Source: Porticoccaceae bacterium (GTDB taxonomy: Bacteria; Pseudomonadota; Gammaproteobacteria; Pseudomonadales; Porticoccaceae). Taken from it: 64,000 nt of DNA. Shown here in pieces: positions 1-64,000 of the stretch (positions within the stretch are counted from its first letter, which is position 1; every line of letters starts with the position of its first letter). The stretch is taken from contig JAWKZV010000001.1 in assembly GCA_041395745.1 (NCBI GenBank), forward strand, positions 305,127-369,126. Reading direction: 5' to 3'. The notes under the pieces are model-generated. The model made no database searches, was not told the origin of the DNA, and was given only the letters and a program-made list of their open reading frames with translations. The position numbers were made by a program, and so were the translations under genes.

Positions 1-17
1 CAACAGGTTGAATTTCA

Positions 18-1133
18 ATGAAAAAAGTCGGTTTTGTTGGTTGGCGTGGTATGGTCGGGTCCGTCCTGATGGACCGCATGCAGCAGGAAAATGATTTTGC
101 GCTGATCGAGCCCGTTTTCTTCACCACTTCCCAGCTGGGGCAGCCCGGTCCTGATGTGGGTGTGGCCGTGCCGCCGCTGCAGGATGCTAAAGATATCTCT
201 GCATTGGCCAAGATGGACGTGATCATCACCTGTCAGGGTGGGGATTACACCAAGGCCATTTACCCGGAACTGCGCAAATCCGGCTGGGATGGTTACTGGA
301 TTGACGCCGCTTCAGCGCTGCGTATGGCTGACGATGCCCTTATTATCCTTGACCCGGTCAACCTTAATGTCATCAAGGACGGCATTGCCAACGGCATCAA
401 AAACTTCATTGGTGGTAACTGCACCGTCAGCCTGATGCTGATGGCCATGGGAGGCCTGTTCAACAAGGGGTTGGTGGAGTGGACTTCTGCCATGACCTAT
501 CAGGCAGCCTCCGGTGCCGGCGCCCAGAACATGCGTGAACTGATTGCCCAGATGGGTGCCATCGAGAAGTCCGTGGCGACCGAGCTGGCTGATCCGGCTT
601 CTGCGATCCTGGAAATCGACCGCAAGGTGGCTGCTGTCATGCGCAGTGATAGCTTCCCCACTGAACACTTTGGTGCTCCTCTGGGGGGCGGCCTGATCCC
701 CTGGATCGATGTGCAACTGGAGAGCGGTCAGAGCAAGGAAGAGTGGAAAGGGCAGGCTGAAACCAACAAGATCCTCGGCCGTTCCGGCGATAGCCTGATC
801 CCGGTGGATGGCATCTGCGTGCGCATCGGCGCCATGCGCTGTCACAGCCAGGCGCTGACCGTTAAGCTGACTCAGGATGTGCCTCTGGATGAAATCGAAG
901 GCATGCTGGCAGAGGCCAACGACTGGGTACGGGTGATCCCCAATGATCGCGCCACCACTGTCAAGGAGCTGACTCCCGCCGCGGTTACCGGAAATCTGCA
1001 TGTGCCAGTGGGTCGCCTGCGCAAGATGAATATGGGCAGCAAGTATCTGGCTGCATTTACCGTGGGTGACCAGCTGTTGTGGGGCGCGGCTGAACCCCTG
1101 CGCCGTATGCTGCGTATCCTGCTGGAAGATTGA
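18..1133 (+). CDS. asd: Aspartate-semialdehyde dehydrogenase
   Basis: N-terminal [12 protein letters not shown] nucleotide-binding motif, catalytic [20 protein letters not shown]-terminus; proteobacterial Asd type. Confidence 0.97.
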
Positions 1134-1139
1134 TCAGTT

Positions 1140-1168
1140 GACACCCCGCCCTGTGCGGGGTGTCTCTT
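1140..1168 (+). terminator. Probable intrinsic terminator after asd
   Basis: GACACCCCGC-CCTGT-GCGGGGTGTC, a perfect 10-bp stem 7 nt after the stop, followed by a weak T-rich tail (TCTTAT). Confidence 0.65.
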
Positions 1169-1384
1169 ATATCCCCTCGATCAATCTGTGTTTTTGTGCA
1201 ACTGATCATAAATCGGGGTGTTTGCCAGGTTGTTTTGAGTATTTTTGATCGCCGTAGCGGTTGAACAATTTTATTTACTCATAAATACTTGCAGCCAGAA
1301 CCTCACAACATGTAAATGGTTTCTTGTGTGTCCGTGCGGTCCTGACGGAAGGCGTTTCACACACAGCACAACAGGGAATATCGT

Positions 1385-3811
1385 ATGAAGTTACGTCACT
1401 TGACCTTGGCCGCCGGAATGCTCGGTGCAGTGATTTCCAACCACTCCGTGGCATTGGGGTTGGGGGAGATCAAGCTCAACTCTGCGCTGAATGAGCCATT
1501 GAATGCCCAGATTCAGTTGTTGAATGTGGGTGAGATGACTGAGCTGGAGATGCTGGTTGGTCTGGCTTCCCAGCAGGACTTTAGCAATGCTGGGGTGGAG
1601 CGTCCCTTTTCATTGACGGATCTTCGTTTCGAGATTGATCTCTCCAATCCGAAGAACCCGGTGGTTCAGGTAACTTCCCGCAAGCCGATTCGGGAACCCT
1701 ATCTGGATTTCCTGGTGGAAATGGATTGGCCGGCCGGTCGCCTGCTGCGCGAATACACCCTGTTGCTGGATCTCCCCGTTTACGCCACGGAGAAACCCGC
1801 CACAAAAAAGATTGAGGCTGCGAGCTCCGGCCCGCAGCCGACGCCTCAACCTCAGCGTCGACCTGTCGCTGCTCCCAGTTACGAACCGGCTCTGGCCGTG
1901 GGGGATGACGAGTACCGTGTTGGCAGTGGTGACACCGTCTGGTCCATTGCCCAGAAAATCCGGCCTGAAGGCGCTTCCATGGCGCAAACCATGGCGGCCA
2001 TCAAGCAGGCCAATCCCAGTGCTTTTATCAATGACAACATCAATCTGCTGAAGAAAGGTGCCGTTATTCGGTTGCCAGAAGGCAGTGATATCAATGCACT
2101 CGCTGCGGCGGAGAGCGCTGTCGAAGTCGGCTTTTCTGATAATACTGTAGCTTCTGACGACACTCAGGCTCCTCTGCTGGACGCTACAGCAGATAGCGGA
2201 AGTGACAGGACTGCGGGGGAATCTGGTGAAGGCCGCCTGAAACTTGCCGCGCTAGGAGCTGACGAAGCACTGGCTTCCACATCTGCGGGAGTTAACAGTG
2301 GTGAAGGTGCCGCTGCCGAAGGCTCTCTTTCTCCTGCTGAGCAATTATCTGCTACCCGTGAAGAGCTTGATAAGGCCAGCCGCGAAAACGCTGAACTCAA
2401 AGATCGCATTGCCAAGCTGGAAGAACAGCTTTCCACCGTGAACCGCCTGGTGGAAATCCAGGACGACTCCCTGCGTGGAGCGCAGGTAGCAACTCAGGCT
2501 GAGCCGGAACTACAGCCGGAATTGGCTAACGCTGCCGCTCCTGATGAGTCTGTTGTTGTGACCGAAGAGCCGGTTTCGTCAGTCGTAACAGATCAAGCTG
2601 CCGAAGTTCCGGAAAAACCAGTGGCGGCTCAGGAAAAACCAGCCGAAGGCAAAGGCTTTGATTTTGCCTCGTTGATGGATTATCTGCTGTATCCCGCGAT
2701 TGGCCTGCTAGCACTGCTGCTGGCGGCGTTGATGTTCTTCCGCAACCGCAAGCAGGATGAGGATTCTGCAGAAGAATTGTCTTTGCAAACGCTGGTCGAC
2801 AGGCAGGCGCCCGCGCAACCGGAAGATGATGATGCCCAGGTTCTCACCGCTGAGGACAAGGAATATATCGCCGAAATGGTTGACGAACTGGATGATCAGG
2901 GCTGGCAGGATCTAGAAGAGCTAGAAGAGCTGCGACTTGGTGAAGGGGAAGGAGTTGACCCCAAAGGGGAAGCAGACATCTACTTGTCCCTTGGTAATTA
3001 TCGTCAGGCAGAAAACATCCTCAAGAGTGCCATTGAAGCCGATCCGGCAGATGCGTCTCTGCAATTGAAATTGCTTGAAGTTTACGTCAATAGCAACAAT
3101 GTCGAAGCGTTCGATCAGCAAAGCCAGCAGTTGGCTTCTCTCAACAATGCCGAGGCAGATGTAAAGGCCGCGGCATTGCGTGCCGAGTTTGCTCCTTCAG
3201 CACTGGATCAGCTTGACGATTTCGACACTGACGAAGTTGCGGTGAGCGATTTTGAGTCCCCAACCGTGGATTTCGATCTGGGTGATGTGGGTGAGACTGA
3301 AATTCCAGATTTGGGTGCTACCCCGGTAAGCGCTGAGACTGAGGAAGAAGAAACTGAGTCACCTGTAGCGGTTTCCGATGAGCTGGTCCATCAGGATTTT
3401 GATCTGGACTTGGATCTGGAAGACCTCGATTTGGACTCCCTGGTATCGGAAATCGACCAGGATATGCCTGAAGCTGAGGTGGAAGATGTTGAGTTGTCAA
3501 GCAGTGATGAATTCCTGGTCGGCGATAGTCCCATTGAGTCCTTCGAGGCCCCTGACTCCATTGAGGAGGCAACCCTTGAAGAGCTGGAAGACGTCATTTT
3601 GGCTGACTCTGGTGAAGAGGGCTTTGACGATCTCAATGAGTTGAAGGCATTTGGTGATGAAGACGAGTGCGATACCAAGCTCGTTCTTGCTGAAACTTAC
3701 CTAGATCTGGGTGATCCTGAAAATGCTCGGGACCTGCTCAATGAAGTCCTCGAAGAGGGCAGCGAAGAGCAGAAAGACAAGGCTCGAAACCTGCTTGAAA
3801 CGGTGACCTGA
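1385..3811 (+). CDS. fimV: FimV/HubP family polar landmark protein
   Basis: Signal/anchor then ALGLGEIKLNSALNEPL; LysM (YRVGSGDTVWSIA...NPSAF); coiled coil; one TM helix; TPR (EADIYLSLGNYRQA); very acidic linker; C-terminal KLVLAETYLDLGDPENARDLLNEV. Usual position between asd and truA. Confidence 0.92.
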   Translation: MKLRHLTLAAGMLGAVISNHSVALGLGEIKLNSALNEPLNAQIQLLNVGEMTELEMLVGLASQQDFSNAGVERPFSLTDLRFEIDLSNPKNPVVQVTSRKPIREPYLDFLVEMDWPAGRLLREYTLLLDLPVYATEKPATKKIEAASSGPQPTPQPQRRPVAAPSYEPALAVGDDEYRVGSGDTVWSIAQKIRPEGASMAQTMAAIKQANPSAFINDNINLLKKGAVIRLPEGSDINALAAAESAVEVGFSDNTVASDDTQAPLLDATADSGSDRTAGESGEGRLKLAALGADEALASTSAGVNSGEGAAAEGSLSPAEQLSATREELDKASRENAELKDRIAKLEEQLSTVNRLVEIQDDSLRGAQVATQAEPELQPELANAAAPDESVVVTEEPVSSVVTDQAAEVPEKPVAAQEKPAEGKGFDFASLMDYLLYPAIGLLALLLAALMFFRNRKQDEDSAEELSLQTLVDRQAPAQPEDDDAQVLTAEDKEYIAEMVDELDDQGWQDLEELEELRLGEGEGVDPKGEADIYLSLGNYRQAENILKSAIEADPADASLQLKLLEVYVNSNNVEAFDQQSQQLASLNNAEADVKAAALRAEFAPSALDQLDDFDTDEVAVSDFESPTVDFDLGDVGETEIPDLGATPVSAETEEEETESPVAVSDELVHQDFDLDLDLEDLDLDSLVSEIDQDMPEAEVEDVELSSSDEFLVGDSPIESFEAPDSIEEATLEELEDVILADSGEEGFDDLNELKAFGDEDECDTKLVLAETYLDLGDPENARDLLNEVLEEGSEEQKDKARNLLETVT

Positions 3812-3816
3812 TACAG

Positions 3817-4680
3817 ATGACCCAGGAGAGTTCCTGGGAGTATCTGCCCAATGGAATTGTGCCAGAGGGACAGGGGCTTCCGGAAGGTGTAAAGCGTATT
3901 GCTGCTGCCGTCGAATATGACGGCAGTGCTTTTTGTGGCTGGCAGAGACAGACTCACAGCCCCAGTATCCAGTTTCATGTGGAAGCGGCGCTGACGCAGG
4001 TGGCCAATGAGCGCATCGGGGTGGCCTGTGCCGGGCGAACCGACACCGGTGTGCATGCCACCAACCAGATTATTCATTTCGATACCCGTGCGGATCGCAG
4101 TGCTCGGAACTGGGTGTTGGGGGTCAATGCCAACCTGCCGTTTGGAATCCGTTTGCATTGGGCGGAGGAGCGACCAGCTCAGTTTCACGCCCGTTTTGCC
4201 GCCACTGCGCGTACCTACCGTTACCTGATCGCCAATCAACCCCATCGATCGGCACTGTTTTACCACTGGCTGACCTGGGAAAAGCGACCGCTGGATGAAG
4301 GGCGCATGCACCGGGCAGTCCAGCTGTTGTTGGGTGAAAATGACTTCAGTTCATTCCGTGCAGCTGGCTGTCAATCCAACACGCCTAACCGCAATGTTCA
4401 CGCTGCGAGTGTCTGGCGTCAGGGAGAGCTCGTGATTCTGGAAATTACCGCCAACGCTTTTCTGCACCATATGGTACGCAATATTACCGGCGCCTTGCTG
4501 TGCGTAGGACGGGGTGACTACCCGGAAGAGTGGCTGGGAGAGCTGTTGGCTCTGCGCGATCGCACCCAGGCGCCACCAACGGCGCCACCCAATGGTTTAT
4601 ACCTGGTGCGGGTGGACTATCCAGACCGCTTTGACATGCCAAATTTCAAGCCGGGGCCGCAGTTTATCAGTGACAGCTGA
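3817..4680 (+). CDS. truA: tRNA pseudouridine(38-40) synthase
   Basis: EYDGSAFCGWQRQ, catalytic AGRTDTGVHA, NAFLHHMVRNITG, TAPPNGLYL. Confidence 0.96.
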   Translation: MTQESSWEYLPNGIVPEGQGLPEGVKRIAAAVEYDGSAFCGWQRQTHSPSIQFHVEAALTQVANERIGVACAGRTDTGVHATNQIIHFDTRADRSARNWVLGVNANLPFGIRLHWAEERPAQFHARFAATARTYRYLIANQPHRSALFYHWLTWEKRPLDEGRMHRAVQLLLGENDFSSFRAAGCQSNTPNRNVHAASVWRQGELVILEITANAFLHHMVRNITGALLCVGRGDYPEEWLGELLALRDRTQAPPTAPPNGLYLVRVDYPDRFDMPNFKPGPQFISDS

Positions 4681-4750
4681 GGGAGTTTTCCGGCAATAGG
4701 CGGACCCAGACCTTTTTGCTACAATCCGCCCCTTGCCATTGGAAGCCATT

Positions 4751-5371
4751 GTGAAACGAACCCGAGTCAAAATCTGCGGAATTACCCGAGTGGATGATGC
4801 CAGGGTGGCGGCCGAGGCCGGCGCAGATGCCATCGGTCTGGTGTTCTATCAGAAAAGTCCCCGTTTTGTGGAGCGCACTACCGCTGCGGCCATTGCCCGC
4901 GCCGTGGGTCCCTTTGTAACTACCGTGGGTCTTTTTGTGAATGCCCCTGCAGACGAGGTCCGGGAGATCCTGGATGCAGTGGACTTGCAATTGCTGCAGT
5001 TTCATGGCGATGAAGATGATGCCTATTGCCGCCAGTTCGGCAGGCCGTTCATCAAGGCCATCAGAATGTCTCCTGACCTTGATCTGAATGCAGAGGTGGC
5101 GCGCTTTCCCGGAGCCGGTGGTTTCCTGTTCGACGCATGGCATAAGGACAAATACGGCGGCACCGGTGAGACTTTTGAATGGCAGCGGCTGCCCCGGAAT
5201 GCCGATTTCCCACTGGTGTTGGCGGGAGGACTTACGCCAGCCAACGTGGCGGAAGCGGTCAGCAAGGTTGCCCCCTATGGCGTGGATGTGAGTGGTGGTG
5301 TCGAAGCGGCGCCAGGCATCAAGTCCGCCGAGCTTGTACAACGATTTATTACCCATGCCCTCAGTGGCTGA
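4751..5371 (+). CDS. trpF: Phosphoribosylanthranilate isomerase
   Basis: RVKICGITR, QFHGDE, GGTGETFEW, LAGGLTPANV, GVDVSGGVE. GTG start at 4751 preferred over the ORF-track start at 4733. Confidence 0.95.
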   Translation: MKRTRVKICGITRVDDARVAAEAGADAIGLVFYQKSPRFVERTTAAAIARAVGPFVTTVGLFVNAPADEVREILDAVDLQLLQFHGDEDDAYCRQFGRPFIKAIRMSPDLDLNAEVARFPGAGGFLFDAWHKDKYGGTGETFEWQRLPRNADFPLVLAGGLTPANVAEAVSKVAPYGVDVSGGVEAAPGIKSAELVQRFITHALSG

Positions 5372-5386
5372 TCTTGGGAGAAACCT

Positions 5387-6604
5387 GTGAACGATAAAAT
5401 CAACATCGATTTCAACCAGATGCCCGACGCTCGCGGCCATTTTGGTCCTTATGGCGGTCGCTTTGTATCCGAGACCCTGATCTATGCACTGGATGAACTG
5501 GAAAGCATCTACCGTCGTTTGAAAGACGACCCGGACTTCCAGGCCCAGTTCGACTACGACCTGGCTCATTATGTGGGTAGGCCGTCACCGCTGTATTTTG
5601 CTGAGCGGTGGACTCGAGAAACCGGTGGAGCCAAGCTCTATCTCAAGCGTGAAGACCTCAACCATACCGGTGCCCATAAGGTTAACAACACCATCGGTCA
5701 GGCTCTGCTGGCCAAACATACCGGCAAGAAGCGTGTGATTGCCGAGACCGGTGCCGGTCAGCACGGCGTGGCAACAGCCACTGTGGCTGCCCGTCTGGGG
5801 CTGGAATGCCATGTCTTCATGGGTGAGGAAGACGTGCGCCGCCAGTCCCTCAACGTCTACCGCATGAAGCTGCTGGGCGCCACGGTGATTCCGGTGACTT
5901 CCGGGTCGAAAACCCTGAAAGATGCGATGAACGAAGCCATGCGCGACTGGGTGACCAATGTGGACAACACCTTCTATATCATTGGCACCTGTGCCGGTCC
6001 GCACCCCTACCCGGAGCTGGTGCGCAATTTCCAGTCCGTAATCGGTCGTGAAGCGCGTCAGCAGTCCCTGGATCAGGCCGGTAAACTGCCGGATGCCCTG
6101 GTGGCCTGTGTGGGCGGTGGTTCCAATGCCATCGGCTTGTTTCACCCGTTTCTGGCTGACGAATCTGTGGCTATGTACGGAGTCGAGGCGGGCGGTTTTG
6201 GCCTTGCCACCGGCAAGCATGCGGCGCCACTGAATGATGGTATTCCCGGTGTGTTGCACGGCAATCGCACCTATCTGATGGAAGACGAAAACGGCCAGAT
6301 CATCGAAACCCACTCCATTTCCGCCGGCCTGGATTATCCCGGTGTCGGTCCGGAACATGCCTGGTTGAAGGATATCGGCCGAGTCAACTACGTCGCCATC
6401 GACGACGATGAGGCAATGGATGCATTCCGTCGCCTTACCAAGGTTGAGGGCATCATGCCGGCGCTGGAGTCCAGCCATGCGGTAGCTTATGCGGAAAAGC
6501 TGGCTCGCCAGATGGACCCCGAACAGATGATTGTGGTGAACCTGTCCGGTCGCGGCGACAAGGATATTCTCACCGTGGCCAACATTGATGGCATTACCAT
6601 CTGA
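5387..6604 (+). CDS. trpB: Tryptophan synthase beta chain
   Basis: [13 protein letters not shown] (PLP lysine), [43 protein letters not shown]. Confidence 0.98.
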
Positions 6605-6645
6605 TTTGCCGCCTGGCCATAACAAGAATTGTTGGAAGTAACCGA

Positions 6646-7461
6646 GTGAACAGAATCAATAAACGTTTTGAAATGCTTCGCCAGCAGGGTCGCAAGGCTC
6701 TGGTTCCGTACGTGGTGCTGGGTGACCCCACTCCCGAAGTGACTTTGCCGGTAATGCATGCACTGGTGGCGAATGGTGCCGACATCATCGAACTGGGTGT
6801 ACCCTTTTCAGATCCCACCGCTGAAGGTCCGGTTATTCAGAAGGCCCACGAGCGGGCACTGGTCCATGGCAGCAGCTTGCACGATGCCCTGGCACTGGTG
6901 AAAACCTTCCGTGAAACTGACAAGGACACGCCGGTGCTGCTGATGGGTTACACCAACCCCATTGAGCGGATGGGCTACGACACCTTTATTCAGGCCGCTG
7001 TCGATGCCGGTGTGGATGGTGTCCTCACGGTCGACTTGCCCCCGGAAGAGGCTGAAGAGTTCAACGGTCACCTGCGCCAGGCCGGTATCGAGAATATTTT
7101 CCTGCTTGCCCCCACCAGCTCTGATGAACGTCAGAAAATGGTTACCGGTATGGCGGGAGGTTTTATCTACTATGTTTCCCTTAAGGGTGTTACCGGTGCC
7201 GGCCACCTGGATGTGGATTCAGTGCAGGAAAACGTCTCTCACATTCGTTCTTTGACTGACCTGCCGGTGTGTGTAGGATTCGGTATCAAGGATGGCGCGT
7301 CTGCCAGAGCGGTGGCTGAATTGTCTGATGGAGCGGTAGTCGGCAGTGTGTTGGTAAACCGCATGGCAACACTGGCGGAGTCCGGGGAGAGCAATCCGGC
7401 GGTTTACGCCGCGGCTGTTTCCGAACTGATTGCTGAAATGCGCAAGGCGCTGGATACCTGA
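6646..7461 (+). CDS. trpA: Tryptophan synthase alpha chain
   Basis: [40 protein letters not shown]; follows trpB. Confidence 0.96.
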
Positions 7462-7466
7462 CGGGA

Positions 7467-8366
7467 TTGACTAAGACTTGGCTGGAAAAAATTCGCCCCA
7501 AGGGTCCGGGTACGGCAAAGAAGGATCGCACCCAGAGCGTCCCGGAAGGACTGTGGAAAAAGTGTCCCAAGTGCAGCGCGCCACTCTATCGCCCCGAGCT
7601 TGAGAAAAATCTCGACGTTTGTCCCAAGTGTGATCATCACCTGCGCATCGGTGCCCGTCGCCGTCTCGACTTTTTCCTCGATGAAGAGGGGCGCCAGGAG
7701 CTGGCTGTCGAGGTCAAGCCGGTTGATCGCCTGAAGTTCAAAGATGTACGCAAATACAAGGACCGCCTGGCCGATGCCCAGAAGGCTACCGGCGAAGACG
7801 ACGCCCTGGTGGCCATGCGTGGCACCCTGAAGGGGATGCCGGTAGTCGCAGTGGCTTTCGAATTCGCCTTCCACGGCGGCTCCATGGGCTACGTCGTGGG
7901 TGAGCGCTTTACCCGTGCTGCCAACGTGGCGCTGGAAGAGAACGTTCCCTTGGTGTGTTTCTCGGCTACCGGTGGAGCGCGCATGCAGGAAGCGCTCATT
8001 TCTCTGATGCAGATGGCCAAGACCAGCGCGGTCATCGAGAAGCTGAAAGCCCAGGGTACACCCTATATCTCAGTGATGACAGATCCTGTCTACGGTGGTG
8101 TGTCTGCCAGCCTCGCGTTACTGGGTGATATCAATGCCGCCGAGCCCGGTGCCCGCGCCGGTTTTGCTGGTCCCAACATCATTGAGCAGACCATTCGCCA
8201 GCGTTTGCCGAAGGGTTTCCAGCGTGCTGAATTCCTGATGGAGCACGGTGCGATTGACCTGATCATTCCCCGGTTGCAGATGCGCGATACCGTCGCTTCA
8301 CTGCTGTCCAAGTTCACCAACCGTCCGGAACCTGATAGCGTCGATGCTCCGGCATTCACTGAGTGA
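7467..8366 (+). CDS. accD: Acetyl-CoA carboxylase carboxyltransferase beta subunit
   Basis: Zinc finger WKKCPKC...[32 protein letters not shown] start. Confidence 0.96.
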
Positions 8367-9585
8367 ATGGCTGGAGCTGCTGCTACAGCGGCACCCCACT
8401 GAAATAGACCTCGGGCTGGCTCGGGTCAGCCTTGTTGCTCATCGACTCGGGATCACGTCTGCTGGCGCGGGAAAACCGGCCACAACTCTGGTGACTGTGG
8501 CCGGAACCAACGGCAAGGGTTCCTGTGTCGCCGCATTGCAGGCGCTGCTAACGGAAGCCGGTTACCTGGTTGGCAGCTACACCTCTCCGCACCTGATTCA
8601 CTACAACGAACGCATTGTCATCAATGGCGAAATGGCCACGGATGAAGCGATCTGTCGTGCTTTCGAGAAAATCGAGGCCGCCCGTGGTGATACCAGCCTG
8701 ACTTATTTCGAATTCGGTACCCTGGCCGCTTTCATCCTGATGGCAGAGGCTGGACTGGATGTTGCCATTCTCGAGGTCGGACTCGGCGGCAGACTCGATG
8801 CGGTCAATATCCTTGACGCCGACATCGCTATCGTCACCTCCATTGCCCTGGATCACAGCGACTGGCTCGGTGATGACCTGGACCATATCGGTGCGGAAAA
8901 AGCGGCCATTGCCAGGGCCGGGCGGCCACTGCTTTGCGGCGATCCTGCACCCGTTGCGGGTCTGGTAGCCGAAGCGGAGGCTATCGGTGCCCAATTGTTG
9001 GTGAACGGTCGTGATTTCAATGCGACCGCGTACCCCTCATTACCCGAACATCGCCTGCCGCCCAACAGTGTTGCCTGCGCGCTGCAGGCGGCGACACTGA
9101 TCACCGGGTTGTCTCCGGGCGAACTGGATTGCCGGTCTCTGGTCCGGGTGTGTGTCCCGGGACGTTTCCAGCAACTGGATGTCGCCGGGGTGCCGGTTAT
9201 CCTGGATGTGGCGCACAACCCCCAGGCTGCTCAACTGCTGGCGCTACGGCTGGCAGATAAGAGGGGAAAGCTGGTCGCGGTGGTGGGAATGATGGCAGAC
9301 AAGGATGTAGTTGGTTCTCTTTCTCCGCTGATACCTCTGGTCAAGGCCTGGTGTTTTTGCGATATTCCCGAGCAGCCGCGAGCAGCTACCGCGAGTAATT
9401 TGCGGGCATTGTTGTACAATGCCGGAGCTGCTGCGGACTGTGTGGCAGTCTGTTGTCCTTCTCCTGTCCCGGCATTCGAGCAGGGGCTTCGTATGGTGGA
9501 AGAGGACGACACTCTGGTGGTATTCGGCTCTTTTTACACCGTAGGGCCAGTACTGGAAACGATGGATCGATCCGGCAAAGAGTGA
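8344..9585 (+). CDS. folC: Dihydrofolate synthase/folylpolyglutamate synthase
   Basis: [51 protein letters not shown]; overlaps the accD 3' end. Confidence 0.95.
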
Positions 9586-9589
9586 AATC

Positions 9590-10120
9590 GTGCTGAGCGA
9601 AAATGTAAAACAGCGAATTGTTGGTGCTTCTGTCCTGGTGGCTATGGCGCTGGTTCTGTTTGCGGTGCTGTTTGATTTTTCCGATACGCCCCGTGTCGAC
9701 ACCACCTCAAGAATTCCCCCCAAACCCGAAATTGCCCCCGTCGAAGTGGCGGAACCGGTGCGCCCGGAAAACATCGATCCCGCCCCGGCTCCGGAAGAGA
9801 TCTATCAGCTGGGAGTTGATGAACCAGAACAGGCTGCCCCGGCTGAGCCCGAACCGCCAAAACTGAGTGAAGAGGGGCTGCCGGAGTCCTGGGTGTTGCA
9901 GGTGGCCAGTTTCCGCGATGCCGATCGCGCCAATGCCCTGGTGAAAAACCTGTTGGATGACGGCTATCGCGCGTTCGTGCAGCAGCAGAAGGACAGCCAG
10001 GGAAACCTGAGTCGGGTATTTGTCGGTCCCAAGGTCCAGAAAGAAAAACTGCTGCAGGAAAAGGCTGCTATCGATAAGAAATATGGCCTCAACACACTGG
10101 TTGTGCGCTTTGAGCCCTGA
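9590..10120 (+). CDS. dedD: SPOR-domain cell division protein (DedD-like)
   Basis: KQRIVGA plus TM anchor, Pro-rich linker, C-terminal SPOR (WVLQVASFRDADRA...RVFVGP); folC-dedD-cvpA-purF synteny. Confidence 0.85.
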   Translation: MLSENVKQRIVGASVLVAMALVLFAVLFDFSDTPRVDTTSRIPPKPEIAPVEVAEPVRPENIDPAPAPEEIYQLGVDEPEQAAPAEPEPPKLSEEGLPESWVLQVASFRDADRANALVKNLLDDGYRAFVQQQKDSQGNLSRVFVGPKVQKEKLLQEKAAIDKKYGLNTLVVRFEP

Positions 10121-10176
10121 CCTGCGGGCAGCTCTCTGCTAAACTTTGCCGCTCTTTTCCGGCTGGGAATCAAGAC

Positions 10177-10671
10177 ATGAACTGGGCTGACTGGGCGATC
10201 ATCGCGATTCTGGTGCTTTCTTCGCTAATCAGCCTGGTGCGCGGTTTTGTCAAGGAAGCCATGTCCCTGGTGATATGGCTGGCGGCTGCGGTCATTGCAT
10301 CCATTTTTCACGATGAACTTGCCAGCTGGATGGAGGAGCTTATCGCCACTCCGTCCCTGCGGTTATTGACCGCCTGGGTGACGTTGTTCCTTTCGGTGTT
10401 GCTGGTCGGGGGGATCTGCAATTACCTGCTGGGGAAACTGGTGGAAGCCACCGGTTTGACCGGCACCGACCGGTTGATGGGAATGCTGTTCGGTGTCACC
10501 CGGGGCGTGATCATTGTGATGGCGGTGCTGATCATCCTCACGGAGGTGTTGCCGGTCAGGGAAGATCCCTGGTGGCAGCAGTCGGTGATGATCTCATTTT
10601 TTATGCAATTTGAAGACTGGGCCAGGGATACCGGCGCAGCGGTACTGAACTCTTTAAAGAACCTGCTCTGA
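10177..10671 (+). CDS. cvpA: CvpA family membrane protein
   Basis: MNWADWAIIAIL...RGFVKE, DRLMGMLFGVTRG; directly upstream of purF. Confidence 0.92.
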   Translation: MNWADWAIIAILVLSSLISLVRGFVKEAMSLVIWLAAAVIASIFHDELASWMEELIATPSLRLLTAWVTLFLSVLLVGGICNYLLGKLVEATGLTGTDRLMGMLFGVTRGVIIVMAVLIILTEVLPVREDPWWQQSVMISFFMQFEDWARDTGAAVLNSLKNLL

Positions 10672-10722
10672 GAGCGGGGTGAATAGCTTGGTAAACGACT
10701 GTTGATAGAGGTTGCCTGCCCC

Positions 10723-12258
10723 ATGTGCGGTATAGTCGGAATTTTCGGTAAAAGCGATGTCAAACTGCAGCTCTATGATGCGCTGACCATGTTGCAACAT
10801 CGCGGTCAGGACGCCGCAGGTATCATGACCTGTGAGGGCGGTCGCCTCAACCAGCGCAAGGGCGTCGGCCTGGTGCGGGACGTTTTCCACACTCGGCACA
10901 TGGCAGAACTGGAAGGCAACATGGGTATCGGCCATGTACGCTATCCCACAGCCGGCAGCTCCGGCCCGGCTCTCGCGCAACCGTTCTATGTGAACTCCCC
11001 ATACGGCATCTGTATGGCGCACAACGGCAACCTCACCAATACCGAGGAATTGCTGGAGCACCTGTTCAAATCTGATCTGCGCCATATCAATACGGATTCT
11101 GACTCCGAAGCGCTGTTGAACGTGTTTGCCCATGAGCTGCATTTACAGGGCAAACTGCAACCGACTCCGGATGACGTTTTCGAGTCTGTGCGCCGCGTCC
11201 ATCGCCGCTGCCGCGGTGCCTACGCAGTGGTGGGCATGATTGCCAACTACGGACTGATCGCCTTCCGCGATCCCTCCGGAATCCGACCCCTGGTGTTCGG
11301 CAAACGCCAGACAGAGGATGGGCTGGAGTATATGGTGGCCTCAGAGAGCGTCGCATTGGATGTGCTCGGTTTTCAGATGGTCCGCGATCTGGCACCGGGC
11401 GAAGCCCTGTATGTGGACGAAAACGGCGAGCTGCATTTACAGCAGTGTGCGGAAAATCCGCGCCTGACTCCCTGTATTTTTGAACACGTTTATTTCGCTC
11501 GTCCGGACTCCATCATCGACAGTATCTCGGTATACAAGTGCCGGTTGCGCATGGGCGAACACCTGGCCGAGAAGATCCTCAGAACCTATCCGGATCACGA
11601 CATCGACGTGGTGATTCCCATTCCGGACACCAGTCGGGTTGCGGCCCAGTCGATCGCCGAGCACCTGCACGTCAAATTCCGCGAAGGCTTCATGAAGAAC
11701 CGCTACATCGGTCGCACTTTCATCATGCCCGGCCAGAAGGAGCGCAAGAAGTCGGTGCGGCAGAAGCTCAACCCGGTAAGACTGGAGTTCAAGGGCAAGA
11801 ATGTACTGCTGATTGACGACTCAATTGTGCGCGGCACCACTTCTCGGGAAATCATCCAGATGGCCCGCGATGCTGGTGCGCGTAAAGTTTATATGGCCTC
11901 CGCAGCCCCTGCGGTGCGGTACCCCAATGTCTACGGCATCGATATGCCCTCCGCCAGAGAGCTGATCGCCCACGACCGCACTGAACAGGAAGTCGCCGAA
12001 CTGATCGGCGCAGACTGGCTGATCTACCAGGACCTGGAAGATCTGGTGGCCAGTGCTATTGAAGGTAACTCCACCATTAAGTCTTTCGATTGTGCGGTAT
12101 TCAACGGCGAATACGTTACCGGCGATGTGGATCAGGCCTACCTCGACAAGCTCGATGCCATGCGTAATGACAAGGCGAAAAGCAAGAATGACAAGGGCTC
12201 CAAGGCTGGCAATGGCGTGCCGATCGGTTTGCACAATCCCGGTGCCGATGCTGAGTAA
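10723..12258 (+). CDS. purF: Amidophosphoribosyltransferase
   Basis: True start MCGIVG (Ntn-hydrolase Cys) at 10723; [32 protein letters not shown] motif. Confidence 0.98.
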
Positions 12259-12263
12259 GGTAT

Positions 12264-13463
12264 ATGACTGACAGAGATTTTGACGACCCGCTGGCCGGCG
12301 CATCCCTGGATACCCTGGCGGTCCGCGCCGGGCATGTGCGCACGGCAGAAGGAGAGCACGGCGAGCCACTGTTTCTCACTTCCAGTTACGTGTTCGGCAG
12401 TGCCGCCGAAGCAGCGGCACGTTTTTCCGGTGAGCAGCCGGGCAACGTCTATTCCCGCTATACCAATCCCACGGTGCGCAACTTTGAGGAGCGCATCGCC
12501 GCCCTGGAAGGCGCCGAGCAGGCCGTAGCCACCTCATCCGGCATGGCGGCCATTCTCAGCACCTGTGTCGCCCTGTTGAAGTCCGGGGATCATGTGGTGT
12601 GTTCCCGGGACGTGTTCGGTACCACCACGGTGCTGATGGAGAAATACCTGGGCAAATTCGGTGTCGCCAGTACCTTCGTGCCGGTGACAGATCTGGAGCA
12701 GTGGCGTGCCGCCCTGCGCCCGGAAACAAAATTGCTGTTCCTGGAAACGCCCTCCAACCCGCTCAATGAAGTGGCAGACATCGCGGCACTGGCACAGCTG
12801 GCTCACGAACACGGCGCACTGCTGGTGGTGGACAACTGCCTCTGTACCCCGGCGTTGCAACAACCCCTGAAACTGGGTGCTGACCTGGTGGTGCATTCCG
12901 CCACCAAATACCTGGATGGCCAGGGGCGCTGTCTGGGTGGGGTGGTCTGCGGTCGCAGTGAACTGGTCAACGAGGTGCTGGCGTTTATCCGTAGCGCCGG
13001 TCCCACCATGAGCCCGTTCAATGCCTGGGTGTTCCTAAAAGGCCTGGAAACCCTGCGCCTGCGTATGGATGCGCACTCCGTCAATGCCCTGGCTTTGGCC
13101 CAGTGGCTGCAGCAGCAGCCGGCGGTGGAAAAAGTCTTCTATGCCGGTTTGTCCGATCATCCCGGTCATGACCTGGCGGCCAGACAACAGCGCGGCTTCG
13201 GCGGCGTGCTGTCGTTCCGGGTCAAAGGCGGTCGCAACGAGGCCTGGCAGGTGATCGACAGCACCCGCATCCTGTCCCTGACAGCCAATCTCGGCGATGC
13301 CAAGACCACCATCGTGCACCCGGCCACTACCACCCACGGGCGTCTCAGTGCCGAACAGAAAGCGGCCTCGGGAATTACCGAAAACCTGATTCGTATCGCA
13401 GTCGGACTCGAGGATATCGAGGATATTAAGGCCGACTTGCAGCGCGGGCTGGCATTGATCTGA
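12264..13463 (+). CDS. metZ: O-succinylhomoserine sulfhydrylase
   Basis: YSRYTNPTV, SGMAAI, ETPSNP, HSATKYLDGQGR (PLP lysine), ANLGDAKTTIVHPATTTH; purF-metZ synteny. Confidence 0.9.
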   Translation: MTDRDFDDPLAGASLDTLAVRAGHVRTAEGEHGEPLFLTSSYVFGSAAEAAARFSGEQPGNVYSRYTNPTVRNFEERIAALEGAEQAVATSSGMAAILSTCVALLKSGDHVVCSRDVFGTTTVLMEKYLGKFGVASTFVPVTDLEQWRAALRPETKLLFLETPSNPLNEVADIAALAQLAHEHGALLVVDNCLCTPALQQPLKLGADLVVHSATKYLDGQGRCLGGVVCGRSELVNEVLAFIRSAGPTMSPFNAWVFLKGLETLRLRMDAHSVNALALAQWLQQQPAVEKVFYAGLSDHPGHDLAARQQRGFGGVLSFRVKGGRNEAWQVIDSTRILSLTANLGDAKTTIVHPATTTHGRLSAEQKAASGITENLIRIAVGLEDIEDIKADLQRGLALI

Positions 13464-13511
13464 GGTGGCCCTATCCTAGCTGCGGAGAGTGGAAGTAGGG
13501 AGATAAACTCA

Positions 13512-14429
13512 ATGCAGAAGGTTGTAGACAAGCTGGTATCCGCCGTCGGCACCGTGCTGATCGGCAAGGACGAACAGATCAGGCTGGCACTGGCCTGCCT
13601 GTTTGCCCGCGGGCACCTGCTGATCGAAGACCTGCCGGGCATGGGCAAGACCACTCTGGCCCACAGTCTGGCTCAGGTGCTGGGTCTCAGCTACAACCGC
13701 ATTCAGTTCACCAGTGACCTGCTGCCCGCCGATATCCTGGGCGTTTCCGTCTACGATCGGGAACACAGCCGCTTCGAATTCCACGCCGGTCCCATCTTCA
13801 GCCAGCTATTGCTGGCCGATGAAATCAACCGCACCACCCCGAAAACCCAGAGTGCCCTGCTGGAGGCCATGGCGGAGGGGCAGGTGACGGTGGAAGGGGA
13901 AACCCGCTCCCTGCCGCAACCCTTTTTTGTTATCGCCACCCAGAACCCGGTGACCCAAGCAGGAACCTATCCGTTGCCTGAATCCCAGCTGGACCGCTTC
14001 CTGATGCGTATTGAACTGGGCTACCCCGATCCGGCTTCGGAACGGGAGCTTCTCACTGGTCGTGATCCGCGCGCCAGCCTGGCAGCGCTCAAGCCATTGC
14101 TGACAGCCGAGCAGTTATTGCAGATCCAGCAACACGTCCTGCAGATCAAGGCGGCGGACAGCCTGGTGGATTATCTGCAACGGTTGGTGCAGTACACCAG
14201 AGATGAGCCATTGTTCCAGTATGGCCTGTCACCGCGGGGTTCCCTGGCCGTATTGCAGTGTGCCCGCGCCTGGGCACTGATTCAGGGGCGCCGTTACGTG
14301 ATCCCGGAAGATGTGCAGGCCGTTTTCCCCGCTGTTTCTGCCCACCGCTTGCGCGGTGCGGGAGAATTCGCCGGCCACGACAGCAGCCTGCTGGTGCAGC
14401 GAGTGCTCAATGCCGTGGATGTGCTCTAG
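13512..14429 (+). CDS. moxR: MoxR family AAA+ ATPase
   Basis: Walker A EDLPGMGKT, RIQFTSDLLPAD, Walker B LLADEINR, ATQNP, YPLPESQLDRF. Confidence 0.93.
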   Translation: MQKVVDKLVSAVGTVLIGKDEQIRLALACLFARGHLLIEDLPGMGKTTLAHSLAQVLGLSYNRIQFTSDLLPADILGVSVYDREHSRFEFHAGPIFSQLLLADEINRTTPKTQSALLEAMAEGQVTVEGETRSLPQPFFVIATQNPVTQAGTYPLPESQLDRFLMRIELGYPDPASERELLTGRDPRASLAALKPLLTAEQLLQIQQHVLQIKAADSLVDYLQRLVQYTRDEPLFQYGLSPRGSLAVLQCARAWALIQGRRYVIPEDVQAVFPAVSAHRLRGAGEFAGHDSSLLVQRVLNAVDVL

Positions 14430-14440
14430 TCCATGCCCTG

Positions 14441-15448
14441 ATGCGGGCCAATAGCTTCCCCATGCTGGCGTCGCTGCAAAGGTTCTATCAACAGCGCTTT
14501 GCTACCTGGCTTACCCGGCGCCTGCCGCCTTCCAGTGAAGTCAGCCTGGACCACCGCAGTCTGTTCATCTTCCCGTCTTCAACCGGTTTTGCCTTCCTGC
14601 TGCTGATTGCGCTCTGTTGGCTGGCTGCCACCAACTACGAAAACAATCTGGTGTTTGCTGTCACCTGTCTGCTGGTGGCCCTGTTTGTTACGGCTATTCT
14701 CAACAGCTTTGCCAATCTCTCCGGCCTGAGGGTCAAATGTCTGAAAGTCGCCCCGGGCTTTGCCGGGCAGACCCTTACCGTGGAGTTGTTGCTGAGCCAG
14801 CGCGGGCGCCCCTACCGGGACGGTCTGTGCTGTTCCTTCCCGGGTGGAGAGGCGGTGACCGTTGCCATGCCGGGACTGCCGGAATGCCGGGTCAGGTTGA
14901 CTGTGCCCGCTGGCGCCCGGGGGCTTTATAACCCCGGTCGGTTGCGCATCGAGAGTATCTACCCGGTGGGCTTGCTGCGGGCCTGGACCCATGTGGACCT
15001 GGCCATCAGGGCCCTGGTATATCCCAGGCCGCTGTTTGATGGCAGCCGTCCCTCGTCGGGCTCATCCTCAGGAGCGGGAATTTTGGAGAGCGGTGAAGGC
15101 GGTGATGATTTTCTCGGCCTCAACCGCTATCGCCCCGGCGATTCCCTGAAGCATGTGGCATGGAAGCACTACGCTCGGGAGCAGGGACTGCACACCAAAC
15201 ATTACGGTGATCTGCTGGATCAGCAGCTATGGCTGGATTGGGATCAGTATCCCGGTCTGGACCGGGAGGCCCGCCTGTCACGCCTCTGTGGGCAGTTGCT
15301 GGGGTTGGCGGAAACCGGCCAGCCCTACGGACTGCGCCTGCCGGGGCTGGTGATTGAGCCCGGCACCGGCGAGGAGCACAGGCAGCGCCTGCTTCGATCG
15401 CTGGCGCTGTTCGATATCGTGACCGATAACGGGGAAGCCGACCGATGA
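14441..15448 (+). CDS. DUF58 domain membrane protein (MoxR partner)
   Basis: Two N-terminal TM helices, YRPGDSLKHVAWK DUF58 motif; sits between MoxR and the transglutaminase gene. ATG 14441 (or 14462) preferred over 14258. Confidence 0.85.
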   Translation: MRANSFPMLASLQRFYQQRFATWLTRRLPPSSEVSLDHRSLFIFPSSTGFAFLLLIALCWLAATNYENNLVFAVTCLLVALFVTAILNSFANLSGLRVKCLKVAPGFAGQTLTVELLLSQRGRPYRDGLCCSFPGGEAVTVAMPGLPECRVRLTVPAGARGLYNPGRLRIESIYPVGLLRAWTHVDLAIRALVYPRPLFDGSRPSSGSSSGAGILESGEGGDDFLGLNRYRPGDSLKHVAWKHYAREQGLHTKHYGDLLDQQLWLDWDQYPGLDREARLSRLCGQLLGLAETGQPYGLRLPGLVIEPGTGEEHRQRLLRSLALFDIVTDNGEADR

Positions 15449-17454
15449 GTCCGGCCTGGCAAATCAGCCGCCACGGGCTGTTCTGGTTGTTGGCCGCTTT
15501 TGCCGCCGTTATCGCCCTGCACGCGGATCATTTGCCGCGCTGGGTGCTGAGCGCTGCCGCTGTGGCCATGTTGTGGCGAATCCAGTGTTACCGGGGCGCC
15601 TGGTCAATGCCGGGGCGTTGGCTGAAGGTCGGGTTGCTGGTCGTCTGTCTGGGGGGGCTGCTGCTGGAATACGGCAAGCCCATCGGGCTGGAACCGATGC
15701 TGTCGCTACTGGTGACGGCCTATGTTCTGAAACTGCTGGAAATGGCCCGACGCCGCGATGCCTATCTGGTAGTGCTGTTGGCGTTCTTTATTGCATCGCT
15801 GGGGGCACTGTTCGATCAGTCCATGCTCGGGGCGGGTTACTTGCTGGCCTGTCTGCTGCTGGTGCTGGCTGCGCTGTTTGGGTTGCACCAGACTGATACC
15901 TCGTCGGGACGACTGTTACCCCTGAATGGCGCGTTCAGGCTGCTCTGCCAGTCCCTGCCGCTGATGATCGTGCTGTTCCTGTTGATGCCCAGAGTGGGTG
16001 CGTTGTGGTCAGTGCCTATCCAGAGCCACAAGGCCAAGACCGGGGTCAGCGACAGCATGTCACCGGGAGACTTCAGCCAGCTCGGCCGCTCCGCGGACCT
16101 GGCCTTCCGCGTCAGTTTCGACGGGCCGATCCCGGCCCAGCGGCAGCTGTACTGGCGCGGCCTGGTGCTTTCAGAATTCGATGGCCGGACCTGGAGTCGT
16201 ACCCGCCGTACCAGTCTCGATGATGGTGCCTTGTTGCAGTGGTACGGCCAGCCGCCGAGGAGCTGGGACGGCCTGATCGAGCGCGAGGGACAGGCGTTGC
16301 ACTATGCCGTGGTGATCGAACCGACCCAGCAGCCCTGGCTCTACGCCCTGGCCACGCCGCTGCCTGCCAGTCACGGTGTGGCATTGACCCGGGACTATCG
16401 TCTGCTGGCGGACCGGCCGGTCACCGCCAAGCGGCAATATCAGGCTCAGAGCTGGCTGGCACACCGCATTGAGCCGCTTGAATTGTCGCGTGACAGACGT
16501 GCCATAGAATTGCAGCTGCCCGATGACTATAACCCTAGGGCAGTTGAACTCGCCCATCGCTGGCGCCGTCTAGAGAGCGATGACCGGGCGCTGGTGCAGC
16601 GAGTGCTCAAGCTCTACAACCGGGAGTTCATCTATACCCTGCAGCCGCCGCTGTTGGGCAAAGACTCCGTGGATGAATTCCTGTTCGACACCCAACGGGG
16701 GTTCTGTGAGCACTTTGCCGGCAGCTTCGTCTTTCTGATGCGCGCTGCGGGAATTCCCGCCCGAGTAGTGGCGGGTTACCAGGGAGGCGAACGTCATCCC
16801 GACGGTTATCTGCTGGTGCGCCAGTACGATGCCCATGCCTGGGCCGAGATATGGCTGGAGGGGGAAGGCTGGGTAGCTATTGATCCCACCGCTCATGTGG
16901 CGCCAGAACGCATTGAGGGTGATATCCAATCGGTATTGGGCGACGAGGCGGAGTTTCTGGCGGATTCGCCGGTGTCGCTGATGCGTTTCCGTCACATCGG
17001 CTGGATGAACCGGCTACGGTTGGAGATGGAGGCGCTGAATTACCACTGGGCACTGTGGGTACTGGACTACGATGCAAAACAGCAATCACTGCTGCGAAGC
17101 TTGCTCGGTGACAACTCTCCCTGGCGCATTGCCCTGGCACTGCTGTCCGCTGGCGGAGGCCTGCTATTACTGGTCGGCCTGTGGAACCTGTGGCCGGCGG
17201 GAAAGACTGATATCGACCAACTCGACAGGCAGTTCCTGGCACTGTGCCGCAAGCTCGAGAAGCGGGGAGTGCGCAGGCATCCGGGAGAGGGTGCCAGAGC
17301 CTTTGCCGAGCGCAGTTCGGCTCTTTGCCCGGAGTTGGCAGAGCAGATAACCGCTTTCAGTCTGGCCTATGAGCAGATGCGCTACGGGGAGCTGGAACCC
17401 CGACCGCAGTTGCTGGCCGGGGCGTTGAAGAAGTTGCGAATCAGGGGCCGCTGA
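15445..17454 (+). CDS. tgpA: Membrane-anchored transglutaminase-like protein (TgpA/DUF3488 type)
   Basis: Six N-terminal TM helices, LYWRGLVL, catalytic GFCEHFA / AHAWAE / IDPT triad, C-terminal TM plus YEQMRYG. Confidence 0.85.
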   Translation: MSPAWQISRHGLFWLLAAFAAVIALHADHLPRWVLSAAAVAMLWRIQCYRGAWSMPGRWLKVGLLVVCLGGLLLEYGKPIGLEPMLSLLVTAYVLKLLEMARRRDAYLVVLLAFFIASLGALFDQSMLGAGYLLACLLLVLAALFGLHQTDTSSGRLLPLNGAFRLLCQSLPLMIVLFLLMPRVGALWSVPIQSHKAKTGVSDSMSPGDFSQLGRSADLAFRVSFDGPIPAQRQLYWRGLVLSEFDGRTWSRTRRTSLDDGALLQWYGQPPRSWDGLIEREGQALHYAVVIEPTQQPWLYALATPLPASHGVALTRDYRLLADRPVTAKRQYQAQSWLAHRIEPLELSRDRRAIELQLPDDYNPRAVELAHRWRRLESDDRALVQRVLKLYNREFIYTLQPPLLGKDSVDEFLFDTQRGFCEHFAGSFVFLMRAAGIPARVVAGYQGGERHPDGYLLVRQYDAHAWAEIWLEGEGWVAIDPTAHVAPERIEGDIQSVLGDEAEFLADSPVSLMRFRHIGWMNRLRLEMEALNYHWALWVLDYDAKQQSLLRSLLGDNSPWRIALALLSAGGGLLLLVGLWNLWPAGKTDIDQLDRQFLALCRKLEKRGVRRHPGEGARAFAERSSALCPELAEQITAFSLAYEQMRYGELEPRPQLLAGALKKLRIRGR

Positions 17455-18129
17455 CTATTTGGTCAGCATGTTTCGTGCACCTTTCACGAAGCCCTTGGCT
17501 TTGTCATTCTGCTCATAGTCGGCAGCCGGGGTGTTGATACCCTTCTGGAACGCCGGGCGTTGGCCAAGGCGGTCGATCCAGTCGGCCAGGTGGGGGAACG
17601 GTTCGATGTCGACTCCGGACCAGTTGTGGATTCGCACCCAGGCCCAGTTGGCGATGTCGGCGATACTCAGCTCGTCGGTGAGATATTCGCGCCCTTCCAG
17701 GTGGGTATTCATGACCCCGAACAGGCGTTTCACTTCGTTCTGGTAGCGGTCGATGGCCGGTTGGTAAGTGTCTTCCCAATAGCGGTACCAGACATTGGCC
17801 TGGCCCATCATCGGACCGATGCCGCCCATCTGGAACATCAGCCACTGAATGGCGCGGGAGCGCTCCTTAGGGTCTTTGGGCAGCAACTGGCCGGTTTTTT
17901 CCGCCAGGTAAATCAGGATGGCGCCGGATTCGAACACCACGAAATCGTCGTTGGCCCGGTCTACAATGGTGGGAATGCGGCCATTGGGATTGAGCTTCAG
18001 GTACCAGGGTTGTTTCTGCTCGTTGTCGCTCAGGCTCAGCCGGTGCATCTCGTAGGGCAGTTCCAGCTCCTCGAGCGCGATGCTGATCTTGTGTCCATTG
18101 GGTGTGGCGGCAGTGTAGAGATCGATCAC
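17455..18129 (-). CDS. Glutathione S-transferase, YfcG/YghU-like (GSH-dependent disulfide oxidoreductase)
   Basis: [52 protein letters not shown]; GGAGG RBS before the GTG start. Confidence 0.9.
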
Positions 18130-18220
18130 GAAACATTTCCTCCCGGTTCAGGTCAACACAGGGTAGGGACATGATTTGTGATTGGCAAGTGGAATGTACG
18201 GTCAAGAATAGGAGCGCACT

Positions 18221-18856
18221 ATGTTTGGCTATGGCTATAAAACCACCATGATTCCACGGGAACTGGCTTTGCCGGGAAGGGCAGAGGCCATGCCGGTCAG
18301 CAATCGACACCAGGTCAACGGCCATCCGCTGAAGCCGCCTTTCCCCGAGGGAATGAAACAGCTGGTGGTGGGCATGGGTTGTTTTTGGGGGGCCGAACGG
18401 CGCTTCTGGACACAACCCGGCGTGTACACCACTGCGGCAGGTTACGCTGGTGGCTACACGGAAAACCCTTCCTATGACGAAGTTTGCAGCGGGCTTACCG
18501 GGCACACGGAAGTCGTGCTGGTGGTGTTTGATCCCCGCCAGATCGGAATAGCGGATTTGTTGAAAGTGTTCTGGGAATCCCACGATCCCACTCAGGGCAT
18601 GCGCCAGGGCAATGACATCGGCACCCAGTACCGCTCAGCCGTCTATTGCAGCGATGAAGCCCAGCTTTCAGATGTAGAATCAACTAGAAAATACTTTAAT
18701 AGTGAGTTGATTAATAAAGGATTTAATCCTGTCACAACAGAGATAAAACTGCTGGCTCAGTTCTACTATGCGGAGGACTACCACCAGCAGTACCTGGCAA
18801 AAAATCCCAATGGTTACTGCAGTCTGCGCGGTATCGGCGTCAGCTGTGACCTTTAA
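18221..18856 (+). CDS. msrA: Peptide-methionine (S)-S-oxide reductase
   Basis: GMGCFWGAE active site, [33 protein letters not shown]. Confidence 0.97.
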
Positions 18857-18871
18857 TCAGGTCGGTACAGG

Positions 18872-18901
18872 CCACCCTCTGCCACGGTTGGCAGTGGGTG
18901 G
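18872..18901. terminator. Stem-loop between convergent msrA and bfr-like genes
   Basis: CCACCC-T-CTGCCA-CGGT-TGGCAG-T-GGGTGG; no U tract on either strand, so terminator function is uncertain. Confidence 0.4.
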
Positions 18902-18946
18902 ACGTCGAGTTTTACGGTGTGATGCCGCTGCCAGCAGCGACTTCGA

Positions 18947-19396
18947 TCAACCTTTGAAGGCTTCAATTTCACCCGGTTTGCGCAACATTTTGTTGACCTC
19001 GGCCTGGTGCATTTCTTCGGCCGAAATCATGCGGCGGGCGTATTCCTCCAGCATTACGGAATTGTCTTTCACCAGTTCCAGCAGGTCGTAATAAAGGGTC
19101 TTGGCCTTACCTTCGTGTTCCAGTGATTCCCGCAGAATATCGCCGATATCGTGCTTGTGGGTCTCTAGCAACGGGCCGATGCCAAGGGAGGGATGGCCTC
19201 CCAGGGCGGTGATCAGTTCACCGGCTTCCTGAGCATGGGTGAGGCTGTTGTTGGCTTCGGAACGGAGCCAGCTGACAATGGGAATTCGACCGTAACCGAA
19301 CACCATCAGCGCGTAGTGGGTGTAGCGCACCACTCCGGCCAGCTCAAACTCCATGATCCTGTTGATCAGCTCGACTATTTTTTCCTGATGTTTCAT
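18947..19396 (-). CDS. Bacterioferritin-like (ferritin-fold) protein, atypical
   Basis: 149 aa four-helix pattern with E18, H54, E95 and EEMH; heme-ligand Met52 position is Leu and the E51 position is Ser. Confidence 0.8.
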   Translation of the reverse strand: MKHQEKIVELINRIMEFELAGVVRYTHYALMVFGYGRIPIVSWLRSEANNSLTHAQEAGELITALGGHPSLGIGPLLETHKHDIGDILRESLEHEGKAKTLYYDLLELVKDNSVMLEEYARRMISAEEMHQAEVNKMLRKPGEIEAFKG

Positions 19397-19486
19397 GACA
19401 TACCCTCCGCGTCACACTCGCCCTCATAGGGGGAGTGGTTTTATTTCAGAATAGACGAGGGGCCGAAAGCGGGCCAATAACGAACG

Positions 19487-20221
19487 TCAGGAAGACAGTG
19501 CTTCAACCAGCATCAGCACCCCGCAGATGGGCATCAGCGTCAGGGTGTAGAGGCGGAAACGGTCGGCATTGATGCTGACCAGATGGCGGTGCGCCAGCCA
19601 GGCACCGATTGCTCCGCCCAGACCAATCACCAGCCCGTAACCGGCTATCTCCAGAGTCATGACGCCGAAGCCGGTATAGGCGAGCAACTTGGTCAGTTGC
19701 AGCACCAGGGAGTTGACGGCCTTGGTGGCCACCAGCTGTTCCTTCTCCAGCCCGTAGTTGAGCATGAACGGATTCTGTACCGGTCCGGTGCCGCCCACCA
19801 GTGCCGAAAGAAAGGCGATGGCCACGCCGAGGGGGAAGAACCAGCTGCGGCGCATGGGAAATGAGCGTTTTGATTTGTTAAAGCGATACTGGAATACGGT
19901 TGAGATCAGGAAGCTGCCGAGCACCAGTTGAATCCAGAACAGTGGAAACTGGCTGAAGGTCCAGGCGCCAAGCAGGGCGCCACACAGGCTGCCGGGCAGC
20001 AGCCAGCGGCATACCTGCCAGTCCACCGCGTGGCGGAACAGCCAGACCCGGGACGGGTTGGCCACAAAGGCGCCGACACTGATGGCCGGGGCCACCACTT
20101 GCGGACCCAGCAGCCAGGTCACCACGGGAATCATCAGCATCGCCGCGCCCCCGGCGGCAACGGTGCTGATAAACCAGGCGCCGGTTCCGGCGGCCAGCAG
20201 CGCCAGCAGAATCAGTGTCAT
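19487..20221 (-). CDS. TSUP/TauE-SafE family sulfur-compound exporter
   Basis: About 8 TM helices, STVAAGGAAML and internally repeated SALVGGTGP, ATKAVN motifs. Confidence 0.85.
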   Translation of the reverse strand: MTLILLALLAAGTGAWFISTVAAGGAAMLMIPVVTWLLGPQVVAPAISVGAFVANPSRVWLFRHAVDWQVCRWLLPGSLCGALLGAWTFSQFPLFWIQLVLGSFLISTVFQYRFNKSKRSFPMRRSWFFPLGVAIAFLSALVGGTGPVQNPFMLNYGLEKEQLVATKAVNSLVLQLTKLLAYTGFGVMTLEIAGYGLVIGLGGAIGAWLAHRHLVSINADRFRLYTLTLMPICGVLMLVEALSS

Positions 20222-21057
20222 CAGGGGGCGTCACCGGTGCCGATGGGATTTTCCGGATAGCTGCACCAATCGCTCCAGCTGCCGCTGTAGAGACGGGCGT
20301 CGGTTCTGCCGATCATGGCCAGGGACAGCAGGTCCACACAGGCGGTGACGCCGGAACCGCAGTACACCACCGGTTGCTGCAGGTCCCCAAGGGCCTGCCA
20401 TTGCTGGCGCTGTTGCTCGGTGGCAATAAAACAGCCCTGGGCATCGGTAAGTCCCACCCAGGGCAGGTTCAGCGCCCCGGGAATGTGCCCGGCCACCGGG
20501 TCGATGGGTTCCTGTTCGCCGCGGTAGCGCGGCGGTTCGCGGGCGTCGATCAGCGCCAGTGCCGAAGTTGGCTGCTTTAACAGCGCCAGCTCGACCACCA
20601 TATCCGGATGTGGGCTAGCCCGGAAATTGCCCTGCGCGACCTGCGGTATGTCGGTTTCCAGAAGGCCGCCGATGGCCAGCCAGCCCTTGATGCCGCCGTC
20701 GAGCACCTGCACCCGGTCGTGGCCGAAATAGCGCAGCAGCCACCACAGCCGCGCCGCACCGGCCATGCGGTTGTCGTCGTAGGCGATCACCAGGGTGTCT
20801 TCGCTGACGCCGCAGCGCTGCATGGTGGCACTGAAACTGTCCGGATCGGGCAGCGGGTGACGACCGCCGTGGACAGCCTTGGGGCCGGACAGATCCTTTT
20901 CCATATCCAGGTGAAAGGCGCCGGGGAGATGCCCCTGTGAGTACTGTTGTTGTCCTAGGGAGAAATCCGCCAGGGAAAAGCGGCAATCGAAGATGACCCG
21001 GTTGGCACTGTCCGAGTCGCGCAGTTGTTGCGGAGTGATAAGCGGTGATTCCAACAT
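20221..21057 (-). CDS. sseA: Tandem-domain rhodanese / 3-mercaptopyruvate sulfurtransferase (SseA-like)
   Basis: GHLPGAFHLD, GGRHPLP, ARLWWLLRYFGH, LDGG, DAREPPRY, GHIPGA, active-site YCGSGVTAC, LYSGSWSDW. ATG 21057 preferred; TGATG overlap with the TSUP start. Confidence 0.9.
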   Translation of the reverse strand: MLESPLITPQQLRDSDSANRVIFDCRFSLADFSLGQQQYSQGHLPGAFHLDMEKDLSGPKAVHGGRHPLPDPDSFSATMQRCGVSEDTLVIAYDDNRMAGAARLWWLLRYFGHDRVQVLDGGIKGWLAIGGLLETDIPQVAQGNFRASPHPDMVVELALLKQPTSALALIDAREPPRYRGEQEPIDPVAGHIPGALNLPWVGLTDAQGCFIATEQQRQQWQALGDLQQPVVYCGSGVTACVDLLSLAMIGRTDARLYSGSWSDWCSYPENPIGTGDAP

Positions 21058-21180
21058 GACTTTTCTGGCCCGGTATCCGTTACAGGAGCTGGGACTATAG
21101 CAGCGCGGCGGGCGGCGTTGGATAGCTTTGGGCGGGTAAATTTGCAAGATGACTGCGGCATCAATACCCTTGTAAGGCCT

Positions 21181-21193
21181 GTTTACTGTAAAC
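21181..21193. promoter_or_regulatory. Palindrome GTTTAC-T-GTAAAC in the divergent sseA/MFS region
   Basis: Perfect 6-bp inverted repeat ending 9 nt before the MFS ATG; regulator unknown. Confidence 0.3.
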
Positions 21194-21202
21194 GGATTTG
21201 TC

Positions 21203-22498
21203 ATGCTGACACTGATTGTTCCGATCTGCGCCTTGTTAACGGGTATCGGCCTGCTGTTGCTGGGTACCGGCCTGCTCAATACCCTGCTGGCATTGCGCGG
21301 GGGGATGGAGGGCTACACCGACAGCGTGATGGGCATCATCATGTCCGGCTATTTCATCGGCTTTATCGTCGGCACCTTCCTGGCACTGCCGCTGATCAAG
21401 CGCATTGGCCATATCAGGGCTTTTGCCTTCTGCGCCGCGTTCACATCCTGTTTTGCTCTGTTGCACGTGGTCTATATCAATCCCGTCAGCTGGTTTCTGC
21501 TGCGGGTGGCGACGGGAACCACCCTGGTCATTCTCTATACCGTGATCGAGAGCTGGCTCAACGGCCAGACCGCCTCCAGCCAGCGGGGTAAGGTGTTTGC
21601 GGTCTACATGATCGTCAACCTGGTGGCTCTGGCGGCCACCCAGCAGTTCCTGCGCCTGGCGGGAGCGGATTCGTTCCTGCTGTTTGCCCTGGCGGCTATT
21701 TTTATCAGTACCAGCGTCGCTTCGGTCACCTGGACCCGCATGGTCCAGCCGGAAGTCAATGATGTCACGCGCATGAAACTGGCGGCCATCTGGAAGGTGG
21801 CGCCTGTCGCCGTGGCCGGCGCGCTGTTTTCCGGCCTGGCCATGGGCGCGTTCTGGGGGCTCGGCGCCGTGTTCGCCAGCCGGGTAGGGCTGGATGCCAC
21901 CGGCGTCGCCACCTTCATGAGCTTGGCCATTCTCGGCGGTGCTGTTTTCCAGTATCCATTGGGGCGCTATTCCGACAGCCAGGACCGGCGCCGGGTTTTA
22001 CTGCAAGTGAGCGCCGCCGGGGCGCTCGGTGCGCTGCTGCTGGCGGCGCTCTCGTTTGCCGGGGGATGGCTGTTGCTGGCTGGCGTCATTTACGGGGGGC
22101 TGGCGTTCGCCATCTACCCGGTGGCGGTGGCCCATCTGGTGGATCATCTCGAACCCGCTCAGATCCTGCCTGGCGGCAGCACCCTGTTGTTGCTGCACGG
22201 CGCCGCTGCGGCAGTCGGCCCGGCGCTGGCGGGTGTTCTGATGGAGCTGATCGGCCCCCAGGCACTGCCGCTCTATTTCCTGTTGATGCAGATGGGGCTG
22301 GCCCTGTTCACCGCCCGTAAACTGACAGTAAAAGTGGTCGACGAGGCGGAAAACCCCTCCCATTTCGTGGCCATGGTGCGGACCACGCCGACGGCCTTGG
22401 AAATGCACCCGGAAGAACCTATAGAGGAAGAAAAGCTGTTGCAAGAGGAAGAAAGGCTGTCTCAAGAGGAAGAAGGGCTGTCGCAGCCAGACTCTTAA
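21203..22498 (+). CDS. MFS transporter, YcaD-like
   Basis: 12 TM pattern, RIGHIRAF, VIESWLN, QRGKVFAVY, PLGRYSDSQDRRRV. Confidence 0.88.
   Translation: MLTLIVPICALLTGIGLLLLGTGLLNTLLALRGGMEGYTDSVMGIIMSGYFIGFIVGTFLALPLIKRIGHIRAFAFCAAFTSCFALLHVVYINPVSWFLLRVATGTTLVILYTVIESWLNGQTASSQRGKVFAVYMIVNLVALAATQQFLRLAGADSFLLFALAAIFISTSVASVTWTRMVQPEVNDVTRMKLAAIWKVAPVAVAGALFSGLAMGAFWGLGAVFASRVGLDATGVATFMSLAILGGAVFQYPLGRYSDSQDRRRVLLQVSAAGALGALLLAALSFAGGWLLLAGVIYGGLAFAIYPVAVAHLVDHLEPAQILPGGSTLLLLHGAAAAVGPALAGVLMELIGPQALPLYFLLMQMGLALFTARKLTVKVVDEAENPSHFVAMVRTTPTALEMHPEEPIEEEKLLQEEERLSQEEEGLSQPDS
22424..22486 (+). repeat. 3 x 21-bp tandem repeat in the MFS C-terminal tail
   Basis: GAGGAAGAAAAGCTGTTGCAA / GAGGAAGAAAGGCTGTCTCAA / GAGGAAGAAGGGCTGTCGCAG, encoding EEEKLLQ EEERLSQ EEEGLSQ. 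Confidence 0.9.
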
Positions 22499-22616
22499 GA
22501 TGTGCCGCTAAGGTGTGCTTTTAATGTATACATCTGCCCAAGGGGCGTCTCTGTCGGCTTGCCGATTCCTTGCGGGCCAAGTTGGAGAAACCGGTTATAA
22601 CCGATAGGACAAAGCC

Positions 22617-22952
22617 CTAGTTGCGGGTATTTTCCGTGGCTTCCAGCACTTGTCCGGTAAACGCAATTTTTATCGATAAGGATTGTTTTGTCTCACTATT
22701 GGTTACATGTAGTACATAGAATTCTTTCCCTACAGTTACCACTTTAATGTCACTGGGCTGGACGGACTTCCAGCTGGCATCCAGTTTTCCCGCCTGATGG
22801 CCCATATCTTTAAACGTCATCTGTTGAACGGTTTTAGCGGCAACCTGTTTGGCCCAAGTTTCACTGATGGTCCCGTGGTCGCCGTGTGCCAACGCGAGGC
22901 CGGCAGGGGTGAACAGGCTGAGCAAAAGTAGTGTACGCAGAAACAGTTTCAC
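22617..22952 (-). CDS. Small secreted protein, DUF6488-like, mature N-terminus HGDHG
   Basis: GGAG RBS before GTG 22952; Sec signal ending ALA; QQMTFKDMG...GKLDASWKS resembles DUF6488 proteins (recalled, not searched). Confidence 0.7.
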   Translation of the reverse strand: MKLFLRTLLLLSLFTPAGLALAHGDHGTISETWAKQVAAKTVQQMTFKDMGHQAGKLDASWKSVQPSDIKVVTVGKEFYVLHVTNSETKQSLSIKIAFTGQVLEATENTRN

Positions 22953-22970
22953 GGTGATCTCCGGCAAGGC

Positions 22971-23498
22971 TCAGGGTTTTAGCCCGATAATCTGGTAGCG
23001 GCCATTAATAATGAGCTGAATGGCGACAGGCTGGTCACCGGGATTGTTCCAGTACCAGCCATGGGAGCCGTTGAAAGGGGCGGTAAAACTGCCTTTCATG
23101 GCGCCCAGAGTAGCAATGGCATAGCTTTCAAAGTAACCGCTGGTATCGCCCTCGGGCTCGCCGTGAAGATCGAAGTACAGAGGTGCTCCGTCGGTTATCC
23201 ATTCATAGGTCAGCTTGTCATAGCGGTTCATTTGCAATTTGTATTCGATACCCTTGTGGGCGGGTACGGTGATCTCAATGACTTGTTGCGAAGTCATCTC
23301 GTCAGGCATGGGTTGAGGGGCCAGCGGCGCTGCTTCCGCAGCTTCGGCCAACAGGGTCAGGCCGAGTTTCTGTCCGACCCCGGTAGGGTCGATATTGTAT
23401 TCCGCAGGCAGAATAAACAGGACTAGAGCGATCGCGGCCAGCACGATGGCCGCCAGTGATGCCTTGATCAGGGTGGTCAGACTTACGTGGTGTTCCAT
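22971..23498 (-). CDS. Conserved hypothetical membrane-anchored protein
   Basis: One N-terminal TM (...FILPAEYNIDPTGVG), beta-rich C-domain with FDLHGEP and HGWYW; co-oriented and tightly packed in the efflux unit. ATG 23498 or GTG 23510. Confidence 0.75.
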   Translation of the reverse strand: MEHHVSLTTLIKASLAAIVLAAIALVLFILPAEYNIDPTGVGQKLGLTLLAEAAEAAPLAPQPMPDEMTSQQVIEITVPAHKGIEYKLQMNRYDKLTYEWITDGAPLYFDLHGEPEGDTSGYFESYAIATLGAMKGSFTAPFNGSHGWYWNNPGDQPVAIQLIINGRYQIIGLKP

Positions 23499-23515
23499 GT
23501 TGTCTCTCACTGTGA

Positions 23516-28582
<5,067 letters not shown>

Positions 28583-28610
28583 AGTGATATCTCTCACGGT
28601 AGCGGCGTCC

Positions 28611-29927
28611 TTAGAATGTCAGTGTTGTGCCGGTGAGGCGTTGCAATTCGATGTGCTGCAGGTGGATAGCCTCGAAGGCGCTCAGCAGATCCTGTTGCGC
28701 CCCCAGCTTTTTGTGGAGGATGGCCGTCCACTGCTGATAATCCAGCCTGCCGCTCTCATAGGCCCGGGTGGCCTGTGCCTGAGCGTTGTTCAGGGCGGGG
28801 ATAATTCTTTCCCGCAGGGTTTCTATCACGTGTTGGCTGTGTTTGATTTCCTGTAGCAGGACGTAAAGCTGCGTATCCAGGCGGCGCTGGAGCACCTCGG
28901 ATTCGCTGGCATACTCAGCCTGTTTGGCCCGCAGGCTTCTGACTTTTCCGACACTGCTGCGGTCTTCCCCCAGGGGGACTGAAACGCCGGCCACCATGCC
29001 AAAATCATCGCTGGCCTCAAAACGGCGAATGCCCGCCGAAAACTGCCATTGCGGCCTGGCCTCGATTCGCGCCAGTTCTATTTCCGATTCCACAATACGC
29101 TGCTGTGTGGCCAGCAGGGCCAGCGCGGGGTTTTGCCTGAGTTGTTCGAATTGCTGTTCGACGTTGCCCAGCGCCGGAACGTTAAACAGCTCGCCCAGCA
29201 GGCGAAATTCATCGCGCTCGCCGCCCCATTGTGCGCTCAGCCGGTAGCGTGTTGAGCTCAGCATGTGTTGCAGGTCTTCAGTTTCCAGTTCCCGTTGGGC
29301 CAACTCCACTTCAGCCTGGAGGCGTTCAAATTCGGGGCTGTTGCCGGCTTCGATGCGCTTCCCAATGGCGGCGACGGTGTTGCGGGCCTGTTGTGCGGCT
29401 TGCTGTGCGAGTTTTATACGCTGTTCTTCGGCCAGTGCCTGAATAAACAGCCGGGCTGTCTCGGCGGCCAGATTAAGTGCTTCGACCTGCTGCTGGATAT
29501 CGACCTGGCTAGCGGAAGCCCGAGCCGCTTGAATACGGCTGTCGATGCGGGCACCTTGTGCTACCCAACTGATGGAGAGGGTGGACTGAGCGCTGCCAAA
29601 ATCGCTGTAGTCACCGCCGCCGGCGAAATCCTCGACCATGAAACCAACACTGGGGCGCTCACCCACGCCGACCTGTTCGATCAGACCCTGGTAGGCTTCG
29701 CGCCGGTGCGGAAAAACCCCAAGCTGAGGGTGTTGTTCCAGGGTCAGTTGAACCGCTTGATCCAGCGATAACACGGCGCCCTGTTCAGGTGTGCTCTGCG
29801 CATTGACCGATGAAGCTGAGAGACATGCCCCAGCGATGACCAGCGCGGGGAGGGCAGGCAGTAGCAATTGCCTTAAAAGCCGATTGGTAATCGGTGTTTT
29901 ATGCAAAACCATATGGCGTAGGTTCAT
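28611..29927 (-). CDS. czcC: TolC-family outer membrane factor, CzcC type
   Basis: Signal peptide, LSLDQAVQLTLEQHP, helical repeats, GVSVPL, AYESGRLDY; first gene of the C-B-A order. Confidence 0.88.
   Translation of the reverse strand: MNLRHMVLHKTPITNRLLRQLLLPALPALVIAGACLSASSVNAQSTPEQGAVLSLDQAVQLTLEQHPQLGVFPHRREAYQGLIEQVGVGERPSVGFMVEDFAGGGDYSDFGSAQSTLSISWVAQGARIDSRIQAARASASQVDIQQQVEALNLAAETARLFIQALAEEQRIKLAQQAAQQARNTVAAIGKRIEAGNSPEFERLQAEVELAQRELETEDLQHMLSSTRYRLSAQWGGERDEFRLLGELFNVPALGNVEQQFEQLRQNPALALLATQQRIVESEIELARIEARPQWQFSAGIRRFEASDDFGMVAGVSVPLGEDRSSVGKVRSLRAKQAEYASESEVLQRRLDTQLYVLLQEIKHSQHVIETLRERIIPALNNAQAQATRAYESGRLDYQQWTAILHKKLGAQQDLLSAFEAIHLQHIELQRLTGTTLTF
29875..29899. promoter_or_regulatory. 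Candidate second operator (CCGAT-N5-ATCGG) in the czcC 5' end
   Basis: AAAAGCCGATTGGTAATCGGTGTTT matches the reverse complement of 31431-31455 at 20/25 positions. Confidence 0.5.
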
Positions 29928-29939
29928 TCATCAGCCCTT

Positions 29940-29984
29940 TAGTTCAGAAGGAAATAGTTCAGTAGGAAATAGTTCAGTAGAAAA
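29940..29984. repeat. 3 x 15-bp tandem repeat in the M56-czcC intergenic region
   Basis: TAGTTCAGAAGGAAA / TAGTTCAGTAGGAAA / TAGTTCAGTAGAAAA. Confidence 0.92.
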
Positions 29985-30998
29985 TTAATGGGAAAAAAAC
30001 GCTTCGATCAGGTGGTGCAGGGTATCGACCCCCACCGCTGACAGGATCGCAGTCAACGCCATGATCGACAGACAGGAAATCCAGGGGAACGTTCGAAACG
30101 CTTGCGGTGTAACCAGTGCCCTGACGCGCAGATCGACATCGTCCGCAATGAAGTAGTTCACGACCAGCGGATTCCCATGGCCCGTCTGGCTGCCCGTGAA
30201 TACGCGCTGGATTCTGGCCGCCTTGACCAGGGTTTGGGCAATATCCAGTTTGCAGTGGGAGTCGCTGACCACGGCGTCGGCCAATTGCTCGGCCGCCATC
30301 GAGAATGCACGGTTCAGACGGCGGGCCACCGGTCTCGGGTAAAGGGACGCGCACAGGGCAAACAGCAATTTTTTCCGGATGTCCCTGTGTTTGATGTGGG
30401 CCCGCTCGTGATCGAGGATGATATCCAGCTCGGTTTCGGAAACCTGCTCGATCAGCCCGGTGGTAACGTAACATTTCGGATTCGAGAGGCCGGCGGCAAA
30501 TGCCGACGGGGTTTTCGATTCAAGCACGACAATATCCCGCCCGATTTCCCAGCGCCGGGCTTTTTCCCGGGTCCGGCTTCCGCTGCTTCCCATGGAGAGA
30601 TGCGTGAGTGAATCCAGGGCATGTAAATGGCGCGCGGCGTTCAGGCCCTTGCTGGTCAGCACATAAGCGATGCCCAGCATAAACATCAACAGGGTCGCGG
30701 CGTGCCAACTTTCCAGATAAAACACATACGGATGGTGCCAGTGGGCCAGTTGGCCCAGCCAGGAGGAATTTGCCCCATGAAACAGGGAGGGCAGGAAAAC
30801 CGACACGCAGATGATGCTGACCCCCCAGGGGGCAGCGACAAACAACCACAACAGCTTTTTTTGCGTGGCGGCAGAAAACTGCGCGATATGGCGAGTCATC
30901 AACGGCCACACTGATGCCAGCAGAAGCGTGGCCAGCAGCAGACCCATGAGTGCGATACTGAGCAGGTTGAGAATAATCGCGGGTTCATTAATCAACAT
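29985..30998 (-). CDS. M56 family zinc metalloprotease (BlaR1/MecR1-like, no beta-lactam sensor domain)
   Basis: Three N-terminal TM helices, SAFAAGLSNPKCYVTTGL, HERAH (HEXXH), EQLAD, fourth TM; 337 aa with no penicillin-binding domain. Start overlaps the repressor stop. Confidence 0.9.
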   Translation of the reverse strand: MLINEPAIILNLLSIALMGLLLATLLLASVWPLMTRHIAQFSAATQKKLLWLFVAAPWGVSIICVSVFLPSLFHGANSSWLGQLAHWHHPYVFYLESWHAATLLMFMLGIAYVLTSKGLNAARHLHALDSLTHLSMGSSGSRTREKARRWEIGRDIVVLESKTPSAFAAGLSNPKCYVTTGLIEQVSETELDIILDHERAHIKHRDIRKKLLFALCASLYPRPVARRLNRAFSMAAEQLADAVVSDSHCKLDIAQTLVKAARIQRVFTGSQTGHGNPLVVNYFIADDVDLRVRALVTPQAFRTFPWISCLSIMALTAILSAVGVDTLHHLIEAFFSH

Positions 30999-31386
30999 TA
31001 TTGGCGATTTCCTGGCCGCGTAGTTGACGCTGCTGCTGAATCATTTTTTCCAGTTGAGACAGTTTTTCGTCATCCAGTCCGGCTGAGACGGAGGAGAAGG
31101 CGGCAATCAGGCTGTCTTCATCTTCGTTGATGAAATCAACAGTGACTTCCTGAATCAGTTGGGCAATCAGTTCCTCTCTGCCGATCTTGGCGCGGTAATA
31201 GTAGGCGTGTCCCTGTTTGTGACGGGTCAGTAGCTCTTTTTTGAACAGCCTGTCCAGGGTGCTCTGAATGGTATTCAGGGTGCCTCCCCGGTGTTTGGTC
31301 AGCGCCCCGTGCACCTGCTTGGCATCGGCCTCCGGCGTTTCCCACAGGTATTGCAGAACCTGCTTTTCTAATTCACCCAGCATCAT
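30988..31386 (-). CDS. BlaI/MecI/CopY family winged-helix repressor
   Basis: LGELEKQVLQYLW, NTIQSTLDRLFKKELL, RHKQGHAYYY; no CopY-type C-terminal Cys motif. Confidence 0.92.
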   Translation of the reverse strand: MMLGELEKQVLQYLWETPEADAKQVHGALTKHRGGTLNTIQSTLDRLFKKELLTRHKQGHAYYYRAKIGREELIAQLIQEVTVDFINEDEDSLIAAFSSVSAGLDDEKLSQLEKMIQQQRQLRGQEIANNVD

Positions 31387-31418
31387 ATTGCGACTTTCCC
31401 AAGTGTCATGCGGGACTT

Positions 31419-31455
31419 ATACTAGCACACAAAAACCGATGAGCAATCGGTTTTG
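31419..31455 (-). promoter_or_regulatory. Putative sigma70 promoter and overlapping operator for the blaI-like operon
   Basis: Minus strand TTGCTC-N16-TAGTAT with TG extended -10; AAAACCGAT-GAGCA-ATCGGTTTT inverted repeat (31432-31454) covers the -35 and lies between the divergent genes. Confidence 0.6.
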
Positions 31456-31472
31456 TATTTGAGGAAAAAAAT

Positions 31473-31835
31473 ATGGGTATTGGCTGGTTGGTAACGAAAT
31501 ATTTAACGACAGCATTTGTCGTGGTGGTGGTATCCGAGGTGGCAAAACGCAGCGACAGGTTGGGCGCCCTGGTGGCGGCTTTACCCCTGGTCACGATTCT
31601 GGCGCTCATTTGGCTCCATGTCGAAACCGGGTCGGCGCCGAAGGTCTCCAACCACGCATGGTATACCTTCTGGTATGTGATCCCAACGTTACCGATGTTT
31701 CTGATTTTTCCGTCACTACTGCCGCGTCTGGGATTCTGGGGCTCCCTGCTTGCCAGCGCATTAATTACCATCACCTGTTTCTGGCTGTTCGCCCTGTTGG
31801 TCAAGCAATTTGGCATTGATCTGGACGTTCTATAA
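31473..31835 (+). CDS. DUF3147-like small membrane protein
   Basis: Four TM helices, VSEVAKRSDRLGALVAALPL, HAWYTFWYVIPTLPMFL; divergent from the repressor. Confidence 0.75.
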   Translation: MGIGWLVTKYLTTAFVVVVVSEVAKRSDRLGALVAALPLVTILALIWLHVETGSAPKVSNHAWYTFWYVIPTLPMFLIFPSLLPRLGFWGSLLASALITITCFWLFALLVKQFGIDLDVL

Positions 31836-31847
31836 GCGATGATGGCA

Positions 31848-31881
31848 GTTTATCGCGACGTGAATACAGGTCGCGACAAAC
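31848..31881. other. Intergenic inverted repeat (possible terminator or binding site)
   Basis: GTTTATCGCGAC-N10-GTCGCGACAAAC, 11/12 paired. Confidence 0.45.
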
Positions 31882-31956
31882 CGAACTTGCTTTTGACGGG
31901 CCGGATCACCCGGAAGCGGCCAAGCCGCTGCCGCAGTAGTTGCTTAGGGAGAAATC

Positions 31957-32850
31957 ATGGGTGTTGTGTTGTGGATGCTGGGTGCGCTGTTATCCCTGTC
32001 GTTGATGGCAGTGGGCGCCCGTGAGCTGTCCACCGAACTCAACACGTTCCAGACCCTGTTTATTCGCAGCGTGATCGGCCTGCTGATTATCTCCGCCCTG
32101 GTCGCCCGTGTGGGAGGCCGTCCGCTGTTCGCCACCGCCCGACCGGGCATGCACATTGTCCGCAACCTGTTCCACTTTGCCGGCCAGTACGGCTGGTTCG
32201 TGGGGATCGGCCTGCTGCCCCTGGCGGAGGTGTTTGCCCTGGAATTCACCGTGCCGTTCTGGGTGGCCATCATTGCCGCACTCTGTCTGGGGGAGCGACT
32301 GACGGTCAGAAAGTTGCTGGCAATCGCGCTGGGTGTGGCCGGCGTGCTGGTCATCCTGCGCCCCGGGGTGGAAATTCTCGAAGCGGCTTCGCTGATCGTG
32401 CTGGCCGCGGCGGTGAGCTTTTCCTGCGCCTATGTGGCCACCAAGTCCCTTTCCACAACGGAAGACCCGCTGACAGTGCTGTTTTACATGTGCCTGGTGC
32501 AGATGCCGGTAAGCCTGGTGCTGGCGTTGCCCCACTGGCAGTTGCCGACCGAGCCGCTGGTGTGGCTGTGGCTGGTGATCGTCGGCGTCACCGCCTTGAC
32601 GGCGCATTTCTGCATCACCAGTGCCATGCGGAGAGCTGAGGCGGGCATTGTGGTGACGCTGGATTTCCTGCGCTTGCCGTTGATCGGCCTGGTGGGCATC
32701 GTGTTCTACCAGGAGCAGTTTGAAATAGCCTTGTTGCTGGGCGCCTTGCTGATGCTGGCGGGCAACCTGATCAACGTCTATCGGCCCGCGTATCAGCGCA
32801 GGATGTTGGCGCAAATCACGGAAATGGACAAGGACAGCAAAAACCGCTGA
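31957..32850 (+). CDS. DMT/EamA family transporter
   Basis: Ten TM helices, duplicated EamA domain, LPLAEVFALEFTVP, LCLGERLT, LDFLRLP, FYQEQ. Confidence 0.88.
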   Translation: MGVVLWMLGALLSLSLMAVGARELSTELNTFQTLFIRSVIGLLIISALVARVGGRPLFATARPGMHIVRNLFHFAGQYGWFVGIGLLPLAEVFALEFTVPFWVAIIAALCLGERLTVRKLLAIALGVAGVLVILRPGVEILEAASLIVLAAAVSFSCAYVATKSLSTTEDPLTVLFYMCLVQMPVSLVLALPHWQLPTEPLVWLWLVIVGVTALTAHFCITSAMRRAEAGIVVTLDFLRLPLIGLVGIVFYQEQFEIALLLGALLMLAGNLINVYRPAYQRRMLAQITEMDKDSKNR

Positions 32851-32887
32851 GCAAATCTCACCGGCAGGTGTCAGAGATCGTCACAAA

Positions 32888-32945
32888 GGAAAACAACGAT
32901 CATACGGAAAACAACGACCATACGGAAAACAACGACCATAGGGAG
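32888..32945 (+). repeat. 3 x 18-bp tandem repeat in the SIMPL leader, giving four ANGGA motifs
   Basis: GGAAAACAACGATCATAC / GGAAAACAACGACCATAC / GGAAAACAACGACCATAG followed by GGAG Shine-Dalgarno. Confidence 0.92.
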
Positions 32946-32951
32946 ACCTGT

Positions 32952-33671
32952 ATGTCCGCAAGAAATGGAATGAGTTCACTGATACTCGGCCTGGGGATTT
33001 TGCTGGGCCTGGGCATGCTGGGACATCAACTGGCGGACGCAGCCATCCGCTTCAAGGAGTATGAGCGCACGGTCAACGTGAAGGGCCTGTCAGAGCGGGA
33101 ATACCCCGCCGACGTGGTGATCTGGCCGATCCAGTTCGCGGTGGCCAGCAACAACCTGGAGGAACTCTACGGGGCCATCGACCAGGGCGCGGACAAAATT
33201 CGCCAGTTCCTGCTGGCCCAGGGGTTGGGCGAGGACGAAATCACCGTGGCCATAGCGGCCATTACCGACAAATCCGCCCGGGATTTCGATAACGGCGTGC
33301 GCGCCGAATTTCGCTATACCGCCCAGCAAACCGTGACAGTCTATTCCACCCAAGTGGACAAGGTGCGCGGGGTGATGGGTTCCCTTTCCGAACTGGGCAA
33401 GCAGGGCATCGCCCTGACCGGCGGCAATTACCAGGGCCAGCCCCAGTACCTGTTCACCCGCCTCAACGACGTGAAGCCGGACATGATTGAGGAAGCGACC
33501 CGCAAGGCCCGGGAAGTGGCGGAAAAATTTGCCGAGGATTCCCAGAGCCGGCTGGGCAAGATCAAGCGCGCCTCCCAGGGCCAGTTCAGCATCAGCCCGC
33601 GGGATACCAACAATCCCCATCTCATGAATGTCCGGGTGGTGTCCACCGTGGAGTATTACCTAGCGGATTAA
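32952..33671 (+). CDS. SIMPL (DUF541) domain periplasmic protein
   Basis: N-terminal anchor, RTVNVKGLSEREYPAD, KPDMIEEATRKAREVAEKFAEDS...LGKIKRASQGQFSI, VRVVSTVEYYL. ATG 32952 has a GGAG RBS and is preferred over 32868. Confidence 0.9.
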   Translation: MSARNGMSSLILGLGILLGLGMLGHQLADAAIRFKEYERTVNVKGLSEREYPADVVIWPIQFAVASNNLEELYGAIDQGADKIRQFLLAQGLGEDEITVAIAAITDKSARDFDNGVRAEFRYTAQQTVTVYSTQVDKVRGVMGSLSELGKQGIALTGGNYQGQPQYLFTRLNDVKPDMIEEATRKAREVAEKFAEDSQSRLGKIKRASQGQFSISPRDTNNPHLMNVRVVSTVEYYLAD

Positions 33672-33727
33672 GTTTGGCAGATTAAGTCTGACCGACTGAC
33701 TGGTGGCTTAAGTCTGGCGGACTGAAC
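33660..33727. repeat. Degenerate ~14-bp tandem array starting at the SIMPL 3' end
   Basis: CTAGCGGATTAAGT / TTGGCAGATTAAGT / CTGACCGACTGACT / GGTGGCTTAAGT / CTGGCGGACTGAAC. Confidence 0.55.
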
Positions 33728-33735
33728 CGCTGGAA

Positions 33736-35361
33736 TTAACTCGCGGCGCTGGCAACCGGGCCATCCAGCAGCGGGATGGCGCTGAGCAGGCGGCGGGTGT
33801 AGTCGTGGTGGGGCTGGGCGAACAGGGGTTCGGTTTCGCCGGTTTCCACCAGTTTGCCGTGATGCATCACCGCGATGCGGTCCGACATGTAGCGCACCAC
33901 CGACAGATCGTGGGAAATAAACAGCATGGTCAGGTTGTGCTTTTCCACCAGCTGCAAAATCAGCTTGAGAATCTGCGCCTGAATGGTCACATCCAGAGCC
34001 GACACCGGCTCGTCGGCGATCACCAGTTCCGGTTTGGTGGCGATGGCGCGGCCCACGGCAATGCGCTGACGCTGGCCGCCGGAGAATTCGTGGGGGTACT
34101 TGCGAATGGCGGCCCGGGCCAGTCCCACATCGTCCATCAATTCCAGCACCTGCGGGGTGACGGTTTTGCGGGTGGCCAGACCGTGGTAGAGCAGGGGTTC
34201 CGCCAGGGTATCGAACACCGTCATGCGCGGGTTCAGGGAGGCGTAGGGGTCCTGGAAGATCATCTGCATGCGGCGGCGCAGCGGCGTCATCTGTTTGGCG
34301 GATAGTCCGGTCAGGTCGATACCGTCAAACACCACACTGCCACCGGATGTGGGCACCAGTCCCAGAATGGAGCGCCCCAGGGTGGACTTGCCGGAGCCTG
34401 ATTCACCCACCAGGCCGAGAATTTCCCCGCGCTGGATTTCCAGCGATACATCATCCACTGCCCGCACCACTTTGTGTTCCCGCTTCAGGAAACCGCCGCT
34501 GTGGTCTGTGAAGGTAGTGGTGAGGCCGTGAATGCTGAGCAGGGGCTGTTCTTCGATCTGCGCAGGCAGCGGCTTGGCGCCCTTGGGAATGGAAGCAAGC
34601 AGCTTCTTGGTGTAGTCGTGCTGGGTGTGGTGGAAAATGTCGTCCACCGAACCCTGCTCGACGATCTTGCCGTCTTTCATCACTGCCACGGAATCGGCGA
34701 AATCCGCCACCACCGCCAGGTCGTGGCTGATAAAGATCACCGCGATATTACGGCGCTGTTGCAGCTCCCGGATCAGCTTCAGAATCTGCGCCTGAATGGT
34801 CACATCCAGAGCGGTGGTGGGCTCGTCGCAGATCAGCAGTTTTGGCTCGGCGATCAGTGCCATGGCAATCATCACCCGCTGGCGCATACCGCCGGAGAAC
34901 TCGTGGGGATAGCTGTGAATGCGCTTTTCCGGCTCGACGATGCCCACTTCCCGCAGCATTTCCACCGCCCGCTGCAATGCCTGCTGGCGGTTCATGTCGC
35001 GGTGGTAGAGCAGGGGCTCGATCAGCTGTTCTCCCACGGTGAGGTAGGGATTCAGGGAGGTCATCGGGTCCTGGAAAATAATGGCGATATCGTTGCCGCG
35101 CACCTTGCGCAATTGGGCTTCGCTGAGGGTCAGCAGATCGCGACCGTCGAACTGCGCGGTGCCCGATTCGATTTTGCCCGGCGGTTGCGGAATCAGTTTC
35201 AGCAGGCTGTAACAGGCCACCGATTTGCCGGAACCGGACTCGCCGACAATGGCCAGGGTTTCCCCCTGGGCCACGGAAAAACTGACGCCGTCCACGGCCT
35301 TCACCACACCGGCGCGGGTGTGGAAGTGGGTGGTCAGGTCGGTGACAGTTAGTAGTGGCAT
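33736..35361 (-). CDS. Peptide ABC transporter ATPase, fused OppD/OppF type
   Basis: Two GESGSGKS Walker A, two FSGG(M/Q)RQR signatures, DEPTTALD and DEPVSALD. Confidence 0.95.
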
Positions 35362-35396
35362 TTTATTTGCTCTGGCCAGTAATTAAGGTGCTATGG

Positions 35397-35900
35397 TTAT
35401 TTGTTATTAAATTTGATGATGTGATATTCGAAATTATGATCTGTAAAACCACAGTCTTTTCGCATTTCAAGTAGGCACCTAGTGTATCTTTCAACAAGGT
35501 CAGTCTGATTAGTATTTTTCTCTTTAGCCAGAGCGAGGAGATTACTAATTGAGTCAGCGACGTTTGGTGGCGCCCAAAGACAGGTTTCATTGTAGGCTCT
35601 TATGAACTCTGCCTTGTCTTTAATATCTGATTCGTCCAACAGGGCTCTCATAGAGTTAATTAGCCTAACATATACATCTCTTTTTCTAGATAGATGATCT
35701 AAGTTAGATTCCAGTTGTTCTTTTAAATCAGCGCGAGCTTTTTCAATCGTCGACGCGGATGTAATTCTCAGTTCATTTTTATAGTTTTCAACATTTTTTG
35801 ATAACAACACACTGACTATGCTTTTTATTAGCCATGCTGTAGCTGCTAGTAAAATAGATGCCCCACCTAGTAGCTTTATCAGATCTAGCCAAAACTCCAT
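35397..35900 (-). CDS. Hypothetical AT-rich protein (N-terminal TM, coiled coil, helical C-domain)
   Basis: 167-aa ORF with AGGGA RBS, hydrophobic residues ~3-33, heptad-rich middle; strongly AT-rich against its flanks. Confidence 0.75.
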   Translation of the reverse strand: MEFWLDLIKLLGGASILLAATAWLIKSIVSVLLSKNVENYKNELRITSASTIEKARADLKEQLESNLDHLSRKRDVYVRLINSMRALLDESDIKDKAEFIRAYNETCLWAPPNVADSISNLLALAKEKNTNQTDLVERYTRCLLEMRKDCGFTDHNFEYHIIKFNNK

Positions 35901-35991
35901 AACTTGTCCCTAAAATCTGTGTATCACCCAAGCCGCATTTTGCTTTTCTTCAACAATCAATGTGATCTGTAAAAATTGTTGTCATTTGAAC

Positions 35992-36150
35992 TCAATCCTT
36001 CGAAGCCCTTGGGTCCAGCGCATCTCTTAGCTTATCCCCCAGAAAGTTCAGGGCAAACAGGGTGATGGACAGGGTCAGTCCCGGGAACAGCAGCAGCCAG
36101 GGGTATTCCTCAAGTGGCATCACACCGGGAATGCTCAGGGTAATGTAGAC
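35992..36150 (-). pseudogene. Second, internally deleted copy of the oppC 3' end
   Basis: Translates as VYITLSIPGVMPLEEYPWLLLFPGLTLSITLFALNFLGDKLRDALDPRASKD*. Last 39 aa are 38/39 identical to OppC; the first 13 aa match 9/13 to an OppC segment 29 codons further upstream. Confidence 0.9.
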
Positions 36151-36199
36151 GGCTCATGGCGACAAGGACTGCGGGTGATGGCTGCACATCCAGAGAGCC

Positions 36200-36781
36200 C
36201 TACAAGTCGAATACTAGTTCTATCGCCCCGTGGTTGTACTCGATGCCCTGTGCTTTTGTCGGTCCGTGTGCGGCGTCAATGGGTTCAATATTTTCAGGTT
36301 CGGACCAGATTGGTTGTTTGCCGACTGAAACCTCTATCTGCGATGGCCCGCCAGAGAACCTGTGCAGGGTAAATATTTTTTCGAATTCGACCCTGATGTG
36401 GTTTCTGGCATTCGGGTGGACGTACTGATTCAGGGTGGTGGTGTAACGGATATTGGTCGGTGGCTTGCTTTCGAATACTTTTTCGTTGTTCACATACACA
36501 TGAAATCGCTGGTCTATCGGGGCAGTGATGTCGAGCCGGATAAGCGGGAAATACACGCCGTCCTTGCAGTAAGTGTGTTCTGTTCCATCGATCTTGATCC
36601 ATCCTGGATAATCACATTTTGCTTTCCAGGGCTGCACGAAATATAGCAAGCCTGCCGCCAGGACAAACACCAGAGCCGCGCTGGCTATATATTTCGGTTT
36701 GATTTTTTTCATGGCAACAGCGTTGGTGGGTTTGACAGGTTCAGGACTGGTTTTTGGCTCTGGAGACATCATGATTTGCAT
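36200..36781 (-). CDS. Hypothetical single-pass membrane protein with predicted extracytoplasmic beta-rich domain
   Basis: Basic KKIKPK then TM (YIASAALVFVLAAGLLYFV), Cys pair, alternating beta-strand patterns; start uncertain. Confidence 0.6.
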   Translation of the reverse strand: MQIMMSPEPKTSPEPVKPTNAVAMKKIKPKYIASAALVFVLAAGLLYFVQPWKAKCDYPGWIKIDGTEHTYCKDGVYFPLIRLDITAPIDQRFHVYVNNEKVFESKPPTNIRYTTTLNQYVHPNARNHIRVEFEKIFTLHRFSGGPSQIEVSVGKQPIWSEPENIEPIDAAHGPTKAQGIEYNHGAIELVFDL

Positions 36782-37313
36782 GCCGACGATCTGCTGCGCG
36801 CCGGAATTGGGAGGTTGATCCGGAGGAAGGTTTGCGTTCAGCGTCGTGCTCCCGTGATAGATGCAGCTGGCCGATGGTTCAGACGATCGGCGGGTGAAAA
36901 CATTTCAACGTCGCCCTGAATAAGGTCGTTGATTACCGAGCAGGTTTTTCGTTTGTCAATTCGATGCTGGGTGGGTTTGGTTGAGTTTCTTGTGATCTCG
37001 CTGCAAGCGAAAACGATTAATCCGCGTTTCAGTTGCTGTTTGTGATTTTGTGGTGTGAGCGTGCCCGCCTGTTGTGGAATTTTCCACTCTGGAAAGGGGA
37101 GCCTGGGCTCCGGATTTGGCAGTAAATCAGCTATAGAGCTAATTGCAGTTACTTCCAGTGGCGTCAATATGCCCAGCGAGTGTGGGGCCGTTGACTTAGC
37201 TCGTGTCCGGTGGGGATCTGACATGGCCAGTAACGCCATCCACCACCGCAACCCGAAGAAAGAAAAAGGATTTTCGCCAGCCTCTTTACGCGAATCCTTA
37301 AGTCACGATCTAT

Positions 37314-37379
37314 TTGTATAACTTTTGATCAGGCTTTGTCAATTTGCCAAATTGACATGGCTCAAAAAATTACTAAATA
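37314..37379. promoter_or_regulatory. Perfect inverted repeat carrying back-to-back TTGACA hexamers
   Basis: TGTCAATTT-GCC-AAATTGACA at 37337-37357; minus strand TTGACA-N16-TATACA, plus strand TTGACA-N16-TAAATA. Confidence 0.45.
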
Positions 37380-37401
37380 GGCGAATTGTTTAAAGTTCTT
37401 C

Positions 37402-38292
37402 CTAATCTTTTGAGGCTCTTGGGTCCAGCGCATCCCGCAATCCATCCCCCAGGAAGTTCAGGGCAAACAGGGTGATGGACAGGGTCAGCCCCGGGAACAG
37501 CAGCAGCCAGGGGTATTCCTCCATGGTCTCCACCCCGTAGGAAATCAGCAGGCCCCAGGAGCTTTGCGGCGGCTGGATGCCCAGTCCCAGGAAGCTGAGG
37601 AAGGCCTCCAGCAGCATCACGCTGGGGATGGTCAGGGTGGTGTAGACGATCACAGGCCCCAGGGTGTTGGGGATCAGGTGGCGGCGGATAATGGTCCAGC
37701 GGGACAGGCCGAGAGACACTGCGGCCTCGACGAATTCCTGGCGACGCAGGGATTGCACCTGGCCGCGCACGATACGTGCCATGGTGAGCCATTCCACCGC
37801 GCCGATGGCCAGGAACAGCAGCAGGATATTGCGACCGAACACCACCATCAGCAGCACGATAAAGATCATAAAGGGCAGGGCGTAGAGAATATCGACGAGG
37901 CGCATCATCACCGCGTCCACCCGCCCGCCGGCATAACCGGCCACGGTGCCGTAGAGCACGCCGATCAGCAGCGCCACGCCGGTGGCGATAAAGCCCACCG
38001 CCAGGGACACCCGGCTGCCGTACATGATGCGGGTGAGCATGTCGCGGCCAAAGATATCAGTGCCCAGCCAGTGCTCCCAGGACGGCGGTGAGGCGCCCAG
38101 TTGCAGGTTCTGCTGTTCGTAGCCGTAGGGGGCAATCCAGGGTGTCAGCAGGGCGATGGCGCAGAGGAACAGCATCACCCCGAGGCCGAACAGCGCCAGG
38201 TGATTCTTGCGCAGCCGCACCCAGGCGTCCTTCCACAGGGAAGTGCCTTCCTCGGCTTCTTTCAGGTCGGTAATCACGGTCGCGTCGGACAT
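37402..38292 (-). CDS. oppC: Oligopeptide ABC permease OppC
   Basis: SLWKDAWVRLRKN, HWLGTDIFGRD, EAA loop (EFVEAAVSLGLS), LSFLGLG, NFLGDGLRDALDP. ATG 38292 overlaps the oppB TGA. Confidence 0.95.
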   Translation of the reverse strand: MSDATVITDLKEAEEGTSLWKDAWVRLRKNHLALFGLGVMLFLCAIALLTPWIAPYGYEQQNLQLGASPPSWEHWLGTDIFGRDMLTRIMYGSRVSLAVGFIATGVALLIGVLYGTVAGYAGGRVDAVMMRLVDILYALPFMIFIVLLMVVFGRNILLLFLAIGAVEWLTMARIVRGQVQSLRRQEFVEAAVSLGLSRWTIIRRHLIPNTLGPVIVYTTLTIPSVMLLEAFLSFLGLGIQPPQSSWGLLISYGVETMEEYPWLLLFPGLTLSITLFALNFLGDGLRDALDPRASKD

Positions 38293-39227
38293 CAATTGTT
38301 ATCTCGTAACTGATGGCGCAGTTTGGGATTGATCCACACCGCGACGATATCGGAGAGCAGGTTGAATAGCACGATCAGGGCGGCGAAGAACACCGTGGTG
38401 CCGAGAATCATGGTGTAGTCGCGGTTAAAGGCGGCCTGCACGTAGAAGCGGCCGAGGCCGGGAATCTGGAAGATGGTTTCCACCACGAAGGAGCCGCTGA
38501 GCAGACCGGCGAAGGCGGGACCGAGGAACGCCACCACCGGAATCAGACCGCCGCGCAGGCCGTGTTTCAGTACCACCACCCATTCCGGAAGGCCCTTGGC
38601 GCGGGCAGTGCGGATGTAATCCTGGGACATCACCTCGAGCATGCCGCCACGACTGAGGCGGGCTATATAGGCCGCGTAGCCGGTGCCGAGGGTAATGGCG
38701 GGCAGTATCTTGTCGCCGGGCAGGTCGCCCCAGCCGGAGACCGGCAGCCACTCCATCCAGACACCGAAGATCAGTACCAACAGCGGACCCATCAGGAAAG
38801 AGGGCATGCAGATGCCGAGCATGGCGGCGGACATGGGGATGTAATCCTGGGCGGTATTGGGGCGCAGCGCCGCCATCACCCCGGCGCAGACGCCGATGAA
38901 TATCGCCACCAGCATGGCGTAGAAGGCCAGTTCCGCGGTGGTGGGCAGGCCGCCGAGAATTAGCTCGTTAACGGAGCGGCCCGGATAGCGGAACGATGGA
39001 CCGAACTCGCCGTGCACCAGATCGTTGAGGTAGCCGAGGTATTGCTGCCACATGGGCTGGTCCAGGTGGTAGCGGGATTCCAGCGCCTTGAGTACTTCCG
39101 GCGGTACGGCTTTTTCGGCGCTGAACGGACCGCCGGGGGCGATGCGCACCAGGAAGAAAGTGGCGGTAATCACCACCAGCAACACCGGGATGGCCTGCAA
39201 CAGGCGGCTGAGGATAAAGCGTCCCAT
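38292..39227 (-). CDS. oppB: Oligopeptide ABC permease OppB
   Basis: RIAPGGPFSAEK, FGPSFRYPG, DYIRTARAKGL, VETIFQIPGLG, NRDYTMILG. Confidence 0.95.
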   Translation of the reverse strand: MGRFILSRLLQAIPVLLVVITATFFLVRIAPGGPFSAEKAVPPEVLKALESRYHLDQPMWQQYLGYLNDLVHGEFGPSFRYPGRSVNELILGGLPTTAELAFYAMLVAIFIGVCAGVMAALRPNTAQDYIPMSAAMLGICMPSFLMGPLLVLIFGVWMEWLPVSGWGDLPGDKILPAITLGTGYAAYIARLSRGGMLEVMSQDYIRTARAKGLPEWVVVLKHGLRGGLIPVVAFLGPAFAGLLSGSFVVETIFQIPGLGRFYVQAAFNRDYTMILGTTVFFAALIVLFNLLSDIVAVWINPKLRHQLRDNN

Positions 39228-40867
39228 CAGTGAATCACCTTGCCGCTGTAGCTGGGGTCCAGGGAAAGCTCCTTGTAGAGCACGTAATCCAGCAGGTTGG
39301 GCTTGAGGCCCTTGAGGCTGGGGTGCACCAGGGTTTTGCTGGTGTAGATGAAGAGCGGAACGATGGGCATGTCCTCAAGCAGTAGTGCCTCCGCCTCGCG
39401 CATCAGCTTATAGCGCTCTTCGCGATCGGTGGCCTCGGGGGCCAGCTTGAGGATCAGCTCATCGTAGCGGGCATTGGACCAGCCGGTGCGGTTGTTGCCG
39501 CCGTCGGTGAGCCACATATCCAGGAAGGTGTTGGGGTCCACGTAGTCGCCAATCCAGCCGGCCCGGGCGATGGCGTAATCGCCGGTGTCCACGGAGTTGA
39601 GGTAGACCTTCCAGTCCTGGTTGTTGAGCACGATCTTGATTCCCAGTTGTTCGTTCCACATCTGCTGGATGGCCACGGCGATTTTGCGATGACCCTCGGA
39701 GGTGTTGTAGAGCAGCTCGGTGACCGGGAAACCCTTGCCGCCGGGGTAGCCCGCTTCCGCCATCAGTTGCCGCGCCTTTTCCGGATCGTAGCGGAAGCCA
39801 GGCTCGGCGGTATAGCCCAGGGTGTCCGGCGGGGTGATGGTATAGGCGGGCAGTTCATCGCCCTTGGTGACCTGCTTGACGATGGCTTCACTGTCGATGC
39901 TCATGGCCAGGGCCCGACGCACTCTTTTGTCGCTGAGTTGCGGCACCTTGGTGTTGAAGCGGTAGAAGTAATTGCCCAGGTAGGGCTGGGTGTAGAGCAG
40001 CTCCGGGTGTTCCTTGCGGTAGATGGCCACCTTGTCGATGGGAATGCTGGCGGTGCGGTGCAGCTGCCCGGAGCGGAACATGCGCTCTTCGGTGGTGACG
40101 TTTTCAGTGGGGTGGAAATGGATGGCGTTGATGCTCACCTTGTCCGCATCCCAGTAGAGGGGGTTTTTGGTCACCACCACCTGTTTGAACAGCTTCCACT
40201 CGGTGAGATTGTAGGGACCGTTGCCGACGAAATTGCCGGGGCGGGTCCACTGGCTGCCGCGCTCGTCGGGGGCGCCGAATTTCTCGATGGTGGCGCGGTG
40301 CACCGGGAAGAAGCTGTAGTGATCCAGCAGTTGCAGGAAGTAGGGGGTCGGGTTGGCCAGTTCGATATCCAGGGTGTAGTCGTCCACCGCGTGGGCGCCC
40401 ACCTGGTCGAAGTCTTTCAGTTCGCCCTTGTAATAGGCTTCGGCATTTTTCAGGGTGAACAGCATGTAGGCGTACTGGTTGCCCAGGGCCGGTTGCAGCG
40501 CCCGCCACCAGGACCAGGTGAAGTCGTGGGCGGTGACCGGGTCGCCGTTGGACCAGCGGGCGTTGTGGCGCAGGTAAAAGCGGTAGCGCTTGCCGTCCTC
40601 GCTGACCTCCCAGCGCTCGGCGACGCCGGGAATGGGTTCGAGGGTGGCGGGGTCTTTCAGTACTAGCCCTTCCAGCAGGGCGGTGATGATGTGGTGTTCG
40701 GGAATGCCGGTGACGATATGGGGGTCGAGTTCCTGGGGATCAGTGCCGTTGCCGAGATGCAGGACGCCTTCGCGGTTGCCCACAGTGACGTTACTTTCAC
40801 CGCCGCTGCAGGACCACAACAGGCAACAGAGCAGGGCCAGGAGAGTGCATTTCAAAGTGGCAGTCAT
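39227..40867 (-). CDS. oppA: Oligopeptide ABC substrate-binding lipoprotein OppA
   Basis: Lipobox-like LWSC, LDPHIVTG, LLEGLV, PGVAERWEVSEDG, WSNGDPVTAHDF, GNGPY, RAGWIGDY. Confidence 0.93.
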   Translation of the reverse strand: MTATLKCTLLALLCCLLWSCSGGESNVTVGNREGVLHLGNGTDPQELDPHIVTGIPEHHIITALLEGLVLKDPATLEPIPGVAERWEVSEDGKRYRFYLRHNARWSNGDPVTAHDFTWSWWRALQPALGNQYAYMLFTLKNAEAYYKGELKDFDQVGAHAVDDYTLDIELANPTPYFLQLLDHYSFFPVHRATIEKFGAPDERGSQWTRPGNFVGNGPYNLTEWKLFKQVVVTKNPLYWDADKVSINAIHFHPTENVTTEERMFRSGQLHRTASIPIDKVAIYRKEHPELLYTQPYLGNYFYRFNTKVPQLSDKRVRRALAMSIDSEAIVKQVTKGDELPAYTITPPDTLGYTAEPGFRYDPEKARQLMAEAGYPGGKGFPVTELLYNTSEGHRKIAVAIQQMWNEQLGIKIVLNNQDWKVYLNSVDTGDYAIARAGWIGDYVDPNTFLDMWLTDGGNNRTGWSNARYDELILKLAPEATDREERYKLMREAEALLLEDMPIVPLFIYTSKTLVHPSLKGLKPNLLDYVLYKELSLDPSYSGKVIH

Positions 40868-40940
40868 GTGCTGAATCAGGCAGTGAACCAGCGCCCTATG
40901 TTAGGCAAGGTCGAAGGTCTATACCAGTCCGGATTGCGGT

Positions 40941-40969
40941 TGAAATGCGTTGGCTAAGGTCCCATAATG
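40941..40969 (+). promoter_or_regulatory. sigma70 promoter of ffs
   Basis: TTGAAA-N17-CATAAT about 40 nt upstream of the mature SRP RNA 5' end. Confidence 0.7.
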
Positions 40970-41009
40970 CCCAGCCTCTGCCGGGTACCCGGTACGATGA
41001 CTTCTTTAT

Positions 41010-41124
<115 letters not shown>

Positions 41125-41131
41125 AGTCTCG

Positions 41132-41176
41132 AGAATATTCCCAGATAGAAAATTCTTAGCTAGAAAATACCCAGAT
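41132..41176. repeat. Degenerate 3 x 15-bp tandem repeat just after ffs
   Basis: AGAATATTCCCAGAT / AGAAAATTCTTAGCT / AGAAAATACCCAGAT. Confidence 0.7.
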
Positions 41177-41250
41177 TCTGAAATTGTCCGGTCGAAAGCT
41201 TCGACAGGCTCAGCTGTTGCTGTGCCGTTTATCGGCGTGGCAAAGAAAAA

Positions 41251-41307
41251 CCCCCTCGTGCAACCCGGCTATGTGGAGAAGCGGTCATAGCCGGATTGCA
41301 CTCGGGG
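41251..41307. repeat. Long inverted repeat (REP-like doublet or bidirectional terminator) between ffs and nasA
   Basis: GTGCAACCCGGCTATG-N12-CATAGCCGGATTGCAC (15/16 paired) with outer CCCC/GGGG. Confidence 0.6.
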
Positions 41308-41350
41308 ACGACAAGTGCCACAGGTTTTCGTTTTTCCTACGCCCTGTTGC

Positions 41351-44008
41351 CTATGCGGCATCGACTTTCAGGGTCTGATTCACCAAATGATTCAGCTCCG
41401 GTATACAGGAGCCGCAATTGGTGCCGCATTTAAGCTTTTCGCCCAGCTGTTTCACCGAGCACGCACCATCCACAATGGCGCTGATAATCTGTTTCTCACC
41501 CACCTCGAAGCAGGAGCAGATCAAGCGCCCCTTATCGCCCTGGGCCATGTCCCGCCCCGCCAGCAGTTGCCACGGGGAGGTTTTGAAATCCTCACAAATC
41601 AGTTTTTTCAACCAGTCGGGAGAGGGCAGTGCCTGCTGATCCCTGTGGCTGAAGACGGCGAGCTGTACGCGTTGTCCCTGGTAACAGAGGAAACGCTCGT
41701 CGCCGTATTGTTCGTCCGCATAGTGGGCACAGCCGGTGAAATTGCCGTGACAGCCACGGATGTAGTTGGCCCAGTCAAAGTTTTTTTGCGTGGCCACCCT
41801 GTAACAGTAGCCGTTGCCATCGCCGACGGGGGCCATATCCCAATAAATAAATTCGTCGCAGTTAAGGGGCTGGTTGCTGATGATGGCTGCCCAGAGCGGG
41901 GTTTCCACCTTGCGCAGGCTGGCCGGACTGAACTTGAATTCCGGCTGGCCGGAATGCGGGTCTGTCAGCGGTGCTATAAGTGCACCGACACGGGCTTTGC
42001 TGGCAAACTGATCGTTCCAGTGGATGGGTACAAACAACTGATTGGTGCCCATGCCTTCATCGGTTTTGACCTGTACCTGGACGGAGCCATGGCGTGTGCT
42101 GACTTCGGCCAGATCGCCATCCGCCAGCTCACAGCCTGCTGCTGTATCGGGATGGACCAGCACGAAGGGTGCATCGATATGGTTGAGCAGGCGATCGGAG
42201 CGCGCTGTGCGGGTCATGGTGTGCCACTGATCCCGCACCCGTCCGCTATTGAGAGCAAAGGGATATTCCCGTGACAGGTGTTGTGCCGGTCCCCTGGGTT
42301 GGACGGCGATGAAACGCGCCTTGCCTGAGGGTGTCACGAAGCGCCCATCGGCAAACAACCGAGCTGTGCCCTCGGGATTGGCGGCATTGACCGGCCATTG
42401 CACGGGTTTCAATTCATCGTATTGCTGCCGGGTCAGGGTGCTCAACGCACTGATATCGAAGGCCCGGTTGCCCTCGTTGCGGAAGCCGCTGAGCGCTGCG
42501 TGCTCAATAAATAAATCTCGTGGATGTTCGTAAGGGAAGGCGTCGCCATAGCCCAGTCTGTGGGCAACCTGAGTCATTATCCACCAGTCGTGCTGGGCTT
42601 CGCCGGGTGGTGTCACCATGGCCCATTGACGGGAAATACGCCGTTCCGAATTGGTCACGGTGCCGCATTTTTCACCCCAGCCGGTGGCGGGTAGAAGGAT
42701 GTTGGCTGTGGCGGTGGTGTCGGTGTGGGCAATACAGTCCGAAACAATGACGGTTTCGCAGGCTTCCAGCGCCGCTTTTACCTTGTCGGCATTGGGCAGG
42801 CTGACAACGGGGTTGGTGCCCATGATCCAGATGAGTTTGATTTTGCCCTCCGCCAGGGCATCAAACATATCGACGGCCTTCAGGCCCGCCCGCTGGCTGA
42901 GATGATCCGTACCCCAGAACTCGGCCACAGTCTGTAAATCTTCGGGTTTGTAATCCATGTGGGCGGCGAGCTGATTGGCCAGTCCACCTACTTCACGTCC
43001 ACCCATGGCATTGGGCTGTCCGGTGATGGAGAAGGGACCCGCGCCGACTTTCCCGACCCGGCCTGTGGCCAGGTGACAGTTGATAATGGCATTGCCCTTA
43101 TCGGTACCGGAGGAGGACTGGTTGATGCCCTGGGAATAGAAGGTGACGGTTTTTTCCGTGTTGCCGAACCACTGGTAGAACGTCGTCAGGGTTTCCTGAT
43201 CAAGACCGACCTGGGTGGCAATTTCCGCAAGGGAATATTGGTTTGCGACGTTCAGTGCTTCCCCAAAGCCTTCTGTGAATGCCTCAATGTAGCTGCTGTT
43301 GGTATGTCCGTTCTGATGTAGCCAGGACAGTAGCCCCATATACAGAAAACTGTCGGACCCTGGCAGGATCGGTAGGTGCAGGTCGGCCAGATCACAGGTG
43401 GCCGTGCGACGTGGATCGATCACCACAACCCGCATGGTGGGGTTTTTCGCCTTGGCTGAAACCATGCGGCGGTAAAGCACCGGGTGGGTCCAGGCGGCGT
43501 TTGAGCCGACCATCACCAGCAGATCGCAGCTTTCCAGGTCCTCGTAGCTACAGGGAACGGCGTCGCCGCCAAAGGCGCGCTTGTAGCTGGCCACGGCAGA
43601 GGACATGCAGAGGCGTGAATTGGTATCCACGTTGCTGGTGCCGATGAAGCCCTTGGCCAGTTTGTTGGCGACGTAATAGTCTTCAGTGAGCAACTGACCG
43701 GACAGGTAGAAGGCGATGGCATCGGGGCCATGGGCTTCCCGTACAGCGGATATTTTTTGCGCCAGAGTGTCGATGGCGGTGGACCAGTCGACTCTCTGTC
43801 CATTGATGGAGGGATACAGAAGACGGTCGTGATTGCCCATGGTTTCGTGGAGCGCTGAACCTTTTACGCACAGGCTGCCGAGATTGGCCGGGTGTGATTT
43901 GCCACCGGAGACGGCGATGATCCGGTCATCTTTCACTTTGGCTGACACCCCACAGCCGACCCCACAATAGGGGCAGGTGGTGTCGATTCTGACTGGTTGC
44001 TCGGTCAT
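41351..44008 (-). CDS. nasA: Assimilatory nitrate reductase catalytic subunit
   Basis: N-terminal TTCPYCGVGCG...LCVKG [4Fe-4S], GQLLTEDYY, NSRLCMSSA, TGQPNAMGGRE, GRVRDQWHTMTRT, C-terminal BFD-like ICSC...CGTNCGSC. ATG 44008 preferred. Confidence 0.95.
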   Translation of the reverse strand: MTEQPVRIDTTCPYCGVGCGVSAKVKDDRIIAVSGGKSHPANLGSLCVKGSALHETMGNHDRLLYPSINGQRVDWSTAIDTLAQKISAVREAHGPDAIAFYLSGQLLTEDYYVANKLAKGFIGTSNVDTNSRLCMSSAVASYKRAFGGDAVPCSYEDLESCDLLVMVGSNAAWTHPVLYRRMVSAKAKNPTMRVVVIDPRRTATCDLADLHLPILPGSDSFLYMGLLSWLHQNGHTNSSYIEAFTEGFGEALNVANQYSLAEIATQVGLDQETLTTFYQWFGNTEKTVTFYSQGINQSSSGTDKGNAIINCHLATGRVGKVGAGPFSITGQPNAMGGREVGGLANQLAAHMDYKPEDLQTVAEFWGTDHLSQRAGLKAVDMFDALAEGKIKLIWIMGTNPVVSLPNADKVKAALEACETVIVSDCIAHTDTTATANILLPATGWGEKCGTVTNSERRISRQWAMVTPPGEAQHDWWIMTQVAHRLGYGDAFPYEHPRDLFIEHAALSGFRNEGNRAFDISALSTLTRQQYDELKPVQWPVNAANPEGTARLFADGRFVTPSGKARFIAVQPRGPAQHLSREYPFALNSGRVRDQWHTMTRTARSDRLLNHIDAPFVLVHPDTAAGCELADGDLAEVSTRHGSVQVQVKTDEGMGTNQLFVPIHWNDQFASKARVGALIAPLTDPHSGQPEFKFSPASLRKVETPLWAAIISNQPLNCDEFIYWDMAPVGDGNGYCYRVATQKNFDWANYIRGCHGNFTGCAHYADEQYGDERFLCYQGQRVQLAVFSHRDQQALPSPDWLKKLICEDFKTSPWQLLAGRDMAQGDKGRLICSCFEVGEKQIISAIVDGACSVKQLGEKLKCGTNCGSCIPELNHLVNQTLKVDAA

Positions 44009-44049
44009 CGCGTTCCGTCGATCAATTACCGTTGATACTGAAAAAGGTT

Positions 44050-45243
44050 TCACGCCGGAGCGCCAAACATGATCTGTTGTTCGTTTGTTCCCAGCGGCTG
44101 TCCCGAACTGATCAGGTTTTCGTACTGGCTGCACAGGCTTTTGTCGCCAAACAACAAGGCTGCCTGCAGCCGGTTATCCCGGATCACCAGACGGCGGTAG
44201 ATACCGGCCACCGGGTCGTTGAGCACGATATCGCGGCAGTGCTCATCGGTATTCATATTTCCCGCTGAAAATACATCTATTCCGGAAACCTTGAGCTGGG
44301 TGGAGTATTCCCTGGGGCGATAAGTGGCGGGTCGCCCCAGCAGGGTACTTGTCAGCACGCTGGCCTGGTCCCAGATAGGGGCGACAATGCCGACGGTGAC
44401 GCCATTGTGCTCGGCACATTCGCCCAGTGCATAAATTCCGGGGTGTGAGGTGCGCATCTGGTCGTCCACCACAATGCCCTTGCCAATTTCCAGCCCGGAA
44501 CGGGCGAACAGTTCGACATTGGGGGTAATCCCGGTGGCGAATACCACCAGTTCGCCAGCGAGATGCCGGCCATCCTCAAGTTGTAATCCGGTGGCCTGCG
44601 CTGTGCCGGTCACGGCGGCAGTCCTGGCGTTGGTGACAATATGAATGCCGCGGCCCTCAAGACTTTCCTTGAGCATTTCCGCCGCACGCTGATCCAGCTG
44701 CCGGTTCATCAGGGCGGTGCTGTTGTGTACGACAGTGACATCCAATCCCAGCTTGTTGAGTCCGTAGGCTGCTTCCAGACCCAGTAGACCCCCGCCAACC
44801 ACAAGGGCTTGTGCACCCTGTTCGGCGAAGCTCTTCATGATGGCGATATCGTCCAGGGTGCGAAATGCCATCACCCCCGGCAGGTTGTTGCCGGGAATTC
44901 TTGGAATGAAAGGACGTGAGCCTGTGGCGATGACAACATGGTCAAAAAACTGTTGCCTGCCGGTGGCAGTGGTCAGACTGCGGATGTGGCTGTCGAAACA
45001 AACCACTGGGTCTCCGCTGCGCAGGCAGATATTGTGGGTGCGATACCATTCTTCTGTCAGCAGGGGTAATCCCTCGACCGTTTTCTCGCCGGCCAGAACG
45101 GTGGATAGCTGAATGCGGTTATAGGGATTGATGCGCTCCTCGCCGAACATGGTGATTTCCCCGCTATAGCCCTCGGCTATTAGGGATTCCACCAGTCTGG
45201 CCCCGGCCATGCCGGTGCCGATAATGGCGAGGGAGCCGCTCAC
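44050..45243 (-). CDS. nasC: FAD/NADH oxidoreductase, NasC-type diaphorase subunit (homologous to the NirB N-terminal part only)
   Basis: IIGTGMAG, YNRIQLS, ATGS, VVGGGLLGLE, IYALGECAEH, TQLKVSGIDVFSAG; no siroheme or Fe-S Cys motifs. Confidence 0.75.
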   Translation of the reverse strand: MSGSLAIIGTGMAGARLVESLIAEGYSGEITMFGEERINPYNRIQLSTVLAGEKTVEGLPLLTEEWYRTHNICLRSGDPVVCFDSHIRSLTTATGRQQFFDHVVIATGSRPFIPRIPGNNLPGVMAFRTLDDIAIMKSFAEQGAQALVVGGGLLGLEAAYGLNKLGLDVTVVHNSTALMNRQLDQRAAEMLKESLEGRGIHIVTNARTAAVTGTAQATGLQLEDGRHLAGELVVFATGITPNVELFARSGLEIGKGIVVDDQMRTSHPGIYALGECAEHNGVTVGIVAPIWDQASVLTSTLLGRPATYRPREYSTQLKVSGIDVFSAGNMNTDEHCRDIVLNDPVAGIYRRLVIRDNRLQAALLFGDKSLCSQYENLISSGQPLGTNEQQIMFGAPA

Positions 45244-45246
45244 GGG

Positions 45247-46167
45247 TCAGGCCGCCTCGGAGTTGCCAGCGACCGTTTCCATGGCGGTGGGAATCGGCGC
45301 TTCAGGCTCCTTTGCCAGGGTGGTTGCCTCTTGCTCAGATTGCTCTGCAACAGTCTCAGTCGCGGTCTTTTCAGTGGCAGCAGGGTTTTTCTGTTTCTCA
45401 TAGAGGAAACGCAAGACTTGCTGACGGTAGTGAATGAAGTCAGGGTCTTCGGCCAGGGCCAGACGATCACGGGGGCGCGGCAGTTTCACTTCGAGAATCT
45501 CGCCGACGGTGGCGGCGGGGCCATTGGTCATCATCACGATGCGGTCGGAGAGCAGTACAGCTTCGTCCACGTCGTGTGTAATCATGATCACGGTGTTGCC
45601 CAGCTGTGCCTGAATTTCCATCAGGGAGTCCTGCAGATGGGCGCGGGTGAGGGCATCGAGAGCGCCGAAGGGCTCATCCATCAGCAGCACCTTGGGCTGC
45701 ATTGCCAGGCAGCGGGCAATACCGACGCGCTGCTTCATGCCGCCGGAGATCTCCCCCGGCAGTTTGTGCATGGCGTGCTCCATGTGCACCAGTTTTAGGT
45801 TGTGCTCAACCCAGTCGTGGATTTCCGCCTTGGTCTTGGTTTTCTTGAATACCCGTTTTACCGCCAATTCCACATTCTGGTAAACGGTGAGCCAGGGCAG
45901 CAGGGCGTGGTTCTGGAATACCACGGCGCGGTCGGGACCGGGTTTGTCCACTTCCTTGCCTTCCAGGATGACACCGCCCTCGGTGGCCTCGTAAAGACCG
46001 GCCACGATGTTAAGCACCGTGGATTTGCCACAGCCGGAGTGGCCGATCAGTGAGATAAACTCGCCCTGTTCGATGAAGATGTCGACATTTTGTAGGGCGC
46101 GGAAGGGCTTGTCGTCGGTGGCGAACTCGATGCCCACATGGCTGATTTCCAGATAGCTGCTTTTCAT
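45247..46167 (-). CDS. Nitrate ABC transporter ATPase (NrtC/NrtD, NasD type)
   Basis: [48 protein letters not shown]; low-complexity Ala/Glu/Thr tail. Confidence 0.92.
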
Positions 46168-46192
46168 AAAGACTCCTTGGGGTGCCCTGTGG

Positions 46193-47194
46193 TTAGCGGA
46201 GGATGGCCTGCTTGTCCCAACTGATGCGCCTCTGAACTGCTAGCATCAGGCGGTCGAGCATGAAACCGATAAGACCTATCACCAGTACTGCGACCATGAT
46301 GCGGCCCAGTGAGTCGGAGGAACCATTCTGGAATTCGTCCCAGATGAATTTGCCGAGGCCGGGGTTCTGGGCCAGCATTTCAGCGGCGATCAACACCATC
46401 CATCCAGTGGCAAGCGAGAGCCGCAGACCGGTGAAGATCATCGGGATGGCCGAGGGAATGACGATGGTGCGCACATGCACCAGCGGTGGTAGTTGCAGTA
46501 CCCGGCTGACGTTGACCAGGTCGCGGTCGATGCTGGTGACGCCCACGGTGGTATTGATCACGGTGGGCCACAGGCAACACAGGGTCACGGTAAAGGCCGA
46601 GGTCAGGAATGCTTTCTCGAACATCGGATCTTCGCTGACGTACAGGGCGGAGACCACCATGGTCACCAGTGGCAACCAGGCCAGCGGGGAGACCGGTTTG
46701 AAGGTCTGGATGATCGGGTTGACAGACTGATAGACCTTGTCGCTCAGGCCGCAGGCGATGCCCAGCGGAATGGCGATAATGGAGGCCACCAGAAAGCCGA
46801 AGGAAACGGTGTAGAGGCTGGTGAGGATCTGGTCGAAGAAGGTCGCCTTGCCGGTATAGGGGCGGATCTTCACTTCAGCATTGGGGTCCTTGGCCAGCTT
46901 TTTGGCGTTGCGCTCTTCCTGGCGCTGGTAAAAGGCGGCTTCTTTTTCCCGTTCCTGCTGGTGCTCTGCAACCAGGTTTTTGGATTGTTCCCAGACCTGT
47001 ACTGGTCCCGGAAACTGACCCAGGGAAGTAATGATGTTGTTGGCCACGCCTTGCCACAGCATCAGGAAGATTGCTATGCCCGCCAGAGGCAGGGTGATGG
47101 CTTTGCCGATATGGCGCAGCAACATGAACAACTGTGAGAGGGAAAAGGAGAAGTTTCCCTGTTCATTTTTGAAGATAGCCGCAATTTCAGTCAT
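46193..47194 (-). CDS. nrtB: Nitrate ABC transporter permease
   Basis: FPGPVQVW, IQTFKPVSPLAWLP, WPTVINTTVGV, FTGLRLS, WMVLIAAEML, GLGKFIWDEF. Confidence 0.93.
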   Translation of the reverse strand: MTEIAAIFKNEQGNFSFSLSQLFMLLRHIGKAITLPLAGIAIFLMLWQGVANNIITSLGQFPGPVQVWEQSKNLVAEHQQEREKEAAFYQRQEERNAKKLAKDPNAEVKIRPYTGKATFFDQILTSLYTVSFGFLVASIIAIPLGIACGLSDKVYQSVNPIIQTFKPVSPLAWLPLVTMVVSALYVSEDPMFEKAFLTSAFTVTLCCLWPTVINTTVGVTSIDRDLVNVSRVLQLPPLVHVRTIVIPSAIPMIFTGLRLSLATGWMVLIAAEMLAQNPGLGKFIWDEFQNGSSDSLGRIMVAVLVIGLIGFMLDRLMLAVQRRISWDKQAILR

Positions 47195-47287
47195 GACATC
47201 TGTCCTGAAGGTTGTGGTCCGGCAGGAGCAGGGTGCCCCTGCCGGAGTTGGTTGGCCTTGCAGAAAGGATCTGCAACATTCAGGCCA

Positions 47288-48676
47288 TTACAGAGTTTCG
47301 TCTTTCAAACCGATGGTGAGCTTTTCCAGGTAAGCATTGGGCTGCTTGCCGTCGTAGGTCACGCCGTCGATGAACTCGGTTTGCGGGGCGCGGAAACCGC
47401 TCTCGGAGTCGAAATCCGGGAAATCTGAGGCTTCCATCACACCGTCCGCGATCAGCTCCTTGGCAGCAGTGGCGTAGATATCCGGGCGATAAACTTTCTT
47501 CGCCATGTCAAAGTACCAGTCGTCGGATTTCTTCTCGGAGATCTGGCCCCAGCGGCGCATCTGGGTCAGGTACCAGACTGCATCGGAGTAGTAGGGGTAG
47601 GTAGCGTTGTAGCGGAAGAATACGTTGAAGTCCGGCACTTCGCGCTTGTCACCTTTCTCGTACTCAAAGGTGCCGGTCATGCTGTTGGCGATGACTTTTT
47701 CATCTGCGCCCACGTATTCCGGGCGGGAGAGGATTTTCACCGCTTCGCCACGGTTGGCGTTGTTGTTTTCGTCCAGCCATTTGGCCGCACGCAACAGGGC
47801 CTTGACCACGCGGATAGTGGTGTTGGGGTACTTTTCGGTGAACTCCTTGGTCATACCGAAGACTTTTTCCGGGTTGTTTTTCCAGATTTCGTAGTCGGTG
47901 ATGACCGGCACGCCGATGCCCTTGAATACTGCCTGCTGGTTCCAGGGCTCACCTACGCAGTAGCCGTAGATGGTGCCGGCTTCCAGGGTGGCGGGCATTT
48001 GTGGTGGCGGAGTGACGGACAGCAAGGCTTCGGCATTGATCAGGCCGCTGGTGTCACCTTTGTGAGGCGCGTAGTAGCCGGGGTGAATACCACCCGCTGC
48101 CAGCCAGTAGCGCAGCTCGTAGTTATGGGTGGAAACCGGGAACACCATGCCCATTTTGAAGGGCTTGCCCTCGGCGCGGAATTTTTCCACCACCGGTTTC
48201 AGGGCGTCAGCCTTGATGGGGTGAACCGGCTTGCCGTTTTCCATCGGCACATGTTCTTTCATCAGTTCCCAGATTTCGTTGGAAACGGTGATGCCGTTAC
48301 CGTTCAGGTCCATGCTGAAGGGCGTAACGATATGGGCTTCTGTACCGAAGCCGATGGTAGCAGCCAGTGGCTGGCCCGCCAGCATGTGGGCGCCGTCCAG
48401 TTTGCCGTCGATCACGCCATCCAGAAGCACCTTCCAGTTGGCCTGGGCTTCCACGGTGACGTACAGCCCTTCGTCTTCGAAGTAGCCTTTTTCATAGGCA
48501 ATGGCGATGGGCGCCATGTCGGTCAGCTTGATGAAGCCGAACTTCAGTTCATCTTTTTCAGGCTCTCCAAGCTCGGCCTGGGCGAAAGTCGCTAGGGCCA
48601 AGCCACAGGCGGCTAGTAGACCTTTAAACAGGGACGATGTTTTGAATGTTTTTGGATATCGCTGAGCGGTATTCAT
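47288..48676 (-). CDS. nrtA: Nitrate ABC transporter periplasmic binding protein (NrtA/CmpA family)
   Basis: Sec signal, [68 protein letters not shown]. Confidence 0.93.
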
Positions 48677-48704
48677 TTAACTGATTCCTCTGGTAAACAT
48701 GCAT

Positions 48705-48742
48705 AAAAAAAGCCCACCTACAGGGGGGCTGTAGGTGGGCTT
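48705..48742 (-). terminator. Intrinsic terminator in the nrtA leader (attenuator)
   Basis: Minus strand AAGCCCACCTACAG-CCCCC-CTGTAGGTGGGCTT followed by a T run, about 30 nt before the nrtA ATG. Confidence 0.9.
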
Positions 48743-48783
48743 CATTACCCGTGTATTGGTGGGGTCAATACGACATTGCACTG
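48737..48783 (-). promoter_or_regulatory. ANTAR dual-hairpin RNA element (NasT target)
   Basis: P1 CAGTGC-AATGTC-GTATTG and P2 GGGT-AATGAA-GCCC: hexaloops with A1 and G4; P2 overlaps the 5' arm of the terminator. Confidence 0.8.
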
Positions 48784-48796
48784 TTACCAGAATATA

Positions 48797-48812
48797 TACA
48801 ATTAATGTGCCA
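48797..48812 (-). promoter_or_regulatory. sigma54 promoter of the nrtA operon
   Basis: TGGCAC-ATTAA-TTGTA (-24 perfect; -12 is TTGT instead of TTGC), placing +1 just before P1. Confidence 0.7.
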
Positions 48813-48907
48813 ACCCTTGTTTGGCCGTGAATTGGGGGTAACTGGAGTATATCCGGGGTCAGCTTGTCAGCTGGTGGTGCAGGTTGTCATGCTAAGCCGC
48901 AGAGGCG

Positions 48908-48924
48908 TGCGCCAAAACTGTGCA
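48908..48924. promoter_or_regulatory. NtrC-type upstream activator site
   Basis: TGCGC-CAAAACT-GTGCA versus consensus TGCAC-N7-GTGCA, about 100 bp upstream of the -24; a TGGTGCA half-site ends at 48881. Confidence 0.6.
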
Positions 48925-49048
48925 ACTTAGATGGTAGATGGACCTACCCATTAGGTGGTAATTCGTTGTTCCGCGCGGACACAGAGCCGGGTCGCTGCCC
49001 GGCTGCGGTTTGTCTGTCAGTTTTGTTGGGGTGGTGGTTGGCCCTGCC

Positions 49049-50248
49049 TTAGGGGCACAGCATCAGGTCGCTGCCCAGCTCGATACCTTCACTGAACTGG
49101 TAGGGTTTGTCGTGCAGTCCTTCGCTCTTGTAATCCTTGTCCGGAGCAGGCATTTCCAGCAGCCGTGCGGTTTCGCGGTAAAGGTCGGTGCGGAAGCACT
49201 GCTGGGTGATCGAGGCAATGCGGTTGGCGTCGAACACCTTGCCAAGCAGTGGCTCACACTGATGCAGGATCAGTTCGGCTTGGGAGCGCCAGGGAAAACC
49301 GGCATTGTAGCGGGAAAATACGTGGAAATTCTGTTGTTGACGGGGTGTTTCACCGCGGTCGTGGGCGATATTCCCGGTCATAGACGGACGCAGGTAGGTG
49401 GCCGGCAGGTCGAGGTACTGATGTCGGGAAAGGATTTCAATGGTGTCGTCGCGGTTTTCCATGTTGGCGAGCCACTGACAGGCTTCCATCAACGCCAGGC
49501 GTAACCGCAGATGGGTGGCGGGGTGGCAGGTGTGCCACCCTTCGAGTACGCCGAGCACCTTTTCCGGGGCGTTGTTCCAGACCTGGAAGCCGGTAGCGGC
49601 CAGGATGCCCACGCCGTAGGCAACGGCAATACTGTTCCAGGGTTCGCCGACACAAAAGCCATCAATGACGCCCTGGGCCAGGCTGTCGACCATTTGTTCC
49701 GGGGGCAGCACGATAATGCGGACATCGTGGTCCGGGTCTATACCTCCGGCCTTGAGCCACATTCTCAGTAGCAGGGTGTGCGTGGAGAATAGGTGTACCG
49801 TGGCCAGAGTCATCACCTGGTTGCGGCCTTTTTCCCGGAGTGCTGCCGCAAAGGCATTGGCTGTAGCCAGTGGGTTACGGGATTGCAGCGAATTTCCCGC
49901 TAGTTCGGTCATTCGCTCCCAAAGCGGTGGCGCCAGGGTGATGCCGTTACCATTCAGGGACAGCACCAGTCCGGTGATGATGGGTGCGCGAATGCCGGTG
50001 GCGCCGAGAGTAATGACCAGCGGCATGGGTGCCAGCATCTGTGCGGCATCAAAACTGCGGGCGATCAGCTTGTCGCGGATATTGGCCCACGACACTTCCC
50101 GATGCAGGGTGACATCCAGCCCGTATTTGGCATACATGCCCAGCTCCTGGGCGACGATCAGCGGTGCGCTGTCGCTCAGGCGCATGTAGCCGATGTTCAG
50201 ATGCTGTTTCTCTGCGCAGGGAAGATTCTTGGGGTTAATGCTGTTCAT
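49049..50248 (-). CDS. nasS: Cytoplasmic nitrate/nitrite sensor
   Basis: NrtA-like (IGYMRLSDSAPL, GFCVGEPWNS, NNAPEKV) but no signal peptide; TAATG overlap with nasT. Confidence 0.85.
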   Translation of the reverse strand: MNSINPKNLPCAEKQHLNIGYMRLSDSAPLIVAQELGMYAKYGLDVTLHREVSWANIRDKLIARSFDAAQMLAPMPLVITLGATGIRAPIITGLVLSLNGNGITLAPPLWERMTELAGNSLQSRNPLATANAFAAALREKGRNQVMTLATVHLFSTHTLLLRMWLKAGGIDPDHDVRIIVLPPEQMVDSLAQGVIDGFCVGEPWNSIAVAYGVGILAATGFQVWNNAPEKVLGVLEGWHTCHPATHLRLRLALMEACQWLANMENRDDTIEILSRHQYLDLPATYLRPSMTGNIAHDRGETPRQQQNFHVFSRYNAGFPWRSQAELILHQCEPLLGKVFDANRIASITQQCFRTDLYRETARLLEMPAPDKDYKSEGLHDKPYQFSEGIELGSDLMLCP

Positions 50249-50856
50249 TATTCTTTACCACCGCCACTGGTTTTTCCCAGTATCTTGATGACGGAGCGCG
50301 CCGCTTCCGGGAGAGTCTGGTTGGTGTCCATGGACAGAGTTCGCAAGGTCTTGTGGGCCTTGTCCTCACTGATGCCATGTTGTGCCATCAGCAGGTGCTT
50401 GGCCTCTTCAATCACTGAGTGACTGGCCAGTTTTGTCCGCGCATCGTCCAGCGCCTGGCGCAGGGACTGGTAGGATTTGAACTGGGCGATGGCCAGATCG
50501 ATGACCGGTTTGACCCGCTGGGGGTTGAGCTCTTCCATCATGTAGGCAGTAACGCCTGCATCCACGGCCTGCTCGATAAAGTCCGGATCGTCTTCGTCGG
50601 AAAACATCACCACCGGTTTGGGATTGTAGCTGTTGACCACGGAAAGGCTTTCGAGCACGTCCCGCCCGGGAGATTGCAGGTCAATCAGAACCAGGTCCGG
50701 TTGCAGTTGTTCGATCTGGAACAACAGTCCGGAGGCAGTGGGCAGCCGGCAGATGACTTCAAAACCGGAGGCCATCAGCTTTTCTTCGACACTGGCAGCC
50801 CGCTCGGGATGGTCGTCCACCAGCATGATGCGAATTGGATCTTTGCCGGAAGCCAT
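50248..50856 (-). CDS. nasT: ANTAR-domain antiterminator with receiver-like domain
   Basis: IMLVDD, DLVLID, AGVTAY, C-terminal IEEAKHLLMAQHGISEDKAHKTLRTLSM ANTAR. ATG 50856 preferred. Confidence 0.9.
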   Translation of the reverse strand: MASGKDPIRIMLVDDHPERAASVEEKLMASGFEVICRLPTASGLLFQIEQLQPDLVLIDLQSPGRDVLESLSVVNSYNPKPVVMFSDEDDPDFIEQAVDAGVTAYMMEELNPQRVKPVIDLAIAQFKSYQSLRQALDDARTKLASHSVIEEAKHLLMAQHGISEDKAHKTLRTLSMDTNQTLPEAARSVIKILGKTSGGGKE

Positions 50857-50988
50857 GATTAGTGGTTCCAGCTCGAAAGGTAATTGGGCATGAAAAATGT
50901 TGCTGTCAGGAAATAACCCAGGGCCGTTTATGATACTCCGACCCCGGGTCATGCTCCAGCTCAACATGCTGATCAGCTGGATGTCCGA

Positions 50989-52257
50989 TCAGAAGGTGTA
51001 GTTGACGCTAAACCAGACTTTCTCGGTATCTACTGCAAACTCGTCTGCATTGTACATGGCGTATTTCAGCTCAACCGACAGGTTCTTGTTGATGGGGTAG
51101 GTAGCAACGGCGTCGAATTCCTCACCGTAGTCATCAATGCCATCGGCGGCTTCATCATCTGCCTCGAAGTCGTGGTAGAAGGCAGCCAGGGCTACGCCGC
51201 CCACTTTGCCGGTGACCTTGAAGTAAACATCCTCAATACCGCCTTTTGGGGTTGCCAGAAACATGTCCGCCCAGCCCTGGAACTTGTGCAGGGTGGCCAG
51301 CGGTGTGGCGAAGGCTACTTCACCATCATCGCTACCCAGCAGTTCGTAACCTACACCCAGACCGATGCCTTTGATGGAGGTACCCAGTTCGGCCATATAG
51401 TAGTCGGCGTCGTAATCATTAGGGTTGTCGCCATAGTCGGTTTGGGATGCAGCTGCTGCTGCAACGGTGATCGGACCAAATTTGCCGCTATATTCCACGC
51501 CGTAGGTTTGTGATGAGTTAGTGGGAACTCCTGTTTCCAGAGAATGAGTGTTATCAAAGTCCAGAAGGTAGGCGTAGACGCCGATGTTGTGTCCCGCTGC
51601 TGGAGCGTAGGACATATACAGGGCGTGGGAGTCGGAGTCAAAACGGCGAGGTTGTTTATGGCCATTGGTATCCGGTCCGAAGATGCGATCAACACTCCAG
51701 ATGTAGCTGTAATCCACCTTGACGGGGCCGACGGGCAGTTGCACGCGGAAAGAGTCGTAGGTCTGCTCATTCTGGCGCCAGCCCACACCGCCGACAAAAC
51801 GCTGTCCGGAGTGGAGGATGCGCTGACGACCGGCGCTGCCGGTAAAGAGGTCATTTTTGTATTGCAGGTAGGCCTGGTTGATGGTTGTCCCATCGGGGTC
51901 AACAACGAGTGGGTACTGGGAGGCCTTGCCGTTGGAGGGCGTGCCATATTGCTCACTACCGATCTGTGCCACATCGTCTACTTCCAGCAATCCGGAGAAA
52001 CCCTGGTAGCTGGCAGAGGTTAGGGTGACACGGGATTTCAGGGTAGATGCCTTGGCGACATTCAGGGTATCGATATCCTGATCCACATATTCATAGCGAT
52101 AGCGGAAGGAGAGGTTGATATCACCCTTGGTAAAGATTTCGGAAAGGCTGGTGGCTTCCTCGGCTGCGGCGGATGCCGTGCCGACCATTCCCACAGCCCC
52201 CAACATAATGGCGGTGGCGAGGGTCATTTTTGAATTTGTTGCAACAGCTTTTTTCAT
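50989..52257 (-). CDS. Outer membrane beta-barrel porin, alginate-export-like family
   Basis: Sec signal (MKKAVA...ASA), FRYRYEYVDQ, GRQRI...RFVGGVGWRQNEQTYD, TPLATLHKFQGWADMF, terminal VNYTF. ATG 52257 preferred. Confidence 0.82.
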   Translation of the reverse strand: MKKAVATNSKMTLATAIMLGAVGMVGTASAAAEEATSLSEIFTKGDINLSFRYRYEYVDQDIDTLNVAKASTLKSRVTLTSASYQGFSGLLEVDDVAQIGSEQYGTPSNGKASQYPLVVDPDGTTINQAYLQYKNDLFTGSAGRQRILHSGQRFVGGVGWRQNEQTYDSFRVQLPVGPVKVDYSYIWSVDRIFGPDTNGHKQPRRFDSDSHALYMSYAPAAGHNIGVYAYLLDFDNTHSLETGVPTNSSQTYGVEYSGKFGPITVAAAAASQTDYGDNPNDYDADYYMAELGTSIKGIGLGVGYELLGSDDGEVAFATPLATLHKFQGWADMFLATPKGGIEDVYFKVTGKVGGVALAAFYHDFEADDEAADGIDDYGEEFDAVATYPINKNLSVELKYAMYNADEFAVDTEKVWFSVNYTF

Positions 52258-52397
52258 AATCGAATCCCCAATTAAGGTCTTTTCCTGAAGCTGCCACCAA
52301 AGTGGTAGGATGGATGCCACGTTGGTATTAACTTCATGATTTGGAAGGAGTTTTTTTCCTTCTTGTGGCAAATTAACAGCTAATTAAGGAGATCCTT

Positions 52398-52438
52398 TTG
52401 ACCTCGATCAACGAATTGCAGCCATTGATTCCTAAACT
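52398..52438. promoter_or_regulatory. FNR/Anr/Dnr-type box with class II promoter for moaA-nnrS
   Basis: TTGAC-CTCG-ATCAA (52398-52411; 9/10 to TTGAT-N4-ATCAA) and TAAACT at 52433-52438, the spacing expected for a -41.5 centred site. Confidence 0.7.
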
Positions 52439-52496
52439 GGAGATCACCTGAAGAAAACACCATTTCCGGCCACGGAGAGGCTTTGGAGTCCAAACC

Positions 52497-53501
52497 ATGC
52501 TGAATGAACCACAGACTGCCCTTACGGATCGTTTCGGTCGTGTCGTCGACTACCTGCGCCTGTCGGTGACTGACCGCTGTGATTTCCGCTGCGTCTACTG
52601 CATGGCCGAAGACATGAAATTCCTGCCGCGCCAGCAGGTGCTGACCCTGGAAGAAATGGCCTTCTTGGGTCGGGCATTTGTCTCCCTGGGAGTGCGCCGC
52701 ATCCGCCTCACCGGTGGAGAGCCCCTGGTGCGCCGGGATGTCATCACCCTGGTGCGCCAACTGGGGGAGCTGGACGGCCTGGATGAACTGACTATCACCA
52801 CCAATGGCTCGCAACTCGCGGCCATGGCCCCGGCACTGGTGGATGCCGGTGTACGCCGACTCAATATCAGCCTGGATTCGTTGTGCCCGGATCGTTTCGC
52901 CGCCATCACCCGCACCGGCAAGCTGGATCAGGTGCTGGCCGGTATTGAAGCGGCCCAACGTGCCGGTATCGAGCGCATCAAGCTGAACAGCGTGATCGTG
53001 CGCGGTCTGAACGATGATGAAATCCTGCCGCTGCTGGAGTTTGCTCTGCAGCGGGGGCTGGATATCAGCTATATCGAGGAAATGCCGTTGGGGCAAATTG
53101 GTTGTCGCGACCGCCGTGGTGGACTGGTCACCAGCGAGGAAGTGCGCGAGCAGATTGGCCGCTATTACCCGCTGCTCGCCAGCACCGAGACCAGCGCCGG
53201 ACCGTCGCGCTACTTCCGGACCTGCGGCAGTGACAGTCGCATCGGCTTTATTTCCCCCCACAGTCAGCATTTCTGCGACAGTTGTAACCGGGTACGGGTG
53301 ACCTGCGAGGGGCGACTGCTGCTCTGTCTGGGCAACGAGCATTCGGTGGACCTGCGCGCTGTCATGCGCCGTTATCCCCGTGATCTGGCGGCCCTGCAGG
53401 ATGCCATTGTCAATGCCATGGCATTGAAACCGGAGCGCCATTACTTTTACCATCAGGACCAACCGCAGGTACTGCGGTTCATGAATGCCACAGGCGGTTA
53501 G
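52497..53501 (+). CDS. moaA: GTP 3',8-cyclase
   Basis: YLRLSVTDRCDFRCVYC radical-SAM motif, RLTGGEPL, TTNG, NISLDSL, C-terminal FCDSCNRVR...LLCL. Confidence 0.96.
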   Translation: MLNEPQTALTDRFGRVVDYLRLSVTDRCDFRCVYCMAEDMKFLPRQQVLTLEEMAFLGRAFVSLGVRRIRLTGGEPLVRRDVITLVRQLGELDGLDELTITTNGSQLAAMAPALVDAGVRRLNISLDSLCPDRFAAITRTGKLDQVLAGIEAAQRAGIERIKLNSVIVRGLNDDEILPLLEFALQRGLDISYIEEMPLGQIGCRDRRGGLVTSEEVREQIGRYYPLLASTETSAGPSRYFRTCGSDSRIGFISPHSQHFCDSCNRVRVTCEGRLLLCLGNEHSVDLRAVMRRYPRDLAALQDAIVNAMALKPERHYFYHQDQPQVLRFMNATGG

Positions 53502-53513
53502 CGGAGAAGGGAC

Positions 53514-54710
53514 ATGATCCAGATAGAGGAACCCAGGTCAGACAGTGCTGCTGCGTGGCTCAATCTGGGCTTCCGGCCTTTCTTTATGGGCGCGGCCCTG
53601 TTCGCCGTGTTGTCCATGTCCGTCTGGGCAGCCATTTTCCCACTGCATATCCTGCCGCCGCTGAATGCCCTGGCGCCGGTTACCTGGCACGCCCACGAGA
53701 TGATCTACGGTTACGCGGTGGCCGTGATCGCCGGCTTCTTGCTCACTGCGGTGAAGAACTGGACCGGATTACAGACGCCCAGCGGGGTGCTGTTACTAGT
53801 GCTGTTTCTGTTATGGCTGGCCGCGCGGTTGTTGCCCCTTGCGGGGCAGTGGCTGCCCCTGCAGTGGACCGCTTTTGCCGACCTGTTATTCATGGCCATG
53901 CTGATTCCGGCAGTGGCGATACCGATCATTCGCGCCAAATCTCACCGTAACCTGGCGGTGATTGCCGTGCTGGCGATGCTGTTGACCGGCAACAGTCTCT
54001 TTTACCTGGGGGTGTACGGCATTGTGGCTGACGGCATCCGGCTGGGCCTGTACCTTGGCTTTTACATCGTCATTGCCCTGGTGTTGATGATGGGGCGGCG
54101 GGTGATTCCCTTCTTTACCGAGCGGGGCGTCGGTTACAAGCTGATCCTGAAAAACTACACCTGGGTGGATCGCGCAACGCCGCCGCTGTTAATAGCCTTT
54201 ATTGCCGCCGAGCTGGCGAGGCCGAGCGGCATGGTGGTGGCATTACTGGCTGCGCTGTTGCTGGTGCTGCATGGTATTCGTCTGGCCGGTTGGTACACAA
54301 AGGGCATCTGGCGCAAACCGCTGCTGTGGGTGTTGCATGTGGCCTATGGCCTTGTGGTGGTGGGCTTTGCCCTGAAAGTGGCGGGGTTCCTCTTTGGTAT
54401 ATCCCCGTTTCTTGCCCTGCACGCCTTTGCCCTCGGGGGTATCGGAATGATGACGTTGGGCATGATGGCACGAGTGGCGCTGGGACACACCGGGCGCAAC
54501 GTGTTTGCGCCACCATCGGCGGTAACCTGGATGTTCCTGTTGCTAACCGGTGCGGCCCTGTTGCGGGTGTTTGTGCCGCTATTGGCGCCAGCCTATTACA
54601 GCTTGTGGGTCGGCCTGTCCCAGCTTTGCTGGGTATTGGCGTTTGCGCTGTTCTCGCTTTTCTATATTCCGATGCTGGTCAGCCCCAGGGTGGATGGCCA
54701 GCCGGGTTAG
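53514..54710 (+). CDS. nnrS: NnrS family membrane protein (NO response)
   Basis: LGFRPFF, WHAHEMIYGY, GFLLTAVKNWTG, GRRVIPFFT, LLWVLHVAY, HAFALGGIG, MMARVALGHTGR. Confidence 0.92.
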   Translation: MIQIEEPRSDSAAAWLNLGFRPFFMGAALFAVLSMSVWAAIFPLHILPPLNALAPVTWHAHEMIYGYAVAVIAGFLLTAVKNWTGLQTPSGVLLLVLFLLWLAARLLPLAGQWLPLQWTAFADLLFMAMLIPAVAIPIIRAKSHRNLAVIAVLAMLLTGNSLFYLGVYGIVADGIRLGLYLGFYIVIALVLMMGRRVIPFFTERGVGYKLILKNYTWVDRATPPLLIAFIAAELARPSGMVVALLAALLLVLHGIRLAGWYTKGIWRKPLLWVLHVAYGLVVVGFALKVAGFLFGISPFLALHAFALGGIGMMTLGMMARVALGHTGRNVFAPPSAVTWMFLLLTGAALLRVFVPLLAPAYYSLWVGLSQLCWVLAFALFSLFYIPMLVSPRVDGQPG

Positions 54711-54754
54711 GAGAAAACTATCAGTGTGGGCGCATTGGCGGCCACAAAAAAGGT

Positions 54755-56041
54755 CTATAGCTCTGCCGTAAGCTCCTTCTCAAAAGCATCCGGTAGGCCA
54801 TAAAAGCAGAAAGGATTCAGGAACTGACGTCGCCAGAACAGTCTTTGGTCAACCTCTGACAGGTTTGCCTCCTGGCAAATGGCGGTGTAATGGTTTCTTA
54901 TCGTTTCCACCTGTTTTGAAACTATGACCTTCGCTTCCTCTTCGGAGAGTTGAAAGTCATTACACGCTGCAAGGCAGTTAGTCAGTTGGCTTAACTTGTT
55001 CTCCTCATGGATGCTCATGGCCTGAGAAGCTTCTTCGCCGGTACGATTTTGAGGGCATATGTCGTAGGCCGGCGTGAGAATAAGCTGTTTGCCATCCCAG
55101 AAAGCGGCATGGTTGCGGGCATGATCGTCCGTATTGCCAACGAGGATATTGAATACCATGCGAGCGAAAAGTTCATGCAGTGTTGCTTTTGGCTCTTTGA
55201 ATAGATGGCGTATTTTTTCTGCCAATGTTTCATAACTGGCATAGCGTGCTTCATGCTCTGGTAGTTCAAAGATGGTCAAGCTTGAAACCATTGCCTTGCG
55301 GCACCACTTACCCTCATCGTTGTTGTATCGATCAAAACGCTCGATCAGGAGAACGTCCTTGCCGTGAGCGGCAGTGAGTTCGACATGAGAAACATTTAGT
55401 CCGGCCTTTTGTGCGAGCCTCATAGCGATAAACTCTGCCTTAACGACGCTATAAGTGTCGTTTGACGCGGAAAACTTCGCTATAAACTTCTTGTCTTCGG
55501 TTTCAATACCGGCTTTTGGGCGGGCACCTCCAATGCTCGATCCGTGATTAAGGGCCTGATCGAGCTCCTTTGTTAAGGGTTTGCCCGCATCAACCAGATC
55601 GGAGGCTTGCTGTAGCTCCTCTAGTGTTGCTGTTTTGGGATTACGGGGGCTATAGACTGTTGCCGATTCCTGAAAATCAAGATTTCCGATTCTGTCCGAG
55701 CCGGACATAAGGAGATAGGCTAGTTCGTCGAGCTCGTCCAATGTGATGTCATCGCTCTTCTTTCCAGTGAGCTGATTAATAATGACGCGGCGGCCCCAGG
55801 CATCAGGGGAGCCGTCCCTGATACAGCTAGGCATATCCATTCTGGGCAAAAGATCAATTTTGCCAGCTCTAAGGGGCAGTTCGGGCTCATAGATTGAAAC
55901 GGCATCTTTTCTATCAAGGTAGCTTTTGCCGTAGTTAAAGGTAAGCCGGTTGTCCTTGGCCTCAAGGCGACCGCAAACAACAGGCTTACTCTGGTCTTTA
56001 AGCCAAATCCAGACATAGGCCCCCTTGGTTTTAGAAGTCAT
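54755..56041 (-). CDS. hipA: HipA family Ser/Thr kinase toxin
   Basis: DGSPDAWGR, SGSDRIGNL, P-loop GSSIGGARPKA, catalytic NTDDHARNH, LTPAYD; AT-rich codon usage. Confidence 0.92.
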   Translation of the reverse strand: MTSKTKGAYVWIWLKDQSKPVVCGRLEAKDNRLTFNYGKSYLDRKDAVSIYEPELPLRAGKIDLLPRMDMPSCIRDGSPDAWGRRVIINQLTGKKSDDITLDELDELAYLLMSGSDRIGNLDFQESATVYSPRNPKTATLEELQQASDLVDAGKPLTKELDQALNHGSSIGGARPKAGIETEDKKFIAKFSASNDTYSVVKAEFIAMRLAQKAGLNVSHVELTAAHGKDVLLIERFDRYNNDEGKWCRKAMVSSLTIFELPEHEARYASYETLAEKIRHLFKEPKATLHELFARMVFNILVGNTDDHARNHAAFWDGKQLILTPAYDICPQNRTGEEASQAMSIHEENKLSQLTNCLAACNDFQLSEEEAKVIVSKQVETIRNHYTAICQEANLSEVDQRLFWRRQFLNPFCFYGLPDAFEKELTAEL

Positions 56042-56366
56042 CGAACACCTCCTCTTCTTCCTTATCTATACGGCGAGGGAGAAGAGTTGCTCTCATATCA
56101 AGGCTGCTCTCTAATGCTGTTAGATTTCTTTCATCCGTAGCAAAAAGAGGAATACCCAAAAGTGTGGCAACTTCAAAGTACAGGCCAAGACCTGTAGAGG
56201 GACTGCCCTTCTCGATTTGCCTAATAGTCGGACGTGTTGTGCCCGCCCGCTCGGCAAGTTCTGCCTCAGTCCATCGATGCTCCTTTCGGGCAATTTGAAT
56301 TTGCTTTGCGAAAACCTTCATCGCTTGCAAAGATCTTTTTGAATAGTTCCTTTTGTGTCGTGGCAT
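56031..56366 (-). CDS. hipB: XRE/HipB-like HTH antitoxin
   Basis: ARKEHRWTEAELAERAGTTRPTIRQIEKG HTH; acidic tail EEEEVFDDF; 11-nt overlap with hipA. Confidence 0.85.
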   Translation of the reverse strand: MPRHKRNYSKRSLQAMKVFAKQIQIARKEHRWTEAELAERAGTTRPTIRQIEKGSPSTGLGLYFEVATLLGIPLFATDERNLTALESSLDMRATLLPRRIDKEEEEVFDDF

Positions 56367-56412
56367 CTACATACCCTCATAAGGGCTAAATGTGTCCCCC
56401 TAGCTCTAAGTT

Positions 56413-56453
56413 AGGCTAGAGATTCTGATTTTGTTTGTCAAATATATTTATCA
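56413..56453 (-). promoter_or_regulatory. hipBA promoter with overlapping imperfect palindrome
   Basis: Minus strand TTGACA-N17-TAGCCT; TGTCAAATATATTTATCA (56436-56453, 14/18 self-complementary) overlaps the -35. Confidence 0.55.
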
Positions 56454-56745
56454 TAAGTGTGTGCTAAGTAAAATATAATTATCAATTTGGTTCGGTGTGG
56501 TCATGGCGTATGAAGGGCGATCCCCGGCCTAACAGCCGAAACTTGAAAGATTGGAGATTAAGGCAGGTATAAACCGCCTTTTACCTTCTGATTGGATTCG
56601 GTCTCAAGGATTAAAGGGGTTTAATCACAAACCTGAGAGAGATTGCGTAAAGTCTTTGTCTAGTTGAATTATTGAGGACACCCAAATGAATGGTTTTGAT
56701 AATAAGTGGGGTGAGATAAAACTTTCTACGTGCTGGATTAAGGGG

Positions 56746-57546
56746 TTACTGAATTAAAGCCCCGCCCAGCTCGATTCCCTCAATCTCCGCTTCATCAATC
56801 AACTGGTGCAGGTAGCGGTTGATGGCCATGCGCTGGCGGACTTCCGCCAGGTAGGCTGAAACCTGGTCGTGCACCTGTTCGTAGGGCAGGGGCTTTCCGG
56901 CAATCTTGCGATCCACCTGTACCACGTGCACGCCGTAGCGGGATTCAATGGGCTCATGGGCGAGTCCCACTGCCAGGGCAAAGACCTGTTGCTCGAACTC
57001 GGGCGTGGTCTGGCCGCGGCTGATCTGGCCCAGGTTGCCGCCGGTTTCCTTTGAGGGACAGGCGGAAAATTCTTTGGCCAGTGACGCGAACTGCTCCGGG
57101 GACTGCTGCAACTGCGCCAGCAGTTCCACAGCGGTTTGTCGCGCCCGCTGCAGGGCAGCTTCATCGTCGGGGGCTGCGGCAATCAGGATGTGGCTGACCT
57201 GCAACAGGTCGGGGCTGCGAAAACTTTCCCGGTGGCTTTCGAAATAGCGGTGGCACTCCTCGCTGCTGGGAAATTCCGCCGGCGCTTCCCGTTCCAGCAG
57301 GGCGCTGATCAATGCCTCTTCGGATAACACCTCAGAGCTCTCTGTCAGCACTTCCCTGGCCTTTTGCAACAGCAGGGTACGGATCACCAGCGCCTCGGCG
57401 GCTTTGTGAATGCCCTCCCGGGGTGAGGCGGCCGGATGGTACTGAACTTCCCGGGCGATATCCTCAGTCGAAATCGGGGTGCCGTTGACGAGGATTTCCG
57501 GTACATCGTTGACACTGTGGGTGGTTTTGCTGGATGGGCAGCTCAT
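56746..57546 (-). CDS. PpiC/parvulin-type peptidyl-prolyl isomerase associated with nar operons (NifM-like)
   Basis: ILVNGTPI, EVQYHPA, VSHILIA, FASLAKEFSACPSKETGGNLGQI, IESRYGVHVV. ATG 57546 preferred. Confidence 0.88.
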   Translation of the reverse strand: MSCPSSKTTHSVNDVPEILVNGTPISTEDIAREVQYHPAASPREGIHKAAEALVIRTLLLQKAREVLTESSEVLSEEALISALLEREAPAEFPSSEECHRYFESHRESFRSPDLLQVSHILIAAAPDDEAALQRARQTAVELLAQLQQSPEQFASLAKEFSACPSKETGGNLGQISRGQTTPEFEQQVFALAVGLAHEPIESRYGVHVVQVDRKIAGKPLPYEQVHDQVSAYLAEVRQRMAINRYLHQLIDEAEIEGIELGGALIQ

Positions 57547-57584
57547 AGGACTTTCCCATATTGAGAAGTTGCATTGAGAAGTGG

Positions 57585-57626
57585 CTTTCCGCCGGAAGGC
57601 TTCTTTCAAGTCTAGCCGGCGGAAAG
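57585..57626. other. Intergenic stem-loop between narI and the PPIase gene
   Basis: CTTTCCGCCGG-N20-CCGGCGGAAAG, a perfect 11-bp inverted repeat; adjacent ATTGAGAAGT direct repeat at 57560 and 57573. Confidence 0.6.
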
Positions 57627-57635
57627 TATCGGTGC

Positions 57636-58325
57636 TCAGGCGCGTTTCTGGCGCACTATCTGGTAGTTCCTGAGCAGGTATTTCACCGGCGCCGCCACAC
57701 CACTGATGATGTGCACCAGGCGGGTGAAGGGGAAGATCAGGAACAGGGTCATGCCGAGGAACACGTGCAGTTTGTACACCAGTGACACCGGGGCAATCGA
57801 CGCGGCTGCTTCCATCGGTTGCAGGATGGCGATGGACTGCGCCCAGTTGGCTAGCATCACCATCACCGAGCCGTCCAGATGGTGGCTGGAGGCGTAGATG
57901 GTGCTCAGCCCGAGGATCAGCTGGATATACAGCAGCACCAGGACCAGGTTGTCGGAGAAACTGCTGCTGGCGCGCACCCGCGGATCGGTAAAGCGGCGCG
58001 CGATCAGCATGGTCAGGCCGACAAAGCAGAGCCCGCCAAACAGGCCGCCGGACACCATCGCGAGCAGTTGTTTGTTGGGGGTGGAGATGACGTGGTGGTA
58101 GATAAACTCCGGGGTCAGCAGGCCGACCAGGTGGCCGGCGAGCACGAACAGCACACCGACGTGGAAGGCGTTGCTGGCCAGGCGCATCCCGCGGGTGCGC
58201 AGGATCTGGCTGGAGCCCGCTTTCCAGGAGTACTGTTCGCGGTCGTAGCGGACCCAGCTGCCGACCACACAGACCAGCAGCGCCAGGTAGGGATAGAGTC
58301 CGAAAAGTAGCGTGTCGATATTCAT
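57636..58325 (-). CDS. narI: Respiratory nitrate reductase gamma subunit (cytochrome b)
   Basis: LFGLYPY, YSWKAGSSQIL, heme His in AFHVG, AGHLVG, YKLHVF, FPFTRLVH. ATG 58325 preferred. Confidence 0.95.
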   Translation of the reverse strand: MNIDTLLFGLYPYLALLVCVVGSWVRYDREQYSWKAGSSQILRTRGMRLASNAFHVGVLFVLAGHLVGLLTPEFIYHHVISTPNKQLLAMVSGGLFGGLCFVGLTMLIARRFTDPRVRASSSFSDNLVLVLLYIQLILGLSTIYASSHHLDGSVMVMLANWAQSIAILQPMEAAASIAPVSLVYKLHVFLGMTLFLIFPFTRLVHIISGVAAPVKYLLRNYQIVRQKRA

Positions 58326-58335
58326 GATGGCTTCC

Positions 58336-59025
58336 TCAGTTTGCCCAGCGCACAGCGACGCTGTCGTTAGGGGATCGTTGCGGGGGCTTGGGTGCGTTGG
58401 AGGGACAGCTGTCCCCGGCGCCGAAGGTGACAGCCTCTTCTTCCCAGATCTTGTCCAGGGCTTCCGGGGTGTCGTCGCGTTTTTCGCCAGCGGCCTTGGC
58501 CCGCAGTTCCTCGACATCCAGCGGCACGCCGCTGATCATCAGCAGGCTGTCAAACAGTGCATCGTAGACCGAGCCGCGCTCTTTCAGACGGGCGCTCAGC
58601 AGGCCGAGGATATGGGCGACATCTGCCAGTCCCTCGCGGGCCTCCAGGTCCGGGCGATAGGCCTGGAATTCCAGGTAGAGGGGAATGAAATCCGGCAGCT
58701 CCCGCACACCGATCTGAAAGCCCTGGCTTTCGTACACCTTGAGCAGGTCCACCATGGCCTGGCCCCGGTCCCGGGACTCGCCGTGCACGTGCTCGAACAG
58801 CAGCAGTGACAGGGCGCGGCCCCGGTCGAACAGTCCGGAGTACAGTTCCTGGGCGTCCATCAGGTCGCCGTCGTAAATGGTGTGCAACAGTTCACTGAGG
58901 CGCTGGCGCATGGCGGGAGAGATCTCCCGCGATGCCATGATCACCGCCTCCAGCTCCGCCACCCGCTCTTGCAACTCGGCGTTGGGATAGTCCATCAGCC
59001 GGGAGATGACTTTGAGAATATCCAT
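58336..59025 (-). CDS. narJ: Nitrate reductase Mo-cofactor assembly chaperone
   Basis: LMDYP, LFDRGRALSLLLFEHVHGESRDRGQAMVDL, ELPDFIPLYLEF, ALDKIWEEEAVTF. Confidence 0.96.
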   Translation of the reverse strand: MDILKVISRLMDYPNAELQERVAELEAVIMASREISPAMRQRLSELLHTIYDGDLMDAQELYSGLFDRGRALSLLLFEHVHGESRDRGQAMVDLLKVYESQGFQIGVRELPDFIPLYLEFQAYRPDLEAREGLADVAHILGLLSARLKERGSVYDALFDSLLMISGVPLDVEELRAKAAGEKRDDTPEALDKIWEEEAVTFGAGDSCPSNAPKPPQRSPNDSVAVRWAN

Positions 59026-59028
59026 GGC

Positions 59029-60570
59029 TTACTTCTCCCATACCTGAATGGTCTGGATCACATCCCGCCGGGTGGTTTTCTTGGTGCCGAACAGGTTGAT
59101 GTCGGACTCGCCGGTGGAACAGCCGTTGCCGAAGGAGAAGCCGCAGCCGCCGCGCTCGGCGAAGGCCTCGGACATGGCCTCCTCCCGGTGAGCGGTGGGG
59201 ATTACGTAGCGGTCCTCGTAGTTGGCGATGGCCAGGTAGCGGTACATGTCCTCCACCTGCAGGGCGGTGAGGCCCACTTCGTCGAGAATCTGTTGGTCGT
59301 CACAGCCCTCGACGATCTGCGCCCGCTTGTAGGCGCGCATCGCCAGCAGCCGTTTCAGGGCCAGCAGTACCGGTTCTTCGTCGCCGGCGGTGAGCAGGTT
59401 GGCCAGGTATTTGACCGGGATACGCAGGGAGTCCACATCGGGGATTACCCCGCTCATGCCCACATGGCCAGCCTCTACCGCGGACTGGATCGGCGACAGC
59501 GGTGGTACATACCAGACCATCGGCAGGGTGCGGTATTCCGGGTGCAGGGGCAGGGCCAGCTGCCAGTCCACGGCCATTTTGTAGACCGGTGACTGCTGGG
59601 CGGCCTCGATCACGGAATCCGGCACGCCGTCCTTTCTGGCCTGGGCGATCACTGCCGGGTCGTGGGGGTCGAGGAAAATTTCCAGCTGCTTCTTGTACAG
59701 GTCCTGCTCGGACTCGGTGCTGGCCACCTCGTGGATGCGGTCCGCGTCGTAGAGCAGTACACCCAGGTAGCGGATACGGCCCACACAGGTCTCGGAACAC
59801 ACTGTCGGCTGGCCCGCTTCAATGCGCGGGTAGCAGAAGATGCACTTCTCAGATTTGCCGGACTTCCAGTTGAAGTAGATCTTCTTGTAGGGACAGCCGG
59901 ACACGCACATGCGCCAGCCGCGGCACTTCTCCTGGTCGATCAGCACGATGCCGTCTTCCTCGCGCTTGTAGATGGCGCCGGAGGGGCAGGAGGCCGCGCA
60001 GGCCGGGTTCAGGCAGTGCTCGCACAACCGCGGCAGGTACATCATGAAGGTGTTCTCGAACTCGCCGTAGATGTCCTTCTGGATGTTGTCGAAGTTGCGG
60101 TCGGCGCTGCGTTTCTTGAACTCGGTGCCGAGGATTTCCTCCCAGTTCGGACCCCACTCGATCTTCTCCATGCGCTGGCCGGACACCAGCGAGCGCGGCC
60201 GCGCGGTGGGCTGGTGTTTGCCCAGCGGTGCGGTGTGCAGGTGCTGGTAGTCGAAATCGAATGGCTCGTAGTAGTCGTCGATCTGCGGTAGGTCGGGGTT
60301 GGAGAAGATGTTCGCCAGCACCCGGAACTTGCCGCCGATTTTCGGGTTGATGGAGCCGTCGCGGTTGCGCACCCAGCCACCGTTCCACTTGTCCTGGTTT
60401 TCCCATTCTTTCGGGTAGCCGATGCCGGGCTTGGTCTCGACGTTGTTGAACCAGGCGTATTCCATACCTTCCCGGGAGGTCCAGACATTCTTGCAGGTGA
60501 TGGAGCAGGTGTGGCAGCCGATGCACTTGTCCAGGTTCAGCACCATGCCAACTTGTGAGCGTATTTTCAT
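59029..60570 (-). CDS. narH: Respiratory nitrate reductase beta subunit
   Basis: NLDKCIGCHTCSITCK, CEHCLNPACAASCPSG, CRGWRMCVSGCPY, CIFCYPR, CSETCVGRIRY. Confidence 0.98.
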   Translation of the reverse strand: MKIRSQVGMVLNLDKCIGCHTCSITCKNVWTSREGMEYAWFNNVETKPGIGYPKEWENQDKWNGGWVRNRDGSINPKIGGKFRVLANIFSNPDLPQIDDYYEPFDFDYQHLHTAPLGKHQPTARPRSLVSGQRMEKIEWGPNWEEILGTEFKKRSADRNFDNIQKDIYGEFENTFMMYLPRLCEHCLNPACAASCPSGAIYKREEDGIVLIDQEKCRGWRMCVSGCPYKKIYFNWKSGKSEKCIFCYPRIEAGQPTVCSETCVGRIRYLGVLLYDADRIHEVASTESEQDLYKKQLEIFLDPHDPAVIAQARKDGVPDSVIEAAQQSPVYKMAVDWQLALPLHPEYRTLPMVWYVPPLSPIQSAVEAGHVGMSGVIPDVDSLRIPVKYLANLLTAGDEEPVLLALKRLLAMRAYKRAQIVEGCDDQQILDEVGLTALQVEDMYRYLAIANYEDRYVIPTAHREEAMSEAFAERGGCGFSFGNGCSTGESDINLFGTKKTTRRDVIQTIQVWEK

Positions 60571-60582
60571 TGTGATGCCTCC

Positions 60583-63500
60583 TTAAACGTCCTGGGGAAG
60601 TGGTTGCGGCAGGTCGTCGGTATTCGAGCCCTCCAGCCAATCCACTTTGTTCATCTTGCGCACCACCACGAACTCGTCGCGGTTGCAGCCGACGGTGCCG
60701 TAGTAGTTGAAGCCGTAGGACTGCTGGGCGTAGCCGCCGATCATGTGGGTCGGTTTCATCACCACCCGGGTCACCGAGTTGTGGTGGCCGCCGCGGGTGC
60801 CGGTGGTTTCCGCGCCGGGGGTGTTCACGATGCGCTCCTGGGCGTGGTACATCATCACCATGCCCTCGTTGACCCGCTGGCTGACCACTACGCGGCAGGC
60901 GATGGCGCCGTTGGCGTTGAACACTTCAACCCAGTCGTTGTCCTCGATACCTGCTTTTTGCGCGTCCACTTCGCTCATCCAGATGATCGGCCCGCCCCGG
61001 GACAGGGTGAGCATCAGCAGGTTGTCGGAGTAGGTGCTGTGGATACCCCATTTCTGGTGGGGAGTGATCCAGTTGAGTACGATCTCGGGGTTGCCGTTGG
61101 GTTTCTTGCCCTTCACCAGGTCGACGGTTTTGGTGCAGATCGGCGGCCGGTAAGACACCATCTGCTCACCGAAGGCCTGCATCCACAGGTGATCCTGGTA
61201 GAACTGCTGGCGGCCTGTGATGGTGCGCCAGGGAATCAGCTCGTGGACGTTGGTGTAACCGGCGTTGTAGCTGACGTGTTCATCTTCCAGACCTGACCAG
61301 GTGGGGGAGGAGATGATCTTGCGCGGTTGCGCCTGGATATCGCGGAAGCGGATTTTCTCATCGTGCTTCGGCTCCGCCAGGTGCTTGTGGTCGCGACCGG
61401 TGAACTTGCCCAGTGCTTCCCAGGCTTTCACCGCCACGTTGCCGTTGGTTTCCGGCGCCAGGCTGAGCACCACTTCGGCGGCGTCGATGGCGGTCTCAAT
61501 GCGCGGCTGTCCCTGGCTGATGCCTTCCTCGGTGACGCGGTAGTTGAGCTTGCGCAACAGCTCCACCTCTTCATCGGTATTCCAGCCGATGCCCTTGCCG
61601 CCGTTGCCGAGTTTTTCCAGCAGCGGGCCAAGAGAGGTGAATTTCTTGTAGGTGTTGGGGTAGTCTCGCTGTACCGCCACGATGTTCGGCGCGGTCTTAC
61701 CGGGAATCAGCTCGCATTCGCCCTTCTTCCAATCCTGCACCTCGAACGGCTGTGACAGCTCCCCGGGGGTGTCGTGGAGGGTGGGAACAGTGACGATATC
61801 GGTCTCCACACCGAGGTTGCCCTTGTATGCGGCGACCTCCGAGAACTTCCTGGCGATACCCTTGTAGATATCCCAGTCGGAGCGCGCTTCCCAGGCGGGA
61901 TCGGCGGCCTTCGACAGCGGGTGGATGAAGGGGTGCATGTCGGAGGTGTTGAGATCGTCCTTCTCGTACCACGTGGCGGTGGGCAGCACGATGTCCGAGT
62001 ACAGAGCGGTGGAGGACATGCGGAAGTCCAGGGTCACCACCAGGTCCAACTTGCCTTCGGCGCCTTTTTCCTCGAAGTCGATCTCCTGAGGAATCAGGTC
62101 ACTGCCGCGGGCGAAGTTGTCCTCGTTCATCACGCCGTTGTTGGTGCCCAGCAGGTACTTGAGCATGTACTCGTGGCCCTTGCCGGAAGAACCGAGCAGG
62201 TTGGAGCGCCAGATGAACATGTTGCGCGGGAAGTTGGCCGGGTTATCCGGTTGCTCCGCGGCGAACTTCAGGTGCCCGGATTTCAGTTGCTGCACCACGT
62301 AGTCCTTCGGCTCCATGCCGGCCTGGGCGGCTTCCCTGGCGATCTGCAGGGGATTGCGGTTGAGCTGCGGTGCCGACGGCAGCCAGCCCATGCGCTCGGC
62401 CCTGATGTTGTAGTCGAGCATGTGTTGCGGCCACTGGGATTTGTCTGCCAGCGGTGACAGCACTTCGTGGATGCTGACTTTCTCGTGGCGCCACTGGGAG
62501 CTGTGGTTGTAGAAGAAGCTGGTGGAGTTCATGTGCCGGGGCGGGCGGCTCCAGTCCAGGCCGAAGGCCAGCGGCAGCCAGCCGGTCTGCGGGCGCAGTT
62601 TTTCCTGGCCCACGTAATGAGCCCAGCCGCCACCGGTCTGGCCGATACAGCCGCACATGATCAGCATGTTGATCAGGCCGCGGTAGTTCATGTCCATGTG
62701 GTACCAGTGGTTCATGGCGGCGCCGACGATGATCATGGACTTGCCGCGGGTCTTGTGGGCGTTGTCGGCGAATTCCCTGGCTACCTGGATGACCCGGTCG
62801 CGGGGCACACCGGTGATTTTTTCCTGCCAGGCGGGGGTGAAGGGGATGTCGTCGTCATAGCTGGTGGCGACGTTGCCGCCGCCGAGGCCGCGGTCGATGC
62901 CGTAGTTGGCCATGGTCAGGTCGTAGACGGTGGCCACCCGGGCGGTACTGCCATCCGCCAGTTGAATCTGCCGCACCGGTACTTGGCGGGGCAGGATTTC
63001 ATCGTGTTCGCAGTAGTTCCAGTATTCGTTGCTCTCGTCTGCGGCGAAGTGCGGGAAGGACACCGAGGCGGTTTCACCGCCGATCAGTGACAGTTGCAGT
63101 TTTACTTCCCGGCCCTGGGAGCCTTCGCGGGGTTCGATGTTCCACTTGCCCTGTTCGCCCCAGCGGTAGCCGATGGAGCCCAGGGGTGAAACCAGGCCGC
63201 CGTCGGCTTCGTCGATGGCGATGGTTTTCCACTCCGGGTTGTTGTCCTGGCCGAGCTTGCCGTCCAGGTCAGAGGCGCGCAGGAAGCGGGTCGGGCAGAG
63301 CTTGCCATCCTGCTCTTCCAGCATCACCAGCATCGGCATGTCGGAGTAGCGGCGAACGTACTCGGTGAAGTACTCGCTGGGTTTCTCCAGGTGAAATTCC
63401 TTCAGGATCACGTGGCCGAAAGCCATGCCCAGTGCCGCGTCGGTGCCCTGTTTCGGGTTCAGCCAGATGTCGGTGAGCTTGGCCACCTCCGAGTAGTCGG

Positions 63501-64000
63501 GGGTGATGGCCACGGTCTTGGCGCCCTTGTAGCGCACTTCGGTGAGGAAGTGGGCGTCCGGGGTGCGGGTCTGGGGCACGTTGGAACCCCAGGCGATGAT
63601 GTAGTTGGAGTTGTACCAGTCAGCGGACTCCGGCACGTCGGTCTGCTCGCCCCAGGTCATCGGGGAGGCGGGTGGCAGGTCGCAGTACCAGTCGTAGAAG
63701 CTCATGCACACGCCGCCGATCAGCGACAGGTAGCGGGAGCCGGCGGCGTAGGACACCATCGACATGGCGGGAATCGGCGAGAAGCCGATGATGCGGTCCG
63801 GTCCGTACTGTTTGGCGGTGTAGACGTTGGCGGCGGCGATGATCTCGTTGACTTCATCCCAGGAGGAGCGTACGTAGCCACCCAGGCCGCGCTTGCTCTT
63901 GTAGCTGGCGGCGCGCACCGGGTCCTCGACGATGAAGGACCAGGCATCCACCGGGTTGTCGAACTGTTTGCGGGCGTCGCGCCACAGTTTCAGCAGGGGC
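60583..64000 (-). CDS. narG: Respiratory nitrate reductase alpha subunit, 5'-truncated by the window edge
   Basis: Frame stays open to the window end (PLLKLWRDARKQFDNPVDAW); FSPIPAMSMVSY, FYDWYCDLP (Mo-ligand Asp), GWAHYVGQEK, ITPHQKWGIHSTY, GYAQQSYGFNYYG. Confidence 0.98.
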   Translation of the reverse strand, partial: PLLKLWRDARKQFDNPVDAWSFIVEDPVRAASYKSKRGLGGYVRSSWDEVNEIIAAANVYTAKQYGPDRIIGFSPIPAMSMVSYAAGSRYLSLIGGVCMSFYDWYCDLPPASPMTWGEQTDVPESADWYNSNYIIAWGSNVPQTRTPDAHFLTEVRYKGAKTVAITPDYSEVAKLTDIWLNPKQGTDAALGMAFGHVILKEFHLEKPSEYFTEYVRRYSDMPMLVMLEEQDGKLCPTRFLRASDLDGKLGQDNNPEWKTIAIDEADGGLVSPLGSIGYRWGEQGKWNIEPREGSQGREVKLQLSLIGGETASVSFPHFAADESNEYWNYCEHDEILPRQVPVRQIQLADGSTARVATVYDLTMANYGIDRGLGGGNVATSYDDDIPFTPAWQEKITGVPRDRVIQVAREFADNAHKTRGKSMIIVGAAMNHWYHMDMNYRGLINMLIMCGCIGQTGGGWAHYVGQEKLRPQTGWLPLAFGLDWSRPPRHMNSTSFFYNHSSQWRHEKVSIHEVLSPLADKSQWPQHMLDYNIRAERMGWLPSAPQLNRNPLQIAREAAQAGMEPKDYVVQQLKSGHLKFAAEQPDNPANFPRNMFIWRSNLLGSSGKGHEYMLKYLLGTNNGVMNEDNFARGSDLIPQEIDFEEKGAEGKLDLVVTLDFRMSSTALYSDIVLPTATWYEKDDLNTSDMHPFIHPLSKAADPAWEARSDWDIYKGIARKFSEVAAYKGNLGVETDIVTVPTLHDTPGELSQPFEVQDWKKGECELIPGKTAPNIVAVQRDYPNTYKKFTSLGPLLEKLGNGGKGIGWNTDEEVELLRKLNYRVTEEGISQGQPRIETAIDAAEVVLSLAPETNGNVAVKAWEALGKFTGRDHKHLAEPKHDEKIRFRDIQAQPRKIISSPTWSGLEDEHVSYNAGYTNVHELIPWRTITGRQQFYQDHLWMQAFGEQMVSYRPPICTKTVDLVKGKKPNGNPEIVLNWITPHQKWGIHSTYSDNLLMLTLSRGGPIIWMSEVDAQKAGIEDNDWVEVFNANGAIACRVVVSQRVNEGMVMMYHAQERIVNTPGAETTGTRGGHHNSVTRVVMKPTHMIGGYAQQSYGFNYYGTVGCNRDEFVVVRKMNKVDWLEGSNTDDLPQPLPQDV

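Follow-up and report, generated by a model that had tools for sequence, protein, structure and literature searches.

The 64,000-nucleotide stretch of a Porticoccaceae genome analyzed here (the window) contains two palindromes of the type CCGAT-N5-ATCGG that a BlaI-type repressor encoded in the same operon very probably binds. One of them (site 1) overlaps the predicted promoter of the repressor gene, the other (site 2) is located within the downstream gene czcC, and at least 66 related loci from marine bacteria share this two-site layout. The complete model, according to which both dyads are operators of the repressor, with autoregulation at site 1, a roadblock at site 2 and release by a protease, is in our view likely to be correct. 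The sequences, positions and conservation of the sites, their co-occurrence with the repressor gene and the constraint at the DNA level were computed directly. The features of the region are the following:

31473..31835, + strand: divergent membrane-protein gene, 120 aa (NCBIfam NF006751, E = 5e-57)
31432..31454, no strand: site 1, predicted promoter operator (exact pattern match; best matrix match in the genome, 34.1 bits)
31419..31446, - strand: predicted promoter of the repressor gene (anchored profile, 61 non-redundant loci)
30988..31386, - strand: BlaI-family repressor gene, 132 aa (Pfam Penicillinase_R, PF03965, E = 2e-23, residues 3-118)
29985..30998, - strand: M56/M48 membrane metalloprotease gene, BlaR1-like and sensor-less, 337 aa (Pfam Peptidase_M48 and Peptidase_M56)
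29876..29898, no strand: site 2, predicted intragenic operator (exact pattern match; second-best matrix match in the genome, 23.7 bits)
28611..29927, - strand: czcC-type outer-membrane factor gene (Pfam OEP; weak similarity to IhpA of NCBIfam, a subunit of a divalent metal exporter)
27347-28597, - strand: czcB, downstream of site 2 (Pfam HlyD_3)
24201-27335, - strand: czcA, downstream of site 2 (Pfam ACR_tran; CusA/CzcA family TIGR00914, 1428 bits)

Both palindromes had been described in an earlier note on this DNA, and the sequences are indeed found at 31431-31455 (AAAAACCGATGAGCAATCGGTTTTG on the + strand) and at 29875-29899 (AAAAGCCGATTGGTAATCGGTGTTT on the + strand). Site 1 has its core dyad at 31436-31450 and reads AAAACCGATTGCTCATCGGTTTT on the operon (-) strand, and site 2 has its core dyad at 29880-29894 and reads AACACCGATTACCAATCGGCTTT on the same strand. 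The second copy had been described as lying in opposite orientation, which means little for a dyad, the two sites being identical at 18/23 positions in one orientation and at 19/23 in the other. The pattern CCGATNNNNNATCGG matches exactly twice in the 64-kb window, whereas dinucleotide-preserving shuffles of the window gave a mean of 0.05 matches and none of 100 shuffles gave two. With one mismatch allowed the window contains four copies, which is not above chance, and the bare 5-N5-5 core with its eight copies is not unusual genome-wide, as 131 of 805 such palindromes are equally or more frequent. It is therefore the flanks and the position that carry the signal. The full dyad has the consensus AAAACCGAY-N5-RTCGGTTTT (36 aligned sites), and a matrix built from the orthologous upstream sites, in which the A/T flanks are scored, ranked site 1 and the weaker site 2 as the top two matches in the whole 2.5-Mb genome, followed by a third at 19.9 bits. 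The genome-wide scan that the earlier note had proposed thus returned the two window sites as its best, and shuffles and matrix ranking together rule out a chance origin. No further regulon members were found in the 2.5-Mb genome, the next matrix matches at 19.9 bits being AAAACCGGCC...GGCCGGTTTT hairpins.

The repressor gene is the only PF03965 gene of this genome. It overlaps the protease gene by 11 nt on the same strand, and the overlaps, together with intergenic distances that do not exceed 57 nt, suggest that the operon is a single transcription unit. The 132-aa repressor contains no cysteine and hence no CxC metal site, and it scores 53 bits with the CopY_TcrY model versus a cut-off of 122. 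Among solved structures, 2G9W and 1SD4/1XSD resemble it most closely, and 1P6R/2P7C and 2K4B are further relatives in the PDB. BlaI is cleaved between Asn101 and Phe102, in the dimerization region; in the alignment with BlaI of S. aureus, Phe97 of the repressor is placed opposite the Phe of LVLNFAK, and its conservation reaches at least 90% among 17 homologs, in which the recognition helix LNT[IV]QSTL[DE]RL is invariant. The translated protease has the HExxH motif as HERAH (residues 197-201), and domain searches with the 337-aa protein gave M48 and M56 only and no penicillin-binding sensor domain. Since binding by the BlaI-type repressor is deduced from sequence, the sites might also be real operators of a different, unlinked DNA-binding protein. 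We consider this extremely improbable, as the motif accompanies the repressor gene in different families and with varied cargo, the recognition helix does not vary wherever the motif is retained, and the best matrix matches of the genome are the two sites beside the repressor gene.

Using the pattern of the recognition helix, 326 relatives of the repressor were confirmed, among them relatives in culturable Alteromonas, Pseudoalteromonas, Colwellia and Shewanella. The invariant helix led to 78 related loci, 67 of which carry czcC. In the phylogenetic footprinting that the earlier note had suggested, site 1 is kept in 77/78 loci, 64-72 bp upstream of the repressor gene, and site 2 in 66/67 czcC-bearing loci, at the head of the cargo after blaR and before czcC, although these counts overstate independence because the loci share ancestry. 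Site 1 is found upstream of repressor homologs down to 35-40% protein identity and in several gammaproteobacterial families, including the Porticoccaceae. Among 151 Porticoccaceae genomes, 8 of the 12 hits of the strict pattern lie at repressor loci, and a hit is present in 5 of the 13 genomes with the repressor gene versus 4 of the 138 without it. Together with the tests below, all parts of the earlier cognate-operator reading that could be tested in silico held, so that this reading can be regarded as supported.

According to the earlier note, site 1 overlaps the -35 element of the repressor promoter, and this promoter turned out to be conserved in the orthologs. It is predicted to consist of the -35 TTGCTC (31441-31446), which lies within the spacer of the dyad, a distance of 16 nt and the extended -10 TGcTAGTAT with its hexamer at 31419-31424. 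In the profile anchored on site 1 (61 non-redundant loci), the spacer contains TTGCCt and TGnCAnnAT follows 7-8 nt past the site, and the promoter elements keep a fixed register with site 1 across the loci. A generic promoter scan missed the repressor promoter because the -35 in the window matches only 3/6 positions. The promoter listed by that scan, ATGACA-16-TATGAT, overlaps the start codon and was treated as a chance match. On the other side of site 1, the divergent membrane-protein gene has its ATG only 18 nt away from the site and is therefore probably co-repressed from there. A candidate promoter for it is TTCCCA-16-TATACT (31396-31423), from which transcription would begin at the edge of site 1. 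A homolog of this gene begins at a distance of 7-39 nt (mode 12) from site 1 in 31/78 loci, which makes the control of the divergent gene considered earlier plausible; homologs also occur elsewhere within the related cassettes. Its designation as DUF3147, however, found no Pfam support at E-values up to 1, the gene matching NCBIfam NF006751 instead.

Site 2 is located 1556 bp downstream of site 1. It starts 29 nt after the czcC ATG (at 29927), close to the 30-50 nt given earlier, and codes for residues 10-18 of the CzcC pre-protein (KTPITNRL), which belong to the n-region of the signal peptide. In the related loci it lies nearly always within the czcC reading frame, in a single frame with the peptide KKP[I/T]xxRF, and the distance from the ATG is 29 or 32 nt in 56/67 sites. 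Conservation of the peptide KKPIxxRF as such was considered and is ruled out by frozen synonymous positions: Pro is encoded by CCG in 67/67 cases (background 25%) and Arg by CGG in 66/66 (background 13%). Synonymous conservation of the czcC copy in orthologs had been set beforehand as a test that could refute the operator reading, and the site passed it. Non-coding or remnant copies (L040, L041, L048, L049 and the first copy of L102) also argue against selection at the peptide level, as do two loci (L083, L111) in which the DNA motif has decayed and the peptide has changed with it. Moreover, the site stays at the same place in the gene order when the neighboring genes differ: it directly follows blaI where blaR is missing (L073), and it precedes hupE-type or other cargo in L040, L041, L048 and L049.

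For this predicted second control point at the pump genes the earlier note had offered an internal promoter, a roadblock or a loop; of the three options the internal promoter is least supported by sequence. Site 2 would then be the operator of a separate czcCBA promoter, with repression by occlusion or a block of early elongation rather than by a stop to read-through. Some site-2 spacers do read TTG in the sense direction, L039 has a second tandem copy with TAGGAT 19 nt behind it, the site of L040 and L041 precedes the next gene by about 150 nt and has a TTTGTG...-type sequence like the site-1 promoter after it, and pumps usually need far higher expression than regulators. However, TTG occupies spacer columns 9-11 in 15/22 site-1 but only in 2/14 site-2 copies (first set), and a profile of 48 non-redundant regions anchored on site 2 contains no conserved -35 or -10 on either side, a result that weak or unusual promoters could escape. 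The consensus promoter scan likewise gave no conserved internal promoter at site 2. Furthermore, most loci lack a start codon downstream of site 2, so that a transcript starting there could not encode czcC. Taken together, an internal promoter appears unlikely, and since no conserved promoter accompanies site 2, we infer a transcriptional roadblock as the preferred mode of action, although looping or an unrecognized internal promoter would be compatible with the same sequence data.

The distances between the two sites bear on the loop, in which site 2 would be an auxiliary operator connected with site 1 like lac O2 in lacZ and would have little roadblock activity of its own. An arrangement with one promoter operator and another operator in the downstream coding region, both conserved together, fits with this idea, but the separation merely reflects the length of the intervening genes (1444-1556 bp, or 515 bp in the absence of blaR). 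The literature describes BlaI-family proteins as dimers, CopY dimers are reported to occupy two operators independently (bioRxiv 10.64898/2026.09.30.755846), and extra tandem copies of the dyad occur at either end in some loci (L039, L102). Looping is thus decidedly unlikely.

It is also conceivable that the palindromes act without a protein as hairpins, either as a leaky terminator or attenuator between regulator and pump genes or as an mRNA-stabilizing or processing stem. The region has a folding energy of -10 to -12 kcal/mol (z = -2.3 to -3.3) and a T run behind it, a terminator scan lists site 2 (though on the + strand, antisense to the operon), and the flanks add at least four perfect locus-specific pairs in 18/50 site-1 and 8/42 site-2 regions, where about one would be expected each. 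These extensions are nevertheless restricted to a minority of loci and would also fit quasi-palindrome template-switch mutation. The core CCGA is invariant and does not co-vary, the G-C pair at columns 7/17 is broken in 7/36 sites, and the arms pair at 90.1% compared to 88.7% in shuffles; pairing is no better than column composition predicts, as expected of a sequence-specific dyad, and RNA-type covariation of the core beyond composition was not found. Site 1 lies upstream of the predicted transcription start of the repressor gene and would therefore be absent from its mRNA. The stem of the terminator scan has seven pairs with only three G-C, the core stem comprises 5 bp, and the motif is found only beside a BlaI-type gene. 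An intrinsic Rho-independent terminator was rejected, as there is no G+C-rich stem with a U run on the operon strand, and no Rfam family matches the region. We therefore regard protein-free hairpins as very improbable, although secondary structure may play some part.

In the operator model, a homodimer of the BlaI-family repressor, encoded between the two sites, would bind both of them. At site 1 it is expected to exclude RNA polymerase, because the -35 of the operon sits in the spacer of the dyad, and this would result in autoregulation of the blaI-like gene, the M56 protease gene, czcCBA and onward; the same dimer would probably block the divergent membrane-protein gene. About 1.5 kb downstream, the repressor at site 2 would stop those polymerases that escape the autoregulated promoter, leaving the repressor and protease genes at basal expression and the pump off. 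The A-tract and the CGG of this site at the same time supply Lys and Arg of the CzcC signal-peptide n-region. Induction would be proteolytic and metal-dependent. If BlaR1/BlaI and PetP/PetR serve as models, the repressor would be inactivated by the sensor-less M56 protease, presumably upon a metal signal, and both sites would thereby become free simultaneously. We tentatively put forward that site 2 might be a dual-coded insulator in the czcC n-region, whose spacing of 29-32 nt to the start codon would be under selection. Only about 15-57 nt separate the blaR stop from the czcC ATG across the loci. A polymerase stalled at site 2 would already have passed the blaR stop, so that the sensor genes are expressed normally, and it would cover the czcC initiation region, so that no ribosome could load to push it through. 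If this were true, it would represent a general design in which the regulator pair stays expressed while the co-transcribed cargo is fully off, in use at 300 or more loci of the subfamily.

The two sites provide a precise and testable cis-element for a so far uncharacterized control of heavy-metal RND pumps, which would operate by a repressor and a membrane protease and not by a two-component system. The dyad is predicted to define which DNA a large BlaI subfamily recognizes and ties this subfamily to the operator geometry of PetR, and the intragenic copy offers a clear example from nature of overlapping codes, with a predicted repressor site within a signal peptide. As culturable Alteromonas, Pseudoalteromonas, Colwellia and Shewanella are among the relatives, bench studies are feasible.

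In the literature on BlaI, M56 and czc or metal RND pumps we found no description of the operator or of a regulatory link between BlaI and czc; a preprint on PvmSR of P. aeruginosa reports no operator, and a paper on BlaI of M. tuberculosis shows the motif of that regulator only as a figure. The same kind of pump, czcCBA, is controlled in Pseudomonas and Cupriavidus by two-component systems of the CzcRS type (e.g. PMC10393844, PMC10127602). These follow an entirely different principle, activation by a phosphorelay, whereas a repressor and a protease are predicted here. With BlaI/BlaR1 and MecI/MecR1 of Staphylococcus and Bacillus and CopY/CopR of Firmicutes the system has the repressor fold and family in common, as well as an HExxH protease partner and, as predicted here, a dimer on a dyad and two operators per system; a Phe also aligns with that of the BlaI cleavage site. 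However, the operators of those systems are of the TACA/TGTA type, with RNYKACANNTGTMRNY as that of CopY (PMC7253601), instead of CCGAY/RTCGG, and both are located in the promoter region. The protease lacks the penicillin-binding sensor of BlaR1 and MecR1, and the repressor lacks the CxC metal site of CopY. The earlier note had set the dyad apart from the TACA/TGTA box, which is correct (PMC7253601), but the motif is not entirely dissimilar to known BlaI-family sites, as it shares the geometry of GAC-N5-GTC, the PetR core.

PetR and PetP of Synechocystis sp. PCC 6803 are a BlaI-family regulator and an M56 protease (Garcia-Canas et al.; bioRxiv 10.1101/2020.07.31.226407; PMC7896320). As predicted here, the regulator lacks the cysteines of CopY and shares a transcript with a BlaR1-like M56 protease that has no beta-lactam sensor domain. 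The signal of PetR/PetP is copper, which acts through degradation of the regulator, and a metal signal can be presumed here as well. The operator core of PetR is the inverted repeat GAC-N5-GTC, and the dyad CCGAY-N5-RTCGG has an equal 5-bp spacer; both copies in the window read GAT-N5-ATC, whereas several copies in relatives, including the second sites of L011 and L041 (L011_s2, L041_s2), read GAC-N5-GTC on both arms. PetR controls the genes of plastocyanin and cytochrome c6 at unlinked promoters and can also activate, whereas the regulon here, as read from the sequence, is the own operon with an RND metal pump. The system also differs from PetR in its longer half-site (AAAACCGAY) and in having its second site within a coding region. 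Intragenic or downstream operators are known from lac O2 in lacZ, GalR OI in galE, PurR in purB and the cre roadblocks of CcpA. Like these, site 2 is located within a coding sequence and would serve both the protein code and repressor recognition. In contrast to them, its position is nearly fixed at 29 or 32 nt past the start codon of the third operon gene, some 1.5 kb away from the promoter, and it divides the regulator genes from the cargo genes.

Between 22.6 and 31.4 kb of the window lies a tightly packed minus-strand operon, which is accompanied by one gene of opposite orientation:

30988-31386, minus strand: BlaI-family repressor gene (blaI), 132 aa; Penicillinase_R, E = 2e-23
29985-30998, minus strand: M56/M48 metalloprotease gene (blaR), 337 aa; HERAH at residues 197-201, without a penicillin-binding domain
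28611-29927, minus strand: czcC
27347-28597, minus strand: czcB
24201-27335, minus strand: czcA; CusA/CzcA family, 1428 bits
same operon, minus strand: HupE/UreJ gene and two small genes
31473-31835, opposite to the operon: divergent membrane-protein gene, 120 aa; NCBIfam NF006751

The host genome (Porticoccaceae, 2.53 Mb, 55.5% G+C) encodes only one PF03965 protein, the repressor of this operon. The earlier note had proposed two CCGAT-N5-ATCGG palindromes as its cognate operators, and both were found exactly at the coordinates it gave, one at the repressor-gene promoter (31431-31455; 23-bp site 1 at 31432-31454) and one within czcC (29875-29899; 23-bp site 2 at 29876-29898). The window contains two matches where chance predicts 0.05, and a count of two was not reached in any of 100 shuffles. 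Genome-wide the bare core is unremarkable: it occurs eight times, a frequency that 131 of 805 comparable palindromes equal or exceed. In a whole-genome scan with a 23-bp matrix, derived from orthologous upstream sites and scored without the spacer, the window's two sites rank first and second with 34.1 and 23.7 bits, followed by a third at 19.9. The consensus of the dyad is AAAACCGAY-N5-RTCGGTTTT.

The dyad is present 50-70 bp upstream of the start codon in all 13 Porticoccaceae loci recovered (37-84% protein identity), and also precedes homologues with 35-64% identity in other gammaproteobacterial families. The recognition helix of the repressor, LNT[IV]QSTL[DE]RL, is without variation over 17 homologues, and a scan for this pattern in a species-representative genome collection confirmed 326 relatives, of which the best 80 loci were retained (Haliea, Alteromonas, Pseudoalteromonas, Colwellia, Shewanella, Paraglaciecola, Thalassolituus, Kangiella, and others). 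Among these, 78 were new (L051-L128), and 77 of them have site 1 at -52 to -100, mostly at -64 to -72. On the repressor-gene strand the spacer of site 1 reads TTGCCT or TTGACA, and an extended -10 (TGnCAnnAT or TGnTAGTAT) lies 7-8 nt past the site, so that a bound dimer would lie across both the -35 hexamer and the spacer of the promoter. From this profile the promoter in the window is predicted as TTGCTC-16-TAGTAT (31446 down to 31419). Strong comparative evidence therefore supports the assignment of site 1 as a conserved promoter operator. When AACCGAY-N5-RTCGGTT was scanned over 151 Porticoccaceae genomes, 8 of the 12 matches lay at cassette loci, and 5 of 13 gene-bearing genomes had a match versus 4 of 138 without the gene. 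Three of these four share one unrelated, conserved site, AACCGAC-AACCC-GTCGGTT (G042:C16:11913, G082:C4:5981 and G053:C10:89654, all of Porticoccaceae genus g14, with no repressor homologue detected). As related genomes are not independent samples, the co-occurrence supports the link to the repressor but does not amount to a formal test. From these data we infer that the repressor binds the dyads.

In the window, 18 nt separate site 1 from the ATG of the divergent gene. Among 78 loci, 31 have a homologue that starts at a distance of 7-39 nt, most often 12 nt. A candidate divergent promoter, TTCCCA-16-TATACT, would initiate transcription at the edge of site 1. Since the transcript must start at the operator or cross it, the gene is likely co-repressed through site 1. 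Its earlier label as DUF3147 could not be reproduced, as there is no Pfam match; NF006751 places the small membrane protein in the PRK09272 group. In L042, L044 and L046 the homologue is found elsewhere in the cassette. Across cassettes the gene recurs either in divergent orientation at site 1 or within or behind the pump genes, and the protein thus seems to be a genuine part of the system.

In most Porticoccaceae loci of sufficient length a second dyad marks the boundary between regulator and cargo genes, and in the larger set site 2 is present in 66 of 67 czcC-including loci. Its location goes with the head of the cargo, whatever gene is upstream. In L073 (Marisediminitalea aggregata, NZ_FQWD01000001.1), where blaR is absent, site 2 follows directly after blaI, 32 nt into czcC and 451 nt past the blaI start; this locus, which has the repressor and the two operators while the M56 protease gene is missing from the interval, is a natural protease-less variant. 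In L040 and L041 (genomes G087 and G037) hupE/UreJ and an orf179 homologue replace czcCBA, and site 2 is kept with a 5' remnant of czcC. The remnant ORF of 44-48 codons retains the ATG, a 35-nt spacing and the operator, which suggests that the cargo was exchanged downstream of the operator. Operator copy number varies, with tandem copies in L102 (Thalassomonas sp. RHCl1; two sites upstream and two downstream) and in L039 (G073), where site 2 occurs twice in frame at a distance of 69 bp in an unusually long czcC N-terminus.

Site 2 lies within the czcC ORF in 66 of 67 cases, always in a single frame encoding K-K-P-I/T-x-x-R-F. The first in-frame ATG precedes it by 32 nt in 45 cases and by 29 nt in 11, and many loci have no alternative start codon downstream; site 2 thus genuinely lies inside the gene and falls in the signal-peptide n-region. 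The earlier note had made its reading depend in part on the synonymous positions of the czcC copy in orthologues, and these are conserved: the Pro codon is CCG in 67/67 (background in the same loci 25%), the Arg codon CGG in 66/66 (13%) and the Phe codon TTT in 63/63 (71%). In L083 and L111, where the dyad has decayed in the DNA, the encoded peptide is altered as well. Both observations indicate constraint at the DNA level, and comparative evidence for site 2 as a conserved operator inside czcC is strong.

For its mode of action the earlier note had offered an internal promoter, a roadblock or a loop. An internal promoter is possible, but an anchored profile of the loci gave no conserved -35 or -10 around site 2, and TTG at the -35 position was found in only 2 of 14 site-2 spacers of the first set, versus 15 of 22 for site 1. 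Looping between the two sites is also possible, but their distance (1444-1556 bp; 515 bp without blaR) simply follows gene length. The 1556 bp of the window are the longest seen due to an insertion before czcC: between blaR stop and czcC ATG (29940-29985) the 15-nt unit TAGTTCAGTAGGAAA (plus strand) forms 3.1 repeats, a tract that is a 32-nt insertion compared to three close relatives. As site 2 lacks a conserved promoter, TTG is rare in it and the blaR-czcC gap is short (~15-57 nt), we favor a transcriptional roadblock. The autoregulated promoter would have to fire at a basal rate to sustain repressor and protease, while repressor on site 2 would stop the basal-rate polymerases ahead of the pump genes. 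A stalled polymerase would be past the blaR stop codon, yet still cover the czcC initiation region; speculatively, the narrow ATG-to-site-2 distance fits this stall geometry. The inducing signal is presumably a metal. In nearly all loci the last residues of the M56 protease form a conserved His-rich tail, VD-x-LHH-x-IE-x-FF-x-H followed by the stop (29985-30010 in the window), which may be relevant to metal sensing.

The dyad can also fold as a hairpin (-10 to -12 kcal/mol). Pairing between the arms is seen in 90.1% of cells, but after shuffling the value is nearly as high (88.7%), so that pairing is explained by each half fitting one consensus. CCGA is invariant and not co-varying, the G-C pair at columns 7/17 is broken in 7 of 36 sites, the predicted transcription start comes only after site 1, and an Rfam search matched no family. 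Together, the pairing, the invariant CCGA, the position of site 1 and the Rfam result argue for a protein site rather than a hairpin. Separately, at least four perfect flank pairs of locus-specific sequence lengthen the palindrome in 18 of 50 site-1 and 8 of 42 site-2 regions, with about one expected per set. Extensions of 4 to 14 or more bases occur at site 1 in L060, L063, L064, L069, L072 and L090 and at site 2, even within the czcC coding region, in L085, L086, L098, L101, L115 and L121. They could stem from quasi-palindrome template-switch mutation ("palindrome correction"), from divergent promoters that mirror each other at site 1, or from a secondary-structure or hairpin role.

Hence the operator observation of the earlier note stands, and strong comparative evidence for the operator assignment supports its interpretation. 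A literature search for a BlaI-type regulator tied to czc genes, or for this dyad, found no paper. As already noted from the sequence, the palindrome differs from the TACA/TGTA operators of BlaI, MecI and CopY, the refined CopY site being RNYKACANNTGTMRNY (PMC7253601). The nearest described system is the copper-responsive PetR/PetP of Synechocystis, which consists of a Cys-free BlaI-like regulator and a sensor-less M56 protease, and the PetR operator has the conserved core GAC-N5-GTC (bioRxiv 10.1101/2020.07.31.226407; PMC7896320). Since CCGAY-N5-RTCGG agrees with this core in spacing and includes GAC-N5-GTC in many copies, the dyad appears to be a longer element related to the PetR box rather than one unconnected with it.

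Follow-up and report, generated by a model that had tools for sequence, protein, structure and literature searches.

What does a BlaR1-like membrane protease sense when the penicillin-binding domain is missing and the operon that it heads encodes a heavy-metal pump? The question is raised by a repressor-protease gene pair in a 64,000-nucleotide stretch of DNA from a Porticoccaceae bacterium (hereafter the window). Periplasmic metal sensing that switches on an HME-RND pump is a property of the two-component systems CzcRS and CusRS and of the anti-sigma/ECF sigma system CnrYXH. No CzcRS/CusRS- or CnrYXH-type genes flank the czc operon in the window, and the phosphorelay or sigma-factor release of those systems is unrelated in its signalling logic to an M56 protease paired with a BlaI-type repressor. 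Here, we describe a comparative analysis of the pair, its operon and related loci. At a probability of roughly 0.6, we propose from sequence comparison that the M56 protease may be a periplasmic metal sensor that cleaves the repressor of a zinc/cobalt/cadmium-type pump operon.

The repressor-protease pair and its operon

The protease gene (positions 29985 to 30998, minus strand) encodes a sensor-less, BlaR1-like M56/M48 membrane zinc protease of 337 residues, which matches the Pfam families Peptidase_M56 (37.3 bits against a cut-off of 31, 2.3e-9) and Peptidase_M48 (46.6 bits against a cut-off of 20.3, 4.7e-12). Its AF2 model (pLDDT 85.6, pTM 0.84) has S. aureus BlaR1 (8EXT/8EXP/8EXQ) as top PDB fold match. 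The catalytic HERAH (H197, E198, H201; 30396 to 30410, minus strand) and the ExxxD motif carrying the third zinc ligand of M56 proteases and gluzincins (E237, D241; 30276 to 30290, minus strand) are each invariant in 130 of 130 representatives; the latter motif is named in bioRxiv 10.64898/2026.08.03.742534. Hydropathy, with hydrophobic segments that include residues 48-72, 100-118 and 303-322, together with the positive-inside rule, the AF2 helices and the BlaR1 fold, predicts four TM helices, the protease domain lying in the cytoplasm between the third and the fourth. The ORF translation reads GQLAHWHHPYVFYLESWHAATLL in its interior and terminates with VGVDTLHHLIEAFFSH before the stop codon; its C-terminus, DTLHHLIEAFFSH, lies 15 residues past TM4. 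Because the protein stops there, and because the blaR1_generic model (NF000326, cut-off 400) reaches just 15.9 and covers only residues 147-220, a penicillin-binding (SxxK) sensor domain is absent as judged by NCBIfam model search and by where the sequence ends, in agreement with the first-pass annotation of this DNA. With the sensor domain missing, a true BlaR1 is ruled out.

The protease start is overlapped by 11 nt by the stop of the gene for a BlaI/CopY-family winged-helix repressor of 132 residues (30988 to 31386, minus strand; Pfam Penicillinase_R, 2e-23). CopY and TcrY, the copper repressors of Firmicutes, share this Penicillinase_R fold, and CopY itself binds metal through a CxCx4CxC motif (PMC11672702). 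Unlike CopY, the window repressor contains no cysteine at all, and hence no C-terminal CxCx4CxC, and its score against CopY_TcrY (TIGR02698), 53.4 bits, falls below the cut-off of 121.95. A search of 31 partner repressors found neither a conserved Cys nor a conserved His, and the repressor was rejected as the metal sensor on these grounds. In an alignment with S. aureus BlaI (1sd4), A96-F97 of the window repressor (31096 to 31101, minus strand) pairs with N101-F102 and is the predicted scissile bond. F97 occupies the place of the BlaI P1' Phe, at least 90% of the 31 partner repressors have it, and cleavage probably falls just before it.

A candidate operator, the palindrome AAAACCGAT-N5-ATCGGTTTT (31432 to 31454), lies upstream of the repressor gene at a distance of about 60 bp. 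The window contains two copies of its core, where 0.05 would be expected, and the element is found at the equivalent position in 19 of 19 loci examined. The operator region is shared with a divergent gene for a DUF3147-like membrane protein (31473 to 31835, plus strand), 70% identical to an annotated DUF3147 protein encoded at the equivalent position on a plasmid of Shewanella sp. ANA-3.

Downstream of the protease, all on the minus strand, are genes for a CzcC-type outer-membrane factor (28611 to 29927; Pfam OEP, 1.9e-20), a CzcB-type periplasmic adaptor (27347 to 28597; HlyD_3 and HlyD_D23, with CzcB/NccB and IhpB models as top matches), a CzcA-type heavy-metal RND pump of the divalent-cation type (24201 to 27335; TIGR00914, 1428.5 bits against a cut-off of 701.45) and a HupE/UreJ_2 membrane protein (23516 to 24277; Pfam HupE_UreJ_2, 9e-56), the true start of which is probably internal and overlaps the czcA stop. 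A conserved hypothetical protein of 179 residues with no Pfam match (22971 to 23510) and a DUF6488 protein (22617 to 22967; Pfam DUF6488, 1.3e-29) complete the unit. No β-lactamase or PBP2a gene is found among the genes downstream of the protease. The CzcA positions aligned to the Met triad of CusA (M573/M623/M672) are H, V and E, and the TM4 motif matches that of ZneA rather than the A-x-G-x3-D-A-A of CusA; neither mark of the CusA-type Cu(I)/Ag(I) pumps is present. Overall, the protein is about equally distant from ZneA (592 bits) and CusA (576 bits); divalent cations are indicated only by the ZneA-like TM4 sequence and the absence of the Met triad. The HupE/UreJ protein and the occurrence of the operon in a Ni-resistant Shewanella host hint weakly at nickel or cobalt as the sensed metal.

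Histidine clusters in the TM2-TM3 loop and the C-terminal tail

The first-pass annotation had drawn attention to the motifs AHWHHP and WHAA between TM2 and TM3 and to a tail following TM4, and all are present in the ORF translation. Residues A85-H86-W87-H88-H89-P90 and W98-H99-A100-A101 sit between hydrophobic segments 48-72 and 100-118 (loop motif, 30702-30743), and D325-H337 forms the C-terminus of the protease after segment 303-322 (tail motif, 29988-30026). The placement of WHAA holds as far as the hydrophobic segments are concerned; in the AF2 model, however, the TM3 helix spans residues 98-138 and W98-H99 is its first turn, not a mid-loop element. The same model runs TM4 on into the tail as a single helix (306-336), and gives loop residues 71-90 moderate confidence (pLDDT 61-68).

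Both clusters are predicted to face the periplasm, as that annotation supposed. K+R counts are 0 for the N-terminus, 2.3 for L1, 0.7 for L2, 21.7 for L3 and 0.0 for the tail, a distribution read by the positive-inside rule; L2 of the window protein has no K or R, and the tail has none in any of 27 sequences. The fold match to BlaR1 points to the same orientation, and so does the protease domain, which has to lie in the cytoplasm if it is to reach its repressor.

Conservation was assessed in an alignment of 27 homologues of 94-32% identity. In the predicted periplasmic loop L2 (residues 73-99; 30702 to 30782, minus strand), H86-W87-H88-H89, F93, S97 and W98-H99 are invariant, and the predicted periplasmic tail (residues 323-337; 29988 to 30032, minus strand), which continues the TM4 helix, contains D325, H328, H329, E332 and H337. 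H86, W87, H88, H89, W98, H99, D325, H328, H329, E332 and H337 are identical in 27 of 27 homologues, while neighbouring loop positions are just 11-39% conserved and the remainder of loop and tail is variable. Of the 130 representatives, 121 keep H86, 126 keep H89, 127 keep H328, 126 keep H329, and all 130 have E or D at position 332; these five positions are conserved about as well as the catalytic HExxH. The expectation that the histidines would prove conserved among orthologues was thus confirmed, at a near-catalytic level. The pattern also exceeds chance, since eight of the 17 histidines of the protease fall within 49 predicted periplasmic residues and nine within the other 288 (Fisher p = 0.001).

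The five residues H86, H89, H328, H329 and E332 are common to the HWHH-type subfamily and to distant relatives with Cys/His-rich loops, whereas H88, H99, D325 and H337 are restricted to the former. HWHH-type loci were compared in L001, L003, L004, L023-L034, L050, L052 and two annotated plasmids (a further locus, L035, ends inside the M56 gene), and in every one long enough to show the order, the genes for BlaI, M56, CzcC, CzcB and CzcA are collinear. The operon is carried on conjugative plasmids of Shewanella, including that of the Ni/Cu-resistant strain Ni1-3, on an IncC plasmid of Salmonella, and on a plasmid of the cultured strain Shewanella sp. ANA-3. The distant relatives keep the tail HHxxE, have a Cys/His motif (DHC...HxHLCxxH) in the loop and head TIGR00914 pumps; in three relatives (L036, L037 and L051), no pump adjoins the repressor-protease pair.

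HWHH-type loops all occur with DFG-DGA pumps. The Cys/His-type loops adjoin pumps with at least four TM4 motifs, DFG-DGA among them, so there is no clean code from loop chemistry to pump class, and a mapping of one onto the other was rejected. Conservation of the five core residues does not depend on the subtype of the pump, an observation that would also fit a constitutive structural site. Co-variation between loop (H86, H88, H99 and the Cys pair) and tail (D325, H337), counted as pairs on supported branches of a tree built without the tested ligand columns, amounts to only two to four independent pairs, too few for significance (p >= 0.5). H337 is kept in 75 of 85 HWHH-type representatives and in 9 of 45 others, a raw association that is confounded by descent.

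A proposed metal-gated switch and its alternatives

We infer from these observations metal binding, a single site formed jointly by loop and tail, activation of the protease by binding, and the position of repressor cleavage. The penicillin-binding sensor would have been replaced by a small periplasmic metal site, to which the TM2-TM3 loop would contribute H86, H88, H89 and W98-H99 from its C-terminal half, and the helical tail D325, H328, H329, E332 and H337. A rise in a periplasmic divalent metal (Zn, Co, Cd or Ni) would fill this site and tie the loop to the tail and, since the loop leads directly into TM3 and then into the protease domain, the change would be relayed through the membrane to the cytoplasmic side. 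Once activated, the protease would cleave its Cys-free BlaI-type partner, probably on the N-terminal side of F97. The repressor would then come off the palindromic operator, allowing transcription of blaI-M56-czcCBA-hupE. The pair appears from its sequences to hold no other sensor, the repressor having neither the CopY Cys motif nor any conserved His or Cys. The first-pass annotation had reached a similar interpretation, and it is partly supported: the position, conservation and predicted orientation of the clusters, the lack of a penicillin-binding domain and the setting in a divalent-metal efflux operon bear it out, and metal binding, the joint loop-tail site and the gating of proteolysis by that site are its conjectural part.

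Alternatively, the His and Glu residues could have a constitutive role in structure or dimerisation: whether or not a metal is permanently bound, they would fasten TM3, TM4 and the N-terminus to one another, and the signal would be sensed elsewhere. We regard this as unlikely, even though H86, H89, H328, H329 and E332 are retained in relatives beside different pump subtypes, the conserved aromatic residues W87, F93 and W98 suggest packing at the membrane interface, and BlaR1 is a domain-swapped dimer stabilised around the equivalent region (PMC9834060). Such a site leaves unexplained why the loop is His-only in some members and of Cys/His type in others on a conserved fold, and it would leave the system without any sensor because the repressor has no conserved ligand residues.

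Docking is a different use for an exposed ligand cluster: a metal-loaded periplasmic partner (the DUF6488 protein, the 179-residue protein, CzcB or HupE) would bind the site, the complex would trigger proteolysis, and free metal would not be read. Small envelope proteins are co-conserved after the pump in many loci, including those on Shewanella plasmids, the 179-residue protein being collinear in L001, L003, L023, L034, L050, L052 and the ANA-3 plasmid, and the equivalent loop of BlaR1 acts by protein-protein contact (PMC9834060). The genes for HupE, the 179-residue protein and DUF6488 are nevertheless missing from L024-L030 and L033, where the His motifs are kept. Since these loci do without them, the accessory genes are not obligatory partners, and docking appears quite unlikely.

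Sensing could also be cytoplasmic, through occupancy of the catalytic HExxH...E itself, with the protease under-metallated until zinc or cobalt rises and the periplasmic histidines put to some other use. The catalytic site is by definition a metal site, and the genome has another pump cluster that adjoins the gene for a cytoplasmic MerR-type regulator, so that cytoplasmic metal-stress sensing is in use in this organism. We nonetheless consider this explanation very unlikely, as it leaves eight invariant periplasmic ligand residues without a role. RND pumps of the CzcA type are generally held to clear metal from the periplasm, and this fits a sensor located there. A response of the clusters to a non-metal signal such as periplasmic pH or haem could be argued from the titration of histidine around neutral pH and from the ability of His pairs to ligate haem. 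It is also very unlikely, given that the conserved partner genes are metal-efflux genes, that the ligands sit in a loop and on an exposed helix whereas haem b is usually held inside TM helices, and that Cys is added in relatives, which points to soft-metal binding.

Related systems and implications

A close parallel to the proposed sensor is PetP/PetR (Slr0241/Slr0240) of Synechocystis sp. PCC 6803, in which a sensor-less four-TM M48/M56 protease is encoded by a gene that overlaps that of a BlaI/CopY-type repressor without the CopY Cys motif. PetR is degraded by PetP upon copper addition, and residues of the TM2-TM3 loop have been proposed as ligands (bioRxiv 10.1101/2020.07.31.226407). The PetP loop has 14 residues and two conserved Met, suited to copper (bioRxiv 10.1101/2020.07.31.226407), in contrast to the 27 residues, four His and no Met of the window protease; on the published description of PetP used for this comparison, the paper mentions no counterpart of the His/Glu tail. 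PetRP controls the cytochrome c6/plastocyanin switch, whereas the window pair heads an efflux pump operon. A periplasmic metal site gating repressor cleavage, as proposed for PetP/PetR, is the most likely arrangement here.

BlaR1 and MecR1 of S. aureus and B. licheniformis share with the window protease the M56 fold, the four-TM topology, HExxH...ExxxD and an adjacent BlaI-family repressor with a cleavage-site Phe; they differ in their penicillin-binding domain and in heading a β-lactamase or PBP2a gene rather than czcCBA. A further likeness would be that the C-terminal part of the TM2-TM3 loop communicates with whatever follows TM4: in BlaR1, loop residues 87-97 touch the sensor domain that follows TM4, with helix alpha3 as the signal relay (PMC9834060). 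Sensor-less M56 proteases with BlaI-type regulators also comprise PvmS/PvmR of P. aeruginosa, Rv1845c/Rv1846c of M. tuberculosis and MAB_2414c of M. abscessus (bioRxiv 10.64898/2026.08.03.742534); unlike the window pair, these have no reported link to metal-efflux genes. None of the papers found in our literature search reports a BlaI/M56 pair governing czc. CopY is the sole member treated in the accessible part of a 2024 metallostasis review, and a paper on Co/Ni amplification in Shewanella makes no mention of BlaI/M56-czc genes.

A broader proposal, which we advance tentatively, is that sensor-less M56 proteases with an HHxxE tail may form a widespread class of periplasmic metal sensors. Their shared core would be two loop His, two tail His and one Glu, with accessory ligands (extra His in the HWHH type, two Cys and a His in relatives) setting the metal. 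The metal would cross-link loop to tail, possibly across a domain-swapped dimer, and the signal would follow the loop-to-TM3 relay of BlaR1. If so, the β-lactam sensor of BlaR1 would be a later addition to an older metal-gated switch.

These considerations bear on resistome surveys, in which M56 genes of czc operons can be miscounted as the antibiotic-resistance gene blaR1. One review places blaR1 beside Ni/Co resistance genes in a nickel-resistant Shewanella (PMC11253441); in the operon described here, such a gene is most likely the pump's own regulator and not a β-lactam gene. Shewanella sp. ANA-3, as a cultured carrier of the operon, provides a tractable host for the model. Heavy-metal pump induction is known to proceed through two-component systems and ECF sigma/anti-sigma pairs; a metal-gated M56 protease would, if the proposal is correct, represent a third route to periplasmic metal sensing, with a very small, readable ligand motif, and would offer a concrete hypothesis for what PetP, P. 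aeruginosa PvmS and the mycobacterial BlaR homologues sense.

Sequence and predicted topology of the protease

The window encodes on its minus strand (29985..30998) a 337-residue membrane protease that matches, in Pfam, Peptidase_M48 (4.7e-12) and, above the gathering score, Peptidase_M56, the BlaR1 peptidase family (2.3e-9). It carries the catalytic motif H197-E-R-A-H201, with E237 and D241 further downstream. The histidine motifs described in the first-pass annotation are present in the ORF as stated: A85-H86-W87-H88-H89-P90 and W98-H99-A100-A101 lie between hydrophobic segments 2 and 3, and the C-terminal end, D325-T-L-H328-H329-L-I-E332-A-F-F-S-H337, immediately follows hydrophobic segment 4. 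The sole refinement is that W98-H99 forms the first turn of TM3, rather than lying mid-loop, in an AlphaFold2 model. The annotation was also right that a penicillin-binding domain is missing, in that the NCBI BlaR1 model matches the catalytic core alone (15.9 bits against a cut-off of 400) and the protein ends shortly after TM4. Because this defining domain and beta-lactam target genes are both absent, BlaR1/MecR1 identity was ruled out for this Pfam M56 member. The whole 2.5-Mb genome contains a single M56 gene and a single BlaI-family gene.

Only from the cytoplasm could the protease domain reach a substrate that binds DNA, and the TM2-TM3 loop (L2) and the tail after TM4 each lie one membrane pass away. 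Mean Lys+Arg counts in 27 aligned sequences (N-terminus 0.04, loop 1 2.3, loop 2 0.7, protease domain 21.7, tail 0.0) give the positive-inside pattern of a predicted topology with the N-terminus, L2 and tail outside. The AlphaFold2 model, built from the alignment (pLDDT 85.6, pTM 0.84), has four long helices, of which TM4 (306-336) continues straight into the tail; confidence is lower (61-68) in the initial part of L2. Among solved structures the model most closely matches Staphylococcus aureus BlaR1, determined by cryo-EM (8EXT, 8EXP and 8EXQ; E ~1e-4, TM-score 0.42-0.45). Together these data predict a periplasmic location for both histidine clusters, as had been proposed. In the same model residues 2-3 (30990-30995), part of the conserved N-terminus, and loop residues 92-93 (30720-30725) are both assigned as strand or bridge by DSSP; the two may pair, packing the periplasmic N-terminus against the histidine loop.

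Conservation of the putative ligands

Eight of the 17 histidines fall within the 49 predicted periplasmic residues and nine in the remaining 288 (Fisher p = 0.001). A search of 5.8 billion proteins returned 65 full-length relatives, which without exception come from marine Gammaproteobacteria (including Porticoccus, Haliea, Halieaceae, Glaciecola and Paraneptunicella), and in an alignment of 27 of them, 94% to 32% identical, H86, W87, H88, H89, F93, S97, W98, H99, D325, H328, H329, E332 and H337 are invariant. The loop and tail histidines are thus conserved among homologues down to 32% identity, and this invariance, together with the enrichment, places the histidine pattern beyond chance. On a helix D325, H328, H329 and E332 are spaced i, i+3, i+4 and i+7, such that most of them can face one side. 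The family is sparse: of 400 gammaproteobacterial genomes sampled, 8 contained it at E ≤ 1e-20.

A profile search of 1.84 billion representatives recovered 150 proteins at E < 1e-30, of which 130 were full-length and aligned. The catalytic residues are kept in 130/130, and H86 (121/130), H89 (126/130), H328 (127/130), H329 (126/130) and E/D332 (130/130) are nearly as well kept; conservation at loop positions adjoining the ligands is just 11-39% in this wider set. H88, W98-H99, D325 and H337 are typical of the window's subfamily only. In distant members the loop is swapped for a Cys/His motif, D-H-C...H-x-H-L-C-x-x-H, with two cysteines in nearly all, and the Cys/His-loop relatives at loci L016-L020, L048, L049 and L053 retain the HHxxE tail. 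Eight Cys/His-loop proteins from whole genomes are preceded by a BlaI-type gene and adjoined by a heavy-metal RND pump, and all three of their partner pumps scanned against NCBIfam exceed the TIGR00914 cut-off. These relatives may sense a different metal; their pumps show several different TM4 motifs, so no simple correspondence between loop chemistry and pump class is seen. Three relatives (L036, L037 and L051) have no pump next to the repressor-protease pair.

The partner repressor and the efflux operon

Just upstream, a gene for a 132-residue BlaI/CopY-family repressor (Penicillinase_R, 2e-23) shares its last 11 nt with the start of the protease gene. Containing no cysteine and scoring below the CopY/TcrY cut-off, this repressor lacks the CxCx4CxC metal site through which CopY senses copper (PMC11672702). 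No conserved His or Cys was found among 31 partner repressors. F97, kept in at least 90% of these 31, aligns with F102 of S. aureus BlaI ("LIAAFSS" in the window, "LVLNFAK" in BlaI), which we take to be the residue following the N101-F102 bond cut in BlaI. BlaR1 autocleavage also occurs before a Phe (S283-F284), and BlaI is cleaved directly by BlaR1 (PMC9834060). The palindrome AAAACCGAT-N5-ATCGGTTTT (31432-31454), some 60 bp upstream of the repressor gene, is a good operator candidate on sequence grounds: the window holds two copies of its core, where 0.05 would be expected, and the palindrome was found at the same place in 19/19 loci checked, plasmids included, down to 32% protease identity. 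The second copy of the core (29880-29894) lies within the first codons of czcC.

The protease gene is followed on its strand by genes for a CzcC-type outer-membrane factor, a CzcB-type adaptor, an RND pump of the CzcA type (TIGR00914 score 1428 bits, cut-off 701), HupE/UreJ_2, a hypothetical protein of 179 aa and a DUF6488 protein. A 15-bp unit, TAGTTCAGTAGGAAA, in 3.1 tandem copies (29940-29985), fills the short stretch that separates the protease stop from the start of czcC. The TM4 motif of the pump is that of the zinc pump ZneA and the positions of the CusA methionine triad are H, V and E, and the pump is thus predicted to be of the divalent-cation rather than the Cu(I)/Ag(I) type, being overall about equally distant from ZneA and CusA. 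The divergent plus-strand gene at 31473-31835 encodes a 120-aa membrane protein with no Pfam match, 70% identical to the annotated DUF3147 protein that occupies this position on the plasmid of Shewanella sp. ANA-3; it is probably a ninth module gene sharing the operator region. Elsewhere in the genome, a second intact heavy-metal RND cluster (G000:C1:883500-886625) has two CDF transporters and an adjoining MerR-family regulator, and a third RND gene (G000:C1:909757-912851) is broken by several stop codons.

Among the relatives examined whose loop carries the histidine-only HWHH-type motif, the repressor-protease-pump arrangement is kept without exception. A search of 185,579 species genomes yielded thirteen such loci, in Haliea, Halieaceae, Porticoccus, Congregibacter, Chromatocurvus, Luminiphilus and Sessilibacter, that have the same collinear genes as far as contigs extend, and the order repressor, protease, CzcC, CzcB, CzcA, HupE persists at 32-34% protease identity in Paraneptunicella aestuarii, two metagenome contigs and one Logan contig, the last beside a Tn3 transposase. 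At loci L023-L034 the pump is 82-88% and the protease 43-69% identical to those of the window; judged from these identities, the protease evolves much faster than its pump, yet its ligand residues are unchanged.

A proposed metal-sensing mechanism on a mobile module

We propose, with a probability of roughly 60%, that a divalent periplasmic metal would be bound jointly by loop and tail, that binding would move TM3, and that this movement would cause the protease to cut the repressor, releasing the operon. In BlaR1 the C-terminal part of the TM2-TM3 loop (87-97) sits in a groove of the partner subunit's post-TM4 sensor domain, and the displaced loop bends helix alpha3, which links loop and protease domain (PMC9834060). 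The window clusters occupy these two sensing positions, the last 14 loop residues and the segment following TM4, which agrees with the earlier placement of the histidines at the sensory parts of BlaR1. Contact between loop and tail is what we infer; a tree-controlled test of co-evolution between their ligands, on only 2-4 independent pairs, was not significant.

Among systems already studied the nearest is PetP/PetR of Synechocystis, in which PetP, a sensor-less M48/M56 protease, degrades a BlaI/CopY-type regulator upon copper addition, and two conserved methionines in its 14-residue TM2-TM3 loop were suggested to bind the copper (bioRxiv 10.1101/2020.07.31.226407). By analogy with this published description, rather than by sequence, we propose that the window protease would work in a similar way, although its putative ligands are His instead of Met, a second segment bearing such ligands follows TM4, and the pair would control an efflux pump. 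As rival explanations, the clusters could form a constitutive structural site, or they could dock a metal-loaded partner protein; metal could also be sensed in the cytoplasm via the catalytic site, or the signal could be other than metal. A recent preprint on Pseudomonas aeruginosa PvmS describes the signal of sensor-less BlaR homologues as unknown (bioRxiv 10.64898/2026.08.03.742534), and the literature searched yielded no account of czc genes being controlled by a BlaI/M56 pair.

The same eight genes and the divergent DUF3147 gene are carried by the conjugative plasmid of Shewanella sp. ANA-3 (NC_008573.1) and by an IncC plasmid of a Salmonella enterica isolate (NZ_CP100354.1), with the motifs intact (AHWHH or VHWHH, SWH and VDSLHHIIETFFTH). 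By sequence match, M56 homologues occur on plasmids of S. decolorationis Ni1-3, a strain described as having strong nickel and copper resistance (PMC8473976), S. putrefaciens, S. xiamenensis, S. baltica, Pseudoalteromonas donghaensis and Glaciecola. At loci L003 and L004 the module adjoins Tn3-type and other transposases. The presence of the whole operon on conjugative plasmids, and of homologues on others, thus indicates that the module is mobile. As an instance of antibiotic-metal co-location, a review cites a nickel-resistant Shewanella with blaR1 next to Ni/Co resistance genes (PMC11253441); our plasmid hits suggest that this blaR1 is instead the regulator of the pump.

Follow-up and report, generated by a model that had tools for sequence, protein, structure and literature searches.

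The opp operon of the Porticoccaceae genome examined here (G000), that of a marine Porticoccus, raises the question of how about 2 kb of DNA, with a second 3' end of oppC inside it, could come to part the permease genes of an ABC transporter from the ATPase gene of the same transporter. The locus was analyzed in a window of 64,000 nt (positions 305,127 to 369,126 of contig JAWKZV010000001.1, assembly GCA_041395745.1), to which all coordinates below refer unless a contig is named, and its anatomy is directly observed. The opp genes and both cargos lie on the minus strand: oppA (39227-40867) and oppB (38292-39227) precede an intact oppC of 297 aa (37402-38295; Pfam BPD_transp_1 and OppC_N), which is separated by a gap of 2040 nt (35362-37401) from an intact fused oppD/F ATPase gene of 541 aa (oppDF, 33736-35361; two ABC_tran and oligo_HPY domains) that is 92-94% identical to its counterparts in clade relatives. 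The GC content is 36-53% in the gap vs about 60-65% in the opp genes. The order oppC, cargo A, second oppC 3' end, cargo B, oppDF, which had been read from the sequence at the outset, was confirmed, and so was the lack of an integrase or transposase: the three longest opp-strand open reading frames of the gap match no Pfam family at threshold, and the window encodes no tyrosine recombinase (PF00589). Recombinase and transposase families are also missing among the other cargo reading frames tested with Pfam or PADLOC, with the cargos of G022, L149 and L184 read by eye only.

Both cargos have few homologues. Cargo B (35397-35900, 167 aa), a protein with an N-terminal transmembrane helix and a helical domain (all-helical in a low-confidence structure model, pLDDT 65), has only two homologues, which are 63-65% identical and both encoded on marine metagenome contigs. 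A candidate homology, suggested by eye, between the flanks of cargo B and the attC sites beside these homologues was rejected after shuffle tests (p = 0.17 upstream, no downstream signal). For cargo A, placed by the original prediction at 36200-37400, the presence of a cargo stands but its upstream reading frame probably does not. The gene itself (36200-36781), with a start most likely at the ATG at 36712, would encode a membrane-anchored or secreted beta-rich protein of 170 aa (beta in a low-confidence model, pLDDT 57). Its single homologue in 5.8e9 proteins, 93% identical, is encoded on L048, an independent Logan assembly of another run, and the mature part shows 1 change in 144 aa between the two despite about 5% nucleotide divergence; beside the oppC copies, the identity between the two cargo A segments is 95-99%. 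The remainder (36782-37295) is classed as non-coding: the 137-aa reading frame at 36838-37251 has a dN/dS of 1.34 against its L048 counterpart, so that it is probably spurious, a patch of about 300 nt (36720-37010) is unrelated in L048 according to the identity profile, and there is no match to an Rfam family anywhere in the gap. Neither cargo has a second copy in the 2.5-Mb genome, a plasmid match or a representative in the retrieved integron arrays, and no donor with a simple oppC-cargo A-oppD order was found.

Comparison of 28 Porticoccus loci (25 species genomes plus L048, L149 and L184) directly reveals that the interval is a variable hotspot, as had been suspected, rather than a fixed arrangement: nine lineages, namely the clade of G000 and the outgroup G022, hold nine different contents, whereas seventeen other Porticoccus species have only a spacer of 45-75 nt and other families usually 0-25 nt. 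The oppC bodies diverge by 5-10% within the clade and by 17-20% between the clade and G022. Nearly all cargo genes are on the opp strand. Between-gap blastn matches are limited to the oppC and oppD flanks, reaching about 14 nt upstream of oppD, with the exception of cargo A and the oppC copy, which are common to G000 and L048. The cargos include a homologue of PD-T4-10_B (PADLOC E = 1e-34) and further genes similar to anti-phage defense genes, with weaker PD-(D/E)XK-like matches or, for an HNH-like gene, a motif only. Strain variants, searched by exact OppC sequence, are not on record. The general stacking of cassettes, each with its own tail, which had also been envisaged, is not borne out. 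A second tail is confined to the G000/L048 lineage, where it marks a single event, and was not found elsewhere among the 25 species genomes, 80 further genome loci and 67 metagenome loci; in the other seven filled sites, the cargo sits in the spacer with no tail duplication. Downstream of the oppC copy, G000 carries cargo B and L048 carries a PD-(D/E)XK-like gene, and a remnant of the L048-type cargo is retained in G012 together with the matching tail.

The second 3' end, oppC' (35992-36175, minus strand), is a 5'-truncated pseudogene that consists of a divergent proximal block, an 87-nt deletion, a core (36052-36111) and, up to its TGA stop, a distal tail of native type (35992-36051). Over 118 nt (35994-36111 vs 37404-37521) it is 89% identical to the intact gene; a further block of 35 nt (36117-36151 vs 37614-37648) matches at 83%, for 154 nt of repeat with the lower-identity part included, and weaker similarity to oppC continues for about 20 nt upstream of that block. 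The codon-level claims of the original prediction hold throughout: the in-frame deletion of 29 codons lies between the two matching blocks, and the last 39 codons differ by 8 synonymous and 1 non-synonymous change (GGA to AAG, G to K) and by their stops (TAG vs TGA). The differences are clustered distally, with a single one in the proximal 60 nt, where the core faces its counterpart in the intact gene (37462-37521, minus strand), and 14 in the next 60 (Fisher p = 0.0005). This succession of divergent block, near-identical core and divergent tail is the pattern that would be expected of a crossover between diverged oppC segments, with the core as the likely crossover zone. Moreover, the copy did once serve as a functional oppC terminus, given that its distal codons, including the synonymous multi-step pair CTA AGA, are alleles present in the intact oppC of L149 and L051; the L048 copy matches the G012/L184 allele. 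It is no longer an intact spare end: the indels of this decaying pseudogene differ between G000 and L048, and in L048 its frame is broken. No third copy of the tail exists in the 2.5-Mb genome.

Both stops are followed, at +12 to +18, by AACAATT, the motif noticed at the outset. This heptamer is not an att core; it is part of a weakly conserved post-stop spacer segment of 60-110 nt that is present in all clade members. The segment after the intact stop (37296-37401, minus strand) is non-coding, contains a 9-bp hairpin (fold z = -2.4) and was aligned by eye, from MAFFT output, with post-oppC segments of relatives, its own similarity test not being significant. The segment after the copy (35901-35991, minus strand), which ends in TTTTAGGGAC, 12 nt before the start of cargo B, resembles the corresponding segments of G004 (p~0.01) and of the L048 copy (p~0.04). 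Folds of these segments are inconsistent among relatives, with z below -2 in only 2/8, and yield no conserved hairpin. On the other side, a short segment of 35 nt (35362-35396, minus strand) separates cargo B from oppDF; its last ~10 nt, the ribosome-binding region (GAGNAAAWAAA), recur in the clade as judged by eye.

The functional oppC genes of relatives allow native and imported tails to be told apart, and the resulting mosaic of tail alleles is directly observed. The last ~60 nt of the intact oppC (37402-37461), ending in TAG, diverge by 13-23% from those of clade relatives vs 5-9% in the gene body, almost all differences being synonymous, and apparently represent an imported tail allele, to judge from this contrast in divergence. 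The intact tails of G000 and L048 have in common an allele that is found nowhere else, with the TAG stop and a downstream spacer of its own. The distal tail of oppC' differs from the intact tail of the same genome at 14/60 positions and comes closest to the functional oppC alleles of L149 and L051; compared with functional oppC genes of relatives, the copy alleles show 7/60 differences to L149 and 5/60 to G012. The G000 and L048 copies differ from each other at 12/60 nt, and the cargos that follow them are unrelated. Thus, with relatives' functional alleles in the copies and an outlier in the intact gene, cargo A appears to have come with a foreign oppC tail that displaced the native one, in line with the prediction that it arrived with an oppC 3' end that kept the gene intact. 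Across the clade, tails diverge by 5-23%, with a mean of about 15%, and come up to outgroup levels, vs 5-10% for the gene body. Of 14 windows compared, the tail ranks first in divergence (0.148 vs a mean of about 0.08), albeit in a 60-nt window and a small sample, and the window at -360 to -300 is nearly as divergent. The tail allele classes do not track gene-body similarity. In oppD, there is no clear excess of diversity in the first 60 nt over the remainder of the 5' region.

Taken together, these observations lead us to propose, with a probability of roughly 0.55, that the interval is a hotspot without an integrase of its own, where homologous recombination in oppC and oppD drives the turnover and one import took the form of an insertion with long target duplication. 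Cargo would be swapped between relatives through crossovers in the conserved oppC 3' end and oppD 5' end, so that each cargo would bring along part of the donor oppC tail and the first 60-110 nt of the spacer. Before G000 and L048 diverged, one such import, which comprised cargo A together with a spacer segment and a foreign oppC tail, would have been resolved as an addition and not as a replacement, conceivably by a single-crossover (Campbell-type) or 'ends-in' event with the crossover in the 60-nt core. The resident tail would thereby have been pushed downstream to become the 5'-truncated pseudogene, which then could have provided the left-hand homology in one or more further swaps, leaving G000 with cargo B behind a tail of the L149/L051 type and L048 with its PD-(D/E)XK-like gene behind one of the G012 type. 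Since the cargo is co-oriented with opp and consensus scans detected no strong promoter or terminator (nothing above shuffle expectation), it is probably transcribed by read-through within the operon. Several points weigh against this reading, among them the missing donor of cargo A, the short window behind the raised tail diversity and the unremarkable start of oppD. In addition, chance would not be expected to leave a near-identical core of 60 nt in segments with 17-20% divergence elsewhere, and we assume that this requires heteroduplex repair or later gene conversion. Furthermore, the first entry of a new gene into the slot lies outside what homologous recombination explains.

Judged by the attC-bearing cassette contexts of its only two homologues, the cargo B family occurs elsewhere as an attC-bearing integron cassette: on L035, an attC (59.6 bits) overlaps the stop codon of the homologue. 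The G005 cargo family is seen in cassette-like contexts, with homologues preceded by GTTAGG boxes and one, on TARA contigs, separated by about 720 nt and a single reading frame from an attC-bearing Mrr cassette upstream of it. The single homologue of cargo A is uninformative in this respect. Moreover, a remote integrase, which the original prediction had proposed to look for, is present; an intact integron integrase gene (TIGR02249, 429 bits vs a cut-off of 265; intact 348-aa frame; G000:C1:108085-109026) lies about 197 kb from the site, next to at least 8 attC cassettes whose GC content is similarly low (G000:C1:108085-116500), but nothing links this or any other integrase to the site. One could accordingly read the single-gene cargos as cassettes that IntI placed in the AT-rich spacer at a secondary site other than attC, with the opp promoter as Pc, the attC sites lost later and the tail duplication a separate accident. 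Nearly all cargos are indeed single, co-oriented and apparently promoterless, cassette insertion at genomic attG sites is documented (Loot et al., 10.1101/2022.09.11.507474), and in G000 (cargo B), L048/G012 and G005 a TTAGG precedes the cargo start by 5-15 nt (chance about 1e-4 by a hand estimate). Yet only in G005 is the preceding base a G, the flanks of cargo B and of its metagenome relatives show no significant similarity (p = 0.17 and above), and the contents of G012 (TerC), G022 (5 kb, with one gene on the opposite strand) and L184 do not look like cassettes. Furthermore, none of the nine filled gaps, nor the window, contains an attC detectable with a covariance model (R1) at default settings or with filters off. 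This model, built from 12 mostly Porticoccus attC sites and thus liable to miss foreign types, recovered 22 attC sites in Porticoccus arrays and that of L035. A generic R''/R' hairpin scan gave matches only inside coding sequence and none at cargo boundaries, and the 35 nt between cargo B and oppD are too short for any attC. We consider this origin of the cargos unlikely.

A somewhat fainter prospect is that cargo A is a small non-autonomous integrative element that uses the 60-nt core as its attachment site and an integrase encoded elsewhere, and that carries a substitute gene end as prophages do. The insert is bracketed by direct repeats with a near-identical core (1 mismatch in 60 nt), the arms are swapped in the manner of attL and attR (host-left/foreign-right and foreign-left/host-right), and four integrases besides XerC/D and IntI are encoded elsewhere in the genome. 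Against these features stand the lack of an integrase in or near the insert, the occurrence of just one insertion event among the 28 loci with no reuse of the core, the seven other filled sites with no tail duplication, and the absence of any other copy of cargo A or of the repeat in the genome. The homology to oppC on the element side also extends about 140 nt upstream of the core, far beyond what an att arm would need.

That the oppC 3' end and the spacer were merely duplicated in tandem on the spot, with one copy decaying, no foreign tail and cargo A inserted in an unrelated event, is improbable in our view. Such a history would account for the near-identity of the core in both copies and for the related AACAATT-bearing segment after each, but not for an intact distal tail that is 13-23% distant from every clade allele through almost exclusively synonymous changes while the body differs by 5-9%, nor for the strongly non-uniform divergence along the copy, nor for the alleles of relatives' functional genes, in place of random decay, in the copies. 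Finally, an assembly chimera that misjoined the second tail and the cargos across the repeat can practically be dismissed, since the 118-nt repeat could in principle mislead a short-read assembler but is only 89% identical, oppC, cargo A and oppC' follow one another in the L048 assembly as well, at 91-95% identity, which argues against misassembly, and relatives' fillings of the site lie within single contigs of up to 1.7 Mb.

Recombination through the flanking opp genes, the reading that we favor, can be compared with several known systems. In Escherichia coli, e14 and phage 21 integrate in the 3' end of icd and supply a substitute end, so that the target stays intact through an element-borne terminus with mainly synonymous differences and the native end is left downstream. 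The Porticoccus insert differs in its size of only ~1.4 kb, in the lack of an integrase and in showing no sign of repeated site-specific use of the core. Horizontal transfer is usually thought to avoid operons, and the present slot lies within one, with a cargo that probably uses the operon's own transcription.

A closer parallel for the displaced tail is insertion with long target duplication, which happens without mobility genes and often involves repeats that overlap the 3' end of a gene (Nobusato et al., 2000; Furuta et al., 2010, PMC2853133). Shared features are the small size of the insert (at most a few kb), its lack of mobility genes, and direct repeats of well over 30 bp that overlap a gene 3' end and, in the present case, both align to the single oppC tail of G005, G012, L149 and others. 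In contrast to that system, the Porticoccus repeats are mosaic and 89% identical, not near-identical throughout, and the divergent arms imply that the upstream repeat is partly foreign; in addition, the cargo is not a restriction-modification system. The displaced tail is a readable scar of an abnormal exchange, from which the native allele can be told from the imported one.

With cassettes found outside integrons (SALIN, CALIN and genomic attG sites; Loot et al., 10.1101/2022.09.11.507474), the slot has in common single, promoterless, co-oriented small genes behind a host promoter, one cargo family that bears attC elsewhere, another with homologues near cassette-type boxes and attC, and an IntI in the same genome. 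It differs from them in that 9/9 filled sites are without attC and that the expected G|TT junction occurs in G005 only. A doubtful extension of this parallel is that the oppC-oppD spacer acts as a secondary integron platform embedded in an operon: IntI would target a non-attC position directly after the stop codon of oppC, the promoterless cassettes inserted there would be expressed from the opp promoter in the role of Pc, attC would be lost, and the unit of tail, post-stop spacer and cassette would then spread by homologous recombination. Were this so, the locus would be a natural record of cassettes leaving the integron and becoming ordinary chromosomal genes; with at least one cargo family known elsewhere as a cassette and a second from cassette-like surroundings, the site might illustrate the fixation of cassettes outside integrons.

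The best match overall is provided by the integrase-less hotspots described in 2017 (PMC5635113), and on the reading that we favor the slot is a clear example of this known kind of recombination hotspot and not a new mobile element. In both, genes are rapidly replaced between two conserved core genes, mobility genes are missing, several cargo genes resemble anti-phage defense genes, and the flanking gene end shows mosaicism and, apparently, raised diversity. The slot is a compact place in which to seek new small defense genes in marine Gammaproteobacteria. On the favored reading, it also offers an unusually clean natural case of a conserved gene end that acts as a homology arm for the exchange of small genes without dedicated mobile-element machinery. 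What sets the Porticoccus slot apart from the hotspots of that study is its location within an operon, where it separates the permease genes of a transporter from its ATPase gene, its cargo of almost always one small co-oriented gene, and the retention, in one lineage, of a displaced copy of the flank.

The genome under study belongs to a Porticoccus (Porticoccaceae), and the minus strand encodes all of its opp genes: oppA (39227-40867), oppB (38292-39227), oppC (37402-38295) and, as a fusion, oppD/F (33736-35361). Between oppC and oppD/F is a gap of 2040 nt (35362-37401) with a GC content of 36-53%, compared to about 60-65% in the opp genes, which contains an accessory segment (cargo A), a second, 5'-truncated oppC 3' end (oppC') and another accessory gene (cargo B). 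None of the three longest opp-strand ORFs of the gap has a Pfam match at threshold, the gap has no Rfam match, and a scan of it for promoters and terminators yielded nothing over shuffle expectation. Where oppD/F converges with the neighbouring gene (33661-33725), a ~25-nt unit, TGGCAGATTAAGTCTGACCGACTGA, is present in three overlapping copies with 72-100% identity.

Comparison with relatives, among them the closely related Porticoccus litoralis DSM 25064, indicates that this slot is highly variable. In 17 of 24 other species representatives of Porticoccus, the AT-rich oppC-oppD spacer is just 45-75 nt, and in the neighbouring families (60 or so genomes) the distance is usually 0-25 nt, which also applies to most metagenome contigs of more distant origin. 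Large fillings are confined to the clade of the genome under study and to one further species (G022), and no two lineages are alike: P. litoralis carries a PD-T4-10_B homologue (PADLOC E = 1e-34), G012 a TerC-family gene with a 5'-end remnant of a PD-(D/E)XK-like gene, the clade loci L051, L149 and L184 three genes without assigned identity, a coiled-coil membrane protein and an HNH-motif protein, respectively, and G022 5.1 kb with porin-like, binding-protein-like and GGDEF-EAL-like genes (by-eye reading). At 27% identity, the 160-aa gene of G005 is a distant relative of a PD-(D/E)XK-like gene on L048, a Logan contig of 2.5 kb assembled from a different run, on which cargo A has its one homologue in 5.8 billion proteins. 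Blastn among the fillings detected no similarity except for cargo A and the oppC copy, common to L048 and our genome. All cargo genes except the GGDEF-EAL gene lie on the opp strand, and no integrase or transposase was found among the cargo ORFs run against Pfam or PADLOC, those of G022, L149 and L184 being assessed by eye only. Thus, the variable hotspot of the original prediction is borne out, with different content in each filled lineage rather than an arrangement fixed across relatives. A GC-rich 325-nt oppC-oppD gap in Porticoccaceae bacterium KatS3mg124 (L110 6858-7184) is unlike the AT-rich Porticoccus fillings. Separately, P. litoralis (L032 2790-2930) and G013 (L007), two distinct species, have ~140 nt inserted between oppB and oppC, with close similarity between the two inserts by eye. 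The insert is flanked by direct repeats of ATGGCACC and has the look of a miniature mobile element; in the genome under study, oppB and oppC overlap and are insert-free.

The second oppC 3' end matches the first over 118 nt (35994-36111 versus 37404-37521; 89% identity) and over an upstream 35-nt block (83% identity), the two blocks being separated by the in-frame deletion originally reported, of 87 nt. The differences reported for the last 39 codons (eight synonymous codon differences, one G-to-K replacement, TAG versus TGA stops) and the AACAATT motif at +12 to +18 past both stops were all recovered. The nucleotide differences are concentrated distally (14/60 versus 1/60 proximally; p = 0.0005). 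The 2.5-Mb genome contains no third oppC tail and no second copy of cargo A or cargo B. On L048, too, intact oppC is followed by cargo A and oppC', and then by the PD-(D/E)XK-like gene in place of cargo B, and since this assembly is independent, the chimera that the original prediction proposed to exclude is very unlikely. Identity between the two sequences is about 95-99% through most of the shared part and lower in the copy and across a ~300-nt patch upstream of the cargo A gene (36720-37010); the patch is unrelated in the two, with 95-99% identity on both sides, and reads as a second, nested variable segment. The second tail is limited to this one lineage, being absent from the other seven filled sites, 80 genome loci and 67 metagenome loci.

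An alignment in which both intact tails and both copies were set beside tails from relatives bears on which tail is native. In our genome and L048, the intact tails have a common allele exclusive to these two (...CCA/CCG AGA GCC TCA AAA GAT TAG, then its own spacer), and their last 60 nt differ by 13-23% from clade relatives, compared to just 5-9% for the gene body. The alleles of both copies occur in the functional oppC of relatives: our copy is closest to L149 and L051 (7-8/60 differences, versus 14/60 from its own intact tail) and shares with L149 the two-step synonymous Leu/Arg codons CTA AGA, and the L048 copy is closest to G012 and L184 (5-6/60). These alleles argue that the copy was once a working oppC terminus, as originally predicted, and we read it as the displaced native tail, with the present oppC terminus imported along with cargo A. 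In its present state, the copy is a pseudogene: everything before about codon 205 is missing, the proximal block is at least 17% divergent, with changes common to both copies, its internal deletions differ between the two sequences, and in L048 the reading frame is broken.

We propose that, in ordinary turnover of the slot, incoming DNA from relatives would undergo two homologous exchanges, one in the 3' end of oppC and one in the 5' end of oppD. The duplication would stem from one import that was resolved inside the 60-nt core of the repeat, either through ends-in recombination or through one crossover with a fragment that had circularised. The predicted product, namely host oppC with a foreign tail, cargo A, and a foreign proximal oppC fragment with the native tail, is the mosaic observed. 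The near-identity of the core would require heteroduplex repair or later conversion, and no simple donor arrangement was found. A later swap is also apparent: between the two copies, 12/60 distal positions differ and the DNA beyond is unrelated, most of the cargo A segment directly upstream of them is 95-99% identical, and G012 matches L048 in tail allele type and in the non-coding sequence 3' of the stop, and retains a remnant of the start of the L048 PD-(D/E)XK-like gene. On the simplest reading, distal tail, adjoining non-coding segment and cargo would move as one block, crossing over within the conserved core, either of oppC or of its copy, and this swap would have used the copy as its left arm. 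Furthermore, of 14 windows compared within the clade, the one with the highest divergence covers the final 60 nt of oppC (mean 0.148 versus about 0.08); it attains the outgroup level and has allele classes that do not track gene-body similarity. Raised diversity of this kind has been reported in core genes beside integrase-less hotspots (PMC5635113), and the oppC tail, a short window in few genomes, is suggestive of the same signature.

With respect to the cargo, cargo A is, judging from its substitutions, a real gene under strong constraint (one change across the 144 residues of the mature part at about 5% nucleotide divergence), with a predicted N-terminal anchor and beta-rich domain; a 137-aa ORF upstream of it (dN/dS = 1.3) is probably not coding. 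For cargo B, a transmembrane helix and a helical domain are predicted; neither cargo A nor cargo B has a significant family assignment. A 138-aa protein of L051 (7638-8051) has the same build (N-terminal transmembrane helix, helical domain with a C-x-W motif) and may be a distant relative of cargo B; BLASTP detects no significant similarity between them. Among relatives, the clear PD-T4-10_B homologue, weaker PD-(D/E)XK-like matches and a by-eye HNH motif suggest defence-type content.

The homologous recombination proposal has a weak point in that it does not account for a new gene's initial arrival in the slot. Cargo B has two homologues only, both on short marine metagenome contigs, and on one of these (L035) a strong attC (59.6 bits) overlaps the stop codon of the homologous ORF. 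About 197 kb from the slot, our genome encodes an intact integron integrase (C1:108085-109026) within a complete chromosomal integron (C1:108085-116500; locus L044 568-7698), in which at least eight attC-bounded cassettes (attC consensus yTAACAAG...GCGTTAnnn; GC 39-47%, like the cargo) adjoin intI. Matches to intI over the family cut-off are also present in G005 and seven other same-genus relatives, two with an internal stop codon; P. litoralis has just a fragment and G012 none. The G005 cargo family (103 members) has GTTAGG boxes ahead of the gene in several contexts, and TTAGG lies 5-15 nt ahead of the cargo start in three independent fillings (chance about 1e-4 by hand estimate). Together, the cargo B context, the resident integron and these boxes suggest that at least some cargo probably derives from the integron-cassette pool. 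On TARA contigs, an attC-bearing Mrr cassette is followed, after about 720 nt that include one ORF, by a member of the G005 cargo family. The region (L196 2365-4483; also L197 and L198) comprises co-oriented small genes (an Mrr_cat restriction gene, a 138-aa ORF, the G005-cargo homologue and a transpeptidase), with one attC (34.7 bits) 3' of the Mrr gene and an attC-like half-site with a CTGTTAGGTG end ahead of the homologue, forming a small attC cluster; the 8.5 kb fetched contain no integrase gene. Integrase-mediated entry at a genomic (attG-type) site followed by attC loss is a minority hypothesis, because a covariance model trained on 12 attC sites, which recovers 22 sites in arrays, detects none in any of the nine fillings even with filters off, a generic attC scan finds none at cargo boundaries, just 35 nt separate cargo B from oppD, and an apparent flank similarity of slot cargo to cassettes was rejected as not significant.

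Thus, the original interpretation stands as regards the variable hotspot and the once-working terminus; the stacking of cassettes with successive oppC tails does not extend to other lineages, the second tail being found in one only. The slot is distinguished by its position within an operon and by a readable allele mosaic of the gene end. The locus is a well-resolved case of two types of event already known, the integrase-less recombination hotspot and the insertion with long target duplication (PMC2853133), to the latter of which it corresponds except that the upstream repeat here is partly foreign.
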